From: Paramoeba atlantica
Lineage: Eukaryota; Protista; Discosea
Length of the DNA stretch: 64,000 bases
Direction: 5' to 3'
NCBI GenBank assembly: GCA_977017575.1
Contig: CDRNVI010000020.1
Span: 124,001-188,000, forward strand
Position 1 is the first letter of the stretch; the number at the start of each line of letters is the position of its first letter. Of the stretch, positions 1 through 64,000 are shown piece after piece. The position numbers and the translations under genes are program-made. The notes beneath the pieces are model-generated. The model ran no database searches, was not told where the DNA came from, and saw only the letters and a list, made by a program, of their open reading frames with translations.

Positions 1-2
1 TA

Positions 3-1457
3 GATTCTGAAAAAGCGCTGCAAATAAAGGAACTCGAGGAGGTTTGCTTACCTCCTTCAGAAACATTATGGCACACAATACGAAAAATATTATACATCGG
101 TATCCCAATTTGTCTTAGTTTATTTAGTCAGTTCGCAATCTTTCTCATCGCCTCTCGCTCTATTGGTAAATTGCTCGGTGTAAAGTACTTGGCCGGAGCC
201 TGTATGGGTATCATGTTTTGTAACTGTTTTGGATTTTCCTTCATATTCGGCATGGCCAATGCGTTAGATACACTACTGTTTCAAGCCCATGGGGCAGACC
301 CAAAGAGTCCCCTCATCATGTTGTATGTGCAGCGTGCAATCCTGATTCTACACGTATGCGCTCTACCTGTCTTATTGGTCTGGATGTTCGCTGTTCCCAT
401 ATTGCAGCGAATGGGGCAAACACCAGAAGTTGCCGCTATGGCTGGTACGTACATCCTGTACAACCTGGCAAATATCCCACTTTGCATCTTCTATGAAGTG
501 CTGAGAAAGTTTCTGATGTGTGTGCACAATTTGACCGCCGTAGTTCTTGTGTCCATTTTGCTCACGGGCTTGAGTCCTTTTATGTTTTATGGTCTGATAC
601 AAGAACAAGGAATCGCAGGATGTCCGTTAACAATCACAATGTTTTTCCTAGGCATGGTGATTTTTACGGTGGGCTACATTGCTTTACGAGGTAGTCTGCA
701 TCGAGGATTATGGCACGGATTCAGTTTCGCGGCATTTAAGGATTGGAAACAATTCTTGTTACTGGGCATTCCAAGTGCCCTAATGCTATTTTGTAAGTGG
801 GGCATGTATGAACTTAATGGATTAGCCTCCGGACGTCTCGGTGTGGAAACACTTGATACCATGTCTATTTGTATGCAGGTGTTATCCCTTCTGTATATGG
901 TCCCACTGGGGCTTAGCATTGCCGCTGGTATTTTGGTCGGCAATGCTCTTGGTGCTCGTGAGATTTCGAAAGCGCGACGAGCTGCATTAGCAACTTCAAT
1001 TCTTATGGCTGGCGTAGCAACTGTCGATATTGTTGTATTGTGGTTTACTCAGGACGTTGTACCGGGTTTGTACAACAGTGATCCTGAACTCTTACGTTTG
1101 TATCGTGAAGTAATGCCTCTCCTCATAGTATATCACGTTTTCGATGCCGCAGTTTGTGTGTGCAACGGAATCGTGAAAGGAATGGGTTATCCAAAGTATG
1201 GTTTTTTCTTTGTATTGCTGTATGCTATTGGTGTGCCTCTCGGGTGGGTGTTTGCCTTCAAGCTAGGGATGAGGTTTCGTGGCTTATGGCTTGGCCCAGT
1301 GTTAGGTCTCATTGGCGGTGCATTAGGATATGTTGTGTTCTTCCGACGTGTACGGTGGGAACACGCGGAGGCAAAGGCCATGGAAAGAATTCGGTATAGC
1401 CAACGAATGTTGGGAGGGAATGGCGAACAAAAGAAAGTATTTGTAAGCGCTTCGTAG
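3..1457 (+). CDS. MATE family multidrug/toxin efflux transporter, copy 1 (5'-partial, runs off the left edge)
   Basis: Frame is open from position 3 (DSEKALQ...ILYIGIPICLSLFSQF). MATE motifs GMANALDTLLFQAHGA, LGIPSALM, GNALGA; about 12 hydrophobic segments. Confidence 0.92.
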   Translation, partial: DSEKALQIKELEEVCLPPSETLWHTIRKILYIGIPICLSLFSQFAIFLIASRSIGKLLGVKYLAGACMGIMFCNCFGFSFIFGMANALDTLLFQAHGADPKSPLIMLYVQRAILILHVCALPVLLVWMFAVPILQRMGQTPEVAAMAGTYILYNLANIPLCIFYEVLRKFLMCVHNLTAVVLVSILLTGLSPFMFYGLIQEQGIAGCPLTITMFFLGMVIFTVGYIALRGSLHRGLWHGFSFAAFKDWKQFLLLGIPSALMLFCKWGMYELNGLASGRLGVETLDTMSICMQVLSLLYMVPLGLSIAAGILVGNALGAREISKARRAALATSILMAGVATVDIVVLWFTQDVVPGLYNSDPELLRLYREVMPLLIVYHVFDAAVCVCNGIVKGMGYPKYGFFFVLLYAIGVPLGWVFAFKLGMRFRGLWLGPVLGLIGGALGYVVFFRRVRWEHAEAKAMERIRYSQRMLGGNGEQKKVFVSAS

Positions 1458-1573
1458 TTGTTACATTCTGTCAACAGAAGTACATTCTGTCGAAAAAAGT
1501 TGCCAAAAGTTGTATTAACGTACCTTTTGGTTCAATGAACCACGACCGAACCAACTGAACCAATTGAACCAAC

Positions 1574-2144
1574 CTACAAGGCGTATTTCTTGGGTGGCAC
1601 AAAATTATCCTGGTTCAGGATTTGACTGCATTGTTCGGTTAGAAGTTCCATTGCACTCAAAAAATCATTCATCGTTACATCCCTGACGTTAGCGACGTCT
1701 AGGATATGTTTTAAGGAGTCCCAGTCTCTTGTACGCTCGTGGAAAGTCGCTGGCTTCACCGCTGCATTTGACAGGGCCTCACTGTTCTGTGATCTGCTTT
1801 CGGGTGTTGCCATGAGCTCTTTTAACTCGTTCAATGATACCTTCATAATGAAGGAAGGCTTAATTCCTTGCTTTCTTTTGGATGGCTTTGCGTACCAGAC
1901 TGGCACTCTTCCCTGCCATGATGCCCTGTAAGAGCGACTTTCCGGTGAAATCAACCTCGGCACCCAAATCGGCAGCCAGTTCAGTCACCACTTTTCCCGC
2001 TACCTTCCCAAGTAGCTCCCATACCATGACGTGTATCCGTGGCACGAGCCACTTTTCTTTCAAAGAGCCAGCCCCCCTCGACACTAACTCCTCCAAAACT
2101 ACCTCCTCGCCTCTCGCGAGCGCTTCGGCCACTGCGTTCGACAT
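1574..2144 (-). CDS. Two adjacent orphan ORFs (2144-1860, 94 aa; 1846-1574, 90 aa), possibly one frameshifted gene
   Basis: Both start at ATG and have protein-like composition. They are 13 nt apart in different frames, with an A-rich run at the junction. No recognisable domain. Confidence 0.35.
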
Positions 2145-2170
2145 ACCGATCGAGCAAAAAATTTGACATT

Positions 2171-2725
2171 TTTTTAATTTGGTCCTTCGAGCTCGAAAAA
2201 AAAGTCGGACCAATATTTATGTGGACCAAAATTATTGGGGCCAAATTTTTCGTGCATTGAAACAAAAAAGATATATTTTCTTGGCCTCCCTCGAGGCTTG
2301 ATATCGTTATTAGATTTTTCTTTTTCCAGAAAATGAAGGACCGTACTTTTAGATTGTTTTTGCTTTGTGTGCTATTCCAGTAGCTCACAACACTTGCAAC
2401 CTTTCGTGTCACACACAATTCTCAAATTGCTCTAACTTCAGCCTCACTATATGTGTTATAGTGAGGACCCTACGTGCGTAGAGTAAATATCTTGATCAAA
2501 GATTTTCTGCACCCATTCAACAGACTGAGACATTACACGAAGACTAAAAAACGAAGTGTCGATTGAAAGAAGCAAAAATTTCTAATGACGAGTTCTAAAC
2601 TTTGAAAACGACTGAAAATAAAGTCCAAAAGTATTTTGGACCGCCGCCAAAGGAAAAATAAAGTCCGACCAAAATTTATGTGGACGAAATTTGTTGGGGC
2701 CGAATAAAAGTGGACCAAATTTTCT
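2171..2725. repeat. Direct repeat of a GGACC/GGGCC-rich ~55-bp motif (about 2196-2249 and 2656-2725)
   Basis: aagtcggaccaatatttatgtggaccaaaattattggggcc versus aagtccgaccaaaatttatgtggacgaaatttgttggggcc. Copy 1 is preceded by ttggtcc-ttcgagctcgaa-...-ggaccaa. Confidence 0.75.
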
Positions 2726-2749
2726 GCTCGACCGGTATTCGATTCCTGC

Positions 2750-3208
2750 TTAGTTACTATTTTTCGGCGGGGGGTTATTGAGTTCACGAAAGTCTCGGAT
2801 AGAAATGGCACTAAGAAGGTGCATATAAGAGAAGAAAGCATTCCTTCCTTTTCCTGGAGACCGGAATCTTTGACTTTCTCCTCTTGCGGCTCCCACATCT
2901 TCCCTTTTGTTAGCGATATAGTGCTTCGCGATTTCAAGAACCAGCTTTCCAGAATTTTTCTTATCCTCGTATCGCTTCTCCTCAATTAGCCGGACAACTT
3001 CCAGCTTTTGAGCTTCGTGCACGTTCTCTCCCACTGCTTTCAGCATAGCCGGGATGAAGTCACCTTGGCTGAGCCAACCTTCGTGCGAAGCCTGAAATAG
3101 AGGGACCCACTTCTTCTCCACTATTTTCAGCATTGCGTACCTCTCAGTGACCTTGTACTCGCTTTCCAAGGAGTTTAATACGGTTGAGATCATTTCGGAA
3201 TCAGACAT
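2750..3208 (-). CDS. Orphan 152-aa helical protein
   Basis: ATG-initiated ORF with globular, protein-like composition; no recognisable motif; antisense to the host genes. Confidence 0.4.
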   Translation of the reverse strand: MSDSEMISTVLNSLESEYKVTERYAMLKIVEKKWVPLFQASHEGWLSQGDFIPAMLKAVGENVHEAQKLEVVRLIEEKRYEDKKNSGKLVLEIAKHYIANKREDVGAARGESQRFRSPGKGRNAFFSYMHLLSAISIRDFRELNNPPPKNSN

Positions 3209-3455
3209 GGAATGATTATTATAGATGAATATTATAGAAAGGACTACACGCCAAATATTTCCTCAGTATTACGCGCTGGAAGGACCTAGATCCCCTTGCT
3301 TACTTCATCTACACTCTGAAGACGAGCCAAGAAGTTAGCTTCTAGTCTTCAGAGATGAGCCTAGAAGCTTTTCTTCTCTCTATTCCAGCGATTGCTGTTG
3401 TTAGGCGCATCGAATAAAGCATGGAAAAAAACCCAGAAATATATTTTCTTTTTTA

Positions 3456-3548
3456 GGCTCTTCGTTAAACGCGGTGATAGTTTTCAACGCGAAGCGCGGC
3501 ATGAGTGACTTCTAAGTTGAAAACAACCACCGCGTTTAATGAAGAGCC
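3456..3548. mobile_element. 93-bp hairpin MITE, copy 1
   Basis: 33-bp TIRs ggctcttcgttaaacgcggtgatagttttcaac / gttgaaaacaaccaccgcgtttaatgaagagcc (3 mismatches), with TA on both sides. Confidence 0.8.
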
Positions 3549-3866
3549 TAAATTTGCGTGTGGGAAATGACTCGTAGGCATGAATTTAAAGCTACCAAAC
3601 GTATTGGGTATATAATGCGAATCCAACCACACCATTCTTCCGACACAAAAAGACCCCTTTGGGTACGAAAAATACTTTTTGGCTTTTTTTGGTCCAAAAA
3701 GGGCCATTCTGGCAAGCGCACCACGGCTCATAGATGGGTTATCTTGTGAAAACAACGGCGCAGAAAGCTAGTATACGTCCCGAACTCTCAAAATACAATA
3801 ACGGAAACGATTTTGGAAAAATAGTTTTTTTTTTCATTTTTTTCGTCAAGTTGATTTTTTTTTCAA

Positions 3867-4156
3867 CCCCCGGGTAGGTGGGTGGAAAATACGCGCCAAG
3901 CCCCCGGCTACCGCTTCTGCGCATTTTATTCGAAAAATAATTTTTTCGAATCAAATTCGTGCGGTATGCCCCCCCATGCCCCCCCCCCATGGACCGATTT
4001 TTTTTGAAAATTTTTAGACCACCGGAACCCCTTTTATATATTTTTCTATTATTATACTACTGTGTACCTCTTTATGTAGTGTATATTATCACTTTTTTTG
4101 TTCACCTTTTTTTGCAATAATCGAGGGTAGAGCGGTAGTTATACAACCACCGCAAT
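3867..4156 (+). repeat. Unclassified ~270-bp dispersed repeat, copy A
   Basis: G-rich head (ggtgg..ggtggaaaat), tatgccccccc..catgga, gaccaccggaacccc, a T-rich tract, then the 41-nt end aataatcgagggtagagcggtagttatacaaccaccgcaat (4116-4156), identical to 4992-5032. Confidence 0.8.
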
Positions 4157-4170
4157 AAAGTTATTTTTTA

Positions 4171-4265
4171 GTGGCTTCGTTAAACGCGGTGGTTGTTTTC
4201 AGCTTAGAAGTCACTCATGCTGCGCGCTTCGCGTTAAAAACTACCACCGCATTTAACGAAGAGCC
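4171..4265. mobile_element. Hairpin MITE, copy 2 (inverted relative to 3456-3548)
   Basis: Reverse complement of copy 1 including the loop (cttagaagtcactcatgc...), with a few substitutions; TA on both sides. Confidence 0.8.
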
Positions 4266-4771
4266 TAAAAAAGAAAAAATATATCCTTTTCTCGGAAAAG
4301 GAACGCGGAAATTCAAATCAGCAATTTAGAAGATGAAAACAATACTCAGTAGCTTTTGTCTATCGATCATGCTTACTTGCCAAGATTACCGTTTTAATAG
4401 GAATGTTTTAAATAGGAAAATGGTACGATACGACAATACCTTTTTGGAGTACAAATTTATTTAATAGAAAATCAATGAATTTAGTCATAGATTCGCATAA
4501 ATCCTAATTACTTCTGGTCATCAAAAAGTTTTTTCTTATATAATTACAATCATTTATGCAACTCCCCGTAGTCGGTTTACTATCCCCTAAGCCATTAAGC
4601 ATCACCAATCTTTTGAAGTGCCTCTTCCAGTCTTTCGGGGTCTTCCGACGAAAAAAAAATACTCACAGCTACTCACAGCGAATCACAGCAGCCCACATTC
4701 ACAGAAACCCGCACATATCTACAGATACTAACTACAGACTCACCCTTGTCGGATCCCTCGTGCGCGTACCA

Positions 4772-5032
4772 GGGGGGTACCCCCAGGTGGGGGGGTGGAA
4801 AATTATCGCCACGGCATACTCTAACACTTCCCTGCGCTCGATTTTGAAAACCAAAAAATTCGAAACAAAATCGCGACGTATGCCCCCCCCCATGGAGTTT
4901 TGGACCACCGGAACCCCCTTTTATATTTTTTTCTTCTATTGTATTATCTTGTTTCTCTTTATATTTTCACTGTTTTTCTTCACTTTTTTTTAATAATCGA
5001 GGGTAGAGCGGTAGTTATACAACCACCGCAAT
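4772..5032 (+). repeat. Unclassified ~270-bp dispersed repeat, copy B
   Basis: Same block order as copy A and the same 41-nt terminus. Confidence 0.8.
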
Positions 5033-5039
5033 TATGATA

Positions 5040-5191
5040 CACGTGAGGGGCTGCGGGTTAGGCCCAATACGAGATCACGCGAGATCACGTGAGATCTCTC
5101 GAGAGCGAATTTGGCTCGGTAGAGTGGTTGGACGACCTCAAAACGAGATCACGCGAGATCACGAGAGATCATACCCGCAGCCCCTCACGTG
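5040..5191. mobile_element. 152-bp MITE with perfect 19-bp TIRs and TA target duplication
   Basis: cacgtgaggggctgcgggt ... acccgcagcccctcacgtg; TA at 5038-39 and 5192-93; two internal arrays of the 10-mer gagatcacgy. Confidence 0.85.
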
Positions 5192-6295
5192 TAGATAAAT
5201 AAGTATTAATCTTGTGAATACTTTATTGGCGATAGCGCGCCTCAATTTATTCATCTTTTTCTGGTCTAGAGACTGTAGGACGAGAGACTGTAAACCCAAA
5301 AGAATTTAGCTTCTTGCTTGAACTGGCGTTTGCAACCTTTGCTCCGTTCTCAAAAGAATTTTTGATCGGTTCCTCTGTGTTCTGAACGGACTGTGAATCA
5401 CTATCGGGGGAGACAAATGAGTAATCCTTTAAAATGCCACTATTAAATTTAGCTACGCATGGATCAATATACCCAAGATACCCCATTATCCGACGTGAGA
5501 CGGATGATATCTATGAGACGGCTGACGCCCTGACCGAAAAACCGAATTAGAGGAAAAATTTGAAGTTTCATTATTCGGGCAGTTCGCGCCAACAAGGCCA
5601 AGTCGATGACACTTATAACATAAGGATGTCTGTTTCGCTCGTGGGGCAAAGGACGTCTGGCAGTGGTTGCATTCCAGCGTCCGGTGTCCACATTTTATGC
5701 CCGATGTTTAAATTAATGAGAAGTCACTGTGAGTGCGCAGGAGTAAAAAATGTTGAGATCAACATGTACAGAAAGAGAAGAATCTTGCTTTGACTAGCAT
5801 TTCCCGCTATATTTCAGAGATTCGAGAGTCCAAGGTTAGAGCGAGTTAGAAGTGTATACCATTGATGTACCAGACGTCCCTTAAAACTATACAGTTATAT
5901 TGCTGAAATGCAAGGTAAGGAAAATATGCGGATACTGTCCAGATGCGTATATGATTTTCTATGTTGGCCTATATAAGCAAAAGAATGCTCAAACTTTCTT
6001 TTTTTCCTTTTCCACGCATTGCGGGATCTAGGGTCCCGACTATTTTAATGGTCCCGACTTTTGACAGAGCTTCGCGGCACCTGATTTTTTTTCTGATTTT
6101 TTTAAAGGGGGCATCACATTTCACACTTTTTTCTTTTCCCCCTACAATTTGTTAATACAATTTGTATGCACAAATCCCAAAAACGTATGCATATTAAAGA
6201 GGGTCATAGTAATGAATTTTATAGCTTCTTTTTATAGCACCACTCTTTCATTTTCTTGTTCAGTATTACTTCGTATTCTAAGAAATTCTCACGAC

Positions 6296-7882
6296 ATGAG
6301 TGCAGGACACGAGTTTTTCACATGTGGTAGCCTCCCTCATGAATTAGAACTCATGAGTGTAGGAAGTCCAATATTTTCTTTTAGCAAACCAGAAGCTCCA
6401 CCAGCTTCGATTTCAGAAGTATCGGCGGAGGCACCAAAAAAAGTGCCAGAAGAAGAAATCAGCGTTCCTCCGCCCGCGCCTGAATCCTTATGGCGCACAG
6501 CCTGGAATTTATTGTACATTGCGCTTCCCATATGCATCAGCTATTTCAGCCAACTTGCAGTTTTTCAAATCGCACTCCGTTACGCAGGAACAATGCTTGG
6601 TGTAGAGGCATTGGCCGGGGCTAGCATGGGTATCATGTATTGTAACTGTTTCGGATTTTCTGTTATATTCGGCATGGCCAATGCGTTAGATACACTACTG
6701 TTTCAAGCCCATGGGGCAGACCCAAAGAGTCCCCTCATCATGTTGTATGTGCAGCGTGCAATCCTGATTCTACTCCTCCTTACTATTCCAATAACAGCAG
6801 TTTGGGTTTTTGCAGATCCAGTGTTGCGTTTGACAGGACAGAAGCCAGAAGTTGCCGCTATGGCTGGTACGTACATCCTGTACAACCTGGCAAATCTTCC
6901 ACTTTGCATCTTCTATGAAGTGCTGAGAAAGTTTCTGATGTGTGTGCACAATTTGACCGCCGTAGTTCTTGTGTCCATTTTGCTCACGGGCTTGAGTCCT
7001 TTTATGTTTTATGGTCTGATACAAGAACAAGGAATCGCAGGATGTCCGTTAACAATCACAATGTTTTTCCTAGGCATGGTGATTTTTACGGTGGGCTACA
7101 TTGCTTTACGAGGTAGTCTGCATCGAGGATTATGGCACGGATTCAGTTTCGCGGCATTTAAGGATTGGAAACAATTCTTGTTACTGGGCATTCCAAGTGC
7201 CCTAATGCTCTTCCTTGAGTGGGGAGTCTTTGAACTTAATGGATTAGCTTCCGGACGTCTCGGTGTGGAAACACTTGATACCATGTCTATTTGTATGCAG
7301 GTGTTATCCCTTCTGTATATGCTTCCCCTTGGACTTAACGTCGCGGTCAGTATTACGGTCGGCAATGCTCTTGGTGCCCGCAATATTCCAAAAGCGCGAC
7401 GAGCTGCATTAGCAACTTCAATTCTTATGGCTGGCGTAGCAACTGTCGATATTGTTGTATTGTGGTTTACTCAGGACGTTGTACCCGGATTCTTTAATGG
7501 TGATCCTGAACTCTTACGTTTGTATCGTGAAGTAATGCCGTTGCTGATTGTTTTTCACATTCTTGACTCCATCCTTTGCGTATGCAACGGAATCGTGAAA
7601 GGAATGGGTTACCCAAAGTACGGATTTTATTTTCTGTTTGCTGCTTATGCTATTGGTGTGCCTCTCGGGTGGGTGTTTGCCTTCAAGCTAGGGATGAGGT
7701 TTCGTGGCTTATGGCTTGGCCCAGTGTTAGGTCTCATTGGCGGTGCATTAGGTTATGTTGTGTTCTTCCAACGCGTACGGTGGGAACACGCGGAATCAAA
7801 GGCCATGGAAAGGATTCGGCATAGTGAGCGAATATTGGGAGGGAATGGCCGAGAAAAGAAAGGCATCGAGATTTCTTCGTAA
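6296..7882 (+). CDS. MATE family efflux transporter, copy 2
   Basis: Same motifs as copy 1. First plausible ATG is 6296 (MSAGHEFF); the ORF track extends it upstream with a non-ATG start. Confidence 0.93.
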   Translation: MSAGHEFFTCGSLPHELELMSVGSPIFSFSKPEAPPASISEVSAEAPKKVPEEEISVPPPAPESLWRTAWNLLYIALPICISYFSQLAVFQIALRYAGTMLGVEALAGASMGIMYCNCFGFSVIFGMANALDTLLFQAHGADPKSPLIMLYVQRAILILLLLTIPITAVWVFADPVLRLTGQKPEVAAMAGTYILYNLANLPLCIFYEVLRKFLMCVHNLTAVVLVSILLTGLSPFMFYGLIQEQGIAGCPLTITMFFLGMVIFTVGYIALRGSLHRGLWHGFSFAAFKDWKQFLLLGIPSALMLFLEWGVFELNGLASGRLGVETLDTMSICMQVLSLLYMLPLGLNVAVSITVGNALGARNIPKARRAALATSILMAGVATVDIVVLWFTQDVVPGFFNGDPELLRLYREVMPLLIVFHILDSILCVCNGIVKGMGYPKYGFYFLFAAYAIGVPLGWVFAFKLGMRFRGLWLGPVLGLIGGALGYVVFFQRVRWEHAESKAMERIRHSERILGGNGREKKGIEISS

Positions 7883-8352
7883 CGTTTTGCGAAATGGAAG
7901 GGACGATTAGTTCCAGAACTAGTTGGCGTATTTATTTCTTTTTTTCGTTGACTAACGTTCCTTAAAGGTTAATTAATATTTCAGAGATCGTTCACCTTGA
8001 ATGTAATTTCCAGAGTCCTTCGTTTGTTGACCTAAAAGGGACTTCTATAGGAAAAACTTTATCGTACTTTTGTGACTTATGTGTATACTACTCCGATTAA
8101 GTGTTTGGAGGTTGGTTTCTTCTAATAAATGTACATTGTCTTACATTATTACTATATTATCACCAGTAGTGTGCCCCGCTACGGTTACGGTGCACAGTGG
8201 TGTAATATTGTAGAGCTTTCATATGGCAGGCTTAGACAGGTTGGGAAAAAGGTTTTATCTCTACTTCGTTTAATACATTTTCCTGATGCTTTGTTTACGC
8301 TCCTCATGACACAATTTTGTTGAGGTGAGCAAGGACATGGACTTGCTATTAA

Positions 8353-8787
8353 TTAGTATTTTTCGCAGGAAAAGATCCGCTTGTCGGATTTAAGCACTCC
8401 AACCTGTGAATGGAAGGGGATATCGTGTAAGAAAGCAGGGCTATGGTCTATCTTCAGTGTCCACTTCACCCGATGACAGCTCAACTCTTCCCAAAACTCT
8501 ACAGAGAAGCTTAGTACTTGTAGGTTAGCAGAACACGCACACATATCGGTGACATTTCCAAACCGAGAAAAACGATTCGTCACACTGCATCGAGTGGACG
8601 TTCCCTCTTTGTCGGGCACGTCGACGGACATGACAAGTTGCCATGAATCAATCCACTGACGTAGTGATACAATAGTTTTCTCACTGAGCTCCCTCTCTAC
8701 AACAGACCCCTCACGTCTATTTCCCCGAACGTAAGGTACTATGTACTCCAATGTTTGTTTAGCGCTTCGCTGCGCCCTGCCCATCAT
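8353..8787 (-). CDS. Orphan ORF (144 aa), function unknown, may be spurious or a relic
   Basis: ATG-initiated ORF only; no motif recognised; antisense to the host genes. Confidence 0.2.
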   Translation of the reverse strand: MMGRAQRSAKQTLEYIVPYVRGNRREGSVVERELSEKTIVSLRQWIDSWQLVMSVDVPDKEGTSTRCSVTNRFSRFGNVTDMCACSANLQVLSFSVEFWEELSCHRVKWTLKIDHSPAFLHDIPFHSQVGVLKSDKRIFSCEKY

Positions 8788-9198
8788 TTTTCACCTTGAT
8801 TTCCATAGTGTGGTCACTCGTGTGATTTTGTTTGCAACATACGACCTTTTGCGCCACCAACTTACGGTTTTGTAGCCACTCCACGCACTGCTTTTCAGTC
8901 CAAGTTGAAATATTACTTATTGTTAGCTTTTGCCGACAAGAAAACCCAACACACTCCCTTCAAGGCATGGAAAGATAGACTAAATTACTAAAAATGACGA
9001 AAAGAATGGCGAACTCGAGAGAACACAAATAAAATCTCTGGAGAAGTATTTTCTACAATCAAGGAATTGAAATATTGAAAAAAATCTGATTTTTTTAAAC
9101 CGAAAATTTCTTCAGTTTCTCCTACACTTTTCGTCCGATTCTCCTTCGCCGAAATTTTGAATGATTATTCAATATTATTAAATTTTGAATGCTTATTT

Positions 9199-10416
9199 GG
9201 TCAGATTGAACGAACTTTGCACACTTTTCAAAAAAAATCCTAAAAGTAACTAAAAATCAACGAATTTCAAAGAAAATCAAAACTACGAACATAAGACTAT
9301 TTCCGCACAAAACAACGCCACATCCAACAAAACTCGTACCAACGGGCTTTGTTCTGGAACCCGTAAGGAACCATTACACTTCTCAGTTATGGCTCGGAGT
9401 CGTGCCTTTCTTGAAGACTCTGACCTACCCAAACTACCCCCCTCACACACTAACCTTTTCTTTAGCATCGAATTCGCCCCCTCAACAGTATTAGTGTGCA
9501 CCCCCTCTTCAGTTATCCATTCATTTCGGTGAATAACTTCACTCCAACGGTACTTGCCGTCGAATCCAGGAGCGTTGTGCGTCGCCCCGTCTGTCCATAT
9601 CCTTGTACGGGGCCCGCGAGCCATTTCCTCAACGAGGGATACCAGAGTTGAGCCTTTTTTGTCTGGCACCGGTGTCACATAGATTTCACGAAGTTTTCCG
9701 CCCCTTGTTGTGTCACACAAGGTTTAAGCAACCTCGCTACCGGCCTGACGCACTCTCCGGTTTCGATTCGGGCCTCCGACTTTAATCTTGGGGAAAAAAG
9801 TCTCATCAACCTGCATGTAGTCAATCTTACCGTTCGCCTCCAGGCGTCGATATTGATGGGCCCATGCAGTGATGCGGTCCATAGTCTGTCGGAATTTGCA
9901 CGCTGTCCTCTCAGAAAACAAGCATTCTTCGGCCATGTGCTTCCCCTACATTGAACGCGAGTAGCAGATCAATGCGATGACTAGTTGCTTTGGTGGGATC
10001 TTAGACTTGGAAGGAAGAAGGGGGGATTCCAAGGAATAACGGGCCCGACAAGTACGTATGGGGCACTGCCACTGACCATTCTGAACAACACATGTCGTTA
10101 ATGAGTGGCCTCGCTCACACTTCACAAGTTGGGCTACAAGATGGTGCCCTTTAAGCCAGTGAAGGCACTTCAAGTCATCCCATTGCCCCACCTCACTTAA
10201 CGGAAAACGTATAGAACAGTTCATCTCATGGCATCCGCAGCAAAACCCATCATCCAAATCATTCATCATGATTTCACCAGTAGCTGAGAGCGTAAAAAAG
10301 TCAAAAATACTAGCAAAGACTCTAATCTATGTATTTAGCAAGAAACAGAAACTAAAAAAATATATAAAAAAAATCGTATTTTTTGAAAAAATGTGCAATC
10401 TTCGTTCAATTCCACC
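9199..10416 (-). mobile_element. Merlin / IS1595-superfamily DNA transposon (family 1), full length, 1218 bp
   Basis: 8-bp TSD gcttattt at 9191-9198 and 10417-10424. Imperfect ~40-bp TIRs beginning GGT (ggtcagattgaacgaactttgcacacttttcaaaa / reverse complement ggtggaattgaacgaagattgcacattttttcaaaa). ISXO2-like DDE transposase inside. Confidence 0.92.
9283..10269 (-). pseudogene. Merlin transposase with two in-frame nonsense codons
   Basis: The three track ORFs are in one frame, separated by TAG (9948-9946) and TAA (9726-9724). Zn-ribbon CxxxH..C..C, then VDET, WTDG, VIH, GVHTNTVEG. Confidence 0.9.
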
Positions 10417-10555
10417 GCTTATTTTATACATTGGAATGGCTTAGCAACAAAGTGTGCGCCCGTCTTCGTCCAACTGACATTTTTTCACGCTCCATCCCTC
10501 TAAGTATACATGTATAATAAATATTCCTTGGCTTTAGAAAATACTAATTCCTTGA

Positions 10556-11884
10556 TTTTTCCATAGCGTCTGAGTTACATGCCGAGCGAAGAAGAAAATA
10601 TAGATACCAAAAGGATATGCTAAATGAGGTAGACGCCAAAATTTCACTGTTGGGAACAGTTTCTACTTTGAGAATAACACAATAACGTAATACAGTTCTG
10701 TTCGTTAGTACTAAGCTTATATTCAATTCAAGTCGTAGTTTCTTAAATATTTCAGAATAAGTGTGATTCAAGAAACTCCAACAGGAAATTTTGCTTATTT
10801 GCGTCTATAGAAAATCCTTTTATAAATAAAATATCTTTTTCCATAGCGTCTGAGTTACATGCCGAGCGAAGAAGAAAATATAGATACCAAAAGGATGTGC
10901 TAAATGAGGTAGACGCCAAAATTTCACTGTTGGGAACAGTTTCTACTTTGAGAATAACACAATAACGTAATACAGTTCTGTTCGTTAGTACTAAGCTTAT
11001 ATTCAATTCAAGTCGTAGTTTCTTAAATATTTCAGAATAAGTGTGATTCAAGAAACTCCAACAGGAAATTTTGCTTATTTGCGTCTATAGAAAATCCTTT
11101 TATAAATAAAATATCTTTTTCCATAGCGTCTGAGTTACATGCCGAGCGAAGAAGAAAATATAGATACCAAAAGGATGTGCTAAATGAGGTAGACGCCAAA
11201 ATTTCACTGTTGGGAACAGTTTCTACTTTGAGAATAACACAATAACGTAATACAGTTCTGTTCGTTAGTACTAAGCTTATATTCAATTCAAGTCGTAGTT
11301 TCTTAAATATTTCAGAATAAGTGTGATTCAAGAAACTCCAACAGGAAATTTTGCTTATTTGCGTCTATAGAAAATCCTTTTATAAATAAGATATCTTTTT
11401 CCATAGCGTCCGAGTTACATGCCTAGCGAGGAAGAAAATATAGATACCAAAAGGATGTGCTAAATGAGGTAGACGCCAAAATTTCACTGTTGGGAACAGT
11501 TTCTACTTTGAGAATAACACAATAACGTAATACAGTTCTGTTCGTTAGTACTAAGCTTATATTCAATTCAAGTCGTAGTTTTTTAAATATTTCAGAATAA
11601 GTGTGATTCAAGAAACTCCAACAGGAAATTTTGCTTATTTGCGTCTATAGAAAATCCTTTTATAAATAAAATGTCTTTTTCCATAGCGTCTGAGTTACAT
11701 GCCGAGCGAAGAAGAAAATATAGATACCAAAAGGATGTGCTAAATGAGGTAGACGCCAAAATTTCACTGTTGGGAACAGTTTCTACTTTGAGAATAACAC
11801 AATAACGTAATACAGTTCTGTTCGTTAGTACTAAGCTTATATTCAATTCAAGTCGTAGTTTCTTAAATATTTCAGAATAAGTGT
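10556..11884. repeat. Tandem array of a 280-bp AT-rich unit (units 1-4 and the first 209 bp of unit 5)
   Basis: Unit starts at 10556, 10836, 11116, 11396 and 11676, with only scattered substitutions between copies. Confidence 0.97.
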
Positions 11885-12001
11885 ATAACCATGTTGGTCG
11901 TCCTCCGGTTCGACGGATTTGGTTGCTGTATCCAAGCGAAACTATAGAAATTCCAGTAAGTTTATCTTAATCGTCGCTTTTCACGAATAGCAATTTTCCG
12001 T

Positions 12002-15000
12002 CTAGGCTGATCCTCCCCGTCGGGATGGCGCATCCGCTAGATTTGTATCCGAACTTGTCCAGATGATTTCCCTGAACGTGCCCTTCACATAATAATCATT
12101 TCGCAGACGCTGCAACCACGACATAATAAGAGGAGGACCCGCGCACCAGCGGGACATCCATGATACTACATTCTTGTTGTCAGAGATAATGGTCACATTT
12201 TTTAATTTTCGTTCTTTACATTCCTTCAGACCCATCTCAGCAGCATACAGTTCTTTATAGGCGATTGGCTTCTCTTTCAACCAGGAGGGAAAAATACCAC
12301 TGCGATCTCGTAGATTCCCTGCTTCCCACCAGGCGAGACCCCATCTGCCCTGTGACGCGTCCACGTAGATACGCTCACTTTCATCTGCTGACTCTCCAAC
12401 GCTCCGGGGTGTGTTGATTTCGATACGATTTAGGAGTTCAATCAAGGCTGTAACAAATTCCGGTCGCATCCAGCAGGTCTTGTCCCAGTAGATCGGATTG
12501 CAAGAAAGAAACCGGGCTCTGTTGCGAATCCATAGCATCACCGTTATGTAGTCGCATTGTGCAATCCCCAGCACTCGTGCGGCCCAAAAAATAGTTCCCA
12601 GTACCTTCCACACTAAGCGATGTGAGGGCCTAGATTGGATTCGTTGAAGAGTTTCAAACGTGTTGCGCAAAGCTACCAACTTCTCAATAAATTCGCGGGG
12701 TAAACAAAGGGTCTTTCGAGATAGATCTACCTGAACGCCTAAAATGGTTCCCGCCTCTTGCGGCGGTGTTGTAACGACTAAAGTGGCTGAGACTTTTTCT
12801 GCTCTTACTAAAACTTCACCGATGTCGTTCTCCAAGTCCTTTGTTGAATTTGAGAACCGGTAGCCATTATCAATGAACATCAAGGTTTCACTTTTAGCTC
12901 CCGGTAAATGGTGAAGAATGGATGTAGCGGCATGTGCGATCTTCACTGAACTCTTCCACCCCATGGGTAATGTAGACCAAGCGTATGTGCGACCCGAAAC
13001 ACGAATCGCAAAGAATGGTAACGCCGCTTGTGGAAGATCGAATTGATTGTACCAGCTCTTCCCGTCTGTTTCGCAGAAAAAGTCGTGCCTCCGAATCATG
13101 TCTGCAATGTCAGATAACCCCGGAAGCTCTAATGGTCCGGGAACCATCTCCTGTATCTCGTTCAGTGGGATCGCATTTAGTATCGCTCTTAAGGTACGTT
13201 TTCTCTGTTTTGGAACTAGAAACGCTGACATCCAGATTTTCGCTTTTCGACGCGGTAATGGTTTCAAAATACCACTTTTCACTAAATCCCCTAAAAAGGG
13301 GGCGAGGTACTTGGATTCGCCACTGTAGACAGGTGTACATTTTGTACACGTCAAACTGCTAAAATGTTCATCTTCTAAGTATTTTAATATATTGACTTCA
13401 GCTTCCAGGTGTTCTGCTTGTGCTAGGCTTTTTAATAATTCTAAATTTAAACGCGTCGCTGGCATCGGGTCCAAAGGCCATTGCGGCGGTTTCTGTATGT
13501 TTCTCTCGCTAAAAAGTTTTCCGGAACGCGCATACCCGTATGACGCGAACTCATATAATACTTTCCATGGCGAGGTGCCGACACCTATTGGTGCGGCGAC
13601 GCAGGCTCCACTATCTGTGATCGCTTCGTTTTTGTTGGGACATGTAGGTCCCGCTCTATATCGGTCTCCATCTCTCTTAAAGCTTCCATATCCTCCTGTT
13701 CCGCTTTTGCCAGTTGCCGCTCTTGTTCGTCCAGTTTGGCTTTTTTGAATCTCGCTCGTGATTGAACTGGGGACGCGTAGTCCGTCCCCGTTGGGTTGTA
13801 CAGGTATGCAGGAACTCTGTGCCTTTTTATCTGCGGCGGGGGATCGTAATGAATTATTGAGGCGGGGTTTGGTGGCGGCGTTGGTTGCGGAGGTGGGGTC
13901 CAATGATCTGCATCCTGAAACGTCAGGAAATTGAACGGGGTCGGCGGGGTGGCGAAACCGGGTGTGAGAAGTGGGGTGGCGCGGTTTGATGCTTCCTGAT
14001 ATGGGGTTGCTTCCCGAAGAGCATGCGGACATTCCCCCTGACCCAGCGTCTTCAGATGTGATGTAGCCGCGCGAGGGGCAGGAGAAACCCCCCTCGGATC
14101 CGGAGTATCTTCCTGAGGGACCTCGGACCGCGAGGCAGAGGGGGTCCTTATCGGATCTGGGCTTTCTGTCCGTGGTGTCGTGGCTAGAAATAAGGCCTGG
14201 ACTGGAGCATCTGTTTCCCGATTGATCTTCGGCTGGACAGGGCAAGGGGAAAGGGGAAAGTGTAATTGACTTCGAACACCCTGTTGCTGGGGGGCCGACC
14301 CGAAAACGGGGGTGGCAAGCAATTGAAAAGGAGGGGGGGTTCCAAACAGGTTTCGTAGTGCTGATGGGAATCGATGGTTTTGATCTCGTTTGCAAGGGCT
14401 CTCGGAAAACGGAGTAGTGAGTTCCGGTACGGTGGAAACAGGAACGCTTCTGGCCAATATTGACACTTTGTCGGGCGGGGGAAAATGTGGAAACAGGTTT
14501 GATAACGGAAATGCTCGTGCCACCTTTTGATACAGGGGTGTCTCGAACCTCTGGTGGTTCGAGCAGGGGGGGTTTAAACTCGTCGTTTCGACAGGTGAGT
14601 CCACGGGTATAAAACTGTCCTGTTGCTCCGATGGGTCCGCCTGCCTCATTTCGCAAGGAACCCTTTTCTCCATTAACCTGGAGAAAATTTGGGTCCCCGG
14701 GAGAGGTGAATCGATCTCGATGATCGACCCCCTCGTTGATGGGGTCCGCGGAGTATTTTCCAACGTAGTCGTTCGACTCTCTTCTACAGGAAATTCTGAA
14801 TACAGGGGAGCGGGTTGTCCTAATAGTCTGGACACTTCCAGACCTTTTACCGCTTTCGGATCCATATAGGATCCCAGGTACGCCCGGAGAGAGTTTTCCG
14901 ATACGTGCCGAGTCAAACATTGAATGTCTTGCGCTGAGACTTCCAAAGCCGCCATGTGTTGGAGCGCTCCCCTGCGAATGGAATATAGACTGAAACGGTC

Positions 15001-15907
15001 TCTCAGTCGAGGGTGATTCAGCGCCGCCGGTAATTTCTTCAAGGCGAGATTTAGAGTTCTCAATTCTACTCCCTCGAACCACTGTTCGCGACCTAACCGG
15101 CGAGCATTCCACAGAGACGTCCGAATTGTCCTTCTCCAGACCAGCGGGACCACCATTCTTATGCAGCGCGGAGTACTTCTTTCCTGATTCGTAACATTCT
15201 TGGTATGACTTAGCATCCATGTGAGTTTCGTCGTTCGCCTCGGAAGTCACTGACACTTCGTCTACGTCCAGAGCTAACAGTTCTCCAGGTCTCTGTCCGC
15301 TGAGCCAATAAACCATCACGAACGTTTTTTTGATCTCTGTTAACTGCGGTTGATCCAAAAATTGAATTACTTGTTCGTGGGTCATAGGATTTGCCTTTAT
15401 AGCGGGAGTGGCCCTCCTCATCATGGCCGCTTTCAAAGCGTCTATTCGAGCTATATCCAGTTTTACCCCCGAGAACGAGTACTCGTTTACCAGATGGCAC
15501 AGGTATTGTACCACCGTTTGACCTTTTACCTTCTCTTGGTCGTATAGATGGAGAGCGAAAGCTGCAAGCATTCTCTCTTCGTCTAGCACATATCCCAAGG
15601 TGTGGACTCCTTCCACGAAACTCACGAATCTCCTCCATATTCTTTTCATGATCTCCAGGAGAAAACTTTGGAATGATTTCCAGGAGAAAACTTTTCGCGG
15701 AAAATGTCTTCCGCTCGTCGCACGCAGCTGTCTAACACGTCTTCCGGAAGCTCTATATAAATTATGTTTTTCAAAATCTGATCGTGACCTAAAATATAAT
15801 CTCTGATCGGGACCTGGCCGGGACCAGGGCAGTTTACTTTCTCCACGGCACGGCCTCCCGAACAGCCGTACCGCGACAGGGGTCGTCCGGCCCCGGGGTC
15901 CCGTCAC
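12002..15907 (-). CDS. As-assembled 1301-aa ORF: YR N-terminal half (from ATG 15649), long linker, reverse transcriptase, DIRS-type RNase H
   Basis: YR box I WLSGQRPGELLAL. RT motifs FLVPKQ..LRAILN, ETDGKSWYNQF, LPMGWKSS, FIDN. RNase H motifs YVDASQGRWG, KELYAA, ISDN, NLADAPSR. Confidence 0.88.
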   Translation of the reverse strand: MTGPRGRTTPVAVRLFGRPCRGESKLPWSRPGPDQRLYFRSRSDFEKHNLYRASGRRVRQLRATSGRHFPRKVFSWKSFQSFLLEIMKRIWRRFVSFVEGVHTLGYVLDEERMLAAFALHLYDQEKVKGQTVVQYLCHLVNEYSFSGVKLDIARIDALKAAMMRRATPAIKANPMTHEQVIQFLDQPQLTEIKKTFVMVYWLSGQRPGELLALDVDEVSVTSEANDETHMDAKSYQECYESGKKYSALHKNGGPAGLEKDNSDVSVECSPVRSRTVVRGSRIENSKSRLEEITGGAESPSTERPFQSIFHSQGSAPTHGGFGSLSARHSMFDSARIGKLSPGVPGILYGSESGKRSGSVQTIRTTRSPVFRISCRRESNDYVGKYSADPINEGVDHRDRFTSPGDPNFLQVNGEKGSLRNEAGGPIGATGQFYTRGLTCRNDEFKPPLLEPPEVRDTPVSKGGTSISVIKPVSTFSPARQSVNIGQKRSCFHRTGTHYSVFREPLQTRSKPSIPISTTKPVWNPPSFSIACHPRFRVGPPATGCSKSITLSPFPLPCPAEDQSGNRCSSPGLISSHDTTDRKPRSDKDPLCLAVRGPSGRYSGSEGGFSCPSRGYITSEDAGSGGMSACSSGSNPISGSIKPRHPTSHTRFRHPADPVQFPDVSGCRSLDPTSATNAATKPRLNNSLRSPAADKKAQSSCIPVQPNGDGLRVPSSITSEIQKSQTGRTRAATGKSGTGGYGSFKRDGDRYRAGPTCPNKNEAITDSGACVAAPIGVGTSPWKVLYEFASYGYARSGKLFSERNIQKPPQWPLDPMPATRLNLELLKSLAQAEHLEAEVNILKYLEDEHFSSLTCTKCTPVYSGESKYLAPFLGDLVKSGILKPLPRRKAKIWMSAFLVPKQRKRTLRAILNAIPLNEIQEMVPGPLELPGLSDIADMIRRHDFFCETDGKSWYNQFDLPQAALPFFAIRVSGRTYAWSTLPMGWKSSVKIAHAATSILHHLPGAKSETLMFIDNGYRFSNSTKDLENDIGEVLVRAEKVSATLVVTTPPQEAGTILGVQVDLSRKTLCLPREFIEKLVALRNTFETLQRIQSRPSHRLVWKVLGTIFWAARVLGIAQCDYITVMLWIRNRARFLSCNPIYWDKTCWMRPEFVTALIELLNRIEINTPRSVGESADESERIYVDASQGRWGLAWWEAGNLRDRSGIFPSWLKEKPIAYKELYAAEMGLKECKERKLKNVTIISDNKNVVSWMSRWCAGPPLIMSWLQRLRNDYYVKGTFREIIWTSSDTNLADAPSRRGGSA
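13585..15216 (-). CDS. Tyrosine recombinase C-terminal catalytic half plus Pro-rich tail, overlapping the RT ORF in another frame
   Basis: LSHTKN (catalytic Lys region), SLYSIRRGALQHM (HxxR box with Tyr), LTRH..SLRAYLG (His/Tyr nucleophile box). Confidence 0.85.
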   Translation of the reverse strand: MLSHTKNVTNQERSTPRCIRMVVPLVWRRTIRTSLWNARRLGREQWFEGVELRTLNLALKKLPAALNHPRLRDRFSLYSIRRGALQHMAALEVSAQDIQCLTRHVSENSLRAYLGSYMDPKAVKGLEVSRLLGQPAPLYSEFPVEESRTTTLENTPRTPSTRGSIIEIDSPLPGTQIFSRLMEKRVPCEMRQADPSEQQDSFIPVDSPVETTSLNPPCSNHQRFETPLYQKVARAFPLSNLFPHFPPPDKVSILARSVPVSTVPELTTPFSESPCKRDQNHRFPSALRNLFGTPPPFQLLATPVFGSAPQQQGVRSQLHFPLSPCPVQPKINRETDAPVQALFLATTPRTESPDPIRTPSASRSEVPQEDTPDPRGVSPAPRAATSHLKTLGQGECPHALREATPYQEASNRATPLLTPGFATPPTPFNFLTFQDADHWTPPPQPTPPPNPASIIHYDPPPQIKRHRVPAYLYNPTGTDYASPVQSRARFKKAKLDEQERQLAKAEQEDMEALREMETDIERDLHVPTKTKRSQIVEPASPHQ

Positions 15908-16693
15908 TGGGACGGGGGAGCAGCCGGAGATGCATAACTGCGACCTCCGCGCCCGCGGGTTCTCCCTCGCCCACTGGAAGCGAACCCGCGCCCTCCGCCG
16001 TTTTTTGCCTGCGATAGAGACACTGCGCCCTGAGCGATCGAACAGTTCTTGTAAAACTCCATAGCGGTGTCGTGAGCATTGTCATACCTTGAACCCGATC
16101 GGCGAACTTTTTAGAGCATCTTTCCATTGGAGCGCGACACGCCGACCCCACTTGTGTTTGTATCTGAGGAAAATGACGTTTTCGATCGCCGGAGTAATCG
16201 ACTTCATGGAAACTGCCTGGCCCCGTTTCACCAGCTCGTCGCAAGCCTCCAAGTGACTTTGGATAGTGTCTAATGCATCTTTTAGACCAATAGAATCTCC
16301 TGGCACAGCAGTCGGATCCGCAGAGTTTCCGAAGAGCTTTCGCACCTCGTGCTCTACGCGTTGGAGGAGCTGTCGACGCAAATTGTCAGAACAGTAATGC
16401 TCGGGTTTCCAGTGTTCCGGCTGCAAAACGTGTTCCTGTGGCAGGTCATGGATGGAAATATCATAAGCAGACGGCGAGTCGGACGCGCGCGCCACCATTT
16501 GTAAAGCTTCTTTATTTTGCGTACTTAAGCGGCTCAGATTGCCTTCCATACGGTCCAAACGCCCCATTTGAGATTGCAAATGCAGCATTCCTTCCTGCAA
16601 ACTCTGAAGTTGGCTCGCGCTAGACTCGAATTTCGAAGTTAATATCGACAGCTGACGCATGACGTCAGAAACGGAGGGCTGACTTTCCGGCAT
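15904..16693 (-). CDS. Gag-like ORF1 (coiled-coil N-terminus); 203-aa ORF ends at 16082 but an RGG-rich tail continues in the +1 frame to TGA 15906-15904
   Basis: Heptad-rich N-terminus in the first position of the element. The +1 frame after ~16090 reads YDNAHDTAMEFYKN...GGGRGFASSGRGRTRGRGGRSY. Confidence 0.7.
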
Positions 16694-16713
16694 TGAGATG
16701 GCGGGAAATTAAT

Positions 16714-16822
16714 GTCGTAGTTTCTTAAATATTTCAGAATAAGTGTGATTCAAGAAACTCCAACAGGAAATTTTGCTTATTTGCGTCTATAGAAAATCCT
16801 TTTATAAATAAAATATCTTTTT
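16714..16822. repeat. Remainder of the 280-bp array (33-bp duplicated segment plus the last 71 bp of unit 5)
   Basis: gtcgtagtttcttaaatatttcagaataagtgt, then gattcaagaaac...aaatatc (16747-16817), completing exactly five units, then ttttt. Confidence 0.95.
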
Positions 16823-16912
16823 TCAACTGCAATTAGTTATACGTTCTTTTTTAATCATCGAAATTCTAATTATAGAAGTTTGGATGAATTCGCATCTGAT
16901 TGTACTTTACTC

Positions 16913-17398
16913 ATGAAGCGACGCGTAGGTGATGTAATCTGGACGTTTAATCCTAACAAACACGAAGGGTTTCAAAATTTACGGAACACGTATGGAAATG
17001 TCCGGGGGGAAGGGAAAGGTCACATTAAATCACAAACTTCTCTGGTACCTATTGCCGATGCAAGCGAGCGTCTTCGTGAAATGTACCGCAGTCGTGTACC
17101 TTTCTTTGATCTACGAGAACGAGCTTCCATAGCATATCAAGGTCTGCAACGCGCCGTCCCAATGAATTACCACGACATTATTTCAGGAGCTATTCGTCCA
17201 ATTCTTCCTCTAGACACAAAAGCCGCACTTGTTGTCATTGCTTCATCTTACAGAGGTCACAATGCTGTGCAGGCGCTTCGTGACTTCGGGTATCCTAACT
17301 CCATTTGGGTTTCCTTTGAAGATGTTTCTAATTTTGATCAAGTTGCTTTACGAGTAGAAAACCATACGATAGCGAATGAGTCAAAAGAATACCATTAG
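16913..17398 (+). CDS. Rhodanese-like domain protein (no active-site Cys apparent)
   Basis: FFDLRE...AVP...LPLDTKAALVVIAS.YRGHNAVQALRDFGYPN matches the rhodanese fold pattern; ATG at 16913. Confidence 0.6.
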   Translation: MKRRVGDVIWTFNPNKHEGFQNLRNTYGNVRGEGKGHIKSQTSLVPIADASERLREMYRSRVPFFDLRERASIAYQGLQRAVPMNYHDIISGAIRPILPLDTKAALVVIASSYRGHNAVQALRDFGYPNSIWVSFEDVSNFDQVALRVENHTIANESKEYH

Positions 17399-17516
17399 TC
17401 AAATTCCACCTGTCCCCGATTTTTAACATCTCATGTACATAAGATTATTACATAAGATTTACACGCTCATTGTTTAAGTGGCTAACTTAGACTGGAAAGT
17501 ATGTATTAAATGTAAC

Positions 17517-18827
17517 GGGTACAGACCACTTATATTGCACCCACTTTCAAAATAATAATACGAAGGTACTGAAATTTTTTCTTGTGCAGCGTAACTTTGC
17601 TCACTTTACCTCATTTGCTCTTTCCGCTTACTTTACATCAAAAAGTGTTGCAGCATACTCAAAGTCAGATCGTCTTCGGTTGCATCCGATGGAGTTTCAT
17701 CACCAGACCCTTCGGTTTCCTCAATACCTTCGAGTTCCACTTCATTCTTTATTGACTTCAAGGCGACGAGGAGAGCCCGCAGACGTTGTTGCCATGTTGT
17801 TTTCTTAAAAAATAAAGTATAGAGTGATACTACCTTTTCAGCTTTTTCTGGGTCCATAGAAAGTCTTCCTTGCCTTCGTATCGCACGCTTGACCGACGAA
17901 TGGCAAGATTCTGCGTTGTTGGTATGTACGCCATTTTCGGTGACGAAGCGGTATTTACCCTTTTTTCGGTGGTTCACAGTTCGGTGCTCTCGTACTTCGC
18001 TTAGTCCTCGGTAGCCACGCAATCCGTCTGTATTTGCGATGGACCGGTAGCTGTCTACCGTATACTTCCTTATCAGATTTGGTAGCGTGGAGGCATCTCG
18101 CTTTTCCACACGCTTCCATATAGTTCTTCCACAGCTCCCGTCTCTCTCGATACCCGTGATGGTGGCCATGCATATTGTTTTTTTACGATTCGCGCTACCT
18201 TGATGATATTTTCTTGGGAAGAGAAAGTTTCGTCTGCTTGTGGTGAGAGCCTTGAAAAGAGTGCTTGAAAAGGTGAGAGTTTCGTCTGCTGCGCATTTAT
18301 GAAATTTTGTTTCCTCGTTGCGCTTTGCCACCGCTTTCGAAATCCAATCCAGTAGCTCGCGTTTCCATTTAAAAACTGTATTTCGAGTTACGCAACATTG
18401 GGAGGCTATGCTGTCCATTTCAACTCTCTGGCACAGTTTCACCCAAAAAAGGAACTTTGATTCGGGTTTTTTTTGTTTGGCTGAAAAAAAAGGTGACAAT
18501 GTCGAGAGACGCTTTCGGCACTTATTATTGCCCTTGCGTCGCCAACAGATGCACAATGAATAATTTTTTTTGTGGGGAGTTCCTGGCGTACCGTGCGTAG
18601 TACAGAGCTCATTTTTCACAACGCTATGAGCTTTCAAAAATGAAGCGAAGCACGCGGGTAGATCTGCATCGTTCTTCCACCGAAGAATGCATCGAAGGTC
18701 TGCGCAGGTACACATTTTTGAAAATTTATCTTACAAATATTTCTAGGCAACTGGAGAGTAAGTAACCATAAGAAAAAAAAGGTACACAAAATTTGAAAAG
18801 TGGGTGCAATATAAGTGGGCATTACCC
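17517..18827 (-). mobile_element. Merlin / IS1595-superfamily DNA transposon (family 2), full length, 1311 bp
   Basis: 8-bp TSD aatgtaac at 17509-17516 and 18828-18835. TIRs start GGGTA and share a 22-bp perfect core ccacttatattgcacccacttt. Confidence 0.93.
17633..18715 (-). CDS. Merlin transposase, uninterrupted ORF (360 aa)
   Basis: Zn-ribbon and HTH N-terminus; ADET, NTDG, HRTVNH, GVHTNNAES (ISXO2-like DDE). Confidence 0.9.
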   Translation of the reverse strand: MCTCADLRCILRWKNDADLPACFASFLKAHSVVKNELCTTHGTPGTPHKKNYSLCICWRRKGNNKCRKRLSTLSPFFSAKQKKPESKFLFWVKLCQRVEMDSIASQCCVTRNTVFKWKRELLDWISKAVAKRNEETKFHKCAADETLTFSSTLFKALTTSRRNFLFPRKYHQGSANRKKTICMATITGIERDGSCGRTIWKRVEKRDASTLPNLIRKYTVDSYRSIANTDGLRGYRGLSEVREHRTVNHRKKGKYRFVTENGVHTNNAESCHSSVKRAIRRQGRLSMDPEKAEKVVSLYTLFFKKTTWQQRLRALLVALKSIKNEVELEGIEETEGSGDETPSDATEDDLTLSMLQHFLM

Positions 18828-18956
18828 AATGTAACCTTTTACTCTTAGAATAGTCTAATGTTAGGCAAGATACATTTCCACATAATTTAGTTTGTTGGCA
18901 AAATACATGTATGTTTGTAGAAGATCTGTACCTTTATTACACTTTGGTCTTTTGAC

Positions 18957-21035
18957 ATGGGCGACAATGAAGATTCCCGGAGTGAAAAGCAGCCTTTACG
19001 ACTACATGAGGTTGCGATGAAAGCAACATCACAGGAACCCGAGACACGTTCGCGCAACAGTTCCCCCATGTTATCGGACAACGACGCGTGCTACGATACC
19101 GATATCCTGGGTCGCAACCTCTCCAGTGACTCTTTTCCCCACGACCCGGACCCCCTAAGGACCGCACCCCACACAGGAACCGACCCCTTCACCCCCATGG
19201 AGCCCCCCTTCGGATCTTTTTCTCCACCCCCGCACAGCCCAGGCCCCCATGGCCTCGACCTTTTGTCCCTCCAGACCATGAGTCTCACCCCGCGGTCCAT
19301 GCGCGGGGACTCACCCCGTTCCTCCTCTTCCTCGGAACCCGAGGGCGCGGAGGGCACGTGTGACCCCACAACCCACCCCCCTCCCCGCGGGTTACTCTCC
19401 CGTAACTACAAGCTCTATGTCTTCCTTCTCTTTGTGATCACCCAGGCCAGTACCAACATTGACAACGGTGCGATTGCCGCGGTGATTGGGGGACCGATGT
19501 CGCAGGACTTCCACTCCTCGGGGGCGCTGGACGGGGTGCTGGCCTCGATTTCGTACCTCGGGAATACCGCCGGGGGGTCGTTCTGCGGGTACCTGTTTCG
19601 GAAGTTTAGCGCGAAGGCCGTGATCTCACGCGCCCTGACGGTTCATATGCTGCTCTCGGTGGTGTTCGCGACCAGCCCGCGTATTGGACTTGCGATCGCG
19701 GCACGTTTCTTTCTGGGGTTTACGCAATCCCTGGTGGTGGTGTACACCCCGGTGTGGGTGGATGAGTTTTCCCCGAGAAAACATAAGACCACGTGGATGG
19801 CACTCGCCCAGGCTGGGGTACCGATCGGTATTATGCTCGGGTATCTGATTGCGGGACTGATTGCGGCCAACAGCGGGGTGTCCTGGAGAGTGACGTTCTT
19901 TATTAAGTCCATCCTGTTGGTCCCGATTGTCACCATCTTTTACGTCGTTCGGGGAGAGGCGCTACAAGGGCGTTCCCACGATGCCTCCCGAGTCGACGGT
20001 AAGCCCTCCAAAACCAGCTCCGGGCTCACTTGGCGTGTCTTCAAGGAGCTGGTCTCCAACCCGCTGTACACCTCCACCGTGTTTGCGCTGTGCTCGCTGT
20101 ACTTTGTGGTCACCGCGCTGCAGCTCTGGGTCACGGCGTACCTGCGCCTTCCCCCAATCGCGGCGGATTTAAATAAAATTGTTGCTGCTTTTGGTCTCAC
20201 CAGTGCCACGGGTCCTGTGCTGGGGGTAGTCCTCGGCGGGGTGGTACTGGACCGTATCGGGGGGTACCAGGAACACCCGCACCGTGCAGCCTACATGGGC
20301 ACCGCTTGTGGAACCGTTGCCGTGGGCTGTGCTCTCGCCTCACTGACCGTTACAAAGTTCTGGCCCTACATGATTCTTGCCTGGTGTTTGCTGTTCTTTG
20401 GGGGCGCGATTGTGCCCTCGGCCACAGGGCTGCTGATGGTGGGTGTCGCAAAGGAACACCGAAATGTCGCGAGTTCTCTTGCCGCCATGACCTTCTCGTT
20501 GTTTGGGTATTTCTTAGGTCCGTTTCTGTGCGGTACGCTGGCCCAGAGTATGGGACTGCGCTGGGGATTTCGCGCGGTGATGTCATGGAGTGGACTCGCG
20601 CTGTTCTCTATGATCTACGCGGCCTATGTCGCTCGCAGGAGATATCTCACCCAGCCCCCGCAGGTGCCGGAGGTGGAAGAAGCGCTTCGGTTGCCCTCCC
20701 CTCTCCCGCGGTCGGGGTTGGGTGAGCCCACGGAGCCCAGCCCGGTACCTGAGCCGATGCGTCGCGGATCTCATACCGTTGAGATTCCGCGTCTTAGTCA
20801 CGCCAGGCTACAGCTCCGTGCTGGCATTCCCTCCCCCTCCCTCTCAGCGGAACGGGAGGCGGAGGAGGACCTGTGCTCGATGGACACCGCCCGGTCGTTA
20901 CCTGCCAGTGTGACAGCCTATGACGTAGGGCTGAATGTGCTGGAGGGAATGCGACACAACGAGCTGGTACACCGCCGACAGCACTCCGCCAGGCAACACT
21001 CTTCACGGATTGATTCTGCAAGGTATGATACGTAG
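18957..21035 (+). CDS. MFS transporter, Spinster-like
   Basis: NIDNGAIAAV, RFFLGFTQSLVVVYTPVWVDEFSP, GGVVLDRIGG; 12 TM segments with disordered termini. Confidence 0.88.
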   Translation: MGDNEDSRSEKQPLRLHEVAMKATSQEPETRSRNSSPMLSDNDACYDTDILGRNLSSDSFPHDPDPLRTAPHTGTDPFTPMEPPFGSFSPPPHSPGPHGLDLLSLQTMSLTPRSMRGDSPRSSSSSEPEGAEGTCDPTTHPPPRGLLSRNYKLYVFLLFVITQASTNIDNGAIAAVIGGPMSQDFHSSGALDGVLASISYLGNTAGGSFCGYLFRKFSAKAVISRALTVHMLLSVVFATSPRIGLAIAARFFLGFTQSLVVVYTPVWVDEFSPRKHKTTWMALAQAGVPIGIMLGYLIAGLIAANSGVSWRVTFFIKSILLVPIVTIFYVVRGEALQGRSHDASRVDGKPSKTSSGLTWRVFKELVSNPLYTSTVFALCSLYFVVTALQLWVTAYLRLPPIAADLNKIVAAFGLTSATGPVLGVVLGGVVLDRIGGYQEHPHRAAYMGTACGTVAVGCALASLTVTKFWPYMILAWCLLFFGGAIVPSATGLLMVGVAKEHRNVASSLAAMTFSLFGYFLGPFLCGTLAQSMGLRWGFRAVMSWSGLALFSMIYAAYVARRRYLTQPPQVPEVEEALRLPSPLPRSGLGEPTEPSPVPEPMRRGSHTVEIPRLSHARLQLRAGIPSPSLSAEREAEEDLCSMDTARSLPASVTAYDVGLNVLEGMRHNELVHRRQHSARQHSSRIDSARYDT

Positions 21036-21237
21036 CCCCCTTACCTTTCTTTACGTTCTCAAAAGATGATAAGACTGTCCTTCTTTTGATAAGAAAAATG
21101 GTGGTGAGACGTAGGGAGTACTTGAAATGTTATGATGAAAGAATCCCCTATTTTTAGCACTTGAGTTACGATTTCGAATCAAACGAATTTTTCCTTAGTA
21201 CTTATTCAGATGAATTGAGTGTTCTTGACGCGACAAG

Positions 21238-21678
21238 ATGGACGGGGCACATTCCACTCCTCCCGAAATGATGGGCGACAGATTGGACAGTGCAAAAATC
21301 GCGAAATCTCTCGGCATGTCTAAGGAGGAATATGAGCAAAATCTAAAGAAACTGAAGGCATCGGTTTCCTATAAAAGCCGTATTACTCCGTCAAAGCCGC
21401 TTACAGTAAAATCATCCACAAGAGGCGTTCGTGCTTTTAAAGAAATGGCAAAAAATGCAACTCAGAGGTTTGGGTCTCGGGAACGTTTACAGAAGAAAAT
21501 GGCCGATATTCGTCCTTTTCGCTTCGGTGCAACACTCATTGGGCTTGGATTCGTCTACTGGACATTGACAGAGATGCTGTGGCCCATGTACGAGGTCAAC
21601 GCAATGAGGAATCGAACGATGCAGCGGCGCTTTTTGGAGGCAGAAAAGTTTCGAGAAAGCCTGAGAGAAGATGAGTAG
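21238..21678 (+). CDS. Hypothetical single-pass membrane protein (146 aa)
   Basis: ATG ORF co-oriented with the host genes; one TM segment (ATLIGLGFVYWTLTEMLW) followed by a charged helix. Confidence 0.65.
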   Translation: MDGAHSTPPEMMGDRLDSAKIAKSLGMSKEEYEQNLKKLKASVSYKSRITPSKPLTVKSSTRGVRAFKEMAKNATQRFGSRERLQKKMADIRPFRFGATLIGLGFVYWTLTEMLWPMYEVNAMRNRTMQRRFLEAEKFRESLREDE

Positions 21679-21925
21679 CATGGCTTCTGTTCCAAACTGC
21701 TATCTGGGATAAATCGTCTCACTCTTCGTGCTCTGCCCTTCCCTAGGCGAATTTTCGTTTACCACTTCTGCATAACCACCACTTGTTTCCACTGCTTGTT
21801 TGCCTGAAACTATTTCACACCATTTTATTCATTTCAAAGAAGCAACAAAAGATCAATACCGCTTTTCCTTATTTTCCTTATCTCAATCTCAATCTCTCTA
21901 CTCCCCTCCCCTCGCTCCCTCCCCC

Positions 21926-22759
21926 ATGGCCCTCCGCACCCGTTTCGAGTCCTCCAACGACATCGGGGTCTTCTCCCGTCTCACCAACGCCTACTGTCTC
22001 GTCGCCATGGGCTCCGCCCAAAACTTCTACAGCGTCTTCGAGACCGAGCTCGCCCGTCACATCCCCGTGGTCTACACCTCCATCGGGGGAACCCGCGTCA
22101 TTGGGCGCCTCACCGCGGGCAACCGCCACGGTCTCCTCCTCCCCTCCATCACCACCGACCAGGAGCTCCAGCACCTCCGAAACGCGCTCCCCGCCGCGGT
22201 CGCCATCCAGCGCATCGAGGAGCGCTACAGCGCCCTGGGGAACTGCATCGCCTGCAACGACCACGTCGCGCTGCTCCACACCGATCTCGATGCCGAGACG
22301 GAGCACCTGGTGCGGGACGTGCTCAAGGTCGAGACCTTCCGCACCAGTGTCGGGGAGAACGCCCTGGTGGGGAGCTACGCGCTGCTCAGTAACCACGGGT
22401 GCATGGTGGCCCCGAAGACGACAAAAGCGGATATGGAGGAGCTGAGTACGCTGCTGCAGCTGCCGGTGGTGGCGGGGACGGTGAACCGGGGGAACCCGCA
22501 GGTGGGGTGTGGGGTGATCAGTAATGACTGGACCGCGTTCGTGGGGTTGGATACCACCGCGAGTGAGATGAGTGTGCTGGAGCGGGTGTTGAAGCTGGAG
22601 AGGAAAAGGGGGGAGAGGGTGCGGAAGGGGGGGCTGGGGGTGGGGCAGGGCGCGACGCACCGGGAGGATGAGAAGGCGGGGGAGGGGGTGAAGAAGGGTT
22701 CGGGGGAGGGGTTGTTGGAGGGGGGGTTACAGGAGGCGATTATTGATTTACATTCGTGA
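21926..22759 (+). CDS. EIF6: Translation initiation factor 6
   Basis: [73 protein letters not shown]. Confidence 0.97.
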
Positions 22760-23010
22760 AAAAGGTAATATGGAGGTGGGGTAAACGGTGGAGTGAGTGT
22801 GTTTTTTGTTGGGTACAGTAATGAAGTCCATATTAAAAATTGAAGTGCGAGCATGTATCATTTTATTATGTGGTTCAAGGAAGATATCGTTGGCTGTCAT
22901 CAAATCATTTGTTCATTGTTGCTTTTGCGAGAAATATTTTCTATGTGTTATTCTGTTTGTTTCCTTGATCCTACGCCAACTTTTATTTCTTCAAAGTATT
23001 GAATTTCATA

Positions 23011-23280
23011 ATGACACAAGTTGGTTGCATTAACGACGAAGGACGTAATGTGGATTTATACATCCCGCGGAAATGCTCCAGCACCGGACGCATCATTCAC
23101 TCACAGGATCACGCCGCCGTACAAATCAATGTGGGTATGACCGATTCAAATGGGGTCTACACCGGCAACTACAAAACCTATGTCCTTTCCGGTTCGTTAC
23201 GCAAGAGGGGAGAAGGGGATCAGGCCTTAAACCGACTCGCCCTCAAGGATGGTCTACTACGTGAGTCGAAAGCGAATTAG
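23011..23280 (+). CDS. RPS21: 40S ribosomal protein S21 (eS21)
   Basis: NDEGRNVDLYIPRKCSSTGRII..DHAAVQINV; LSGSLRKRGEGDQALNRLA. Confidence 0.96.
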   Translation: MTQVGCINDEGRNVDLYIPRKCSSTGRIIHSQDHAAVQINVGMTDSNGVYTGNYKTYVLSGSLRKRGEGDQALNRLALKDGLLRESKAN

Positions 23281-23580
23281 ACTCCCTGACCCCTCCGCAA
23301 GAGAGAGAGAGAGAGAAGAACAGTGAAACTATGTAAAGCAAAGAAACGAAAAGTAAAGGTAAGATTTCTGTCACGATACAAATTCCGTACAGAGTAAGGA
23401 TCTGAAGTCTAAAAATATGTAGTGAAGCATAACTTTGCACTCAACTAGAGAGGGTGAATTATATTCTAATTTTTGTAAGCGATTCGCAATGCTAGAATGT
23501 AAATTTGTTCTGTATTTATGATTCAAGAAGGGATTAACTTATCCTAATTAAATACTATCTTATGAGTCAGTATCCTCAGC

Positions 23581-26475
23581 ATGATGGAGAGGAAGTCGTC
23601 TACCACTCTTGAGAAAAGTATGGAAGGGTTCTGGGCAATGTCACCACACAAACCATATGCGAGCGAACAACGAGAGAACGATTCTCATGAAAATACTGTA
23701 CCACGCCCATCTAGTGAAACGCTTAAAGAAGTACTGAGTTTTGAATCAGGTGCGCAATCATTGAGTGATAATGTGGGGATTGAACCCAAGAAGAAAGGAA
23801 TTTTTCCAATGTTGAGAATGGGCGGCTCACAAATTTCTGATCATCACGCAAAGCAAAATCAAGCGAAACCGAATTTCAAGAAATACGCACCCAAAAAAGC
23901 ACCAAAACCGCTTGCTAATGTAAAGCCCCTTGAATTTTCCTTTCGATCCAGGAATACTTCCAACGGACAATTAGCGAACGAGACCAATGAGAAAAACTGT
24001 ACTCAAATTCCCGACGCCTCCTTTCGAACATTTCTCGACCGGTCAACTTACAGACAGTCAGCTACAGACACTGCTTTGTGGTGTTTTCAGAAAAGGGTTG
24101 ATTTATGTGACGAAGATACAAAAAAGAATACAACGCCTGAGATTCCCCAGATAGCAGAAGTAGCGTGTAGCTCAAGGGATACAAGCCAAGACGTTGATCA
24201 GGAAGATTCGAACTCGTCCAATGAAACAGTTTCACCGAAGCAGACAGTGAATAGGAAAGAAAAGAAAAGCACAGCAAAAGTGAAGAAAGGAAAAATCACA
24301 GAAGCTGTCGCGAACAGAAAGAGAAACGTCCCAAAGAAGCCTAGCGAAGAAAAATCAAAATCAAAATCTCAGAAGAACGTGAAAGGAACGCAGATCCGTG
24401 ACAAAAAAGAACCCACGATTTCAGTTTCGAAACGTAGTCAAAAGAGAAAGCCCAAAACGGAAACATCAGATGACGAGACGACCGACACCCCATCGGAGGA
24501 GGATTCTTCAAGTTCCGAATCCGAGTCACATTATGAGACTTCTTCCTGTGAGAGCACCCCACCGAAAAAATCCAAAAAGTCAAATCAGAAAAAGAAGTGC
24601 GAGAATTCAAACAAAAAGAAAAGCGAGAATTCAAACAAAATGAAAAACGAGAATACGAACAAAAAGAAAAGCGAGAGTACGAGCAAAAAGAAAAGCGAGA
24701 ATGCGGACAAAAAGAAAAGCAGGCCGAATGCTGAATCTTCTAAGAAAAAGCCGGAGAAGGAGAACGTGGCCGTTCCTGAACAAACCAAGCAGCCGACGTG
24801 CGCCGAGCAACTCCTTCGAGGGTGTCCTTCCTTTTCCTTTGCAAGTGATGCAACACTGAGTGCACGAGACGTCGCTGCCATGTACAATGTTGATCATGTC
24901 CTTTTTCGGTATGGTCCGATTCGAATTACGGGTAAGGAACTTGATATCTTGCGACATAGCAGTGCGTACGCGAATGACACCTTGCTTGATTTTTATCTCC
25001 GTTTCCTGTCGCAGGTAATGCCCAATCCCAGGGTACGTACCTTTCACGCACAGTTTTATAATGCCTTGAGAGGCGCCGCTCAGCTCCCATGTGCGGGGGA
25101 CCCGGGTGGTCGTTGGGGGAGAAGTGTTCGGTTTAGCCTAGATCGTGCGCCAATATTGCGATGTGAACTGGAGTCTTGTATCTTCCTAGATGATCTGTGG
25201 TTTGTGCCAGTTTGTCACGAGGAGCACTGGTTTTTGGTCTTGATACAAAATCCTGCCGCGGCGCTTTCACGCGTCACTCCAGCTCATGCCTCTCAGCGCA
25301 TTCAAGCGAAGGGAGGATCACCTTTAAGTAAAACAGATCGAAATGCGGCTATGCAACGCATATATGATATTCGCCTGACAAGCATGGAGAAAACCAAAGC
25401 GGAGCGTACTGTTCCCAAAGCGTGGGATTTTAACAGTGTTGACGAAGATATTTTTGTGCCTTCTTGTCAAAAACCCAACATCTCCTCTACTAAACTTTAT
25501 ACAAATATGGGCTTACCAAAAAGTAATGACGCCCGTGTCAATGAAAAGAACGATGGGCACATTGATGTTGATGATAGTTCTCCAAGACAATCCAGAGCAA
25601 CTGAACGAGTAGTGGCTTCTACAACGGACGCAACTCTTCGTACTGACGAAGCAGAGAGAACGAAATGTTCTGATTCATCACCATCTGATTCACCAATCTC
25701 AACCCGAATTCCTCAGATTGAGTTCGAGCCGGAGAATCCTGTACTGAATGAGAGTACGACTGCTTTTGGCATCAACACCGATACTCTTCAAATGGGTAAC
25801 TATTTGCAAACTAAGGTCATCTTTGCGAACAGCTTGATACGACACGGCGACGAGGAAATTTATCAGAGCATACTCATTCATCTATTTTGGTTTATGGTCA
25901 CAAGGTGGCATGTGGAACTTTGCATTGCACTAAAAGATTCCTCTGTACTTTCCCCCACGGAGCTCATTGCGATGTATCGCAGTCTACGGTGTACAGAAGT
26001 TGTGCCAGTTAGTGAGCTTGCCCTTCCTCAACAGCCTCTTTGGTCTGCGGATTGTGGATTTTTTCTTTTGCACTACACAGAAATTTTGCGACACCCTAGC
26101 ATTCGAGCAGAACAGCTTCAGTCTCTGCTTGATCAAGCGATACCAATTACCTTCCCCACGAAGACGGTGCCCTCCCCTGTAGATGATTCGGCTGAAGGAG
26201 CTGTCGAACACAAACGAGCAAATCGCCGAGCCCGGTTGAACAGTACAACTGTTCTGTTATTCCATAGCACGGAGGCATCCTCAAGGAAGAGAAGGTACAT
26301 CTCCGCTCTCATACGGACCTTGGTGGGTGCATGTTGGCAAAGAGGAAGAGATGCTTCAGGACGAAATACACATGAATGTACACCCTTCCGCATTCTAGTG
26401 AAAGTAAATGATTTACAAGAAGAGGCTACGCGAACCCTTTCCGACTTGTCAAAACAATTAAGCAACGAAAGTTAA
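23581..26475 (+). CDS. Ulp1/SENP-family (C48) SUMO protease-like protein with a long K/S/E-rich N-terminus
   Basis: LRHSSAYANDTLLDFYLRFL, WFVPVCHEEHWFLVLI, IFANSL, PQQPLWSADCGFFLLHY. Confidence 0.8.
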   Translation: MMERKSSTTLEKSMEGFWAMSPHKPYASEQRENDSHENTVPRPSSETLKEVLSFESGAQSLSDNVGIEPKKKGIFPMLRMGGSQISDHHAKQNQAKPNFKKYAPKKAPKPLANVKPLEFSFRSRNTSNGQLANETNEKNCTQIPDASFRTFLDRSTYRQSATDTALWCFQKRVDLCDEDTKKNTTPEIPQIAEVACSSRDTSQDVDQEDSNSSNETVSPKQTVNRKEKKSTAKVKKGKITEAVANRKRNVPKKPSEEKSKSKSQKNVKGTQIRDKKEPTISVSKRSQKRKPKTETSDDETTDTPSEEDSSSSESESHYETSSCESTPPKKSKKSNQKKKCENSNKKKSENSNKMKNENTNKKKSESTSKKKSENADKKKSRPNAESSKKKPEKENVAVPEQTKQPTCAEQLLRGCPSFSFASDATLSARDVAAMYNVDHVLFRYGPIRITGKELDILRHSSAYANDTLLDFYLRFLSQVMPNPRVRTFHAQFYNALRGAAQLPCAGDPGGRWGRSVRFSLDRAPILRCELESCIFLDDLWFVPVCHEEHWFLVLIQNPAAALSRVTPAHASQRIQAKGGSPLSKTDRNAAMQRIYDIRLTSMEKTKAERTVPKAWDFNSVDEDIFVPSCQKPNISSTKLYTNMGLPKSNDARVNEKNDGHIDVDDSSPRQSRATERVVASTTDATLRTDEAERTKCSDSSPSDSPISTRIPQIEFEPENPVLNESTTAFGINTDTLQMGNYLQTKVIFANSLIRHGDEEIYQSILIHLFWFMVTRWHVELCIALKDSSVLSPTELIAMYRSLRCTEVVPVSELALPQQPLWSADCGFFLLHYTEILRHPSIRAEQLQSLLDQAIPITFPTKTVPSPVDDSAEGAVEHKRANRRARLNSTTVLLFHSTEASSRKRRYISALIRTLVGACWQRGRDASGRNTHECTPFRILVKVNDLQEEATRTLSDLSKQLSNES
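24585..24725 (+). repeat. Coding 24-nt minisatellite (KKKxENxN x6)
   Basis: aagaaaagcgagaattcaaacaaa-like units encoding KKKCENSN KKKSENSN KMKNENTN KKKSESTS KKKSENAD KKKSRPNA. Confidence 0.85.
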
Positions 26476-27169
26476 CAGCCTAGCCTTTTAGCTATCAATA
26501 GTACAATTAGTCTCACCATAACATTAGCATGTACTGTTGTTTCTTCAATGAACTGCACCTCGTTCTCAGCGAAAAATGCTGCAAAACAAAGTTGTTGAAA
26601 TTTCTGATCCGTCTGCAACTCATAATATTCAAGCTCATGGGAAGAAGCTAGGTAGGGCTTCTTGTTAGAATACATTTCTGAATCTGTAGTATCGGTAAGA
26701 TAGCAGTGCCAGGGAAGACCACTAGGAGGTCTCGTCCATACTTCCCCAGTGCACACTCTCATTAGGAGTGGTAATTTTTGTAATTTTCTATAACCATTCT
26801 AGTCTAGAGTAAAGTTGTGGAGACCAATTTTCGCAGTGTTGATCTTAATACTCTTTTCGGAGACCAAATAAATAGCAGCATACTTAAGTGATTTATTAGG
26901 TGTAGCCCGCACGAGTATTTTCGCCTTGTATCTACTGAGGGCATTTGGCAAAAGAGATCAAGTAAGAATGCTTTGAACGTATTTCTAAGTGAGAAATAAG
27001 TCTGTTTCAGAAAAAAATCACGTTAGCATGACGTGCTGATGTGGCATGATCAAAAAACGATCATAAATATTCAGAATACAACTCTTGATAGAAAAGTAGA
27101 AAAATATGATGTTACAAAACAAAGAAAATTGTGATACAATACTAGGTGCACTTGGGTAGCATGCAGAAC

Positions 27170-27845
27170 TTTTGGGGGATTATTTCTTGTGCGCACACAT
27201 ATTTTGCGTGTGATGTATACCCCAGAACACAACCTCTTCGACTGGATATAAATCTTTGAACTTCCGGTTCGCCGTCAAACATAGATCGTCTACCATGCTA
27301 CCAGGGAGCAAAGAACCTTTCCGTTCGTAGGATTTCAATCTGTACTTCGATCGCACAACTCCTTTTCCTGAGTCGAATCATCCGAGAGAATTATCAGAGG
27401 ACTCCCGTTGCGATGCGCCCTCATCGGAATCGGCACTCAGTAGCATACATGTAACTGCTAATGAAGTAATAACAGCTTCTACGACCTGCGTAGAGTTGTG
27501 TACGTGTTGTTTTGGCAAAGTCGCGACATTTTTTGGCTTCCTTTAGAATACTGGAAGATCTCTTGTCTTTTGCCTAGACTCGAAAAGAATAGTTGGGGGA
27601 AGAGAACGAACTTTGGAGTCTCTCACATCATAGAGACCTGCAAGAAACACAATAACCGTTTCTTTTTCATTTGTTCCAACAATTTTCACATTCGGTATTC
27701 CAGCAGGTGCAAGGGAAATACGTTCCGGATCACCATCAACATACATTTTCGTTTCATCACCAAGCCATGCATATCGATAGTTTCGAATGCAATGTTGAAC
27801 ATTAAGTTGTCTTGCCCGACTGCGAACACGAATTCTGCAAGACAA
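27170..27845 (-). pseudogene. Decayed pogo/Tc5-like (DDE_1) transposase
   Basis: AWLGDETKMYVD...SLAPAG...GTNEKETVIVFLA...LPPTILFESRQK resembles the DDE_1 segment (N.DET...G.EK.R.TV....LPP.IIFKG). Further downstream is a degenerate VLGIHH...MLPKCT, with stops and frameshifts. No TIRs found. Confidence 0.6.
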
Positions 27846-28642
27846 CTAAAACGTTGACATGGGGTAAGAGACGAACGGGGCTGGTCGGGTGCGTTGGGAA
27901 GCCAGGAGTGTGAAGGGAGTTAAAGATGGGGTTTACCGTGGTTAGGTGGAGAGATTGATGAAGGGTGCTGGTGGGCAGATTTTCCGTCCTTGTGCGAGGA
28001 GAGTCAGAGGGTGATCGGAGGGGAGAACTTCGTTGAACTCGAGAGAGGTTAGACGAGGGTTGAGGGGGATGGTTGTGTACCATACCTGCTCGTAGTCTTC
28101 TCCTTCTTCGGGGACATGTTCTTTAGGACAACTTTTATAAAACTGAAAATAATCTAAGATTCTAGGTAAGAAACTTATTCCACAGAATATCTAAGAGCCA
28201 CTCCGCTATATTGTAGAAAGCATGTCCATGTTACTAGGTCTTTAAAAATTATCATGTTGATTGCTTTTAAAATTCGGCTAGATATCTCTGTTGTGAGAGA
28301 TGAAATATCGGACAATAAAGTTTCTAAAAAGAGTTTATTTTTGTCGTCACATGTATCTTCTCTCACTTTAGAAACATCTGCAAACAGGGGATAATATTCA
28401 TTTTGCATAATTTTTATTGTCGCAATAAAAAACAGTTTCCCTTTTTTCTCCATGTCCCACTTAGGGATTTACATCCCTTACGGAGAACCATCAAGTGTAA
28501 ATAACTTGGACATATTAAGAACTGAACTAAACGTACTCAGTTGACAAAATTAACTTAAACCCCATGGACTTATAGAAAGTAAGGGGACAATTTTTTTGTG
28601 ATTACCATACACCTAGATTTCAGTACTTTATAGCGAATTTTC

Positions 28643-28695
28643 GGGTACAGACCACTTACATTGCACCCACTTTCAAAATTAAGTGCGCATTACCC
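28643..28695. mobile_element. 53-bp internally deleted derivative of Merlin family 2
   Basis: First 37 bp match the left end of 17517-18827 (1 mismatch); last 16 bp match its right end (1 mismatch). Flanks gaattttc / gatttttt could be a decayed 8-bp TSD. Confidence 0.88.
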
Positions 28696-28985
28696 GATTT
28701 TTTTAAAAGAAAATTTGTGAAAATAGTAACCTTTACTCTGAACAGTTCTTTTTGCATTCTAGATATTTTTTACCGTACTCAACCCATTCTTAGCATGTAT
28801 ACAGCCATCATTTCTATCACACGTCCTGCGGCTCTGATTTCACAATGTCAATAAAAATGCCCGGTGAAAGTTATCTGCCGTTCGTACTTGTAGCGTTTTT
28901 CACGCTTTCCGAGTACCACGGCACGAAATCACCTTTCACCCAAGCGTATGGATCCGTATACTGTACGGAGTCTCTTTTTTTTCGA

Positions 28986-29750
28986 ATGTCTGATCACGAA
29001 AGGCCGAACATAAATCATCGACGTACACAATCCTGTCAGAATCTAATGAATACAAGCACATGCTCCGAGTCTTCTGAAAACTTGCATTTAACATCAAGTG
29101 GTGATGTTTTGGGGAAGAACAAAAATCCTTCTCGTCGCCCGTTTAGAAACGGAATTCGTAAAAAGCCACAGCGTCGGCGATTGAGTGGAATTCTTAGCAA
29201 CGGAATACTAGAATCAGCACGAGCTAGTAGATCAGTCTCCGAAAATGACAACGTCAATACAGACACTCTCTCGCGTTCGCACTCAACATTTTCAACAGCG
29301 CAATCACCTCGGAAAAGGAAAGAGAATACATTACCTCCACATCCTGCACCACGACTTGTTCGATGGCTTGTGTCGCAGCAGTCCCCGAATCGAACTTCGA
29401 GAAAGCCACACACGCCAAATTCTTTGTACGAACGTTCGGAAGTTGGACCGTGTAGCGAAAATCTTGGGTCGAATGGCTCCACGTCGTTTCATACAATTCC
29501 TCTGTCTAGCGAAATGTCATCATTTCGTGAATCGAAAAACACGAATTTGTCCGATAAATCACTTGGAGAAACTGTGGAGAAGGAAATGGTACAAAATGCA
29601 GTATTGGATGATGCAGAAAGCGACACCCTTGGAGCAGATTTCGTTCGTCGGCACACCCCATTGTTCTGTTGTCTCGGAGTTCTCCTTATTGCACTTATCA
29701 TCGACGTACTCCTCTTTTTGTACCGTTCGCTTCTGTCGATGTGTTCATAA
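28986..29750 (+). CDS. Hypothetical tail-anchored membrane protein (disordered S/R-rich body, C-terminal TM)
   Basis: Long ORF ending in FCCLGVLLIALIIDVLLFLY. The start could be ATG 28845 or 28986. Confidence 0.65.
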   Translation: MSDHERPNINHRRTQSCQNLMNTSTCSESSENLHLTSSGDVLGKNKNPSRRPFRNGIRKKPQRRRLSGILSNGILESARASRSVSENDNVNTDTLSRSHSTFSTAQSPRKRKENTLPPHPAPRLVRWLVSQQSPNRTSRKPHTPNSLYERSEVGPCSENLGSNGSTSFHTIPLSSEMSSFRESKNTNLSDKSLGETVEKEMVQNAVLDDAESDTLGADFVRRHTPLFCCLGVLLIALIIDVLLFLYRSLLSMCS

Positions 29751-30069
29751 ACGCATCATGCAAAGTGTACATTTGTTCTATGTTCTTGCTTTATTTCGTA
29801 ATACGTGTTTTCTTTTGCTGTGCTTATACACGTAAATGTTATGTATGAATAGCTTAAAATCTGTAAACTTTGTACGTTGTATATTTTCCCGGTTCCGCTT
29901 TGCTACATTTATGTACAAGTGCACGCAATTTTTCCTTTGCTATCTCCTCTCCAAATCTATTTTCCCATCCTCCTTTTCATCCCCCTTTCCTTCACCCACC
30001 AAAAACCAAAAACCCACACAAAGCGAAGAAAACCTTTCTCCTCCTTCTCTCCTTTTATTTCCCCCCTCC

Positions 30070-31071
30070 ATGGTCGGACGCCGCCCCGAACACATCGCCC
30101 CTCCCGAATTCATCTACACCCCCGACCACGCCCACAAATACCACACCTCCTCCCATCTCACCAAAGTCCAACGCGATCTCGCCATCCGGGCCACCGAACT
30201 CCTTGCCCTCCCCCCCGTCTCCTCCTCCTCCTCCTCCTCCTTCTCCCCCCCCCGCCTCCTCCTCGACCTCGGCTGCGGCACCGGCCTCAGCGGGGCCGTC
30301 CTCCGGGACTCCGGCCACCACTGGCTCGGGCTCGACCTCAGCGACCCCATGCTCCGCGCCGCCCAGTCCCTCCCCCCCCACCACGACCCCGGGGGCCTGC
30401 TCCGGCACGACCTGGGCGCCGGCCTCCCCTTCCGCCCCGCCACCTTCGATGGCGCCATCAGCATCTCCGCGGTGCAGTGGCTGTGCGGGGCGGACGCCTC
30501 CGGGCACAACCCCCACCGCAGGCTGCGCCGGTTCTTCGCGACGCTCTTCGCGGTGCTGCGGCCCGGGGCGAGGGCCGTGGTGCAGTTCTACCCGGAGAGC
30601 GCGGCGCAGCGGGACTTGGTGACCCGTGCCGCGACCCGGGCGGGGTTCGGGGGCGGGGTGGTGGTGGACCACCCGCACAGCACGCGGGCACGGAAGGTGT
30701 TCCTGGTGCTGATGACGCGGCCGGGGAGGAGGGAGGGGGGGAGGGAAAGGGGGGAGGGAGGGGGGAGGAAACGGAAGAGAGTGGTGGATGAGGAGGTGTT
30801 GGGGTGTAGTACGGAGGAGGAGGAGGAGGAGGAGGAGGGGAGTGGTTCTGAGAGGGCTGCAGAAGACGGGGAGGAGAGGGTAGCTGTGGGGAAGGGGTCG
30901 AAAAAGACGGTTCGTGTTCAGAAAAGTGTTCGAGGTGCGTCCTCCTCTGGGCGTCCATTGAAAGGGACTCGGGCGTGGATCCGGATGAAAAAAGAGTTGC
31001 GACGCATCCACGGGGAGCCTACCCGGCCGGATACGAAATACACGGGAAGAAAGAGGCGACGGAAGTTTTAA
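30070..31071 (+). CDS. BUD23: 18S rRNA m7G methyltransferase Bud23/WBSCR22
   Basis: MVGRRPEHIAPPEFIY, LLDLGCGTGLSG, GLPFRPATFDGAISISAVQWLC, AVVQFYPE, RPDTKYTGRKRR. Confidence 0.96.
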   Translation: MVGRRPEHIAPPEFIYTPDHAHKYHTSSHLTKVQRDLAIRATELLALPPVSSSSSSSFSPPRLLLDLGCGTGLSGAVLRDSGHHWLGLDLSDPMLRAAQSLPPHHDPGGLLRHDLGAGLPFRPATFDGAISISAVQWLCGADASGHNPHRRLRRFFATLFAVLRPGARAVVQFYPESAAQRDLVTRAATRAGFGGGVVVDHPHSTRARKVFLVLMTRPGRREGGRERGEGGGRKRKRVVDEEVLGCSTEEEEEEEEGSGSERAAEDGEERVAVGKGSKKTVRVQKSVRGASSSGRPLKGTRAWIRMKKELRRIHGEPTRPDTKYTGRKRRRKF

Positions 31072-31320
31072 CTATAGGGTGAGAATTCCGGTATTCAAAG
31101 TTTGCATTTCAAACTTGATGTTCCTTTATGACAATTGTTTGGGCAGTGATACATTTTTTTATGAACTCTTGATTAGGTATACCATATAAACACAGAACTA
31201 GTAAACGGTGGAGATAGTTTCTGCTTTCGAAATTTTAGTAAACCAATTTGAATCACCTACCCATTGTTTTTTCTGTAGATTTTTTTCGACGCTCATTATT
31301 AATTATTCACATCTCACATC

Positions 31321-31776
31321 ATGGGCCGCATGCACGGAAATGGCAAGGGAATTAGCGGAAGCTCTCTCCCTTACCGTCGCGCCGTTCCTACGTGGCTGAA
31401 AACAACCGCACGTGAGGTGGTGCAGCAAATCACAACACTCGCCCGTAAGGGACTCACCCCGTCGGCCATCGGCACCCACCTGCGAGACAGTCAGGGAATC
31501 GGACAAGTCAAATCCGTCACCGGACGTAAGATTCTTCGTATTCTGAAGCACAAGGGATTGGCACCTGAGATCCCGGAGGATCTGTACCACATGATTCGTA
31601 AAGCCGTGTCCATGCGTAAGCACCTGGAGAAGAACCGAAAGGATTTGGATACCAAGTTCCGACTGATTTTGGTCGAATCCCGTATTCACCGTCTGGCACG
31701 ATACTACAAACGTACGAAGCAGCTTCCGGCCACGTGGCGATACGAATCCGGAAGCGCAAGCGCCTTGGTGGCATAA
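31321..31776 (+). CDS. RPS13: 40S ribosomal protein S13 (uS15)
   Basis: [22 protein letters not shown]; [16 protein letters not shown]; [19 protein letters not shown]. Confidence 0.98.
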
Positions 31777-32007
31777 AGAAGACTTGAAAGGATGGAAGAA
31801 AAGACAAAAGGAAGGGAAGTAATGGTCCAAGTAAAGATGAAATGAACATATAAGATCCTTACTTATGAATGTATTGACCATCTAGTATCGTAAATTAAAA
31901 ATACTGACATGTAAAATATTTAGCGAAAGTGTTGGCTTGGGGATTCACTGATCGGATTACGCACTTCTCACTTTTTCACATTTTCATTCTAAACTGTAAA
32001 TGGCAAA

Positions 32008-32784
32008 ATGAGCTCCAACTTCAAGCCACCTGGATCCGACTCTGACTTCTTCCGCCAGCTTTGGATGAAGTCCCAGACCATCAACACGGCGAATCCCCAG
32101 GGGGCTACGAGTGACTACGCCCGTGAGGGGGCGGGTATCAACCCCCTGAACGCGGAATTCCCGACCAAATGCGTCCGTGTGGTCCCCAGTGAGTTTGTCC
32201 TACGACGTCTGCTCCAGCACTACGCCCACTCCTCGGATGTTATGGTTGCACAGTACTCCCAGGAGAACTGTACCGCATGCAACGCGATGGGAAAAGTACT
32301 GGAGTATCTCTGCCACCGACTCGAGAGCCACTACCCGCGGCTACACTTCTATGAAATCCAAAAGGAGCGGCTTCCGGAGGCCACGCGGCCGCTGCTGCGT
32401 TACCCCCAGATTAAAGGGTTTAGTCAAGGCCAGTGGGTGGATCTAGACTGGAAGCCCCCGGCAGAGTACACGGAGAATGTCTACCGCCAGGTGGAGAGCC
32501 ACGTCCACGCGATGCGGAAAAAAGGGCAAAGCGTTACGGCGCTCCAAGCTGAGGAAATGTATTTTAGCGTCAGCGCCCCCGCGATGACGGTGATTCTGGA
32601 GGAGAGCCTGAGCTCGTTTTACAGCCGGACGCAAGCCCATCTGCACAATTACTGGAAACAGGTCTCGAAAAGGAGGTCATGGTACTTTAAGAAATATTTA
32701 TCTCGACAGGATACAGAAAATAAGACAAATACCGAGGCAACGAGTGATGGCACCGGACTGCTCGGTGAGTCATGTGGTCTTTAA
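32008..32784 (+). CDS. Thioredoxin-fold protein with CxxC (CTAC)
   Basis: VMVAQYSQENCTACNAMGKVLEYL...LHFYEI...YPQIKGFSQG follows the thioredoxin beta-CxxC-helix-cisPro pattern. Confidence 0.65.
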   Translation: MSSNFKPPGSDSDFFRQLWMKSQTINTANPQGATSDYAREGAGINPLNAEFPTKCVRVVPSEFVLRRLLQHYAHSSDVMVAQYSQENCTACNAMGKVLEYLCHRLESHYPRLHFYEIQKERLPEATRPLLRYPQIKGFSQGQWVDLDWKPPAEYTENVYRQVESHVHAMRKKGQSVTALQAEEMYFSVSAPAMTVILEESLSSFYSRTQAHLHNYWKQVSKRRSWYFKKYLSRQDTENKTNTEATSDGTGLLGESCGL

Positions 32785-32917
32785 ACAATTCTGCATTCAT
32801 TTTTATTTTAGTGGTGTGTATATTGTGCGTAAAGCTACGTTAAAGAATATAAACGGGAAGCATGTCATTGTACCGTAACGTAAAGAGCATTTTTCCTTTA
32901 TATTTACGTTATTTTTG

Positions 32918-35770
32918 ATGGCCAAACCAGAAAAAGATAGCAAGAAAGTAAATCGCTCAGGTAAAGATGAAGATCAAGGAGTTAATAAGAAAGAATCAAC
33001 GCTCTCGGATGAAGACATAAGAATTATGGAGGGAGTGGATTTATGTGTTTCTCGTATTCAGGACAGTAATCTGGAGATAGCCTCTAGCGCAGTGGATCAA
33101 CTTGGGAGTATGATGCGTGACACATACTCGAATTCGTTGACCGGAATTCCGAAACCTCTGAAGTATCTGCGACCTCATATTCCCTCACTCACGGAGCGCT
33201 ACGAAGCCCTTTCAAAAATACCGAATACAGGTTTACCGGAAAATTTCTTACAGCGGCTAAGTGATATCTTATCGATACTTTCGATGGCATTTCCATCGGC
33301 TGAAAAACAGACACAGTGTCTTGATTGGAAACGAAAAGGAACTCTGGCATTGGATATTTGGGGGCACCACTACGTCCGTCAACTGTCTACTCAGTTTGTC
33401 ACTACATGGAAAGGAGCAGAAAAAGAAACCCAACTCCGTGAAAGCTTGCTTCCCCTATTGCAGGAAATTGTTCAGTTCGAGTTTTCTCACAATGGAGAGC
33501 CGAATGCCGTTGATCTACTTCTGGAAATCGACAGAATGGACTTGTTAACTTCACGCTGCACCATGGACAACTATGTTCGTACGTGTGACTACCTCCTGGC
33601 TCTCGCTCCCTATCTGCCAGAAGGAGAGGACGGAAAAATATATCGACATTGTGGAGAATTGTACCAAAGTTTCGGGGCACTGTATGATGCAATGCGCATG
33701 GCATTAAAGCTTTCCGATCACGAAAAAGCAAAAGAACTTTTAGATCTCGCCGCCGCGGACCCTCTGGTACAGCAGCAGCTTCTCATACTCTGCAACCGTC
33801 ACGGGGCATATGATCTCGTAGCCTGTTGTCCTGCGTGGACTGACCTTCAGGAAAAAATCCCAGAGTATTTTCTACATTGTAGCAAAGCGCTAGACGCCTT
33901 GGAGCCAAAAGCCCCTGAGGAGGTTGCGAAACCACATCTAATGGATCAACGCACCACACTGCACGCATCCAACACCCCACGTTATCTCCGACACCTGGCC
34001 TACACTCTGCTAAGTGGTTTCTCCAATGCAGGATTTGGCACCGACAAACTCACTACACTGCAGGACAATGAGTGGCTGCATGGGCAAAGAGAGCAACGTG
34101 TCATCTCGGCGGTTGCCTCTGTTGCATTACTGCACTTAGGAAATCCCACAGAGGGGTTGAACGCCCTGGAGAAGTATCTTAGCTCCGAGAATGTGCGGAT
34201 ACGGGCGGGAGCAGCGCTGGGTGTTGGGGTGGTGTGCCACGGAGTGTGCTCCCAGTTTGATCCCGCGTTATCACTGCTTACGGAAAATTTGTACGTTGAA
34301 AATACAGAGATTCGAATGTGTTCCATATTGGGACTTGGACTCGCGTACGCAGGGACACGAAGTGAACAAATTCTGTCCATCCTAGTCCCATTTGTGGCTG
34401 ACTCTAGCATGGACATTAGTCTGCAATCCTTTGCAGCACTAGCTCTCGGCTTCGTATTTGTTGGCACCGCGCACGAGGATCTCGTGGAAACCATGCTTCT
34501 TTGTCTCATGGAGAAGGAGTCTGCAGTTCTTACTGAAAATTTCACAGCGCCCTATCTAATCCTTGGACTCGGATTACTTTTTCTAGGACAGCAAGATCGA
34601 GTCGAGACTCTTCTGAGCACAGTTCACACATTATCATCCGAGGTTCGCGTCTTCATTGAGACTCTACTGACGGCACTGGCATATGCGGGTACAGGCAATG
34701 TACTGATTGTACAAAAACTACTTCACTTGATACGAGAAGGGACGAAACAAACCCTGAGCAAAGATAAAAGGGACAAAGAATCTGACTCAAAGGTGAAGCA
34801 TAACGAAAATACGGACCCGAAACCAAGTGAGGAGGCCGGTACCCCCGCCGAGGATGTCAAACCCAAAGAAGGATCCGCAAAAGGACCGGATTTGGCGACT
34901 CTGATATCTGGACAACCCGCGAGGCGGGGCGTACGGAAACCAAAGTCTTCGAAAGAGGTTTCTTTGTTTCTCCGCCCACACACGATCGCGACCTTGGGCA
35001 TCGGCCTTGTTGCCTTCGGGGAGAATATTGGGCGTGAGGTTGCCTGTCGGGTATTGGACCACATCCTCCACTTTGGGGATCTTCACGCACGCCGCGCCCT
35101 TCCATTATGTATCGCCTTGCTATCTCTCTCCGATCCGCATGTGACCGTGCTCGAAAGCCTTAGTAAGCTCAGCCATGACACCGACGCGGCTACCGCTCAG
35201 GCCGCGATCTTTGCCATTGGACTTGTTGGGGCAGGTACCCGGAGTGTACGTGCGGCCACAATGCTGCGCTCGCTTTGTGGTTTTCACGTACGCAACCCGG
35301 AGTGCTGGCTGCTCTGTCACATCGCACTAGGTCTGGTAGAGTTAGGAAAAGGGCAGATGACGCTACGAGCCGTTCACAGTGATGGCCTACTCGCCTCTTC
35401 TACCTCACTGTGTGGTATCCTCACCGCTGTGTTCTCCATGCTAACCCCTGAGGTAAGCGTTGCGAAATATTCGTATCTGTGGATGAGCCTGGCGGCATCT
35501 ATGCGTCCCAGACATCTGATTTTGGTCGATGGTGAGGGGAAACCGCTCGAACAGCAACCTGTACGAGTAGGGACGGCAGTAGATACGGTTGCAATGGCGG
35601 GAAAACCGAAAAGGATTACAGGGTTTCAGACTCAAAACTCACCTGTCGTGCTGCAGTCTTCCGACCGTGCCGAACTCCCGCCTAGCGCCGTCCGTCCCGT
35701 GGCAAAGAACCGAATTCTGGAAGGTATTGTGTTCACGGAAAAGGATCCTGAGCATGAAGCAAGTGTGTGA
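32918..35770 (+). CDS. RPN1: 26S proteasome regulatory subunit Rpn1/PSMD2
   Basis: SLTGIPKPLKYLRPH, WGHHYVRQL, HNGEPNAVDLLLEID, PC repeats, VRVGTAVDTVAMAGKPKRITGFQTQNSPV. Confidence 0.96.
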   Translation: MAKPEKDSKKVNRSGKDEDQGVNKKESTLSDEDIRIMEGVDLCVSRIQDSNLEIASSAVDQLGSMMRDTYSNSLTGIPKPLKYLRPHIPSLTERYEALSKIPNTGLPENFLQRLSDILSILSMAFPSAEKQTQCLDWKRKGTLALDIWGHHYVRQLSTQFVTTWKGAEKETQLRESLLPLLQEIVQFEFSHNGEPNAVDLLLEIDRMDLLTSRCTMDNYVRTCDYLLALAPYLPEGEDGKIYRHCGELYQSFGALYDAMRMALKLSDHEKAKELLDLAAADPLVQQQLLILCNRHGAYDLVACCPAWTDLQEKIPEYFLHCSKALDALEPKAPEEVAKPHLMDQRTTLHASNTPRYLRHLAYTLLSGFSNAGFGTDKLTTLQDNEWLHGQREQRVISAVASVALLHLGNPTEGLNALEKYLSSENVRIRAGAALGVGVVCHGVCSQFDPALSLLTENLYVENTEIRMCSILGLGLAYAGTRSEQILSILVPFVADSSMDISLQSFAALALGFVFVGTAHEDLVETMLLCLMEKESAVLTENFTAPYLILGLGLLFLGQQDRVETLLSTVHTLSSEVRVFIETLLTALAYAGTGNVLIVQKLLHLIREGTKQTLSKDKRDKESDSKVKHNENTDPKPSEEAGTPAEDVKPKEGSAKGPDLATLISGQPARRGVRKPKSSKEVSLFLRPHTIATLGIGLVAFGENIGREVACRVLDHILHFGDLHARRALPLCIALLSLSDPHVTVLESLSKLSHDTDAATAQAAIFAIGLVGAGTRSVRAATMLRSLCGFHVRNPECWLLCHIALGLVELGKGQMTLRAVHSDGLLASSTSLCGILTAVFSMLTPEVSVAKYSYLWMSLAASMRPRHLILVDGEGKPLEQQPVRVGTAVDTVAMAGKPKRITGFQTQNSPVVLQSSDRAELPPSAVRPVAKNRILEGIVFTEKDPEHEASV

Positions 35771-36049
35771 CGTACTGCACAGATGTCCTCTCAACTCTCG
35801 ATGAGTGAAGATTTTGACGTTACTTTGTTCAAAATATACGTGTTTACCGAGATCAAAAATATTACTTTTGTGAACGAAATTATGTAGTGTCTTCACGGAT
35901 GATAACATGTAATTTTATCGTAAAAGGCCCTTTAACCGTAATTTAATCGTACAAGGCCCTTTAGTAGTTTATACTACTAACTGTGTAAATAGTTTTCAAC
36001 AATCTTCTTATTCGCGTATTACTAGTTACCTCATTTCTCAGCTACAAAA

Positions 36050-37729
36050 ATGCGTTACTGTTGTCGATTGCTTTCTATTGGAAATTTGAAAGGTCTTCCA
36101 CGCATCTTTCCTCGGCCCGGTTTTGCCCCCACCCAGTCTGTACGTCACATCCTCAACAAAGTCCCGCCTACGACCATCTCGCGACTACCAAATGGATTTC
36201 GCGTCGCATGTGAGGAGCATCCAGAAAGTGAAGTAGCCACTGTGGGGGTGTGGATCGATGCCGGAAGCCGCTATGAGACGCCGGAGATCAACGGCACGGC
36301 ACATTTTCTCGAGCACATGAACTTCAAAGGCACACGTTCGATGACAAAAGCACAGCTGGAGCGCAAGTTTGAAGAGATTGGAGGACATTTGAACGCATAC
36401 ACCGCACGAGATCGCACTAGCTATTATGTTAAAGTGTTCAAAAAGTACGTCCCGGACGCGGTTAGCATTCTGGCCGACATCCTACGAAACAGCAAACTCC
36501 CAGAGAAAGATTTAGAACGCGAGAGATCGACCATTTTAGAAGAAATGCGAGAGGTAGAACTTCTGGTGGACGAAGTCGTGATGGATCATCTTCACATCGC
36601 AGCGTACCGGGACTGCAGTCTGGGTCTCACCATTCTGGGTCCCGAACAGAACATCTCCACTCACATCAACCGAGACATGATAGTGCGTTTCGTGGATCAG
36701 CACTACACAGGGCCCCGCATGGTGCTTGTTGGGGCCGGAGGTGTCACGCATAAGTCCCTCGAGACCCTGGCCTCCCAGTATTTCGGAGATTTGTCTCCGA
36801 AATGCGACCGTGGGGAGAATCACGCAGCGATCTACACCGGTGGGCAGTACACGTTGTGGTCCAAAGAGCTTCCCGCACTGCACCTCGCACTCGCTTTCCA
36901 GACCTGTGGGATAGCCAGTGAAGACGTCTTCGCTTTGCAGGTAGTGCAGCATCTGCTAGGGAGCTACAACCGTGTCAATCGAGACCTCATGTCGAAACAA
37001 CGCTTTCGTAGTCCTCAGTGTCTTGCAATGCGTTTCCCCACCGAAGACGGCGGCTCCGTTTTGGAACCCGATCCCCGGATAGAGACCTTCAACCCGTTTT
37101 TCACCCCGTACATTGACTCCGGTCTCATGGGGGTGTATCTCATCGGATACCCCCAGGAGAACAACGTCCAGCACCACCTCCGTTCCGTGATGGAATTCTT
37201 CTCCGAGTTGTGCTCCACCCGCCTCTCCGACAGCGATCTCGAGCTTGCCAAGTCGAACCTGAAAGCTGCACTGGTACTCAACGTCGATGGCACCACCAAT
37301 ATTGCGGAAGATATTGGACGTCAGCTCCTGCACGCCGACAAACGTCTTTCTCTTGAGGAATATTTCACCCACGTCGATGCAGTGAGCTCCGAGCGTATCC
37401 GGGATGTAATGAATCGATACTACCGCCCCGGAAGTCTGTGTCTTAGTACCGTGGGTCCCGTCTGTAATGCCTCGGAGGTACTCGTCAGCACAGGTGCAGT
37501 CCCCGGCAGCGATGAGGAGGGCAAGAAGGCGGACACCGAAGGCTTAAAGGAGTCGGTCGCGGAAAGTACAAACGAAACAAAAACGGAATCTGAGATCTCT
37601 GGTGGGGTCTCCAAGGAAGATGACGTAGATGTAGCATGTCCGATTCCCACTTTGGATTATCTTTCTCACTTTTCCAATACTCATTTGACGAAGAACGAAG
37701 AAGGGAGCACGATGGAGGCGTCGCAGTAG
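36050..37729 (+). CDS. Mitochondrial processing peptidase beta subunit (M16)
   Basis: LPNGFRVA, VGVWIDAGSRYE, GTAHFLEHMNFKGT (intact HxxEH), GGHLNAYTARD, DIGRQLL; Arg-rich presequence. Confidence 0.93.
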   Translation: MRYCCRLLSIGNLKGLPRIFPRPGFAPTQSVRHILNKVPPTTISRLPNGFRVACEEHPESEVATVGVWIDAGSRYETPEINGTAHFLEHMNFKGTRSMTKAQLERKFEEIGGHLNAYTARDRTSYYVKVFKKYVPDAVSILADILRNSKLPEKDLERERSTILEEMREVELLVDEVVMDHLHIAAYRDCSLGLTILGPEQNISTHINRDMIVRFVDQHYTGPRMVLVGAGGVTHKSLETLASQYFGDLSPKCDRGENHAAIYTGGQYTLWSKELPALHLALAFQTCGIASEDVFALQVVQHLLGSYNRVNRDLMSKQRFRSPQCLAMRFPTEDGGSVLEPDPRIETFNPFFTPYIDSGLMGVYLIGYPQENNVQHHLRSVMEFFSELCSTRLSDSDLELAKSNLKAALVLNVDGTTNIAEDIGRQLLHADKRLSLEEYFTHVDAVSSERIRDVMNRYYRPGSLCLSTVGPVCNASEVLVSTGAVPGSDEEGKKADTEGLKESVAESTNETKTESEISGGVSKEDDVDVACPIPTLDYLSHFSNTHLTKNEEGSTMEASQ

Positions 37730-37930
37730 AACGGTAATGTATAATACACTTTCCCTCAATTAGATTATAGCATGAACGTAATTCGTAGTACCCATGTATG
37801 GCATATGATATACCATACATCCCTTCTTATGAATGTGTTTCAACTGGAAATTCGACCTTTATTCGGTTTTACCTACAAATTACTAATGTACCAACAAAGT
37901 AGTGTAATTTTTGTCAGATTACTTCATCCT

Positions 37931-38515
37931 ATGTTTTCCCGTCCTGCAAATTCAGCGGATGTCAATCCTCGCGTCCGTCTCGGAAAAGTTCGAGGTAACG
38001 TTTTTCCAGCAGAATTTTTACTTCAACAATTTGCTCAAGATCTTACGAATCCGGTCCCATCTTGGTCACAGGAGGTATCTGTATGTGAATGGGAGGGCAT
38101 AGTGTGTAACGATCAATTGGAGGTCGAAAAAGTGGACTTACGCAGTCGTAAGTTACGCGGTGTACTGCAGTGGAAGTTTCTGCCACACACAGTTCAAATT
38201 CTTGTTTTCTGGGAAAATACTTTATCAGGCCCCGTTGATCTCACAGTACTCCCCCCTCCCTTGACCGTGTTCCGCATCTCAGAGAACGAATTTAGTGGAG
38301 AGATTGATTTGTGCCACCTGCCATCGAATCTGAAGGTGCTAAACTTGGCGAAGAACAATTTTTCCGGAATGGTACGCTTTGACATGCTTCCACAAGGTCT
38401 GGAGAGGATTCTTCTTTATCGAAATGAGGAACTTATGGGTGACATGATTATTAGTAAACTACCCCCTTGTCTGAGTATCAGGTACGTGCAGGGTACCAAA
38501 ATTCGAGTATATTAA
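37931..38515 (+). CDS. Short leucine-rich-repeat protein (plant RLP-like LRRNT cap plus ~5 LRRs)
   Basis: VCEWEGIVC cap; repeats LP..L.....ENxLSGPVDLT / NEFSGEIDLCHLP / NNFSG. Start codon uncertain. Confidence 0.85.
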   Translation: MFSRPANSADVNPRVRLGKVRGNVFPAEFLLQQFAQDLTNPVPSWSQEVSVCEWEGIVCNDQLEVEKVDLRSRKLRGVLQWKFLPHTVQILVFWENTLSGPVDLTVLPPPLTVFRISENEFSGEIDLCHLPSNLKVLNLAKNNFSGMVRFDMLPQGLERILLYRNEELMGDMIISKLPPCLSIRYVQGTKIRVY

Positions 38516-38817
38516 CCCAAGGCATCAAGATTTTAGTGGTATTACATCTTAACTGTACATCACATCAACATGACACGTTACATGTACATAGAAACCGAAA
38601 TTTCTAGGAATTGGTTCCTCCAAGACTACAGCAGTAGTCCTACGTTGTTTTAGTATACAGTGATTTAGTATACAGTGATAAAGAGGGGTGCTAGTACTAT
38701 AATTTAAAATTCATACAATATAAATTAAATTTGGTATACTAGTATAAACAATATTTACCGCAAAGTGGGAAGCGAAACAAAAATGCTCTTTTTCTAGGTA
38801 CACAAAAATTTATAGCA

Positions 38818-40383
38818 ATGGGTCAAACCTCGAGCGATCTTCGCAGTCCGGCGGAAAAGAGTAGCGCTAGGGGGACACCACCCACAGCACCCACCAGCAG
38901 AGGAAGACGAGGATTATCGACTATAAACATAAACCGACTGGCAGCGCAGAGCCCTAAGAACAGCGCGCTGTTAGACGGGGTAGTTCCACCGGCATTGTCT
39001 AGTGCAATACATTACTCGGAGCTCAATCGAGTTCAGGAGGGACCGCGAGCCACGAGAAACCACTTGCAACATAATGAAATCATCCGAGAATTTCCAACTT
39101 CAGTTCCGGCAACGCAAAAAACTGCGTTTGACGACCATCAAAATGGTTTGCCTTGCCCTTCCGCCTCTGGCGAGGCGGATATTCAACATGCTGCGGAACA
39201 GAATCCCAAGGAAGCGTCAGAAATAGCACAAGGTCTCACGAACAAATCTGGTCAGGAATATATTCCAGTAATGCCTACTGTGTTGCGATATCAAGGAACC
39301 GATGCACGGTACGTGAGTATAATGGGATCATTTTCGAGCTGGCGACCATTGCCCATGATAAAATCCAAAGATGAGTTCTATGTCTTACTGGAACTCCCCG
39401 TTGGGATGCACTATTATACTTTCGTGATAGACGGCCAAGATACAGGCCCGGATCCGAAACAGGAACTGGTGAGTCAAGAAGGCGAGCGTTATAACATCGT
39501 TGAGGTCCGCAGCGACCCCGCGTGCTGGTTATACACATCTGCGGAGGAGCCATGGCCTTCTGCCCTCTCTAGCGATACTGGTTGGAGCCAGGAAGGTCAG
39601 GAATTTGAAGTGACAAAGAAGAGTCCAGCTCTATTACCACCTCACTTGCGTTATACACCCCTGAATACGCAGCCCGCCTTTCAGCGATTAAAAGACCGAA
39701 ATTTATCTTCTTCATTATCTTCCGATGAAGCGCACGAAAAGCCTTTGTCAGGCTTGAAATCATCAGAAAATTCGCAGCAGGGAAGCGGTCCGAATTCCCC
39801 TGCCGGTAAAAAGAACGAACTTCAAACTTTATCTGAAGAAGATACACAATATGAGTTAAACTCCAAAGAAAAATTAAATCACAAGGTGGAACTCACTAGC
39901 TTGACATCCAATGGGGATATCCAATGGAAAACTGATAAAATACAAGTCGGTCTGTCAATATCAAGTTCTCAACCGAGTAACGTGAAAACGAGCTGCGCAA
40001 TAAATATGTCGTCAAGGCTGGAGCACCCACCCTCCGGTGTTTTACGAGAAAAAAGTCCCCCTTCGGCTAATTCTTCGTCACGAAGCTCACCTGAGGCTAT
40101 ACACGAGAAACCTCCTGCAACGTCTGAACCCTCCTCATTGAAACCAACTGAATCCAATTTTGTCTACCCTATCCCGCTACACGTCACCATCAATCACGTT
40201 TACTTTCAGAAATTCCAGGGCCACGTTGCTGTGGGCTCAACAATTCGTGTCCGTGATAAATATTGCAACATAGTATACTACCTCCCCAGTTCAGATAAGG
40301 CGACCGCTAAGTCATTGAAGGTTCAAAAAAATCATTCGAAAGATGAAAAAGAAAGTCATGGTCAGCGAAGTCGTGCAGTTTAA
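38818..40383 (+). CDS. AMPK/SNF1 beta subunit (CBM48 plus ASC domain)
   Basis: MGQ N-myristoylation motif; VSIMGSFSSWRPLPMIKS.DEFYVLLELPVGMHYYTFVIDG; LLPPHLRYTPLN; IPLHVTINHVY; TIRVRDKY. Confidence 0.88.
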   Translation: MGQTSSDLRSPAEKSSARGTPPTAPTSRGRRGLSTININRLAAQSPKNSALLDGVVPPALSSAIHYSELNRVQEGPRATRNHLQHNEIIREFPTSVPATQKTAFDDHQNGLPCPSASGEADIQHAAEQNPKEASEIAQGLTNKSGQEYIPVMPTVLRYQGTDARYVSIMGSFSSWRPLPMIKSKDEFYVLLELPVGMHYYTFVIDGQDTGPDPKQELVSQEGERYNIVEVRSDPACWLYTSAEEPWPSALSSDTGWSQEGQEFEVTKKSPALLPPHLRYTPLNTQPAFQRLKDRNLSSSLSSDEAHEKPLSGLKSSENSQQGSGPNSPAGKKNELQTLSEEDTQYELNSKEKLNHKVELTSLTSNGDIQWKTDKIQVGLSISSSQPSNVKTSCAINMSSRLEHPPSGVLREKSPPSANSSSRSSPEAIHEKPPATSEPSSLKPTESNFVYPIPLHVTINHVYFQKFQGHVAVGSTIRVRDKYCNIVYYLPSSDKATAKSLKVQKNHSKDEKESHGQRSRAV

Positions 40384-40900
40384 CGTCACAAAAAAATCTT
40401 CACGAGTATGTAAAGCAAGGTAGGCACTCTACTGGATTTACTTTACTCCGCAACACATTCACATACTACATCTGTACATCTGTGTCTTAAGAGATGTATA
40501 CTTAAAAGATGTTACACTACAGCACATCTGCATTGTATTGCTCTGTGTTTCACAATGAAACTTTCACTCACACTCGTAGAGTTCATACGAGCGTTTAAAT
40601 TTTAAAAAGAGGAGGGTCTGAATTACTACATTAAAAAAAATTGCACCTTCGTCTGCACCTCAGCTCAATGAACGCTTAAAAGGGGGATATCCGTGTGCGC
40701 TTAAACGGGGAGACGTTATACTGTATCTCTTAAAAACAGGCATTATTTCCATTTTCACCCACTTTGTACTCCCAGAAAAACTGTAGCAATATGACATAAA
40801 TGGGGGTATATAAAACTGTATAGTAGTGCTGCTGTATAACAACTATAATAACACGACTCTTCCTTCTGTCTCTCTCTTCTCTCTCTATGCCTTTCTCCTA

Positions 40901-41932
40901 ATGTCCGACACCGTTACTCCTCCTTTACAGTACCGCTCCTACACGTTCCCCAGTGGCTGTACCTACGCCGGTACCGTACTCGGGGATACCCACATGCACG
41001 GCTACGGGGAGTGGACCCATCCCAGTGGGGAGGGCTACCGAGGGGAGTACGAACAGAACAAACCCCATGGCTGTGGCACCCACACCGCTGCCTCGGGTGA
41101 GGTGTATCTCGGGGAGTGGTCTCGAGGGCTGAGGCAAGGCAAAGGCGTAGTTACGAATCACGAAGCAGAATCGAATTCTAAATCCGTCGGAAGTTTTCAC
41201 GCCGGTACCAAACATGGCCCAATGGTACGGTACGCTCCGGGGGAGGGAGTCCCTGTTTTGGAGCAGTGGAACTGCGGGAGACTGCAAACCGCCGCAGAAC
41301 CCTCCTGGGTGGATCAACTCGAGAGTGAGAAGACACAACAGGAGTTAGGAAAGAGGTACGAGGGGGTGAGTCAACAACTCCGTGGAGCGGTGGAGCCGAA
41401 AGGAACGGAGGAGGGCTCCGAAGAGTCGACAGCTCCGGAGACTCACCACTGTGTGTTTCCCACAGGCGCGTCCTACCGTGGGGAGATATGGAAGGGGAAG
41501 AAACATGGCCACGGGTATTGGGTTCATCCGCAAGGAGAGTGTTACGAAGGAGAGTTTATGGATGGTCATTTTCATGGGTTTGGTGTGTATCACTGGACGA
41601 GCAGTGGTCGCACCTATATGGGGTGGTGGGAAAACGGGAAGCGTCATGGGTGGGGGTTGACTTTTCTGGACGCAACCGCACAGGAAATTTCGCTCGGGCA
41701 GTATGAGAATGATTCGAGGCATGGGTATGGTGTTTATATCGTGAATGGAAAGGGTGTGATGCATCACTGGAAAAAAGGGAATGTGACCAAAGAAGAGGAT
41801 AAATTTTGCGATCAAGCCGATATCACTCGGGCAATGAATCTATTTCAGGGTTTATCGGTTTCGTTAAACCAAATAGAATTTCCTGTGGCTCAAAAAAGGG
41901 CGATAGGTGGCCAAATATTTGGAAATGCATAG
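40901..41932 (+). CDS. MORN-repeat protein
   Basis: Two clusters of YxGxW/F..G..HGxG repeats; ATG at 40901. Confidence 0.92.
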   Translation: MSDTVTPPLQYRSYTFPSGCTYAGTVLGDTHMHGYGEWTHPSGEGYRGEYEQNKPHGCGTHTAASGEVYLGEWSRGLRQGKGVVTNHEAESNSKSVGSFHAGTKHGPMVRYAPGEGVPVLEQWNCGRLQTAAEPSWVDQLESEKTQQELGKRYEGVSQQLRGAVEPKGTEEGSEESTAPETHHCVFPTGASYRGEIWKGKKHGHGYWVHPQGECYEGEFMDGHFHGFGVYHWTSSGRTYMGWWENGKRHGWGLTFLDATAQEISLGQYENDSRHGYGVYIVNGKGVMHHWKKGNVTKEEDKFCDQADITRAMNLFQGLSVSLNQIEFPVAQKRAIGGQIFGNA

Positions 41933-42274
41933 CAGTTCATACGATGAATCTATTTGAACCCCATTGTTATACTGGAGTTTACTACCTAAACCGCAGTGCT
42001 AGAATTTAGATTGTAAATACACCTTTAGCTGAATCTATTAAATAATTTGTGCAGTCTTGGAGGATATGACAAAATGATATTAGAAAAAATGATTATAGAT
42101 CGTACTTAATAGAGTGTGTTGCGTAGCACGTTTTTTTTGTATTCTACAGACTTCATAAAGGCTACTGAATAACATCGTAGGAAATTTTATTCGTTTCCAT
42201 TACCTCGTTATAGTAATGACTCTTCATAATTCCTTCGGTTATTTTCTTCATAATTTTCGATAGATTTTGTAATC

Positions 42275-45007
42275 ATGCAGGCTAGAGACACTTGTCGACT
42301 ATTACTTAATTGCAGCTCAGTGCCGCCGACTTTTAAAGAAATTGCTGAAGGCTTAGAATCTGCCAATATCTCGGAAAAAAGAGATACATTGAAAAAAATC
42401 ATTCGCTTACATATCAGTGGGGAGTCAGTAAACTCTACTGTATTGTCCGTAATCAAATTTTGCGTTCCCTGTGGTGACCATGAGCTTAAAAAGCTTATGT
42501 TTCTCCTCTGGGAACTAATCGACAAGACGGACGGTGATGGCAAACTTCTTCCTGAGATGCTCCTTTTGATATCATCCTGGCGTGTCGATTTACAACATCC
42601 TAATGAGTACATTCGAGGTGCGACACTCCGATTTCTGTGCTCCGTACAAGAGAGAGATCTCTTAGAGCCCCTTGTGCCTTGCATTGTTGACTGCTCACGA
42701 CACCAGCATCCGTACGTTTCAAGAGCCGCAGTACATACCCTGGCGTGTATTTTTCGAAAACACAGTTCGTTGGTTTCAGGAATCGAACCAGTCCTGGAGA
42801 ATTTGCTTACGGACCATGATGGGAGTGTGCGATGCCGCGCGTTCCAATTGTTAAGTGAAATGAATCCGACTTGGTTGACAAACCTTTTGCAAAGTGTGGC
42901 ATCTGGGACACCATCAAGTATCATACCACGTGACGTTACTCCGGCCAATGTATCCTTTTGGAATACCGTTCTCCGTGTTCTAGGGTCTCAGTTGCGGAAC
43001 AACGCTGGGCTACGTGCGCCTGGGGCTTATCTACTATCTTACTTGTTACAAATTCGAAACATGGACCCTAGTGTGCAATTTTCATGCGCACAATTACTGC
43101 CACGCATATCAGGCTCGGAAAGCGCGATGCAGAGTGCTGCAGAGATCTATTCTGATCTCATGGCCACTCACGAGGATTTAAGTGTCAAACAAGTTGTTTT
43201 GAAGGAGCTTGAAAAGTTCAAGAGTCTGCCTCCTCATTGCATGTCGCATGCAATGACAACGATGATACGATGTTTGGAAGGTACAACGCTTCCATATGAA
43301 ATTCGCAGTCGACTACTAAAATTTATAGTGTTCTGGATTTCAGAAAATTCGGCGAACCAGCTTTTGACTTGTTTACTTTACGAAATCGACTGTTTGGAAA
43401 ATAGAATGCTAGAAACTACTGAGTCGGAGCAAGAAGCATATCTGGAATACATTGCCCACGTCATAGAACAGATTTTAAGACAATTCCCAGAGAAAGTAGC
43501 GCAAGAATTTGTGCGTTTCGCCACTAAGAAGGTGAATCTTAATGTGGGACGGTATTTCACGCATTTGTTGACCGTTGCCCTTAAATCCATTTCAGATCAG
43601 GATCGCGACAACTATATTCGAGAACTCTTATCACAGGTACTTGTATGCAATGGTCAGCCTACAGGGCGGCAAGTGTTGAACACTTTGAGAGCGTTTGTGC
43701 AACCGAAACACGCTTCTCAGGTTTGTGATGCGGTTGAAAAGATTGCACAAAATCTATCGGACTGTGAAATGGAGAGAAACAGATCAATTGATGAAATAGG
43801 ACCCACAGTTTCTTGTCTTGCGTCTTTGGTAGGACAGCTTCTTTCCGATGTTATGTCGCTCTCAAATGAACAAGTAGAAGAGAACGATGCGTTACTGCTT
43901 CGGGCATGTCTAGAAAAACTGTACATTCTAGTTGCTGGACGCCCTGCTCTTTTTGACTCTGATTCAGCTAATCAAGTTGTTTTCTTGCGAAGGCTACACA
44001 TGGATTCAGCTCTTAATTCATCAGGAACAGGATTACATCTTTTATCACTGCCAATGTCAAACTGTTTGCCAGAAGAGAATGCTATCGTGGTGCGCCCTTC
44101 TGAAACCTCAATTGATGTTCCCTTATCGTACTCGATGCTTCCGCATCCTTCTGTAAGCCGCGAGATGGGAACGAGAAAAACTGAAGATGAAGAGCTCGCC
44201 CTGGCGGTGAGCGGTGCTGACAATACTTCGGATACCCTACCACTTCTGGATGCAATGCAGCAGGGAATACATAGCTCACAAGGAGTGCTCCATGCATTAA
44301 CTGGTTTCGGTGAACCTTTGTATGTGGAGTGCGCGGTGTCCACTAAAACTCCCGTCGTTACCTTTGTGTTTCTGATTGTGAATCAAACGTCTTCACCCAT
44401 GCTGAATCTTAAGCTGGGGCTGTCAGCTCGTACTTCAGCACAGAAAAGTGAAGCAGTTTCTTTTATTGAAAAATTTTCACCGTGTAACGTCTCTCCAGGA
44501 GATTTTACTACCGTTCGGGCTACGCTCAAGATTAAGAGTACGCAAGAAATAATAGTTTTTCCAGAAGTGAGCTATGAAACTCAAGCAGGGACCACGAGCT
44601 CGAATACGCACACCCTACTTGAGATATCGGTTGATCCGACGGACCATTTAGAAATGATGCAGTTACCATGTAGACCTGAAACAATTACGGAGCTTTGGAC
44701 AAAAGAGAGGCACCAAGTTGTGTCCAAATTTCAAAAGCTTTTCAAGGGAAATGATTGGCACTGTTGTGAGAAACTAAACCTGAAAGATGGCAAGTCTCTT
44801 TGTGCGGAATCTGATACAACTTCTATCCAGTGTACGGTATCAGCTTCGCGCACACTCTTTAACGACATTGTCCTCACTCATATTTGCCTCTCAAAGGATG
44901 GGGAAATTTTCAGTGGTAATCTGAAGGTTAAGTGCTCGTCAGAGGGCGTTGCTACATCTTTGAGTAACCGTTTCGTGGAATCACTGACGACTGGTACAGC
45001 AGCGTAA
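42275..45007 (+). CDS. COPB1: Coatomer subunit beta
   Basis: DHELKKLMFLLWELIDKTD.DGKLLPEMLL, DLQHPNEYIRGATLRFLC, LTGFGEPLYVEC, LIVNQT. Confidence 0.93.
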   Translation: MQARDTCRLLLNCSSVPPTFKEIAEGLESANISEKRDTLKKIIRLHISGESVNSTVLSVIKFCVPCGDHELKKLMFLLWELIDKTDGDGKLLPEMLLLISSWRVDLQHPNEYIRGATLRFLCSVQERDLLEPLVPCIVDCSRHQHPYVSRAAVHTLACIFRKHSSLVSGIEPVLENLLTDHDGSVRCRAFQLLSEMNPTWLTNLLQSVASGTPSSIIPRDVTPANVSFWNTVLRVLGSQLRNNAGLRAPGAYLLSYLLQIRNMDPSVQFSCAQLLPRISGSESAMQSAAEIYSDLMATHEDLSVKQVVLKELEKFKSLPPHCMSHAMTTMIRCLEGTTLPYEIRSRLLKFIVFWISENSANQLLTCLLYEIDCLENRMLETTESEQEAYLEYIAHVIEQILRQFPEKVAQEFVRFATKKVNLNVGRYFTHLLTVALKSISDQDRDNYIRELLSQVLVCNGQPTGRQVLNTLRAFVQPKHASQVCDAVEKIAQNLSDCEMERNRSIDEIGPTVSCLASLVGQLLSDVMSLSNEQVEENDALLLRACLEKLYILVAGRPALFDSDSANQVVFLRRLHMDSALNSSGTGLHLLSLPMSNCLPEENAIVVRPSETSIDVPLSYSMLPHPSVSREMGTRKTEDEELALAVSGADNTSDTLPLLDAMQQGIHSSQGVLHALTGFGEPLYVECAVSTKTPVVTFVFLIVNQTSSPMLNLKLGLSARTSAQKSEAVSFIEKFSPCNVSPGDFTTVRATLKIKSTQEIIVFPEVSYETQAGTTSSNTHTLLEISVDPTDHLEMMQLPCRPETITELWTKERHQVVSKFQKLFKGNDWHCCEKLNLKDGKSLCAESDTTSIQCTVSASRTLFNDIVLTHICLSKDGEIFSGNLKVKCSSEGVATSLSNRFVESLTTGTAA

Positions 45008-45397
45008 AAATGGTCCTCCTGTGAAGATAATCAGACGTGTAATTCATATGAAACTGTTCCAACTAAGGACACATTTCGTGTGCAGATACCATTTCACAGA
45101 AGTATCACAGAAAATATTCATCCGCTTTTATTTTTTGGTTCTTCAATGGTCTATTTTCAATAGTTTTCAATTTTGTTTCAATCCCAACCGAGGTTCATAC
45201 CTCGAACGTTTATGGAGAAATCTATTGAATCAGTACTTGTAGTATAGTCTGTACTGAACATTATGGGTTTTATTGTTGCGTTACTCCAGGAATAGTAAGT
45301 CAGTGCCATAAAAGATGTAAGAAGTTTCTGTGTTTTTTCCATAAATGTTTCGTATATTCATTCGTAGTATAGTTTCTGGCCCTCGTATCCTACTTAT

Positions 45398-48307
45398 ATG
45401 CAACCCACACGGTCGCTTCATACAAAGAAAAACAATGCGGAAGTGGAGTTATTGAAGGGTTCTAATACCCTAGAACTTCAAAGCAAGTGCGGCACATGTC
45501 TCCAGAAGGATAATGAAGAGGCGTCTCATATAGAGCTCGAAAAATTTCCCAAAGTCCTGTCCCAATCTACGTGTTTATCACCGGGAGTTGATGCTGAACG
45601 TTCAACGCGAATCAGAAAACCATCTCTGCAGTCAGAATTCGGAGATACTCTGGAGGAATGTTATCCAATTTTACGACGTCAAAACAACGCTGGTCACGTT
45701 TCAGTAAATCCCACTATGCCAGTTGAACGAATTTTTAGTAACAGTTCTCATTCTGCTTCCAGGTTTAGAAATAGATCTTCTTTAGCTTGCAAAGGAAAAC
45801 GGGAACGCAGTGAATCACCATCAATACCTACTTATCGCATAAAGAACGAAATAGGGGAAAGCCCAATTCGCAGTATACATAAACGAGGTGCAACAGCAAA
45901 GAAATCTACGCGCAAGGACACCGAACTTTCTGAAATCTGGAACCAGGAGCTCTATAATCTATTTGAAGAGGTGATTCAAGAATACAACGACACGTCCAGT
46001 GAGTCTCCTTCCTCGCCAACCAACTTGTCTGAGGTATGGAAAGACGGGCGGGCCAAATCCCAGTGTGTCTCATTTCCTGGAGGGCTCTTCATTCCTCCTG
46101 GTGTATGGACGCTGTTGTACCCTTATCAACGCGTTGCGGTACAATGGCTATGGGAACTACACTCTTTGAACACTGGCGGCATCCTGGCCGATGAGATGGG
46201 CCTTGGCAAGACGGTGATCACGGCTGGCTTTCTGGGTTCCTTGGGTCACTCCCAGTTAATGGCCGAGTATGTCTTACTAGCTTGTCCAGCTACCATAATG
46301 AGCCAGTGGATGCAAGAAATGTCGTATTGGGCCCCTCACTTGCGCGTACGCCTTCTCCATCGCACCTCGGAGGTCGGAGCAGATGGCAAACTTGGGACAT
46401 TTATTGAGTCACTACGATCCCAGTCCAGTAGAAATACGATTTTGCTTACTACCTATGCCACCCTTCGTCTCTACTTACCGCAGCTTTTAAAACTGTCCAT
46501 TGGGTACGTAATTCTCGACGAGGGTCATTTTATACGGAATGCGGAAAGCGCAACAGCGAAAGCCGTGAAGTCTTTCCGCACACCGCATCGGATATTACTT
46601 ACCGGCACACCGATACAGAATAAGATATCGGAATTGTGGTCCCTTTTTAATTTTGTGAATCCTCTATTGTTAGGGGATTTGGATACCTTCGTGAACCAAT
46701 TTGAGGAACCCATCCGGCAGGGTTCGTACAAAGGTGCTACCGACAAGGATGTTCACTCCTCTTTGGCGTTCAGCAAGCAATTAAAGGCCCGTATTGGACC
46801 GTTTCTGTTGCGCCGCTTGAAGAACGACGTTGGCATACAACTAACAGCAAAATCTGAAAAGTTGATCTATGTGAAGCTTACCCCTGCGCAAGTACGGTTG
46901 TACAGTGGCTTCCTGATGTCTGAAAACATGAGTTGGAGGCTCTATCAACGTGCAGTTAACAAAGAAATAGACCGCCACTCCAATTGTTTAGGCAACGACA
47001 CGTCACACTTACTTTTGTTTCAGGCCATTTCTTACCTTCGAAACTTGTGCAACCATCCATGGCTATGTGATCGCGGTAACGGTATTACGGCCCGTCAGAG
47101 GAAACGTTTTCTCACTTGTCCCATCACTGATATTTCGAAGCCTGTTAACAGCAAACTTTACGATGATTGTGTAGCATCAAGTTGTAAACTCAGGGTGCTT
47201 TTGCCTTTGCTGGCGGGATGGAACCTAAGATCAGGCCAAACGAATGAACTCTCTACGTTTCTGAAGGAAGAGGGTACAACAAATACCAAATCCGAAAATG
47301 ACAGCGCGTTAACCAGTGTTGAGAAGACGCTTATTTACACTCAAACACGTATGATGCTTGACATAATCGAGCAATGCATCCGGTATGAGGGGTACGGCTA
47401 CATACGTATGGATGGACTTACTCCGATTGCACATCGTGGTACACTGATCGATTCTCTTAATAATGATCCCAGTATCACAATTGGTCTCCTAACAACTCGT
47501 GTTGGGGGCCTTGGTATTAATTTTACTGGATGCAGTCGAGTGGTCATCATAGATCCTGATTGGAATCCTCACATTGATATTCAGGCACGTGAAAGAGTAT
47601 GGCGTCTCGGTCAGAAAAAGGATGTGGAAATATATCGTCTTCTGGCGGCGGGAACCATTGAAGAAAAAGTTTACGAGCGACAAATTATGAAACTCTGTTC
47701 AACTGAAACGGTATTGAAATCGACACGTGTTAATAAGGCGAGCTCCAATTTGTCCGACGTTGGTGTTCAATCTCATACCACTGGCATTCACCGACAGCAG
47801 CTTTCTGATTACTTTACGTTGGGCTCAGATTATGATGAAACTCTGGATATTTTGCGCAAAGGACGTTTTGGATCGCAAAATTTTGAAAACTTTAAGATGT
47901 CTCATGCAGAGGAGACATCACGATGCGATACAATAGATTCGTGTAGCGAATCACTAAAGGGCAACGACGAATTAGATAATATTTCTTCTCAAAGCGGCGG
48001 CATAGTATCTGTCCGTGATGTCACACCTCTCGCAGCTGACAATCATAAAAGCAACGCAAGTGATCTTGAACTACTGCGCCAGCTGCTGGATGCGAGAGAC
48101 ATCAAATCCGTAACTTGTCATGATCAGCTGTTGCAGAAAAATTTTGAAAGTCTTCCGTCAGAATCATACGTCAGGTCAGACGGTCGACAAAGCCGCATCC
48201 ACGAGCCGGCTAGTCGAATAGCACATAAACAAGCTCAAAGCGCCGTCCGGGCATTGGGACACATTAATCGTCCGAAGCGAATTGATCCTGTATTACCAAG
48301 TGAATGA
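45398..48307 (+). CDS. SNF2-family ATPase, ERCC6/RAD26-like
   Basis: LYPYQRVAVQWLWELH, GGILADEMGLGKT, ILDEGHFIRN, LTGTPIQNKISELWSLF, LLTTRVGGLGINFTG, QARERVWRLGQKKDVEIYRL. Confidence 0.9.
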   Translation: MQPTRSLHTKKNNAEVELLKGSNTLELQSKCGTCLQKDNEEASHIELEKFPKVLSQSTCLSPGVDAERSTRIRKPSLQSEFGDTLEECYPILRRQNNAGHVSVNPTMPVERIFSNSSHSASRFRNRSSLACKGKRERSESPSIPTYRIKNEIGESPIRSIHKRGATAKKSTRKDTELSEIWNQELYNLFEEVIQEYNDTSSESPSSPTNLSEVWKDGRAKSQCVSFPGGLFIPPGVWTLLYPYQRVAVQWLWELHSLNTGGILADEMGLGKTVITAGFLGSLGHSQLMAEYVLLACPATIMSQWMQEMSYWAPHLRVRLLHRTSEVGADGKLGTFIESLRSQSSRNTILLTTYATLRLYLPQLLKLSIGYVILDEGHFIRNAESATAKAVKSFRTPHRILLTGTPIQNKISELWSLFNFVNPLLLGDLDTFVNQFEEPIRQGSYKGATDKDVHSSLAFSKQLKARIGPFLLRRLKNDVGIQLTAKSEKLIYVKLTPAQVRLYSGFLMSENMSWRLYQRAVNKEIDRHSNCLGNDTSHLLLFQAISYLRNLCNHPWLCDRGNGITARQRKRFLTCPITDISKPVNSKLYDDCVASSCKLRVLLPLLAGWNLRSGQTNELSTFLKEEGTTNTKSENDSALTSVEKTLIYTQTRMMLDIIEQCIRYEGYGYIRMDGLTPIAHRGTLIDSLNNDPSITIGLLTTRVGGLGINFTGCSRVVIIDPDWNPHIDIQARERVWRLGQKKDVEIYRLLAAGTIEEKVYERQIMKLCSTETVLKSTRVNKASSNLSDVGVQSHTTGIHRQQLSDYFTLGSDYDETLDILRKGRFGSQNFENFKMSHAEETSRCDTIDSCSESLKGNDELDNISSQSGGIVSVRDVTPLAADNHKSNASDLELLRQLLDARDIKSVTCHDQLLQKNFESLPSESYVRSDGRQSRIHEPASRIAHKQAQSAVRALGHINRPKRIDPVLPSE

Positions 48308-48498
48308 ATTTTTTGGCCAGCTGGCACTGTTACTGTAGGTCGAACCCTGTTTTTTTTATGGAACGAGAGGTAGGTATTTTATACCGTTTTAGCTCTTTGC
48401 GTGTGAGTAGTTATACTAGTCAAACATTTAATCGTTCCAGAACAATACAAAAAGTATAGAGTAGTCCTTATTGCAGTATACAATATCATCAACACTAT

Positions 48499-49140
48499 AT
48501 GAACACGTCTACGTGCGTCGATCCCTCGACGCAAGGTACTCGGCCAGGCAAGGTTCGCGGAATGATATTTTCCCAGGAATATGAATTGGAGCGCCTCGTG
48601 CGAAATGTTGAGAACACCCATTCCTCGTGGACAACGGCAACAAATGCGTGTAGGTGGAGTGGTGTTACTTGTAATGATGCAGCCATGGTTGATCGCATTA
48701 CTTGGGACTGGTTAAAACTACATGGCTCCATGTTATGGCAACATTTACCTCGAACATTGACATTCTTCAGCGTTTCACCAAACAGTCTTGAGGGCGAAGT
48801 AGATCTTATTAACTTACCGCCACAATTGGAATACTTTTTTGTAAATCACAATCAGCTGAGCGGTAGGGTCGATCTTTCAGGACTTCCTTCTACTCTCCAA
48901 GTTTTGGGATTGCGGTCAAATAAATTTTCTGGGAATGTGTATTTTCAAGTGGTGCCTACGACTCTGTCGGCACTATGGCTTCAGGAAAATGAAGAGCTAA
49001 CTGGGACACTTGGGGAACACGAGCTTCCAGAGCACACGACGTACGATTTCTCAGGGACAAAAATTCAATGTTGGAACAACATGAAAGAGAGGCACGTCAC
49101 GAACTGGGCCGATGGACGAATAACGTGCAGATATTATTGA
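48499..49140 (+). CDS. Short leucine-rich-repeat protein, same family as 37931-38515
   Basis: ACRWSGVTC cap; NSLEGEVDLINLP, NQLSGRVDLSGLP, NKFSG; similar C-terminal GTKI motif. Confidence 0.85.
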   Translation: MNTSTCVDPSTQGTRPGKVRGMIFSQEYELERLVRNVENTHSSWTTATNACRWSGVTCNDAAMVDRITWDWLKLHGSMLWQHLPRTLTFFSVSPNSLEGEVDLINLPPQLEYFFVNHNQLSGRVDLSGLPSTLQVLGLRSNKFSGNVYFQVVPTTLSALWLQENEELTGTLGEHELPEHTTYDFSGTKIQCWNNMKERHVTNWADGRITCRYY

Positions 49141-49754
49141 ACAAGAAATTATAGAGCTTGGATGTAACGTGTAAAATTGTCATGGCGATCATATCTTTAA
49201 AACTGTATAAACCTGCATTAACCTGAACACCGGTTTCTACAGGTCGGAATGCATGTGCCGAAAAGGATTCTTTCTTTTATCTTCATAAAAGATGCGTCAT
49301 TTTCTTATTCACTTGCTAGCTAGGCCGTGAAAGTAGAAATCTAAAGGAAAGGTTATAGGGTGTGGGTGAGCTCCCGAACGATCACAGTGGGATCTAGCCA
49401 ATTGTTTCCTCTTGGGGATAAAGTTTTTTGCTTCCTGTCTGTATAGCCTTTTTTGGAGAAAAACACTTCTTATGTGTATTTTGTTTCAGTTTTTAAAATT
49501 AATCATATTCAACATAGGATTGCGAGAAAATGGCACCTCCACCAATGTACACCTTTTTATGCCACAAACATGTTTTTGTATTTCTATTGGAATCTTATTT
49601 TGATCTCGCTCTACGAAACTACAGGATGAACTCGTTGAGCTAATTGTGTATGTCTCTGTCTCTGTTATTTCAAAAAAGGCAATTTCATTGCATTAAGGGT
49701 TCTGCTGCTAATTTGTTGCGCACGCGGACATGTTTTATTGTTCCCCAAGTCGCC

Positions 49755-50315
49755 ATGTATTGCTACTCGAATCGATTGGCCAGTAAATCGAATATCAAGA
49801 AAGTGAAAAAGCAACTAAAATCCGTAAACAAGAATGCAAAAAGTGGGAATCAACAGCAATCTAATTTTAACAATATTATATCCACGAATCTGATTTGCGT
49901 TCCCTCTTGCCCCTTTTGTCGCATAATTTCGGGTGAGCTTCCTTGTGTTAAAATAATGGAGACTGACTTAGCTTTAGCCTTTCTGGATATTCATCCCTTG
50001 GCCGTTGGACACGCTTTAGTTATTCCTAAGAATCACTACACTAAAATGCATGAAGTTGCAGAGGAATCGGCTCAAGCTGTTGCCCATATGCTTCGTCGTG
50101 TTGGAGGGCTTTTACCCTCTGAGGACTATAATGTTTTACAGAACAACGGAGCAATGGCTCACCAAGCCGTTCCCCACGTGCATTATCATCTTATTCCAAA
50201 GCCAAATCGTATAGAAGGATTGGGAGTGTATTGGGAACCCATGGGTCAGTGGGATCAAGAAAGTCTTCGCACCGTAGCTGACCAAATGCAGCGCAGACTC
50301 TCTGGAGACAAATAG
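49755..50315 (+). CDS. HIT family (HINT-like) nucleotide hydrolase
   Basis: CPFCRII, AFLDIHPLAVGHALVIPK, QAVPHVHYHLIP (HxHxH triad). Start uncertain. Confidence 0.92.
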   Translation: MYCYSNRLASKSNIKKVKKQLKSVNKNAKSGNQQQSNFNNIISTNLICVPSCPFCRIISGELPCVKIMETDLALAFLDIHPLAVGHALVIPKNHYTKMHEVAEESAQAVAHMLRRVGGLLPSEDYNVLQNNGAMAHQAVPHVHYHLIPKPNRIEGLGVYWEPMGQWDQESLRTVADQMQRRLSGDK

Positions 50316-50438
50316 GCAGAATGCGAAAGTGAACTCTGGGAACTAGGAAGCGATTGTAACGCACATCTGTGCGTTCCAATGTTGTGTGAGGGAGTATACT
50401 AAAATTTGTTTTAACGCTTAATGCTTGTGTATAAAATC

Positions 50439-50567
50439 TAAAGGGGGGGCTCGTTTATTGTTAGCATTCGTTTATTGTTAACAATCGATAAATTCATTGA
50501 TTGTTAACATTCGATTATTGTTAGCAAAAAATGCTCGAAAAAATTGAATAAACGAGCCCCCTCTTTA
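50439..50567. mobile_element. ~129-bp MITE-like inverted repeat with TA ends
   Basis: taaagggggggctcgtttatt ... aataaacgagccccctcttta (21 bp, 1 mismatch); four internal attgtta(g/a)ca units. Confidence 0.78.
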
Positions 50568-50683
50568 TGTCTTTTTTTCAATTTACTCACTGACTTACAA
50601 TACAAAGCACAATTCAATTTTTCCACCCTTTACGAAAAGTTTTGCAAACAGCAAATTAGGTCATAATATTTTTATCTTTTTAA

Positions 50684-51916
50684 ATGCTTCTCTTATTCCT
50701 TCTAGGGTTTCTGGCACCTTTGTGCCCCACCTTGCGCGCCGAAATCTATTTCAAAGAGACCTTCGAGGAGACTCCTTTCGGAAACCCCTTTGAGAAGCGA
50801 TGGATACAGAGCCGGGCGAATGCCAGCTATGGGCGCTTTCGTCTCGGACTCCCTACCACCTATGGAGATGAAAACATTAACCGCGGAATGATTACCGCCG
50901 AGGATCAGCACCAGTACGCTATCAGTGCGAAATTTAAAAAGCCTTTTGACAACAAAAATAAGACCCTTGTTCTTTCGTACACCGTAAAGTATGACCAGGA
51001 CCATGACTGCGGGGGAGGATACATTAAACTGATGCCCGATATCGACCAGGAGGAGTTTGATGGGAAGACGCCTTATTTTATCATGTTTGGACCCGACATC
51101 TGTGGTCCGTGGAAGGTGCAAATTATGTGGAACTACCAGGGGGTGAATGTGCCGTGGCTGAAGGAGCCAAAATGCAAACGTGATAAACTCACCCACCTGT
51201 ATACGTTGATTATTCGCCCGGATAACACCTATGAGGTCCGGGTGGATAACGAATACTTTGATGGTGGAGAAATTGAGCGCGATTGGGAACTGCTGCCTGA
51301 GCCCACGCTGGACGACACCACTGATGAGTTCCCGGATGACTACGACGAGGGAGAGGAGTGGGTCACGGACCCGGATGACAAGAAACCGGACGACTGGGAT
51401 AGGGAGCCGAAGAAGATACCGGACCCGGACGTGGATAAACCGGAGGATTGGGATGACGATGAGGATGGAAACTGGACTGCACCCCTGATAGATAATAAAA
51501 ATGCCAAGGGGCACTGGTTTCCCGGCCGTATCAAAAATCCGAATTACAAACCTTTTCAGCCTCAGCAGCTGCATAATCCTTTATACCACCCGGATCCGTA
51601 TTTGTACTGGAGCCGAAAGCCACTTAACTCTGTTGGGTTTGAGCTCTGGAACGTTAAAAATGGAACCGTGTTTGATAACATTATCGTCTCAGACAGTGTT
51701 GAGGAAGTAGAGGCGTTCATTACGGAAACCTGGGGGAAAACAATCGAAAAGGAGAAGGAACTGGAGGAAATACGTGACAAGGAGGAGGATGCTGAACGTA
51801 AACGTGAGAGAAAAAGAGAAAGAAAGCAACGTCGCAAGGAGAGACAGGAACAGATGGAAGAGGAACAGCGAAAGAAGGATGAAGAGCGAGCTGAGACATC
51901 TTTCTACGAATTGTAA
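50684..51916 (+). CDS. CRT: Calreticulin
   Basis: Signal peptide; IYFKETF, LVLSYTVKYDQDHDCGGGYIKL, IMFGPDICG, P-domain KPDDWD/KPEDWD repeats, GFELWNVKNGTVFDNI, acidic tail. Confidence 0.96.
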   Translation: MLLLFLLGFLAPLCPTLRAEIYFKETFEETPFGNPFEKRWIQSRANASYGRFRLGLPTTYGDENINRGMITAEDQHQYAISAKFKKPFDNKNKTLVLSYTVKYDQDHDCGGGYIKLMPDIDQEEFDGKTPYFIMFGPDICGPWKVQIMWNYQGVNVPWLKEPKCKRDKLTHLYTLIIRPDNTYEVRVDNEYFDGGEIERDWELLPEPTLDDTTDEFPDDYDEGEEWVTDPDDKKPDDWDREPKKIPDPDVDKPEDWDDDEDGNWTAPLIDNKNAKGHWFPGRIKNPNYKPFQPQQLHNPLYHPDPYLYWSRKPLNSVGFELWNVKNGTVFDNIIVSDSVEEVEAFITETWGKTIEKEKELEEIRDKEEDAERKRERKRERKQRRKERQEQMEEEQRKKDEERAETSFYEL

Positions 51917-52305
51917 CGTGCCTAGCTTCTTGGTAGGTTGCGCAACCATTTGCTTTTCCCATTGCTTTTTTTACTTTCTTTTGACTCGACACAGAATGCT
52001 AAACTTAAACACTATTTATTATTACCAGAAATTAGTAGGAGCAAAACAAAGACCTGTAACTTTTACTAACTGCTTAGTACGTATCCGATTCCGATTATAC
52101 CACTAAAAGTGCTACTCTATATTTCGTGCTTGTATACCCTAATACATGGTATACTGAACTCTTTAAGATTTATACCAGAAATGGTTGGACCTCTGTCAGA
52201 GGGGGTCCTTACCATACGCCATTTTTGTCACCTAAACCACACTCCACTTTACGTGTTTATCAACATACACTTCAACCAAGTTGTATATTTTACTCCGTAC
52301 TCTCC

Positions 52306-53904
52306 ATGCATTCTACCCAACTCCTATCCTCTTTACGAGCCTTCTCAAAGCTCAACCCCCCGACTCACATCACCCACCACCTCCATACCTTCCCTCCCCC
52401 TATCACATCCCCCACCACACATCCCTATTCCACCCACCCCGAACTCACCCCCACCCAACAAACCTTTCTCACCAACTTCCGTACCCGACTCGCCTCCGAG
52501 CCCGGACCTCAAGATTTTGACCTGTTTACTCCTCCCAACAACACCAACACACAAGATATTCTGGGGAGTATCTCTACGTCTCTCAACAATAATAACAACA
52601 ACAACAACACCACACAGAATATAGAGACCATTTCTACGCCTCCCAACAACACCAACACCACACAGAATATAGAGACCATCTCTATGTCTCCCAGCAACAA
52701 CAACACACAGACTGTAGAGACGATCTCTACGCCCCACAACAGTTCTGTTTCTACTTCCTCCTCCCCCTCCCTCCCCACCACGACCTACCCTATCAACATT
52801 CCCTCCCCCACCACCCGCGGCCGCTCCCCCCTCCCCCCGTGGCTGCGCCTCGCCCTCCCCAAGGGCCCCCGCGCCTACCCCCACTACCTGCGCCTCAAGG
52901 CCCAGATGCGCGCCCACCGCCTGTCCACGGTGTGCGAGGAGGCACGGTGCCCCAACATCGGGGAGTGCTGGGGGGGCGGGGACTCCGGGGTCGCCACCGC
53001 CACCGTCATGATGATGGGCCACGAGTGCACCCGGGGGTGCCGGTTCTGTAGCGTCCAGACCCGGCGCCACCCGAGGCCGCTGGAGGAGGGGGAGCCGCGG
53101 CGGATTGGAGACGCCCTGCGGGGGCTGAACCTGTCCTACGTCGTGCTTACGATGGTGGACCGGGATGATCTTCCGGATGGGGGGGCGGGGCATGTGGTGA
53201 GGACGATTGGGGAGATTTTGCGGGGGAGGAGGGAGGGGAGAGGGGAAGGTGATGACCAACAAAAGGAGGATTTGGTTATGAAACCGGGTAACTCCACCGA
53301 ACATGAGATTACGCCGCACGAAGGGGACAGCGAAAAGGTATTGGAATCTTGTGTTGTGTCAGGGGGTGACGACTCACGGGATCTTCTCATTGAGTGTCTT
53401 GTGGGTGATTTCCGCGGGAAGCAGAGTAGCATTGAGAAAGTCGCACATAGTGGTTTGCATGTTTATGCCCACAACTTGGAAGTGGTTAGGCGGATTACTC
53501 CCTATATTAGGGACCGTCGTGCGTCGTACGACCAGTCCTTACAGGTGCTGCGGTACGCGAAATCGGTAAACCCAAAGCTATTCACAAAGTCGAGTCTCAT
53601 GGTGGGGCTCGGGGAGACTATGCGCGAGGTGGAAGAATCCATGCGGGATCTCAAAGACGCGGGGGTAGACTTCCTCACCCTGGGTCAATATCTGCAGCCT
53701 GACCGCAGCCGCAAAAAAGTCGAGCGTTTTGTTCACCCCGATGAATTTGAACACTACAAGTCTTACGGCGAGAATTTGGGGTTTCTCTATGTTGCCAGTG
53801 GTCCCATGGTGCGTTCCAGCTACAAGGCAGGAGAACTCTTCATTCGGAACGTAGTTCAGGGGAAAAGACAGTCCCGGCAATTAGAAAATTCTCCACAAAT
53901 CTGA
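52306..53904 (+). CDS. LIAS: Lipoyl synthase, mitochondrial
   Basis: TVCEEARCPNIGECWGG, CTRGCRFC (radical SAM), VDRDDLPDGGA, YAHNLE, TLGQYLQP, GPMVRSSY; ATG 52306 with a presequence-like start. Confidence 0.96.
   Translation: MHSTQLLSSLRAFSKLNPPTHITHHLHTFPPPITSPTTHPYSTHPELTPTQQTFLTNFRTRLASEPGPQDFDLFTPPNNTNTQDILGSISTSLNNNNNNNNTTQNIETISTPPNNTNTTQNIETISMSPSNNNTQTVETISTPHNSSVSTSSSPSLPTTTYPINIPSPTTRGRSPLPPWLRLALPKGPRAYPHYLRLKAQMRAHRLSTVCEEARCPNIGECWGGGDSGVATATVMMMGHECTRGCRFCSVQTRRHPRPLEEGEPRRIGDALRGLNLSYVVLTMVDRDDLPDGGAGHVVRTIGEILRGRREGRGEGDDQQKEDLVMKPGNSTEHEITPHEGDSEKVLESCVVSGGDDSRDLLIECLVGDFRGKQSSIEKVAHSGLHVYAHNLEVVRRITPYIRDRRASYDQSLQVLRYAKSVNPKLFTKSSLMVGLGETMREVEESMRDLKDAGVDFLTLGQYLQPDRSRKKVERFVHPDEFEHYKSYGENLGFLYVASGPMVRSSYKAGELFIRNVVQGKRQSRQLENSPQI
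52531..52740 (+). repeat. Coding N/T-rich minisatellite in the LIAS N-terminus
   Basis: Units PPNNTNT(T)Q.IETIS[T/M]; caacaccacacagaatatagagaccat recurs at a 48-nt spacing; (aac)n tract. Confidence 0.85.
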
Positions 53905-54045
53905 AGAAAATCTTTTCAAATAGAAACATCTAGCATAATTCTAAAGAATCTTTTATGATCTAGCGTGATCTCATGTAGTATCGCAAGATCACCTTAGATC
54001 GTTCATTTCTTAAACATTTGTTTGTTTAATATTGGCTTCATATTG

Positions 54046-54627
54046 ATGCGCCGACTTCACCGTTTGGTGTCCTGTGTCGGTACATTGGTTGTCCCTACAG
54101 CTGTCCGACACTGCGCCACCTCGACCAAGAAATACGATCTGTTTGGATATGAAGTGAGTACCAACACCCAACCCTGGATGGAAAAAATTAAAAAAGTGCA
54201 ATATTACGACGAAGCTGGAGATCTAATGGTGCAAATGAATCTTCAAAACACTCCGCCCGACCTAGCGACGTACAACACCGCGCTTCAAAGAATCTACGAG
54301 TGCGAGAAGAAGCAAAAGGATGCAACACCCGGGGAAAGTAAAGTGTGTGCGATGTTGGACATCATTGAGGAAATGGAGCACCGGAACAAGATCAAGTCGA
54401 ATGGTGAGACCTGGAGTTGGGTAATGAAGGCCTGTGTGCAGTGCGGCAACTTCCGTGTAGGTCGGGTTGTCGAGGCGTGCATGGCACACGACCACGGGGG
54501 ATGTCCAGAAGATCTGGTACGGGACAATGAGGCAAACGCGCAGAAAGCCACAGCCGAGGGAAAAGAACATCCCGGAAATTTATCAAAGCAAACGGCACTA
54601 TTTGATACAGTTAGTGCTACAACTTAA
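54046..54627 (+). CDS. F1-ATP synthase subunit p18 (Euglenozoa-specific, PPR-like)
   Basis: KYDLFGYEVSTNTQPWMEKIKK..YYDEAG, PPDLATYN, AMLDIIEEMEHRN, WSWVMKAC, EGKEHPG closely follow trypanosomatid p18 as I recall it. Confidence 0.92.
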   Translation: MRRLHRLVSCVGTLVVPTAVRHCATSTKKYDLFGYEVSTNTQPWMEKIKKVQYYDEAGDLMVQMNLQNTPPDLATYNTALQRIYECEKKQKDATPGESKVCAMLDIIEEMEHRNKIKSNGETWSWVMKACVQCGNFRVGRVVEACMAHDHGGCPEDLVRDNEANAQKATAEGKEHPGNLSKQTALFDTVSATT

Positions 54628-55101
54628 TATTAAATGTACCCCCACCGCCGGCGATCTGCTCTACTATATTACATAACATGCCACACAATGTAGTATATTC
54701 TTGGCGTTTTTACGCTTTTAATGCTACAATACTCAATATTCTGCAAACATTATATGAAGCTTGTATCGATTAAAAAATGTATTTTAAATGTACCCAAACA
54801 CTATTGAACTTTGGAACAGTACTGACCAGCAGCTTTGTCTGACTGACGCCAACGTAATCTTTTCTGCGTTTATGTACTTTTAAGGTTTCCGTGAATACAT
54901 ACTTGCAAAGGTTGCGCGGCTATACGTTGTATCTTTGTAATAGTCCAGCAGATTCCGATATCCGCTTGATACAAATTTTAAAGGGTGTGCTACAATTTTA
55001 TTTTGTCTAACGTACGAATTTTAATATTACACGTTCTATCTTTTCTTGTTTTGACTTGAATACACAAGTAAATATTTCGAGATGCTGTCGAGCAAGTGGG
55101 A

Positions 55102-56391
55102 ATGTCCATGATAGGGATGATCGGAAAACTCATGGTTAGGAGTGCAGGAGTTGCCTCTACTAAGTTCTTTACGCGCGGAAATTTATCGACACCCATTCTA
55201 AACAAGTTACAGTCTTTTAGTTTTTGTTGTTTTCACGGAACCTCTGCTTTACTCACAACTAAGAAGAAAAAAAGAAACAAAAAGAAAAACGCTCAAAAAA
55301 ATGCTCAAGAGCAAAATAATATACCGTATTTGGGTGTCAGAGAGAGCCGATTTAAGCTAGAAAGGGAAATAGGTTCAAGCGAGACACGGCAAATACGTAA
55401 AATGGCGCATATCGATCAAGTACGAAGAGCAGTTTTCCGGCAGATAGATAGGGCGGAGAGTCGTGCAGCGAAACGGCGTTTCCGCGCTTCTCGGAATACT
55501 CCAGACCCCGGCGGCAACCCATCCTTTGTAGAGCAGTCTCGAAGCATGTGTCAGAAGGTGCTGATCACTCTTAGTCAGTGGAAGATGGAGGACTGGGTTC
55601 GTCACATGGTCACGGATCTGTTTTATTGTGTTGGAACGGAAGGATGGAACGTAGTACGAGCCAGCTGCCGAAGGCGTAAACATACCATCGAGCCGCTACC
55701 GGTCAGTTCCTCTGCGGTTTTTATTGATGCCTCGCGTCATGGCTGGGGACTGGTTCACCTCGCGCCTACACGTTTTGCCATCGAAAGTGCTGCGTACAGC
55801 TTGGAATTTATAAGGCGCGGTACCCATGACGAGGAGCTCTTGGCGGCCGTACATGGAATTACACATGCGCTGGCCACGTTTACTGGACTGCGGACCTTGC
55901 ATGTTTTCAGTGATGCTATAGGACTTGTTCGTGCACTGGAACAAATCAAGTTTGAGAAATGCCTCTTACCAGATGCAGATTTAATACTGCGAGGGGCGGA
56001 TCGAAGGCGCGAACAGTTTGTAGAAAAACGACAATGGATATGGATCAAGGAACTGCAAAATTTACTGTTCGAAGAAAATTGTCATTTACAAGTGCACTGG
56101 ATTCCGGGCATACTCAACATCGCTGATCCTGTTACGCGGGGCTTGTTTCCTAGCGTAGTTCAAGGTTCTAGTGCAAAATATCATGTCTCTGCGAAGCCTC
56201 CCTCATCGGCACGCCAAACACCAGGAATGGCTAACCCGGGCGTGATAAATCTTTTTGCAGGTATATACCCGACACCTACACCAGGATGTAAAAGTGCCAT
56301 GAGGGGAGGAAAATCTAAGAGCAAGAATCAAAGTAAAAAAGCCATCAGAAAAGAGCGGAAACGAGCGAAAAGAAAAAATAGGCAGAAATGA
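55102..56391 (+). CDS. Stand-alone DIRS-type RNase H domain protein with basic termini
   Basis: VFIDASRHGWG, EELLAAVHG, VFSDA, WIPGILNIADPVTR give four RNase H acidic residues. No RT motifs upstream. ATG at 55102 or 55132. Confidence 0.72.
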   Translation: MSMIGMIGKLMVRSAGVASTKFFTRGNLSTPILNKLQSFSFCCFHGTSALLTTKKKKRNKKKNAQKNAQEQNNIPYLGVRESRFKLEREIGSSETRQIRKMAHIDQVRRAVFRQIDRAESRAAKRRFRASRNTPDPGGNPSFVEQSRSMCQKVLITLSQWKMEDWVRHMVTDLFYCVGTEGWNVVRASCRRRKHTIEPLPVSSSAVFIDASRHGWGLVHLAPTRFAIESAAYSLEFIRRGTHDEELLAAVHGITHALATFTGLRTLHVFSDAIGLVRALEQIKFEKCLLPDADLILRGADRRREQFVEKRQWIWIKELQNLLFEENCHLQVHWIPGILNIADPVTRGLFPSVVQGSSAKYHVSAKPPSSARQTPGMANPGVINLFAGIYPTPTPGCKSAMRGGKSKSKNQSKKAIRKERKRAKRKNRQK

Positions 56392-56782
56392 TACAATTTA
56401 AATTGTACGATATTTTCCACTCTTCGACACGTTGGAAGGATTTTTACAGATTCTCTCACATGGCTCTCAGACGGTACTTTGATCCACCCACTTTGAATTG
56501 CTGTAGCATACACGTTCCGATAAATAGAACTTCCATGTACATGTACATGTACATCAACCTTTTCGTATGTACATATACATCAACCGTTTTTTTTGAATCA
56601 ACCTATTCATATCACCCTATAACCAAGAGTCCTTTTATGGATTTTTCTGAGTAATAATTTAGTGTTTCTCGTCCTATAACCATACGTACATTTGCATCAA
56701 ATTAATTTTCCTAACAATGGCGTCCGCGCACCACATGCACAAGCGAGATGAAAAATTCATGTATCAAGTTCCTTAATGAGTG

Positions 56783-58582
56783 ATGTCATCACCGAATATC
56801 AAGGGGCAAGAGCTGGAAGGGAAATGCGTCTTGTTTGTCAGGACGAGTAGTGACAGTCGAGTCGTCGCCTATCGCACACTGTACGAATCGGGAGTTCGCA
56901 TAGTGATGGTACACCCCCATGTTGTAAGTTGGGCGACTCCTTACGTGTGGAAATGGATTCTTACCGACACGCAGAAGGTTGAGCCTATGATAGCACATGT
57001 GCAACAGGAAATTGAGTCGTTACAAGTAAGAAGTTACCCATCGGAAGCTCTTATTGACGGTGTTCTCTCCTTCGACGAGTATGGGGTTTATCCAGCCGCG
57101 GCGCTAGCAACTGCTCTGGGTAAAATTTCGTGTCCTGCGCCTGTCGAGGTAATCCGTTGCACTCATGACAAAGCTCGATTTAGAAATTGGTGCCACGACA
57201 CAGGGTTGTGCGCCCCATGGAGTCGTAGCATTCGTACGTTGGGCGAACTACAAGGAATTCTTCGCTTATTGGCGGACAATGAAGGCGGGCTAATCACTGA
57301 TGCAGACCGAATGTCTAAAATAGAAACGGGAACAAAAATGCGAGCAGTGCACTGCTCGCACTTGATACAATTTCCTTTAATTGTAAAGCCCAATCCCGGT
57401 GCTGGTGGGGCTTTGGTACAAAAATGCGAAGACTATGCACAACTCAAGTGTGCAGCTCAAAACGTATTGAGTATTCTCAATAAATCAAATGGCGGAAACA
57501 TTCCAACGCCACCCACTTTACCTTATGAAGAAAACGTGAGCGACGAATCCGAACGCGTGAATACTGAGCAATCGCCATCGACTCCTATCCGCTGCTTGTC
57601 AAACACACAATCTGCTTTCAATGAGAAGGAACGAGATCACTGGAATGCACTAGGTACACCACTCTCTGTGCTAATTGAAGAATACATAGAAGGCCCAGAA
57701 GTGGACATTGACTGCGTCATTCACCATGGAGACTTACAGTATGCCTTGGTTTCTGATAATTGCGCTCCGCATAGTGCGCCATATTTTGTGGAATCGGGAG
57801 GACTAGCCCCAAGTGCGCTACCGAGCGAGGCGCTGGAGAAGCTCATTTGTCTCACAAGAAAGTTTGTTGCCATACATGGCTCGCAATTAAACACTGTTAT
57901 GCATTTTGAAGCCAAATATGACATGCGCAGAAATAAAGCATACGTTGTAGAAGTCAACCTCAGACTCGGCGCTGCGGAAACGCACGCGCTGAATTTAGCT
58001 GTCACAGGAATTGATCTGGCAGTACAATATTGTCGCATCGCGTGCGGACTTTCTCCTACCATTCATGCTCGTGCGAAAGCCGCATATCCGATTAAGGAAC
58101 ATGTCTGGAAGCTTGCGGAAAATACGTTTTTACGAAACTGTTCGCTTCCTGTCACCGCGCATCCCACAGTGAAATTTATCAGTGCAATTCACGTTGAACA
58201 CCCTACTACACCCCTTTTGAACGCAGGAAACTCTGAAACTTCCAAATCATCGGACAACACAAACACGTTTCACTTTATCACCCCAGCTTTATATCCGCAT
58301 ACGCTCTCAGCGAACCAATATGTCGCTACTTTAAACTTCCCTCCATGTTCGGTGGCAGCAGTTTTGCGTGATCAATGGGTGGTACCGAGTGTTCTCGATG
58401 ACCCTTGTTACGTAGGACATCAGCTGTACTGGTCTGTGGGCCAGGAACTTCACCCACCACCCCATCGAAGCACGGCATTGGGTTGGATTGCAGCACGTGG
58501 TTGCACGCCACAATCCGCAAGGGACAGCTTAGAAAAGCTGGCCTCCCAGGTTCATTTTCAGTTCGCACTTTTAGAAGGGTAA
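56783..58582 (+). CDS. ATP-grasp ligase (carnosine synthase / L-amino-acid ligase-like)
   Basis: DGVLSFDE, DKARFR, FPLIVKP..GAGG, LIEEYIEGPEVDID, HFEAK, VEVNLRLG. Confidence 0.85.
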   Translation: MSSPNIKGQELEGKCVLFVRTSSDSRVVAYRTLYESGVRIVMVHPHVVSWATPYVWKWILTDTQKVEPMIAHVQQEIESLQVRSYPSEALIDGVLSFDEYGVYPAAALATALGKISCPAPVEVIRCTHDKARFRNWCHDTGLCAPWSRSIRTLGELQGILRLLADNEGGLITDADRMSKIETGTKMRAVHCSHLIQFPLIVKPNPGAGGALVQKCEDYAQLKCAAQNVLSILNKSNGGNIPTPPTLPYEENVSDESERVNTEQSPSTPIRCLSNTQSAFNEKERDHWNALGTPLSVLIEEYIEGPEVDIDCVIHHGDLQYALVSDNCAPHSAPYFVESGGLAPSALPSEALEKLICLTRKFVAIHGSQLNTVMHFEAKYDMRRNKAYVVEVNLRLGAAETHALNLAVTGIDLAVQYCRIACGLSPTIHARAKAAYPIKEHVWKLAENTFLRNCSLPVTAHPTVKFISAIHVEHPTTPLLNAGNSETSKSSDNTNTFHFITPALYPHTLSANQYVATLNFPPCSVAAVLRDQWVVPSVLDDPCYVGHQLYWSVGQELHPPPHRSTALGWIAARGCTPQSARDSLEKLASQVHFQFALLEG

Positions 58583-58773
58583 GGAAGGTGCCTATGGGCT
58601 TTTTATGTATCAATTTGCTTGGAGGCTGCAAAGTTTATTCTGAATCGTTAAGAAAAAATGTAAAGCGCTAATTCTAGGTTTCCTGACTGATGGTCAGCGC
58701 ATTTATGAATGTTTTGGATTTACCAAATATTAAGTCATAAACCTCTACACAAATACTTTAAGATTTTTCATTC

Positions 58774-59418
58774 ATGAATAGTAGCAAAAAGGCCGTTATT
58801 TGCTACCTAGCACAGCGCTTTCGAGGTCATACAGCACCTGTAGTTTCCCATTGTTCTCTCCGATCAGGCACGATAGACTCCGCCATTCCCATTTTTACGT
58901 CGAATATTCGGCAGGCGAGCTCAAGTGCAAGAGGTTGGGAGATGTTTAATCATACTCACGACTCTGCGAACACGTTCTCGGGCGAAGCACGCGAGCAGGA
59001 ACTTTTTCTTCTCCACAGTGATCCTCTTCACGTTTTGGGATTAAATGCGGCCACGGCAACAAAAGATGACATTGAAAGGTCTTTTAAAACTAAATCCGCA
59101 GTTTGTGACCCCAACTCCCCACATGGTCGTGCCAGAGCGTCTGAGCTTAAGCAGGCTCGGGCACTACTCTTAGACCCAACGTCAGCGTATTATCGAGGCA
59201 CGCGGGTTCCTGGGGATCCTGCACGTATGCGACTTTTTATGAGACTCCTACCTGCGCGGCAACGCAGGATGGGGTATATTTATTCCTTTGTTATGGGGGT
59301 TGTTTTATTCGTACTTATATTTTGTTTTCTTCGAAGTTTGTTTACCCCTCTTTTGGTATCCCGACGGCACATACGTCAGTCTGTAAAAAGCGCTAATGCG
59401 CGACGAAACCTTGATTAA
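58774..59418 (+). CDS. Probable mitochondrial membrane protein with a J-like domain (no HPD)
   Basis: Presequence-like N-terminus; DPLHVLGL...DDIERSFK...ELKQARALLLDP resembles a DnaJ helix pattern; C-terminal TM segment. Confidence 0.55.
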   Translation: MNSSKKAVICYLAQRFRGHTAPVVSHCSLRSGTIDSAIPIFTSNIRQASSSARGWEMFNHTHDSANTFSGEAREQELFLLHSDPLHVLGLNAATATKDDIERSFKTKSAVCDPNSPHGRARASELKQARALLLDPTSAYYRGTRVPGDPARMRLFMRLLPARQRRMGYIYSFVMGVVLFVLIFCFLRSLFTPLLVSRRHIRQSVKSANARRNLD

Positions 59419-60030
59419 TTGCGATGCCCAACTTGCACAGTGCAAGTCTAGGTGGGACATGGAAAGACCCTTGCTACTGCGGGATCTGAAACCGTGAGTT
59501 TTCCTCGCTGGAACCGTGAAAAAATATTTATCGTAAACCCCCTATAAACAGATCCCCCAGTAACAAGGATTTGACTCGGAAGACTGGTTGGACGGGAGCA
59601 GGGGTGTTGGAAGAGTGGGGTTGGCTGAGCGGACCGATAGTGGTTGAGCAGGCGCCGATGGCGTAATTGCGAGGTTAGCTGGGCAGAAAACCAACGCACT
59701 GATGAAAAGGCCAAATGTGGGTGCGCCCAAGAGAAGTGGAGTTGTCCCGCGGTGATCGGGATGATCGACGGGATGAGTCAGCGCACGTCTGGCACATCCG
59801 ATGGGAGGGGGAAAATTGCAAGTTTCGAAAACGTATTTTTCTGTGAACAATGAAAAGTTTAAGAGACAGGAAGCGCATTATTTAAATATGCGCATATTAG
59901 GCAGCACGTAGCTCTTCGAGAGCTCTCGAATGCGGTGCTATTTTCCAAAATCGGCCAAGTTTTACGACCTTTGACCCCCCATCTTTCCGTGCCACCCCCT
60001 GTATGTCTTTAGTTCGTGCTAACAACATTT

Positions 60031-60106
60031 ATGATGAATCTCATGCAATATAGCATCACAATCTTTCTGACAGCACCATGAGAGAAATCACACGGACCTG
60101 CACTGA
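60031..60106 (+). ncRNA. Box C/D snoRNA, U25/snR56-like (SSU rRNA Gm guide)
   Basis: C box atgatga (60031), D' ctga (60067), C' atgaga (60078), D ctga (60103). Guide cacggacctgca is complementary to the conserved SSU segment GCAGGUCUGUG (one G:U). Confidence 0.75.
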
Positions 60107-60202
60107 ATATCTAGAGTAATATTCGAATCGGGAGTTTAGTACAATTGCTCAGCAAGTTTAGTACAGCTTCGGTAATGCGAAGCAGCTTCGCTTAGCAAGG
60201 TA

Positions 60203-61243
60203 CCATCCCCCCCTACATAATTGTCACCCCCCTACTTATTTGTCAGTTCTGAGAAAAGATGAATTCACCCTCCCCCTACATAATTGTCAGTCGGACAAAA
60301 CAGGCGTTGCGAAGGGGCGCTGATTTTTTTTTGCGATTAGCTGCGTTTTTAACATACAGTGTAGATTACCCCGCCTCATGGTTCTCCGAGGCAGAAGCAG
60401 ATTATGGGCCACAGTATCCCTCAATCCCACTCTCTCTCCCCTCCACACCACAGTAACCTCAACCCCACTCTTTCTCTCCCCTCCGCAGTATATTGAAACA
60501 GTATATTGAAACAAAATTATTTGTTTCCTCATTTTTGGGTAATTTTTTTAACGAACAACCTTGTTAATGTAACCCTAAGCTTTGCGGGGAATTTTTAAAG
60601 AGAATGCCTGGTACCCCTAGACCAGCAAAACACATCCTTTTTAGTTTTTCATTTTTTTTAGACTTTTTTTTCATTAAATTTCTCATTTTTGATTAATAAT
60701 CGAGGGTAGAGCGGTAGTTCTATAAAGTGACACGCCATTTTACGCGATTTTCGGCGTCTTATCATGCGTACTTGAATCAAAATCATGCGCATCGAAACTT
60801 TTGATGCGCTAACTAAAAATTGAAGGTCACTATTGCTGTAACATGCTCATCCTTTAAAGCAGAATTAGGCTATTTTTCGAAGCGAGTAGTGCTGTGCTTT
60901 GAGAAGATCATGATCGACACGCAAGGTTAACCCGCAAGTCATACATCTCCCTAGTACGGATAGTACGTACTAAGTACTTGCCAAGTACTCCGCCAGGTGC
61001 TTTTGTTTTGTCTTTTCGCGTTCTGCCCTGCAGTTCTTTCGGTTCCTTGGAGGCGTTCTTGGCTGTCGTGACTTCATCCGTGTCTGAAGTAGACCTCAAT
61101 CACATCATTCATACTCGTTGGCCCGCTGGTGTTCACTGGTTCGCTGGTTCAGTGAACGAAACAGCGAACCCATCTAGAAACCTTGACTTAAAAAAATTAT
61201 CTGTCGCACCCCTCGAAAAGTAACGACAGATAACTAGGGGGGG
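60203..61243. mobile_element. Possible non-autonomous TIR element (~1.04 kb)
   Basis: Left end TA-ccatccccccctacataattgtc with the motif cccctac(a/t)ta(a/t)ttgtca x3; right end gacagataactaggggggg-TA is an inverted match. No transposase inside. Confidence 0.4.
60610..60719 (+). repeat. Truncated copy C of the ~270-bp repeat family
   Basis: T-rich tract followed by aataatcgagggtagagcggtagtt (60695-60719), identical to 4116-4140 and 4992-5016. Confidence 0.75.
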
Positions 61244-61900
61244 TACAGTAATTTGACTTGTGGTCATTGTATTTGAATTATTATCATTATTGGTTGTGCC
61301 ATTGTACTTAGAATAAACTGTATAGAATTGTGTATAGAATAAACTCTACCTCAGCTTCCCCTGCCAAAAGGGTTATACATCTCTAAATGATGATTAATAG
61401 TTTCGGTCCGTTGGAATTCAGGCGTTCTGTCTGTTTATGAAAAGAAACATTCTATAAGCACGACTAGTATCTGAAACTGTATGGATACCCTTCAATAAAA
61501 CTTGGAAACCATTAGCTTTCTTATTTCAAATTGGAACAAAGTAATATAAAGTATAAAATTTATAGTATAAAGCATAAACTTTACACTGTAAAGTTTACAG
61601 TGTAAACTTCATGATACTGTATTTATCAAATTAAAGTGAAAATTGCACCACTTTGTATAATAGCACTGTTCGGGTGAATAGTCCTATACCGGAATACGAT
61701 TTTTGCTAGGACAGCAGATGTCGCAAGGGTACTTAATATTGCGAACCTTCCTCCTTGAGCTCTTTTCCTCCCCATTTATACTCTACTCTTTGTCTCGCTT
61801 TCATGTGAAACAAATACAGCGTACAAATTTGGATTCAGAAGAACTGCTAATTTATCCTATAGTGCAATCATTTACTTTCTTATAACTTGTCACTCTCACT

Positions 61901-62236
61901 ATGGTAACACACAAGCCGCTGACCCGAGAAGCAGCTGACGAAGCCGAAAGAGAAGAGTTCGAACGTGGTCCGCTCAGTGTTTTGGATTCAAGCTTGAAGT
62001 CCGGCGCGCAAATATTCGTATATTGTCGGGATAATCACAAAATGCTTGGGCGTGTACGCGCCTTTGACCGACACATGAACCTCATTATGGATAATGTTCA
62101 AGAAATCTGGGTTGAACGAGATAAAAGCAGTACTCGAGGTGTCCCAAAACGAAGATCCCTTTCTAAAGTTTTTGTGCGGGGTGATAACGTAATTCTTGTC
62201 GTAAAGAATCCACAGGCCGCAAAGCCCGCTTCGTGA
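61901..62236 (+). CDS. SMD2: Sm core protein D2
   Basis: EEFERGPLSVL, CRDNHKMLGRVRAFDRHMNLIMDNVQEIW, VFVRGDNVILVVKNP. Confidence 0.95.
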   Translation: MVTHKPLTREAADEAEREEFERGPLSVLDSSLKSGAQIFVYCRDNHKMLGRVRAFDRHMNLIMDNVQEIWVERDKSSTRGVPKRRSLSKVFVRGDNVILVVKNPQAAKPAS

Positions 62237-62703
62237 TCTACTTCCATTGTAAGAGGGTCTAAAAAATACGGCACTGAACAAGGAAGACTATCATGCCATC
62301 TTTTGATGTGCAGTAAAAGTGATTTCTGAAATTCTCGATTGCTATAAATACAGTAGAACTGATCACGTTTCCCGTAGAAGTTCGTTTTATGATTACATTA
62401 TTTTGTTTTTTTCTACGCTACTGCATCCCGAAAACGTAATGCGTAAAGCATAAAGATTACTCCGGCCTGTGAAATAGATAAGTCGCTTTGATGTCGTACT
62501 GATAGCAGCACCTGCCATTTATGCTTCGCATTTCGTTGACAAAATTATTGTTTTTTTAAATAGGTTCGCCTCTTTCACACTCTTGATGTGTCCTCTTTAA
62601 ATCGGGCAGCAGCATAATCTTCTTAACCAAAAAACCTTTCTTAATAAACTTTGTCCCCATTACAGATTCTTCTTCTACCCCTTTTATCCTTCCTCACCCC
62701 TCC

Positions 62704-63600
62704 ATGGTCTCCCGCCACCACGAACACATCTCCCTCGCCGGTCTCCGCCGTGACGGACGACGCCTCACCGAGTGGCGCGACACCTCTCTCTCCCTCGGCA
62801 TCCTCCACACCGCCGACGGCAGCTGTGCGCTCGACCTCGGGGGCACCAAAGTCGTCGCCGCCGTCTACGGCCCCAAAGCCACCGAGCCCCTCAGCCTCTC
62901 CGCCGCAGCCTCCGGCGCCGTAGTCAGCACCGCAACCACAACCCTCCCCCCTGCCGCACTACACCCCCGGGCGGGGGGTTCCTCTTCTTCAACCTCTACT
63001 TCTACTTCCCCTATGGATGAACCCCCCACCCCCGGGGCCCTCCTCCTCACCTGTGACCTTGTCTTTGCCAGCTCTCGCGCAAACACCGGGTCACGTGGGG
63101 GGCTGTACTCCACTACGAGTAGCAGTGGTGGTGGTGGTGGTAGCCGAGACCGGCTGCTGGCCCAGGCGGTCCTCGACACCCTCTCGGGGGCCATCCTCCG
63201 CGGGGCCTACCCCCACAGTACGCTGGACCTCCACATCCAGGTGCTCCAGGAGGAAGGGGGGGTGGAGGCGGCGGTGGTGAACGCCGCGGGGCTGGCGCTC
63301 CAGGACGCCGGGGTCCCGATGCGGGACCTCGTGGTGTCGGCCTCCGTGGTGGTGCTCGGGGAGCGGGTGGTGGTGGACCCGACCCGGGAGGAGGCCGCGG
63401 CGGGAAGGGGCGGGGGGTGGTACGTGTGCTACGGCCACACCCCGACGGAAGGGGTGAGTTTTCGGATGGGGGGAGGCGGGAGGGAGGGGGAGATGGGGAG
63501 GGTGTGGGAGACGGCGGTGGTGGCGTGTAAGAAGTTGGTGGTGTTTTTGGATAAAAGGTTGAGGGATTATACGAAGGGGAAGTGTGGGGAGATGGAGTGA
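62704..63600 (+). CDS. RRP41: Exosome RNase PH-like subunit Rrp41
   Basis: GLRRDGRR, ADGSC.LDLGGTKVVAAVYGP, YPHSTLDLHIQVLQEEGG..AAVVNAAGLALQDAGVPM.DLV. Confidence 0.88.
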   Translation: MVSRHHEHISLAGLRRDGRRLTEWRDTSLSLGILHTADGSCALDLGGTKVVAAVYGPKATEPLSLSAAASGAVVSTATTTLPPAALHPRAGGSSSSTSTSTSPMDEPPTPGALLLTCDLVFASSRANTGSRGGLYSTTSSSGGGGGSRDRLLAQAVLDTLSGAILRGAYPHSTLDLHIQVLQEEGGVEAAVVNAAGLALQDAGVPMRDLVVSASVVVLGERVVVDPTREEAAAGRGGGWYVCYGHTPTEGVSFRMGGGGREGEMGRVWETAVVACKKLVVFLDKRLRDYTKGKCGEME

Positions 63601-64000
63601 CAGGGGTGGGGATATATGGTGATACAGCATGTACGTAATGAGAGATAACATTTTCCTCTTTGTTTTTCATTTCTTTTCATAATGAGTGAGAATCAGGTGA
63701 ACTAGCGTATTTTATGATTCGTTCATTCATGTCATATTTGGTTTTTATATGAGGAGAGTAAATTGATGTCTGATCGTTGTGACGTGTTCGCCACCTACTG
63801 GTAAGTTGTATCACGAATATGGCGGCGTGTTCTCTACCTTGCACGAATCAGAAATGGGAGTGTCGTCCTCAGGAGACTGGAACAATTTCTGTTCCTAAAA
63901 CAAACAGTGAGTTTACGGGCTTTTCTTCTCACCTTCGCATCCATAACGGGAAATTTTTGAATTCTTACAACACACATTGGGGCGTTCTACGCAGAAATAC

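Follow-up and report, generated by a model that had tools for sequence, protein, structure and literature searches.

The plus-strand gene at positions 55096-56391 of the window (the whole 64,000-nucleotide stretch of DNA analyzed here) is very probably a domesticated retroelement RNase H that has been kept by selection. The first-pass annotation had proposed a stand-alone, domesticated RNase H of the DIRS type at this site, and this core reading is carried by the fold, the profile homology, the phylogeny, the single copy number, the synteny, and the purifying selection presented below. Taken as a whole, we favor with good confidence an explanation in which this is a host gene with a captured RNase H that may act on mitochondrial RNA:DNA hybrids. 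An ancestor of several kinetoplastid lineages would have taken the RNase H domain from a tyrosine-recombinase (VIPER/TATE/DIRS-like) retrotransposon, after which the captured domain would have been retained as a single-copy host gene.

The gene, its neighbors, and its orthologues

As had been claimed on first reading, the ORF is intact: it is open over 431 amino acids from a GTG codon up to the stop at 56389-56391, and the second haplotig (G000:C63) carries an ORF of identical length. In-frame ATG codons are found at 55102, 55108, 55117, and 55132, and translation probably begins at one of these four. Contigs from three DNA runs span the coding sequence (one of them in fragments), with no insertion or deletion reported within it. 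One possible RNA run reaches only the upstream neighbor p18 and not the RNase H gene, and the other runs gave DNA-like contigs. Loose ends in run X5 were considered as a spliced leader and rejected, since these ends differ from one another. Codon usage does not discriminate: the GC3 of 0.43 falls within the values of host genes (0.40-0.81), and the RSCU correlation with pooled host genes (-0.01) is the lowest among the genes tested.

The gene is present in one copy per haplotype, the two copies that were found being the two haplotigs (99.46 % identical). In the same genome, elements carry more than 100 copies of tyrosine-recombinase-type RNase H, and there are at least 150 copies of the LINE type. 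When the three ORFs of the tyrosine-recombinase (YR) element in the window were compared by tblastn with positions 53900-57000, only the RNase H part matched, with no RT, recombinase, or gag, and there were no meaningful direct or inverted repeats around the gene. The earlier statement that RT, YR, gag, and terminal repeats are missing nearby therefore holds. Rfam and tRNA scans of 53500-57500 returned nothing. The gene is also co-oriented with its host neighbors, as first noted, and separated from them by gaps of about 470 and 390 bp. Upstream lies p18 (54022-54627, plus strand), a PPR-like mitochondrial F1-ATPase subunit that sources call "ribonucleoprotein p18, mitochondrial precursor". Downstream, and again on the plus strand, are an ATP-grasp ligase-like gene (56780-58582) and a gene for a 214-amino-acid protein of no known family (58774-59418). 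These three neighbors served as synteny anchors.

Four orthologues of 316-352 amino acids are present in other assemblies (P0002, P0003, P0006, and P0007), and none of the five proteins is interrupted by a stop. The synteny analysis that had been suggested for this gene revealed a conserved host-gene block in three other assemblies: P0003, P0006, and P0007 are all located in a block of p18, RNase H, (ATP-grasp), and the 214-amino-acid gene, with the full order in L036 and L037, and the same order minus ATP-grasp in L005. The gene and its surroundings have thus been retained in four or more species that are only distantly related. A dN/dS ratio was not computable because dS was saturated in every pair, and we therefore give pN (0.25-0.53) and pS (0.74-0.90, saturated) instead. 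That synonymous sites are saturated while pN stays at these values points to purifying selection, and the saturation between orthologues further indicates that the gene is old. The two haplotypes differ at three sites in the coding sequence, of which one is non-synonymous (E83V); these are too few for a selection test.

These observations bear directly on the possibility that we are looking at a decaying retroelement fragment with a frame that is open by chance. Such a fragment would fit with element similarity in one domain only, and with the fact that no RNA run holds the gene. However, five assemblies have an intact ORF, the host-gene position is the same for three of the four orthologues, and no element sequence flanks the gene. 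A multi-copy fragment evolving neutrally, which the first-pass annotation had named as one adverse outcome, is likewise not what was found, as the only two copies are allelic and pN is far below pS. Synteny, together with pN being so much lower than pS, effectively refutes this explanation.

In T. brucei, Leishmania, and Bodo, unrelated genes follow p18, and no RNase H-like frame was detected in the p18 surroundings below an E-value of 0.3. As the gene was not found beside p18 in these organisms, its function is not a universal kinetoplast function. A word-index protein search with the window protein alone returned only the protein itself, and a DNA-pattern scan of metagenomes returned only the already known contig.

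RNase H domain: fold and ancestry

Residues 197-350 (55684-56145, plus strand, like all parts of the gene below) are predicted to adopt a type-1 RNase H fold with a five-stranded mixed sheet, and AF2, Foldseek, VIA, and hhalign all contribute to their assignment as an RNase H domain of the retroelement type (RT_RNaseH / VIPER-DIRS-like). The AF2 model from alignment A2 (pLDDT 78.9, pTM 0.74) has the element order beta1-3, alphaA, beta4, alphaB, (alphaC), alphaD, beta5, alphaE. This alignment-based model is the usable one, as single-sequence AF2 gave a pLDDT of 38. The top 50 Foldseek matches in the PDB were RNases H without exception (50/50). With VIA, the model was superimposed on archaeal RNase H1 with a Z of 14.2 and an rmsd of 2.3 Å over 120 residues, and on the RNase H of HERV-K and HIV RT with a Z of about 11. 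Archaeal-type RNases HI (Halobacterium 4e19, Sulfolobus 3aly, and LC11 3u3g) gave the best superpositions overall (Z 13-14, rmsd 2.3-2.6 Å, about 120 residues), but at 12-18 % identity there is no relation at the sequence level, and the likeness reflects a compact common core and not descent. The closest ESM-Atlas models were mostly retroelement polyproteins (TM 0.63-0.74). As a separate observation, the first Atlas feature match was a cluster from Euglenozoa that is labelled a phosphatase.

The first-pass annotation had also stated that all four acidic residues are kept, and this was confirmed. Asp211 in the DAS motif of strand beta1 (55726-55728; invariant in alignments A1, A2, and A4), Glu247 in helix alphaA (55834-55836), Asp273 at the end of strand beta4 (55912-55914), and Asp344 (56125-56127) occupy the canonical carboxylate positions and are invariant in all five orthologous proteins as well as in the elements. 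Asp344 is part of an N341-x-A343-D344-x-x-x-R348 motif (56116-56139) of which the four named residues are invariant, and this C-terminal motif is a hallmark common to the element RNase H domains. Two other features set the family apart. An H253-G254-x-x-H257 motif (55852-55866) is kept unchanged by all five stand-alone proteins, and the element RNase H domains lack it. In addition, the hhalign alignment has a gap in the element rows that corresponds to an insertion of about 25-45 amino acids (residues ~283-315; 55942-56040), located between helices alphaB and alphaD where AF2 confidence is low; this insertion is found in P0003, P0006, and P0007 and is missing in P0002. Cellular RNase HI has a basic protrusion at the place where this insertion sits.

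The HGxxH motif and the insertion imply that the domain was altered since its capture, which would be compatible with a fold that is kept for nucleic-acid binding or scaffolding and no longer for catalysis. We consider this quite improbable, because invariance of the four carboxylates in proteins that are only 23-33 % identical to the window protein is hard to explain without catalysis. Judged by these residues, the RNase H domain appears catalytically intact.

The nearest element clade is represented in the window itself, by a YR retroelement with an RT/RNase H ORF on the minus strand (12002-15907) in which the RNase H forms the C-terminal ~135 amino acids (12005-12400). The motifs that had drawn attention to the similarity are present where they were first reported, with DASRHGWG starting at 55726 and ADPVTR at 56122, and the counterparts in the element ORF are at 12361, 12256, and 12037. 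Pairwise BLASTP between the window protein and this ORF gave a marginal match that was restricted to one domain (24 % identity, 122 amino acids, E 0.012), so that BLASTP alone was not enough to assess the resemblance, which became decisive once orthologues were added. In hhalign, the five stand-alone proteins matched six element RNase H domains with a probability of 98.4 % (E 5e-15) over residues 197-350, versus 3.7 % for five PF00075-type (LINE) RNase H domains of the same genome. RT homology was sought 5' of the RNase H domain, and the hhalign match begins only at residue 197. Phylogenetically, the stand-alone proteins grouped with the clade of the window's element at 89/99. The five stand-alone proteins were monophyletic with weak support (70/62), and the window protein sat on a long branch (1.52). 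The HHpred-type and phylogenetic comparisons that had been recommended both connect the family to element RNase H, and no grouping with cellular RNase H was seen at the sequence level.

The window protein had no Pfam match (none to PF00075 at E <= 1, and the gathering score of PF17917 was not reached), and neither PDB sequence searches with the window protein and profile A2 nor a Pfam search with profile A2 gave anything usable. P0002 scored 16.5-18.5 bits against PF17919/PF17917, under the cut-offs of 24.8 and 29.8, and P0003 had a weak match to a hepadnaviral RNase H model. Three of the scanned element ORFs pass the PF17917 cut-off of 24.8 with 27.2-31.4 bits.

Since the stand-alone proteins group at 89/99 with a single element clade and without a resolved internal order, transfer in the reverse direction also has to be weighed, i.e. 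a host RNase H that was captured by one retroelement lineage, namely the clade of the window's element. Against this, the C-terminal position of the RNase H and its motifs are the same in every family of tyrosine-recombinase elements in the genome, and the PF17917 type is characteristic of retroelements across eukaryotes. Moreover, trypanosomatids and Bodo, where VIPER/TATE elements have been reported (PMC6681497), gave no match to the stand-alone gene. Reverse transfer is therefore highly improbable, and we continue with capture of the domain by the host.

Protein termini and a putative mitochondrial role

On first reading, the protein had been described as having an acid-free, presequence-like start and Lys/Arg-rich termini, and the lack of acidic residues and the Lys/Arg-rich tracts are confirmed. 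Counted from the GTG, no acidic residue occurs before residue 72 (70 from the ATG at 55102). The presequence-like N-terminus (residues 3-55; 55102-55260) is Ser/Thr-rich, contains no Asp or Glu, has a net charge of +4 in its first 30 residues, and resembles the N-terminus of the neighboring mitochondrial p18 precursor. It is followed by a Lys-rich tract (residues 56-69; 55261-55302) and by a charged linker that is predicted to be helical (residues 73-196; 55312-55683). This linker is lineage-specific, with orthologues aligning poorly, and no homology to RT or any family was detectable in it. A Lys/Arg-rich tail, read from the sequence like the first tract, closes the protein (residues 403-431; 56302-56388). 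The basic C-terminal tract is comparable in P0003, P0006, and P0007, while P0002 has none (4/5 proteins with a tail).

In all five proteins the first acidic residue lies at position 24-70, compared to a background median of 10, and the first 30 amino acids are free of acid with a net charge of +4 to +5 in four of the five, versus 6 of 45 background proteins. By these simple proxies, an acid-free, Arg-rich N-terminus is present in 5/5 proteins, although for P0003 and P0006 this relies on upstream ATGs that the gene caller had not chosen. The idea of a presequence gains support from the conservation of this property, though not of the sequence, in all five orthologues. We nevertheless put the chance that the protein is mitochondrial at slightly below even.

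A domesticated enzyme that works in the nucleus or nucleolus instead, either by removing R-loops in long polycistronic units or as a restriction factor that destroys RNA:DNA replication intermediates of the very abundant retroelements, is in our judgment rather unlikely. The Lys/Arg-rich N-proximal and C-terminal tracts do look like nuclear or nucleolar signals, and the abundance of YR-type and LINE-type RNase H copies given above would provide a defence role with a plausible target. P0003 furthermore has an internal Met exactly where its presequence-like stretch ends, which would make a second, non-mitochondrial isoform possible. On the other hand, the N-terminal character that is kept throughout the family is typical of mitochondrial precursors, and P0002 lacks any basic tail.

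Mitochondrial RNA:DNA hybrid processing would accordingly be the role to which we give preference as the likeliest, with an activity, location, and substrate that we infer from sequence features. The protein would consist of a presequence-like targeting peptide, the lineage-specific charged linker, a complete RNase H, and the Lys/Arg-rich tail. It would perform metal-dependent cutting of the RNA strand in RNA:DNA hybrids within the mitochondrion. Its candidate substrates on kinetoplast DNA (kDNA) would be replication primers or R-loops, and the basic tracts could hold the enzyme on nucleic acid. Of the kDNA enzymes, Pol beta-PAK has been described with a proline-alanine-lysine-rich extension (PMC10719067). 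The specific roles put forward in the first-pass annotation (R-loops, kDNA primers, and a restriction factor) are conjecture of the same kind. It is also conceivable, but doubtful, that the retrotransposon RNase H was recruited to kDNA maintenance before a deep kinetoplastid split (one lineage being allied to the free-living prokinetoplastids), and that eubodonids and trypanosomatids have since lost or replaced it.

Relation to known systems

Many cases are documented in which gag, protease, integrase, or envelope genes of retroelements became host genes. For tyrosine-recombinase elements, our literature search turned up no account of a capture of the RNase H alone. If the enzyme acts on kinetoplast DNA, it would place a primer-removal or R-loop enzyme of mobile-element origin beside primases that are reported as virus-related (PMC10719067), in an unusual replication system, and it would also serve as a marker gene for kinetoplastid lineages that are poorly sampled. 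Should it act on the abundant retroelements instead, the host would be turning an element's own enzyme against the element. In both cases, the family offers a clean and testable example with defined catalytic residues.

The RNase H of kinetoplastid YR elements (VIPER/TATE, DIRS order, PF17917) has the same fold, is the nearest clade in the tree, gives the 98.4 % hhalign match, and has the motifs DAS..WG, E, D(N), and N-x-A-D-x-x-S/T-R in common with the window protein. Unlike these elements, the window gene has no RT fusion, gag, YR ORFs, or repeats, and it occurs as a single copy in conserved synteny and under purifying selection. Compared to element RNase H domains, it gained the presequence-like N-terminus, the basic tracts, the HGxxH motif, and the alphaB-alphaD insertion. 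Cellular RNase H1 (PF00075) likewise has the same fold and DEDD chemistry, and the proposed organellar removal of hybrids is the same in kind as its job, since mitochondrial RNase H1 serves to remove primers in other eukaryotes (PMC6182146). The window protein differs from it in having no PF00075 match and no detected hybrid-binding domain.

A VIPER-derived domesticated gene was described in Leishmania (Viannia), Leptomonas, and Crithidia by Ludwig & Krieger 2016 (PMC5146736). Like the window gene, it is a piece of pol from a kinetoplastid YR retrotransposon that is syntenic and without other element remnants. It differs in size and content, with about 940-990 amino acids that make up the C-terminal half of the RT/RH protein, compared to 316-431 amino acids of RNase H only in the window family. 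The genomic position is also different, as its neighbors are a Ran-binding zinc-finger gene on one side and a conserved hypothetical gene on the other, instead of p18 and ATP-grasp. Finally, the VIPER-derived gene is confined to the Leishmaniinae, whereas the window family is found in non-trypanosomatid kinetoplastid lineages.

The locus and its surroundings

The stand-alone RNase H gene (55096-56391, plus strand) is an uninterrupted frame of 431 codons counted from a GTG; ATGs in the same frame lie at 55102, 55108, 55117 and 55132. It lies within a long plus-strand gene run, intact and co-oriented with host genes as the first-pass annotation had described it. Its plus-strand neighbours encode lipoyl synthase (52126-53904), a PPR-like protein of 201 aa (54022-54627) and an ATP-grasp protein (56780-58582), followed by a 214-aa gene at 58774-59418. 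The 201-aa product is a kinetoplastid mitochondrial F1-ATPase subunit, named 'ribonucleoprotein p18, mitochondrial precursor' in the sources, with 53-62 % identity to Trypanosoma, Leishmania and Bodo proteins. A 9-codon upstream ORF (55083-55112, plus strand; ATG to TGA) runs, in another frame, over the first ATGs of the RNase H frame, and the polypyrimidine tract just upstream of this ORF (~55033-55053) may mark the trans-splice acceptor. The lipoyl synthase ORF carries a long N-terminal extension ahead of its LIAS_N and radical-SAM domains, with Asn runs and a threefold 'T-Q-N/T-I/V-E-T-I-S' repeat, and its listed GTG is probably too far upstream.

In the 45.7-Mb assembly (248 contigs) the gene is present twice, on contigs C20 and C63. 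Since these loci are 99.46 % identical over 4.3 kb, flanks included, they represent two haplotypes of one locus. Three SNPs separate the haplotypes within the coding sequence, one of them non-synonymous (E83V), and the covering contigs of three DNA runs reported no indel there. A profile search of the whole genome recovered the stand-alone gene only as these two allelic copies, so it is not a multi-copy fragment; the same genome holds more than 100 RNase H matches of element type, nearly all C-terminal in ORFs of 900-1400 aa. The absence of RT, YR, gag and terminal repeats near the gene was also borne out: tblastn of the three ORFs of the window's tyrosine-recombinase retroelement against 53900-57000 returned the RNase H segment only, and there were no terminal or inverted repeats of note around the gene. 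RNA-family and tRNA scans found neither an RNA family nor a tRNA near it.

The retroelement load of this genome is very high, with at least 150 PF00075-type RNase H matches besides the more than 100 of YR type, many of them in intact ORFs of 900-2800 aa. At L059:1534-2850 (contig C44:116533-117849) and C94:120018-120395, the open frame is only 439-464 aa long, where pol ORFs usually reach 950-1400 aa, and closes with an RNase H of YR type (weak PF17917 match, E 0.003); either a truncated element or another short RNase H gene may be present here. Outside the window, C147:30765-46416 holds a tandem array of ~20 units spaced ~748 bp apart, each an open frame of ~250 aa with a PF00075-type RNase H domain (61-63 bits). 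An arrangement of this kind, with units carrying nothing but RNase H, is unusual for LINE-type elements.

An RNase H of retroelement type

The RNase H motifs were found where the first-pass annotation had put them, both in the stand-alone ORF and in the RT/RNase H ORF of the window element (12002-15907, minus strand). Motif resemblance alone is weak evidence, and pairwise BLASTP gave 24 % identity with an E of 0.012. Sequence searches of Pfam and the PDB did not recognize the stand-alone protein. An exhaustive phmmer search with residues 100-375 against 1.84 billion representatives recovered, apart from the protein itself, two genuine relatives, P0002 (329 aa) and P0003 (323 aa); P0006 (316 aa) and P0007 (352 aa) came from a word-index search using the alignment of these relatives. 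Across the five proteins the four acidic residues D211, E247, D273 and D344 are invariant, as are A212, S213, W217, G218, H253, G254, H257, W335, P337, G338, N341, A343 and R348.

An AlphaFold2 model of the domain, predicted from a four-row alignment (pLDDT 78.9, pTM 0.74), has three strands, a helix, a strand, a helix, a short low-confidence helix, a long helix, a strand and a helix. All of the best 50 Foldseek matches in the PDB were RNase H enzymes or RT RNase H domains. VIA-align gave Z 14.2 (rmsd 2.3 A over 120 residues) with Halobacterium RNase H1 and Z ~11 with HERV-K and HIV-1 RT, and the closest ESM-Atlas models were mostly retroelement polyproteins (Pao/BEL-like, Ty3-like; TM 0.63-0.74). 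Because structure could not separate cellular from retroelement RNase H, profiles were used for typing. The alignment of the five stand-alone proteins matched that of six RNase H regions, all from long retroelement ORFs of this genome, with a probability of 98.4 % (E 5e-15, residues 197-350), as against 3.7 % for five PF00075-type domains from its LINE-like ORFs; at the profile level the family matches the elements and not the cellular/LINE type.

The ORF maps of the elements behind the first of these profiles show gag-like, overlapping and RT/RH ORFs laid out as described for VIPER. RT_RNaseH scored above the Pfam cut-off in three element ORFs (27.2-31.4 bits); RVT_1 (19-29 bits) and a weak Phage_integrase match in one overlapping ORF (E 0.009) were below it. 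At least 12 distinct VIPER-like families with this three-ORF arrangement occur in the genome. P0002 matches PF17919 and PF17917, both below threshold, and P0003 weakly matches the hepadnaviral polymerase C-terminal (RNase H) model, which fits the reported link between VIPER and hepadnavirus RNase H (PMC6681497). A maximum-likelihood analysis of 29 RNase H domains (~145 columns, LINE-type domains as root) joined the five stand-alone proteins to the element clade containing the window element (support 89/99). Within the best tree they form one side of a weakly supported branch (70/62), and the terminal branch of the window's protein is so long (1.52) that its fine placement is unsure.

The stand-alone family differs from the element RNase H by the gain of an invariant HGxxH, absent from the elements, that closely follows the catalytic Glu. 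Four of its five members have also gained an insertion of 25-45 aa between helices alphaB and alphaD, the site at which cellular RNase HI has its basic protrusion.

Synteny, selection and distribution

P0006 and P0007 lie on 1.4-Mb contigs (loci L036 and L037) within co-directional arrays in the order ThrRS, p18, RNase H, ATP-grasp, the orthologue of the 214-aa gene and histone deacetylase. The P0003 locus (L005) shows the same array except for ATP-grasp; P0002 has different neighbours on a 3.6-kb metagenome contig. BLAST confirmed the flanking orthologies in the P0003, P0006 and P0007 arrays. Identities to the window's proteins were 46-51 % for p18, 33-34 % for ATP-grasp, 25-32 % for the 214-aa protein and 26-30 % for the RNase H protein, so that the RNase H gene has been diverging at a pace similar to that of two neighbouring host genes. 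ATP-grasp follows RNase H in three species but has been cleanly lost in the lineage of L005, whose array is otherwise collinear.

Synonymous differences were saturated in every pair of the codon alignments (proportion 0.74-0.90), whereas the non-synonymous proportion was 0.25 between P0006 and P0007, 0.33 between P0003 and either of these, and ~0.5 against the window's gene. Together with the synteny this all but rules out a neutrally decaying fragment, and the pattern, as read from these alignments, means long-term purifying selection on the gene. A host gene of retroelement descent, then, keeps a complete RNase H active-site constellation under selection.

A p18 tree places the window's organism beside PhM-4, the EukProt entry of a free-living prokinetoplastid (PMC7859406), together with two environmental sequences (SH-aLRT 98). 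The three species with conserved synteny make up a kinetoplastid clade of their own, with long branches, and trypanosomatids and Bodo saltans are placed elsewhere, away from the window's organism. Unrelated genes follow p18 in T. brucei gambiense, Leishmania guyanensis and Bodo saltans, where no frame within 14 kb scored better than E 0.3 against the family profile, and the exhaustive single-sequence phmmer search returned nothing from named trypanosomatids. Given these absences, the gene either predates the split of its carrier lineages and was later lost, or is restricted to some kinetoplastids. The spliced-leader-like word CAGTTTCTGTACTTTGTTG occurs at 11 places in the assembly (e.g. C3:645510-645528) and at none in a reversed control, as dispersed single copies on many contigs and not in a single tandem array.

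Terminal regions and a possible role

The N-terminus had been called acid-free, and residues 3-55 indeed contain no acidic residue, while the first 30 carry a net charge of +4. P0002 and P0007 start in the same style; in P0003 and P0006 an ATG ahead of the called start, reached by the same open frame, adds 43-50 residues of like character. The first acidic residue stands at positions 24, 31, 45, 52 and 60-70 in the five proteins (median 10 in 48 neighbouring proteins), and among 45 background proteins just 6 have an acid-free stretch of 30 residues at the start together with a charge of +3 or more. The N-termini cannot be aligned, so it is the property that is conserved and not the sequence. 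A similar-looking N-terminus is found in p18, a bona fide mitochondrial precursor. The Lys/Arg-rich termini correspond to a Lys-rich tract (residues 56-69) and a Lys/Arg-rich tail (403-431), the latter with comparable basic tracts in P0003, P0006 and P0007; the linker (73-196) is charged, predicted helical and lineage-specific.

We suggest that the N-terminus would import the protein into the mitochondrion, where it would cleave the RNA strand of RNA:DNA hybrids, presumably replication primers and R-loops on kinetoplast DNA. The chief alternative places the protein in the nucleus or nucleolus, where it would control R-loops or restrict the abundant retroelements; the basic tracts argue just as well for this. 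As to the kinetoplast role, SSE-1 and PIF5 take part in primer removal, Pol beta-PAK has a proline-alanine-lysine-rich extension and the primases are virus-related (PMC10719067), so that a basic-tailed nuclease derived from a mobile element would not be out of place in this system.

We found no report of this stand-alone RNase H family in the literature searched, a result that does not prove that none exists. The nearest precedent in print is a gene derived from VIPER in Leishmania (Viannia), Leptomonas and Crithidia (PMC5146736), which differs in its neighbours and taxa and encodes ~940-990 aa from the C-terminal half of RT/RH. After their basic tracts, P0003, P0006 and P0007 (L005:8001-8972, L036:8001-8951, L037:8001-9059) share an acidic/aromatic C-terminal motif, D-L-D ... 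D-M/L-F-x-D-F-Y-K-x-x-F, absent from P0002 and the window's protein, that may be a partner-binding peptide.
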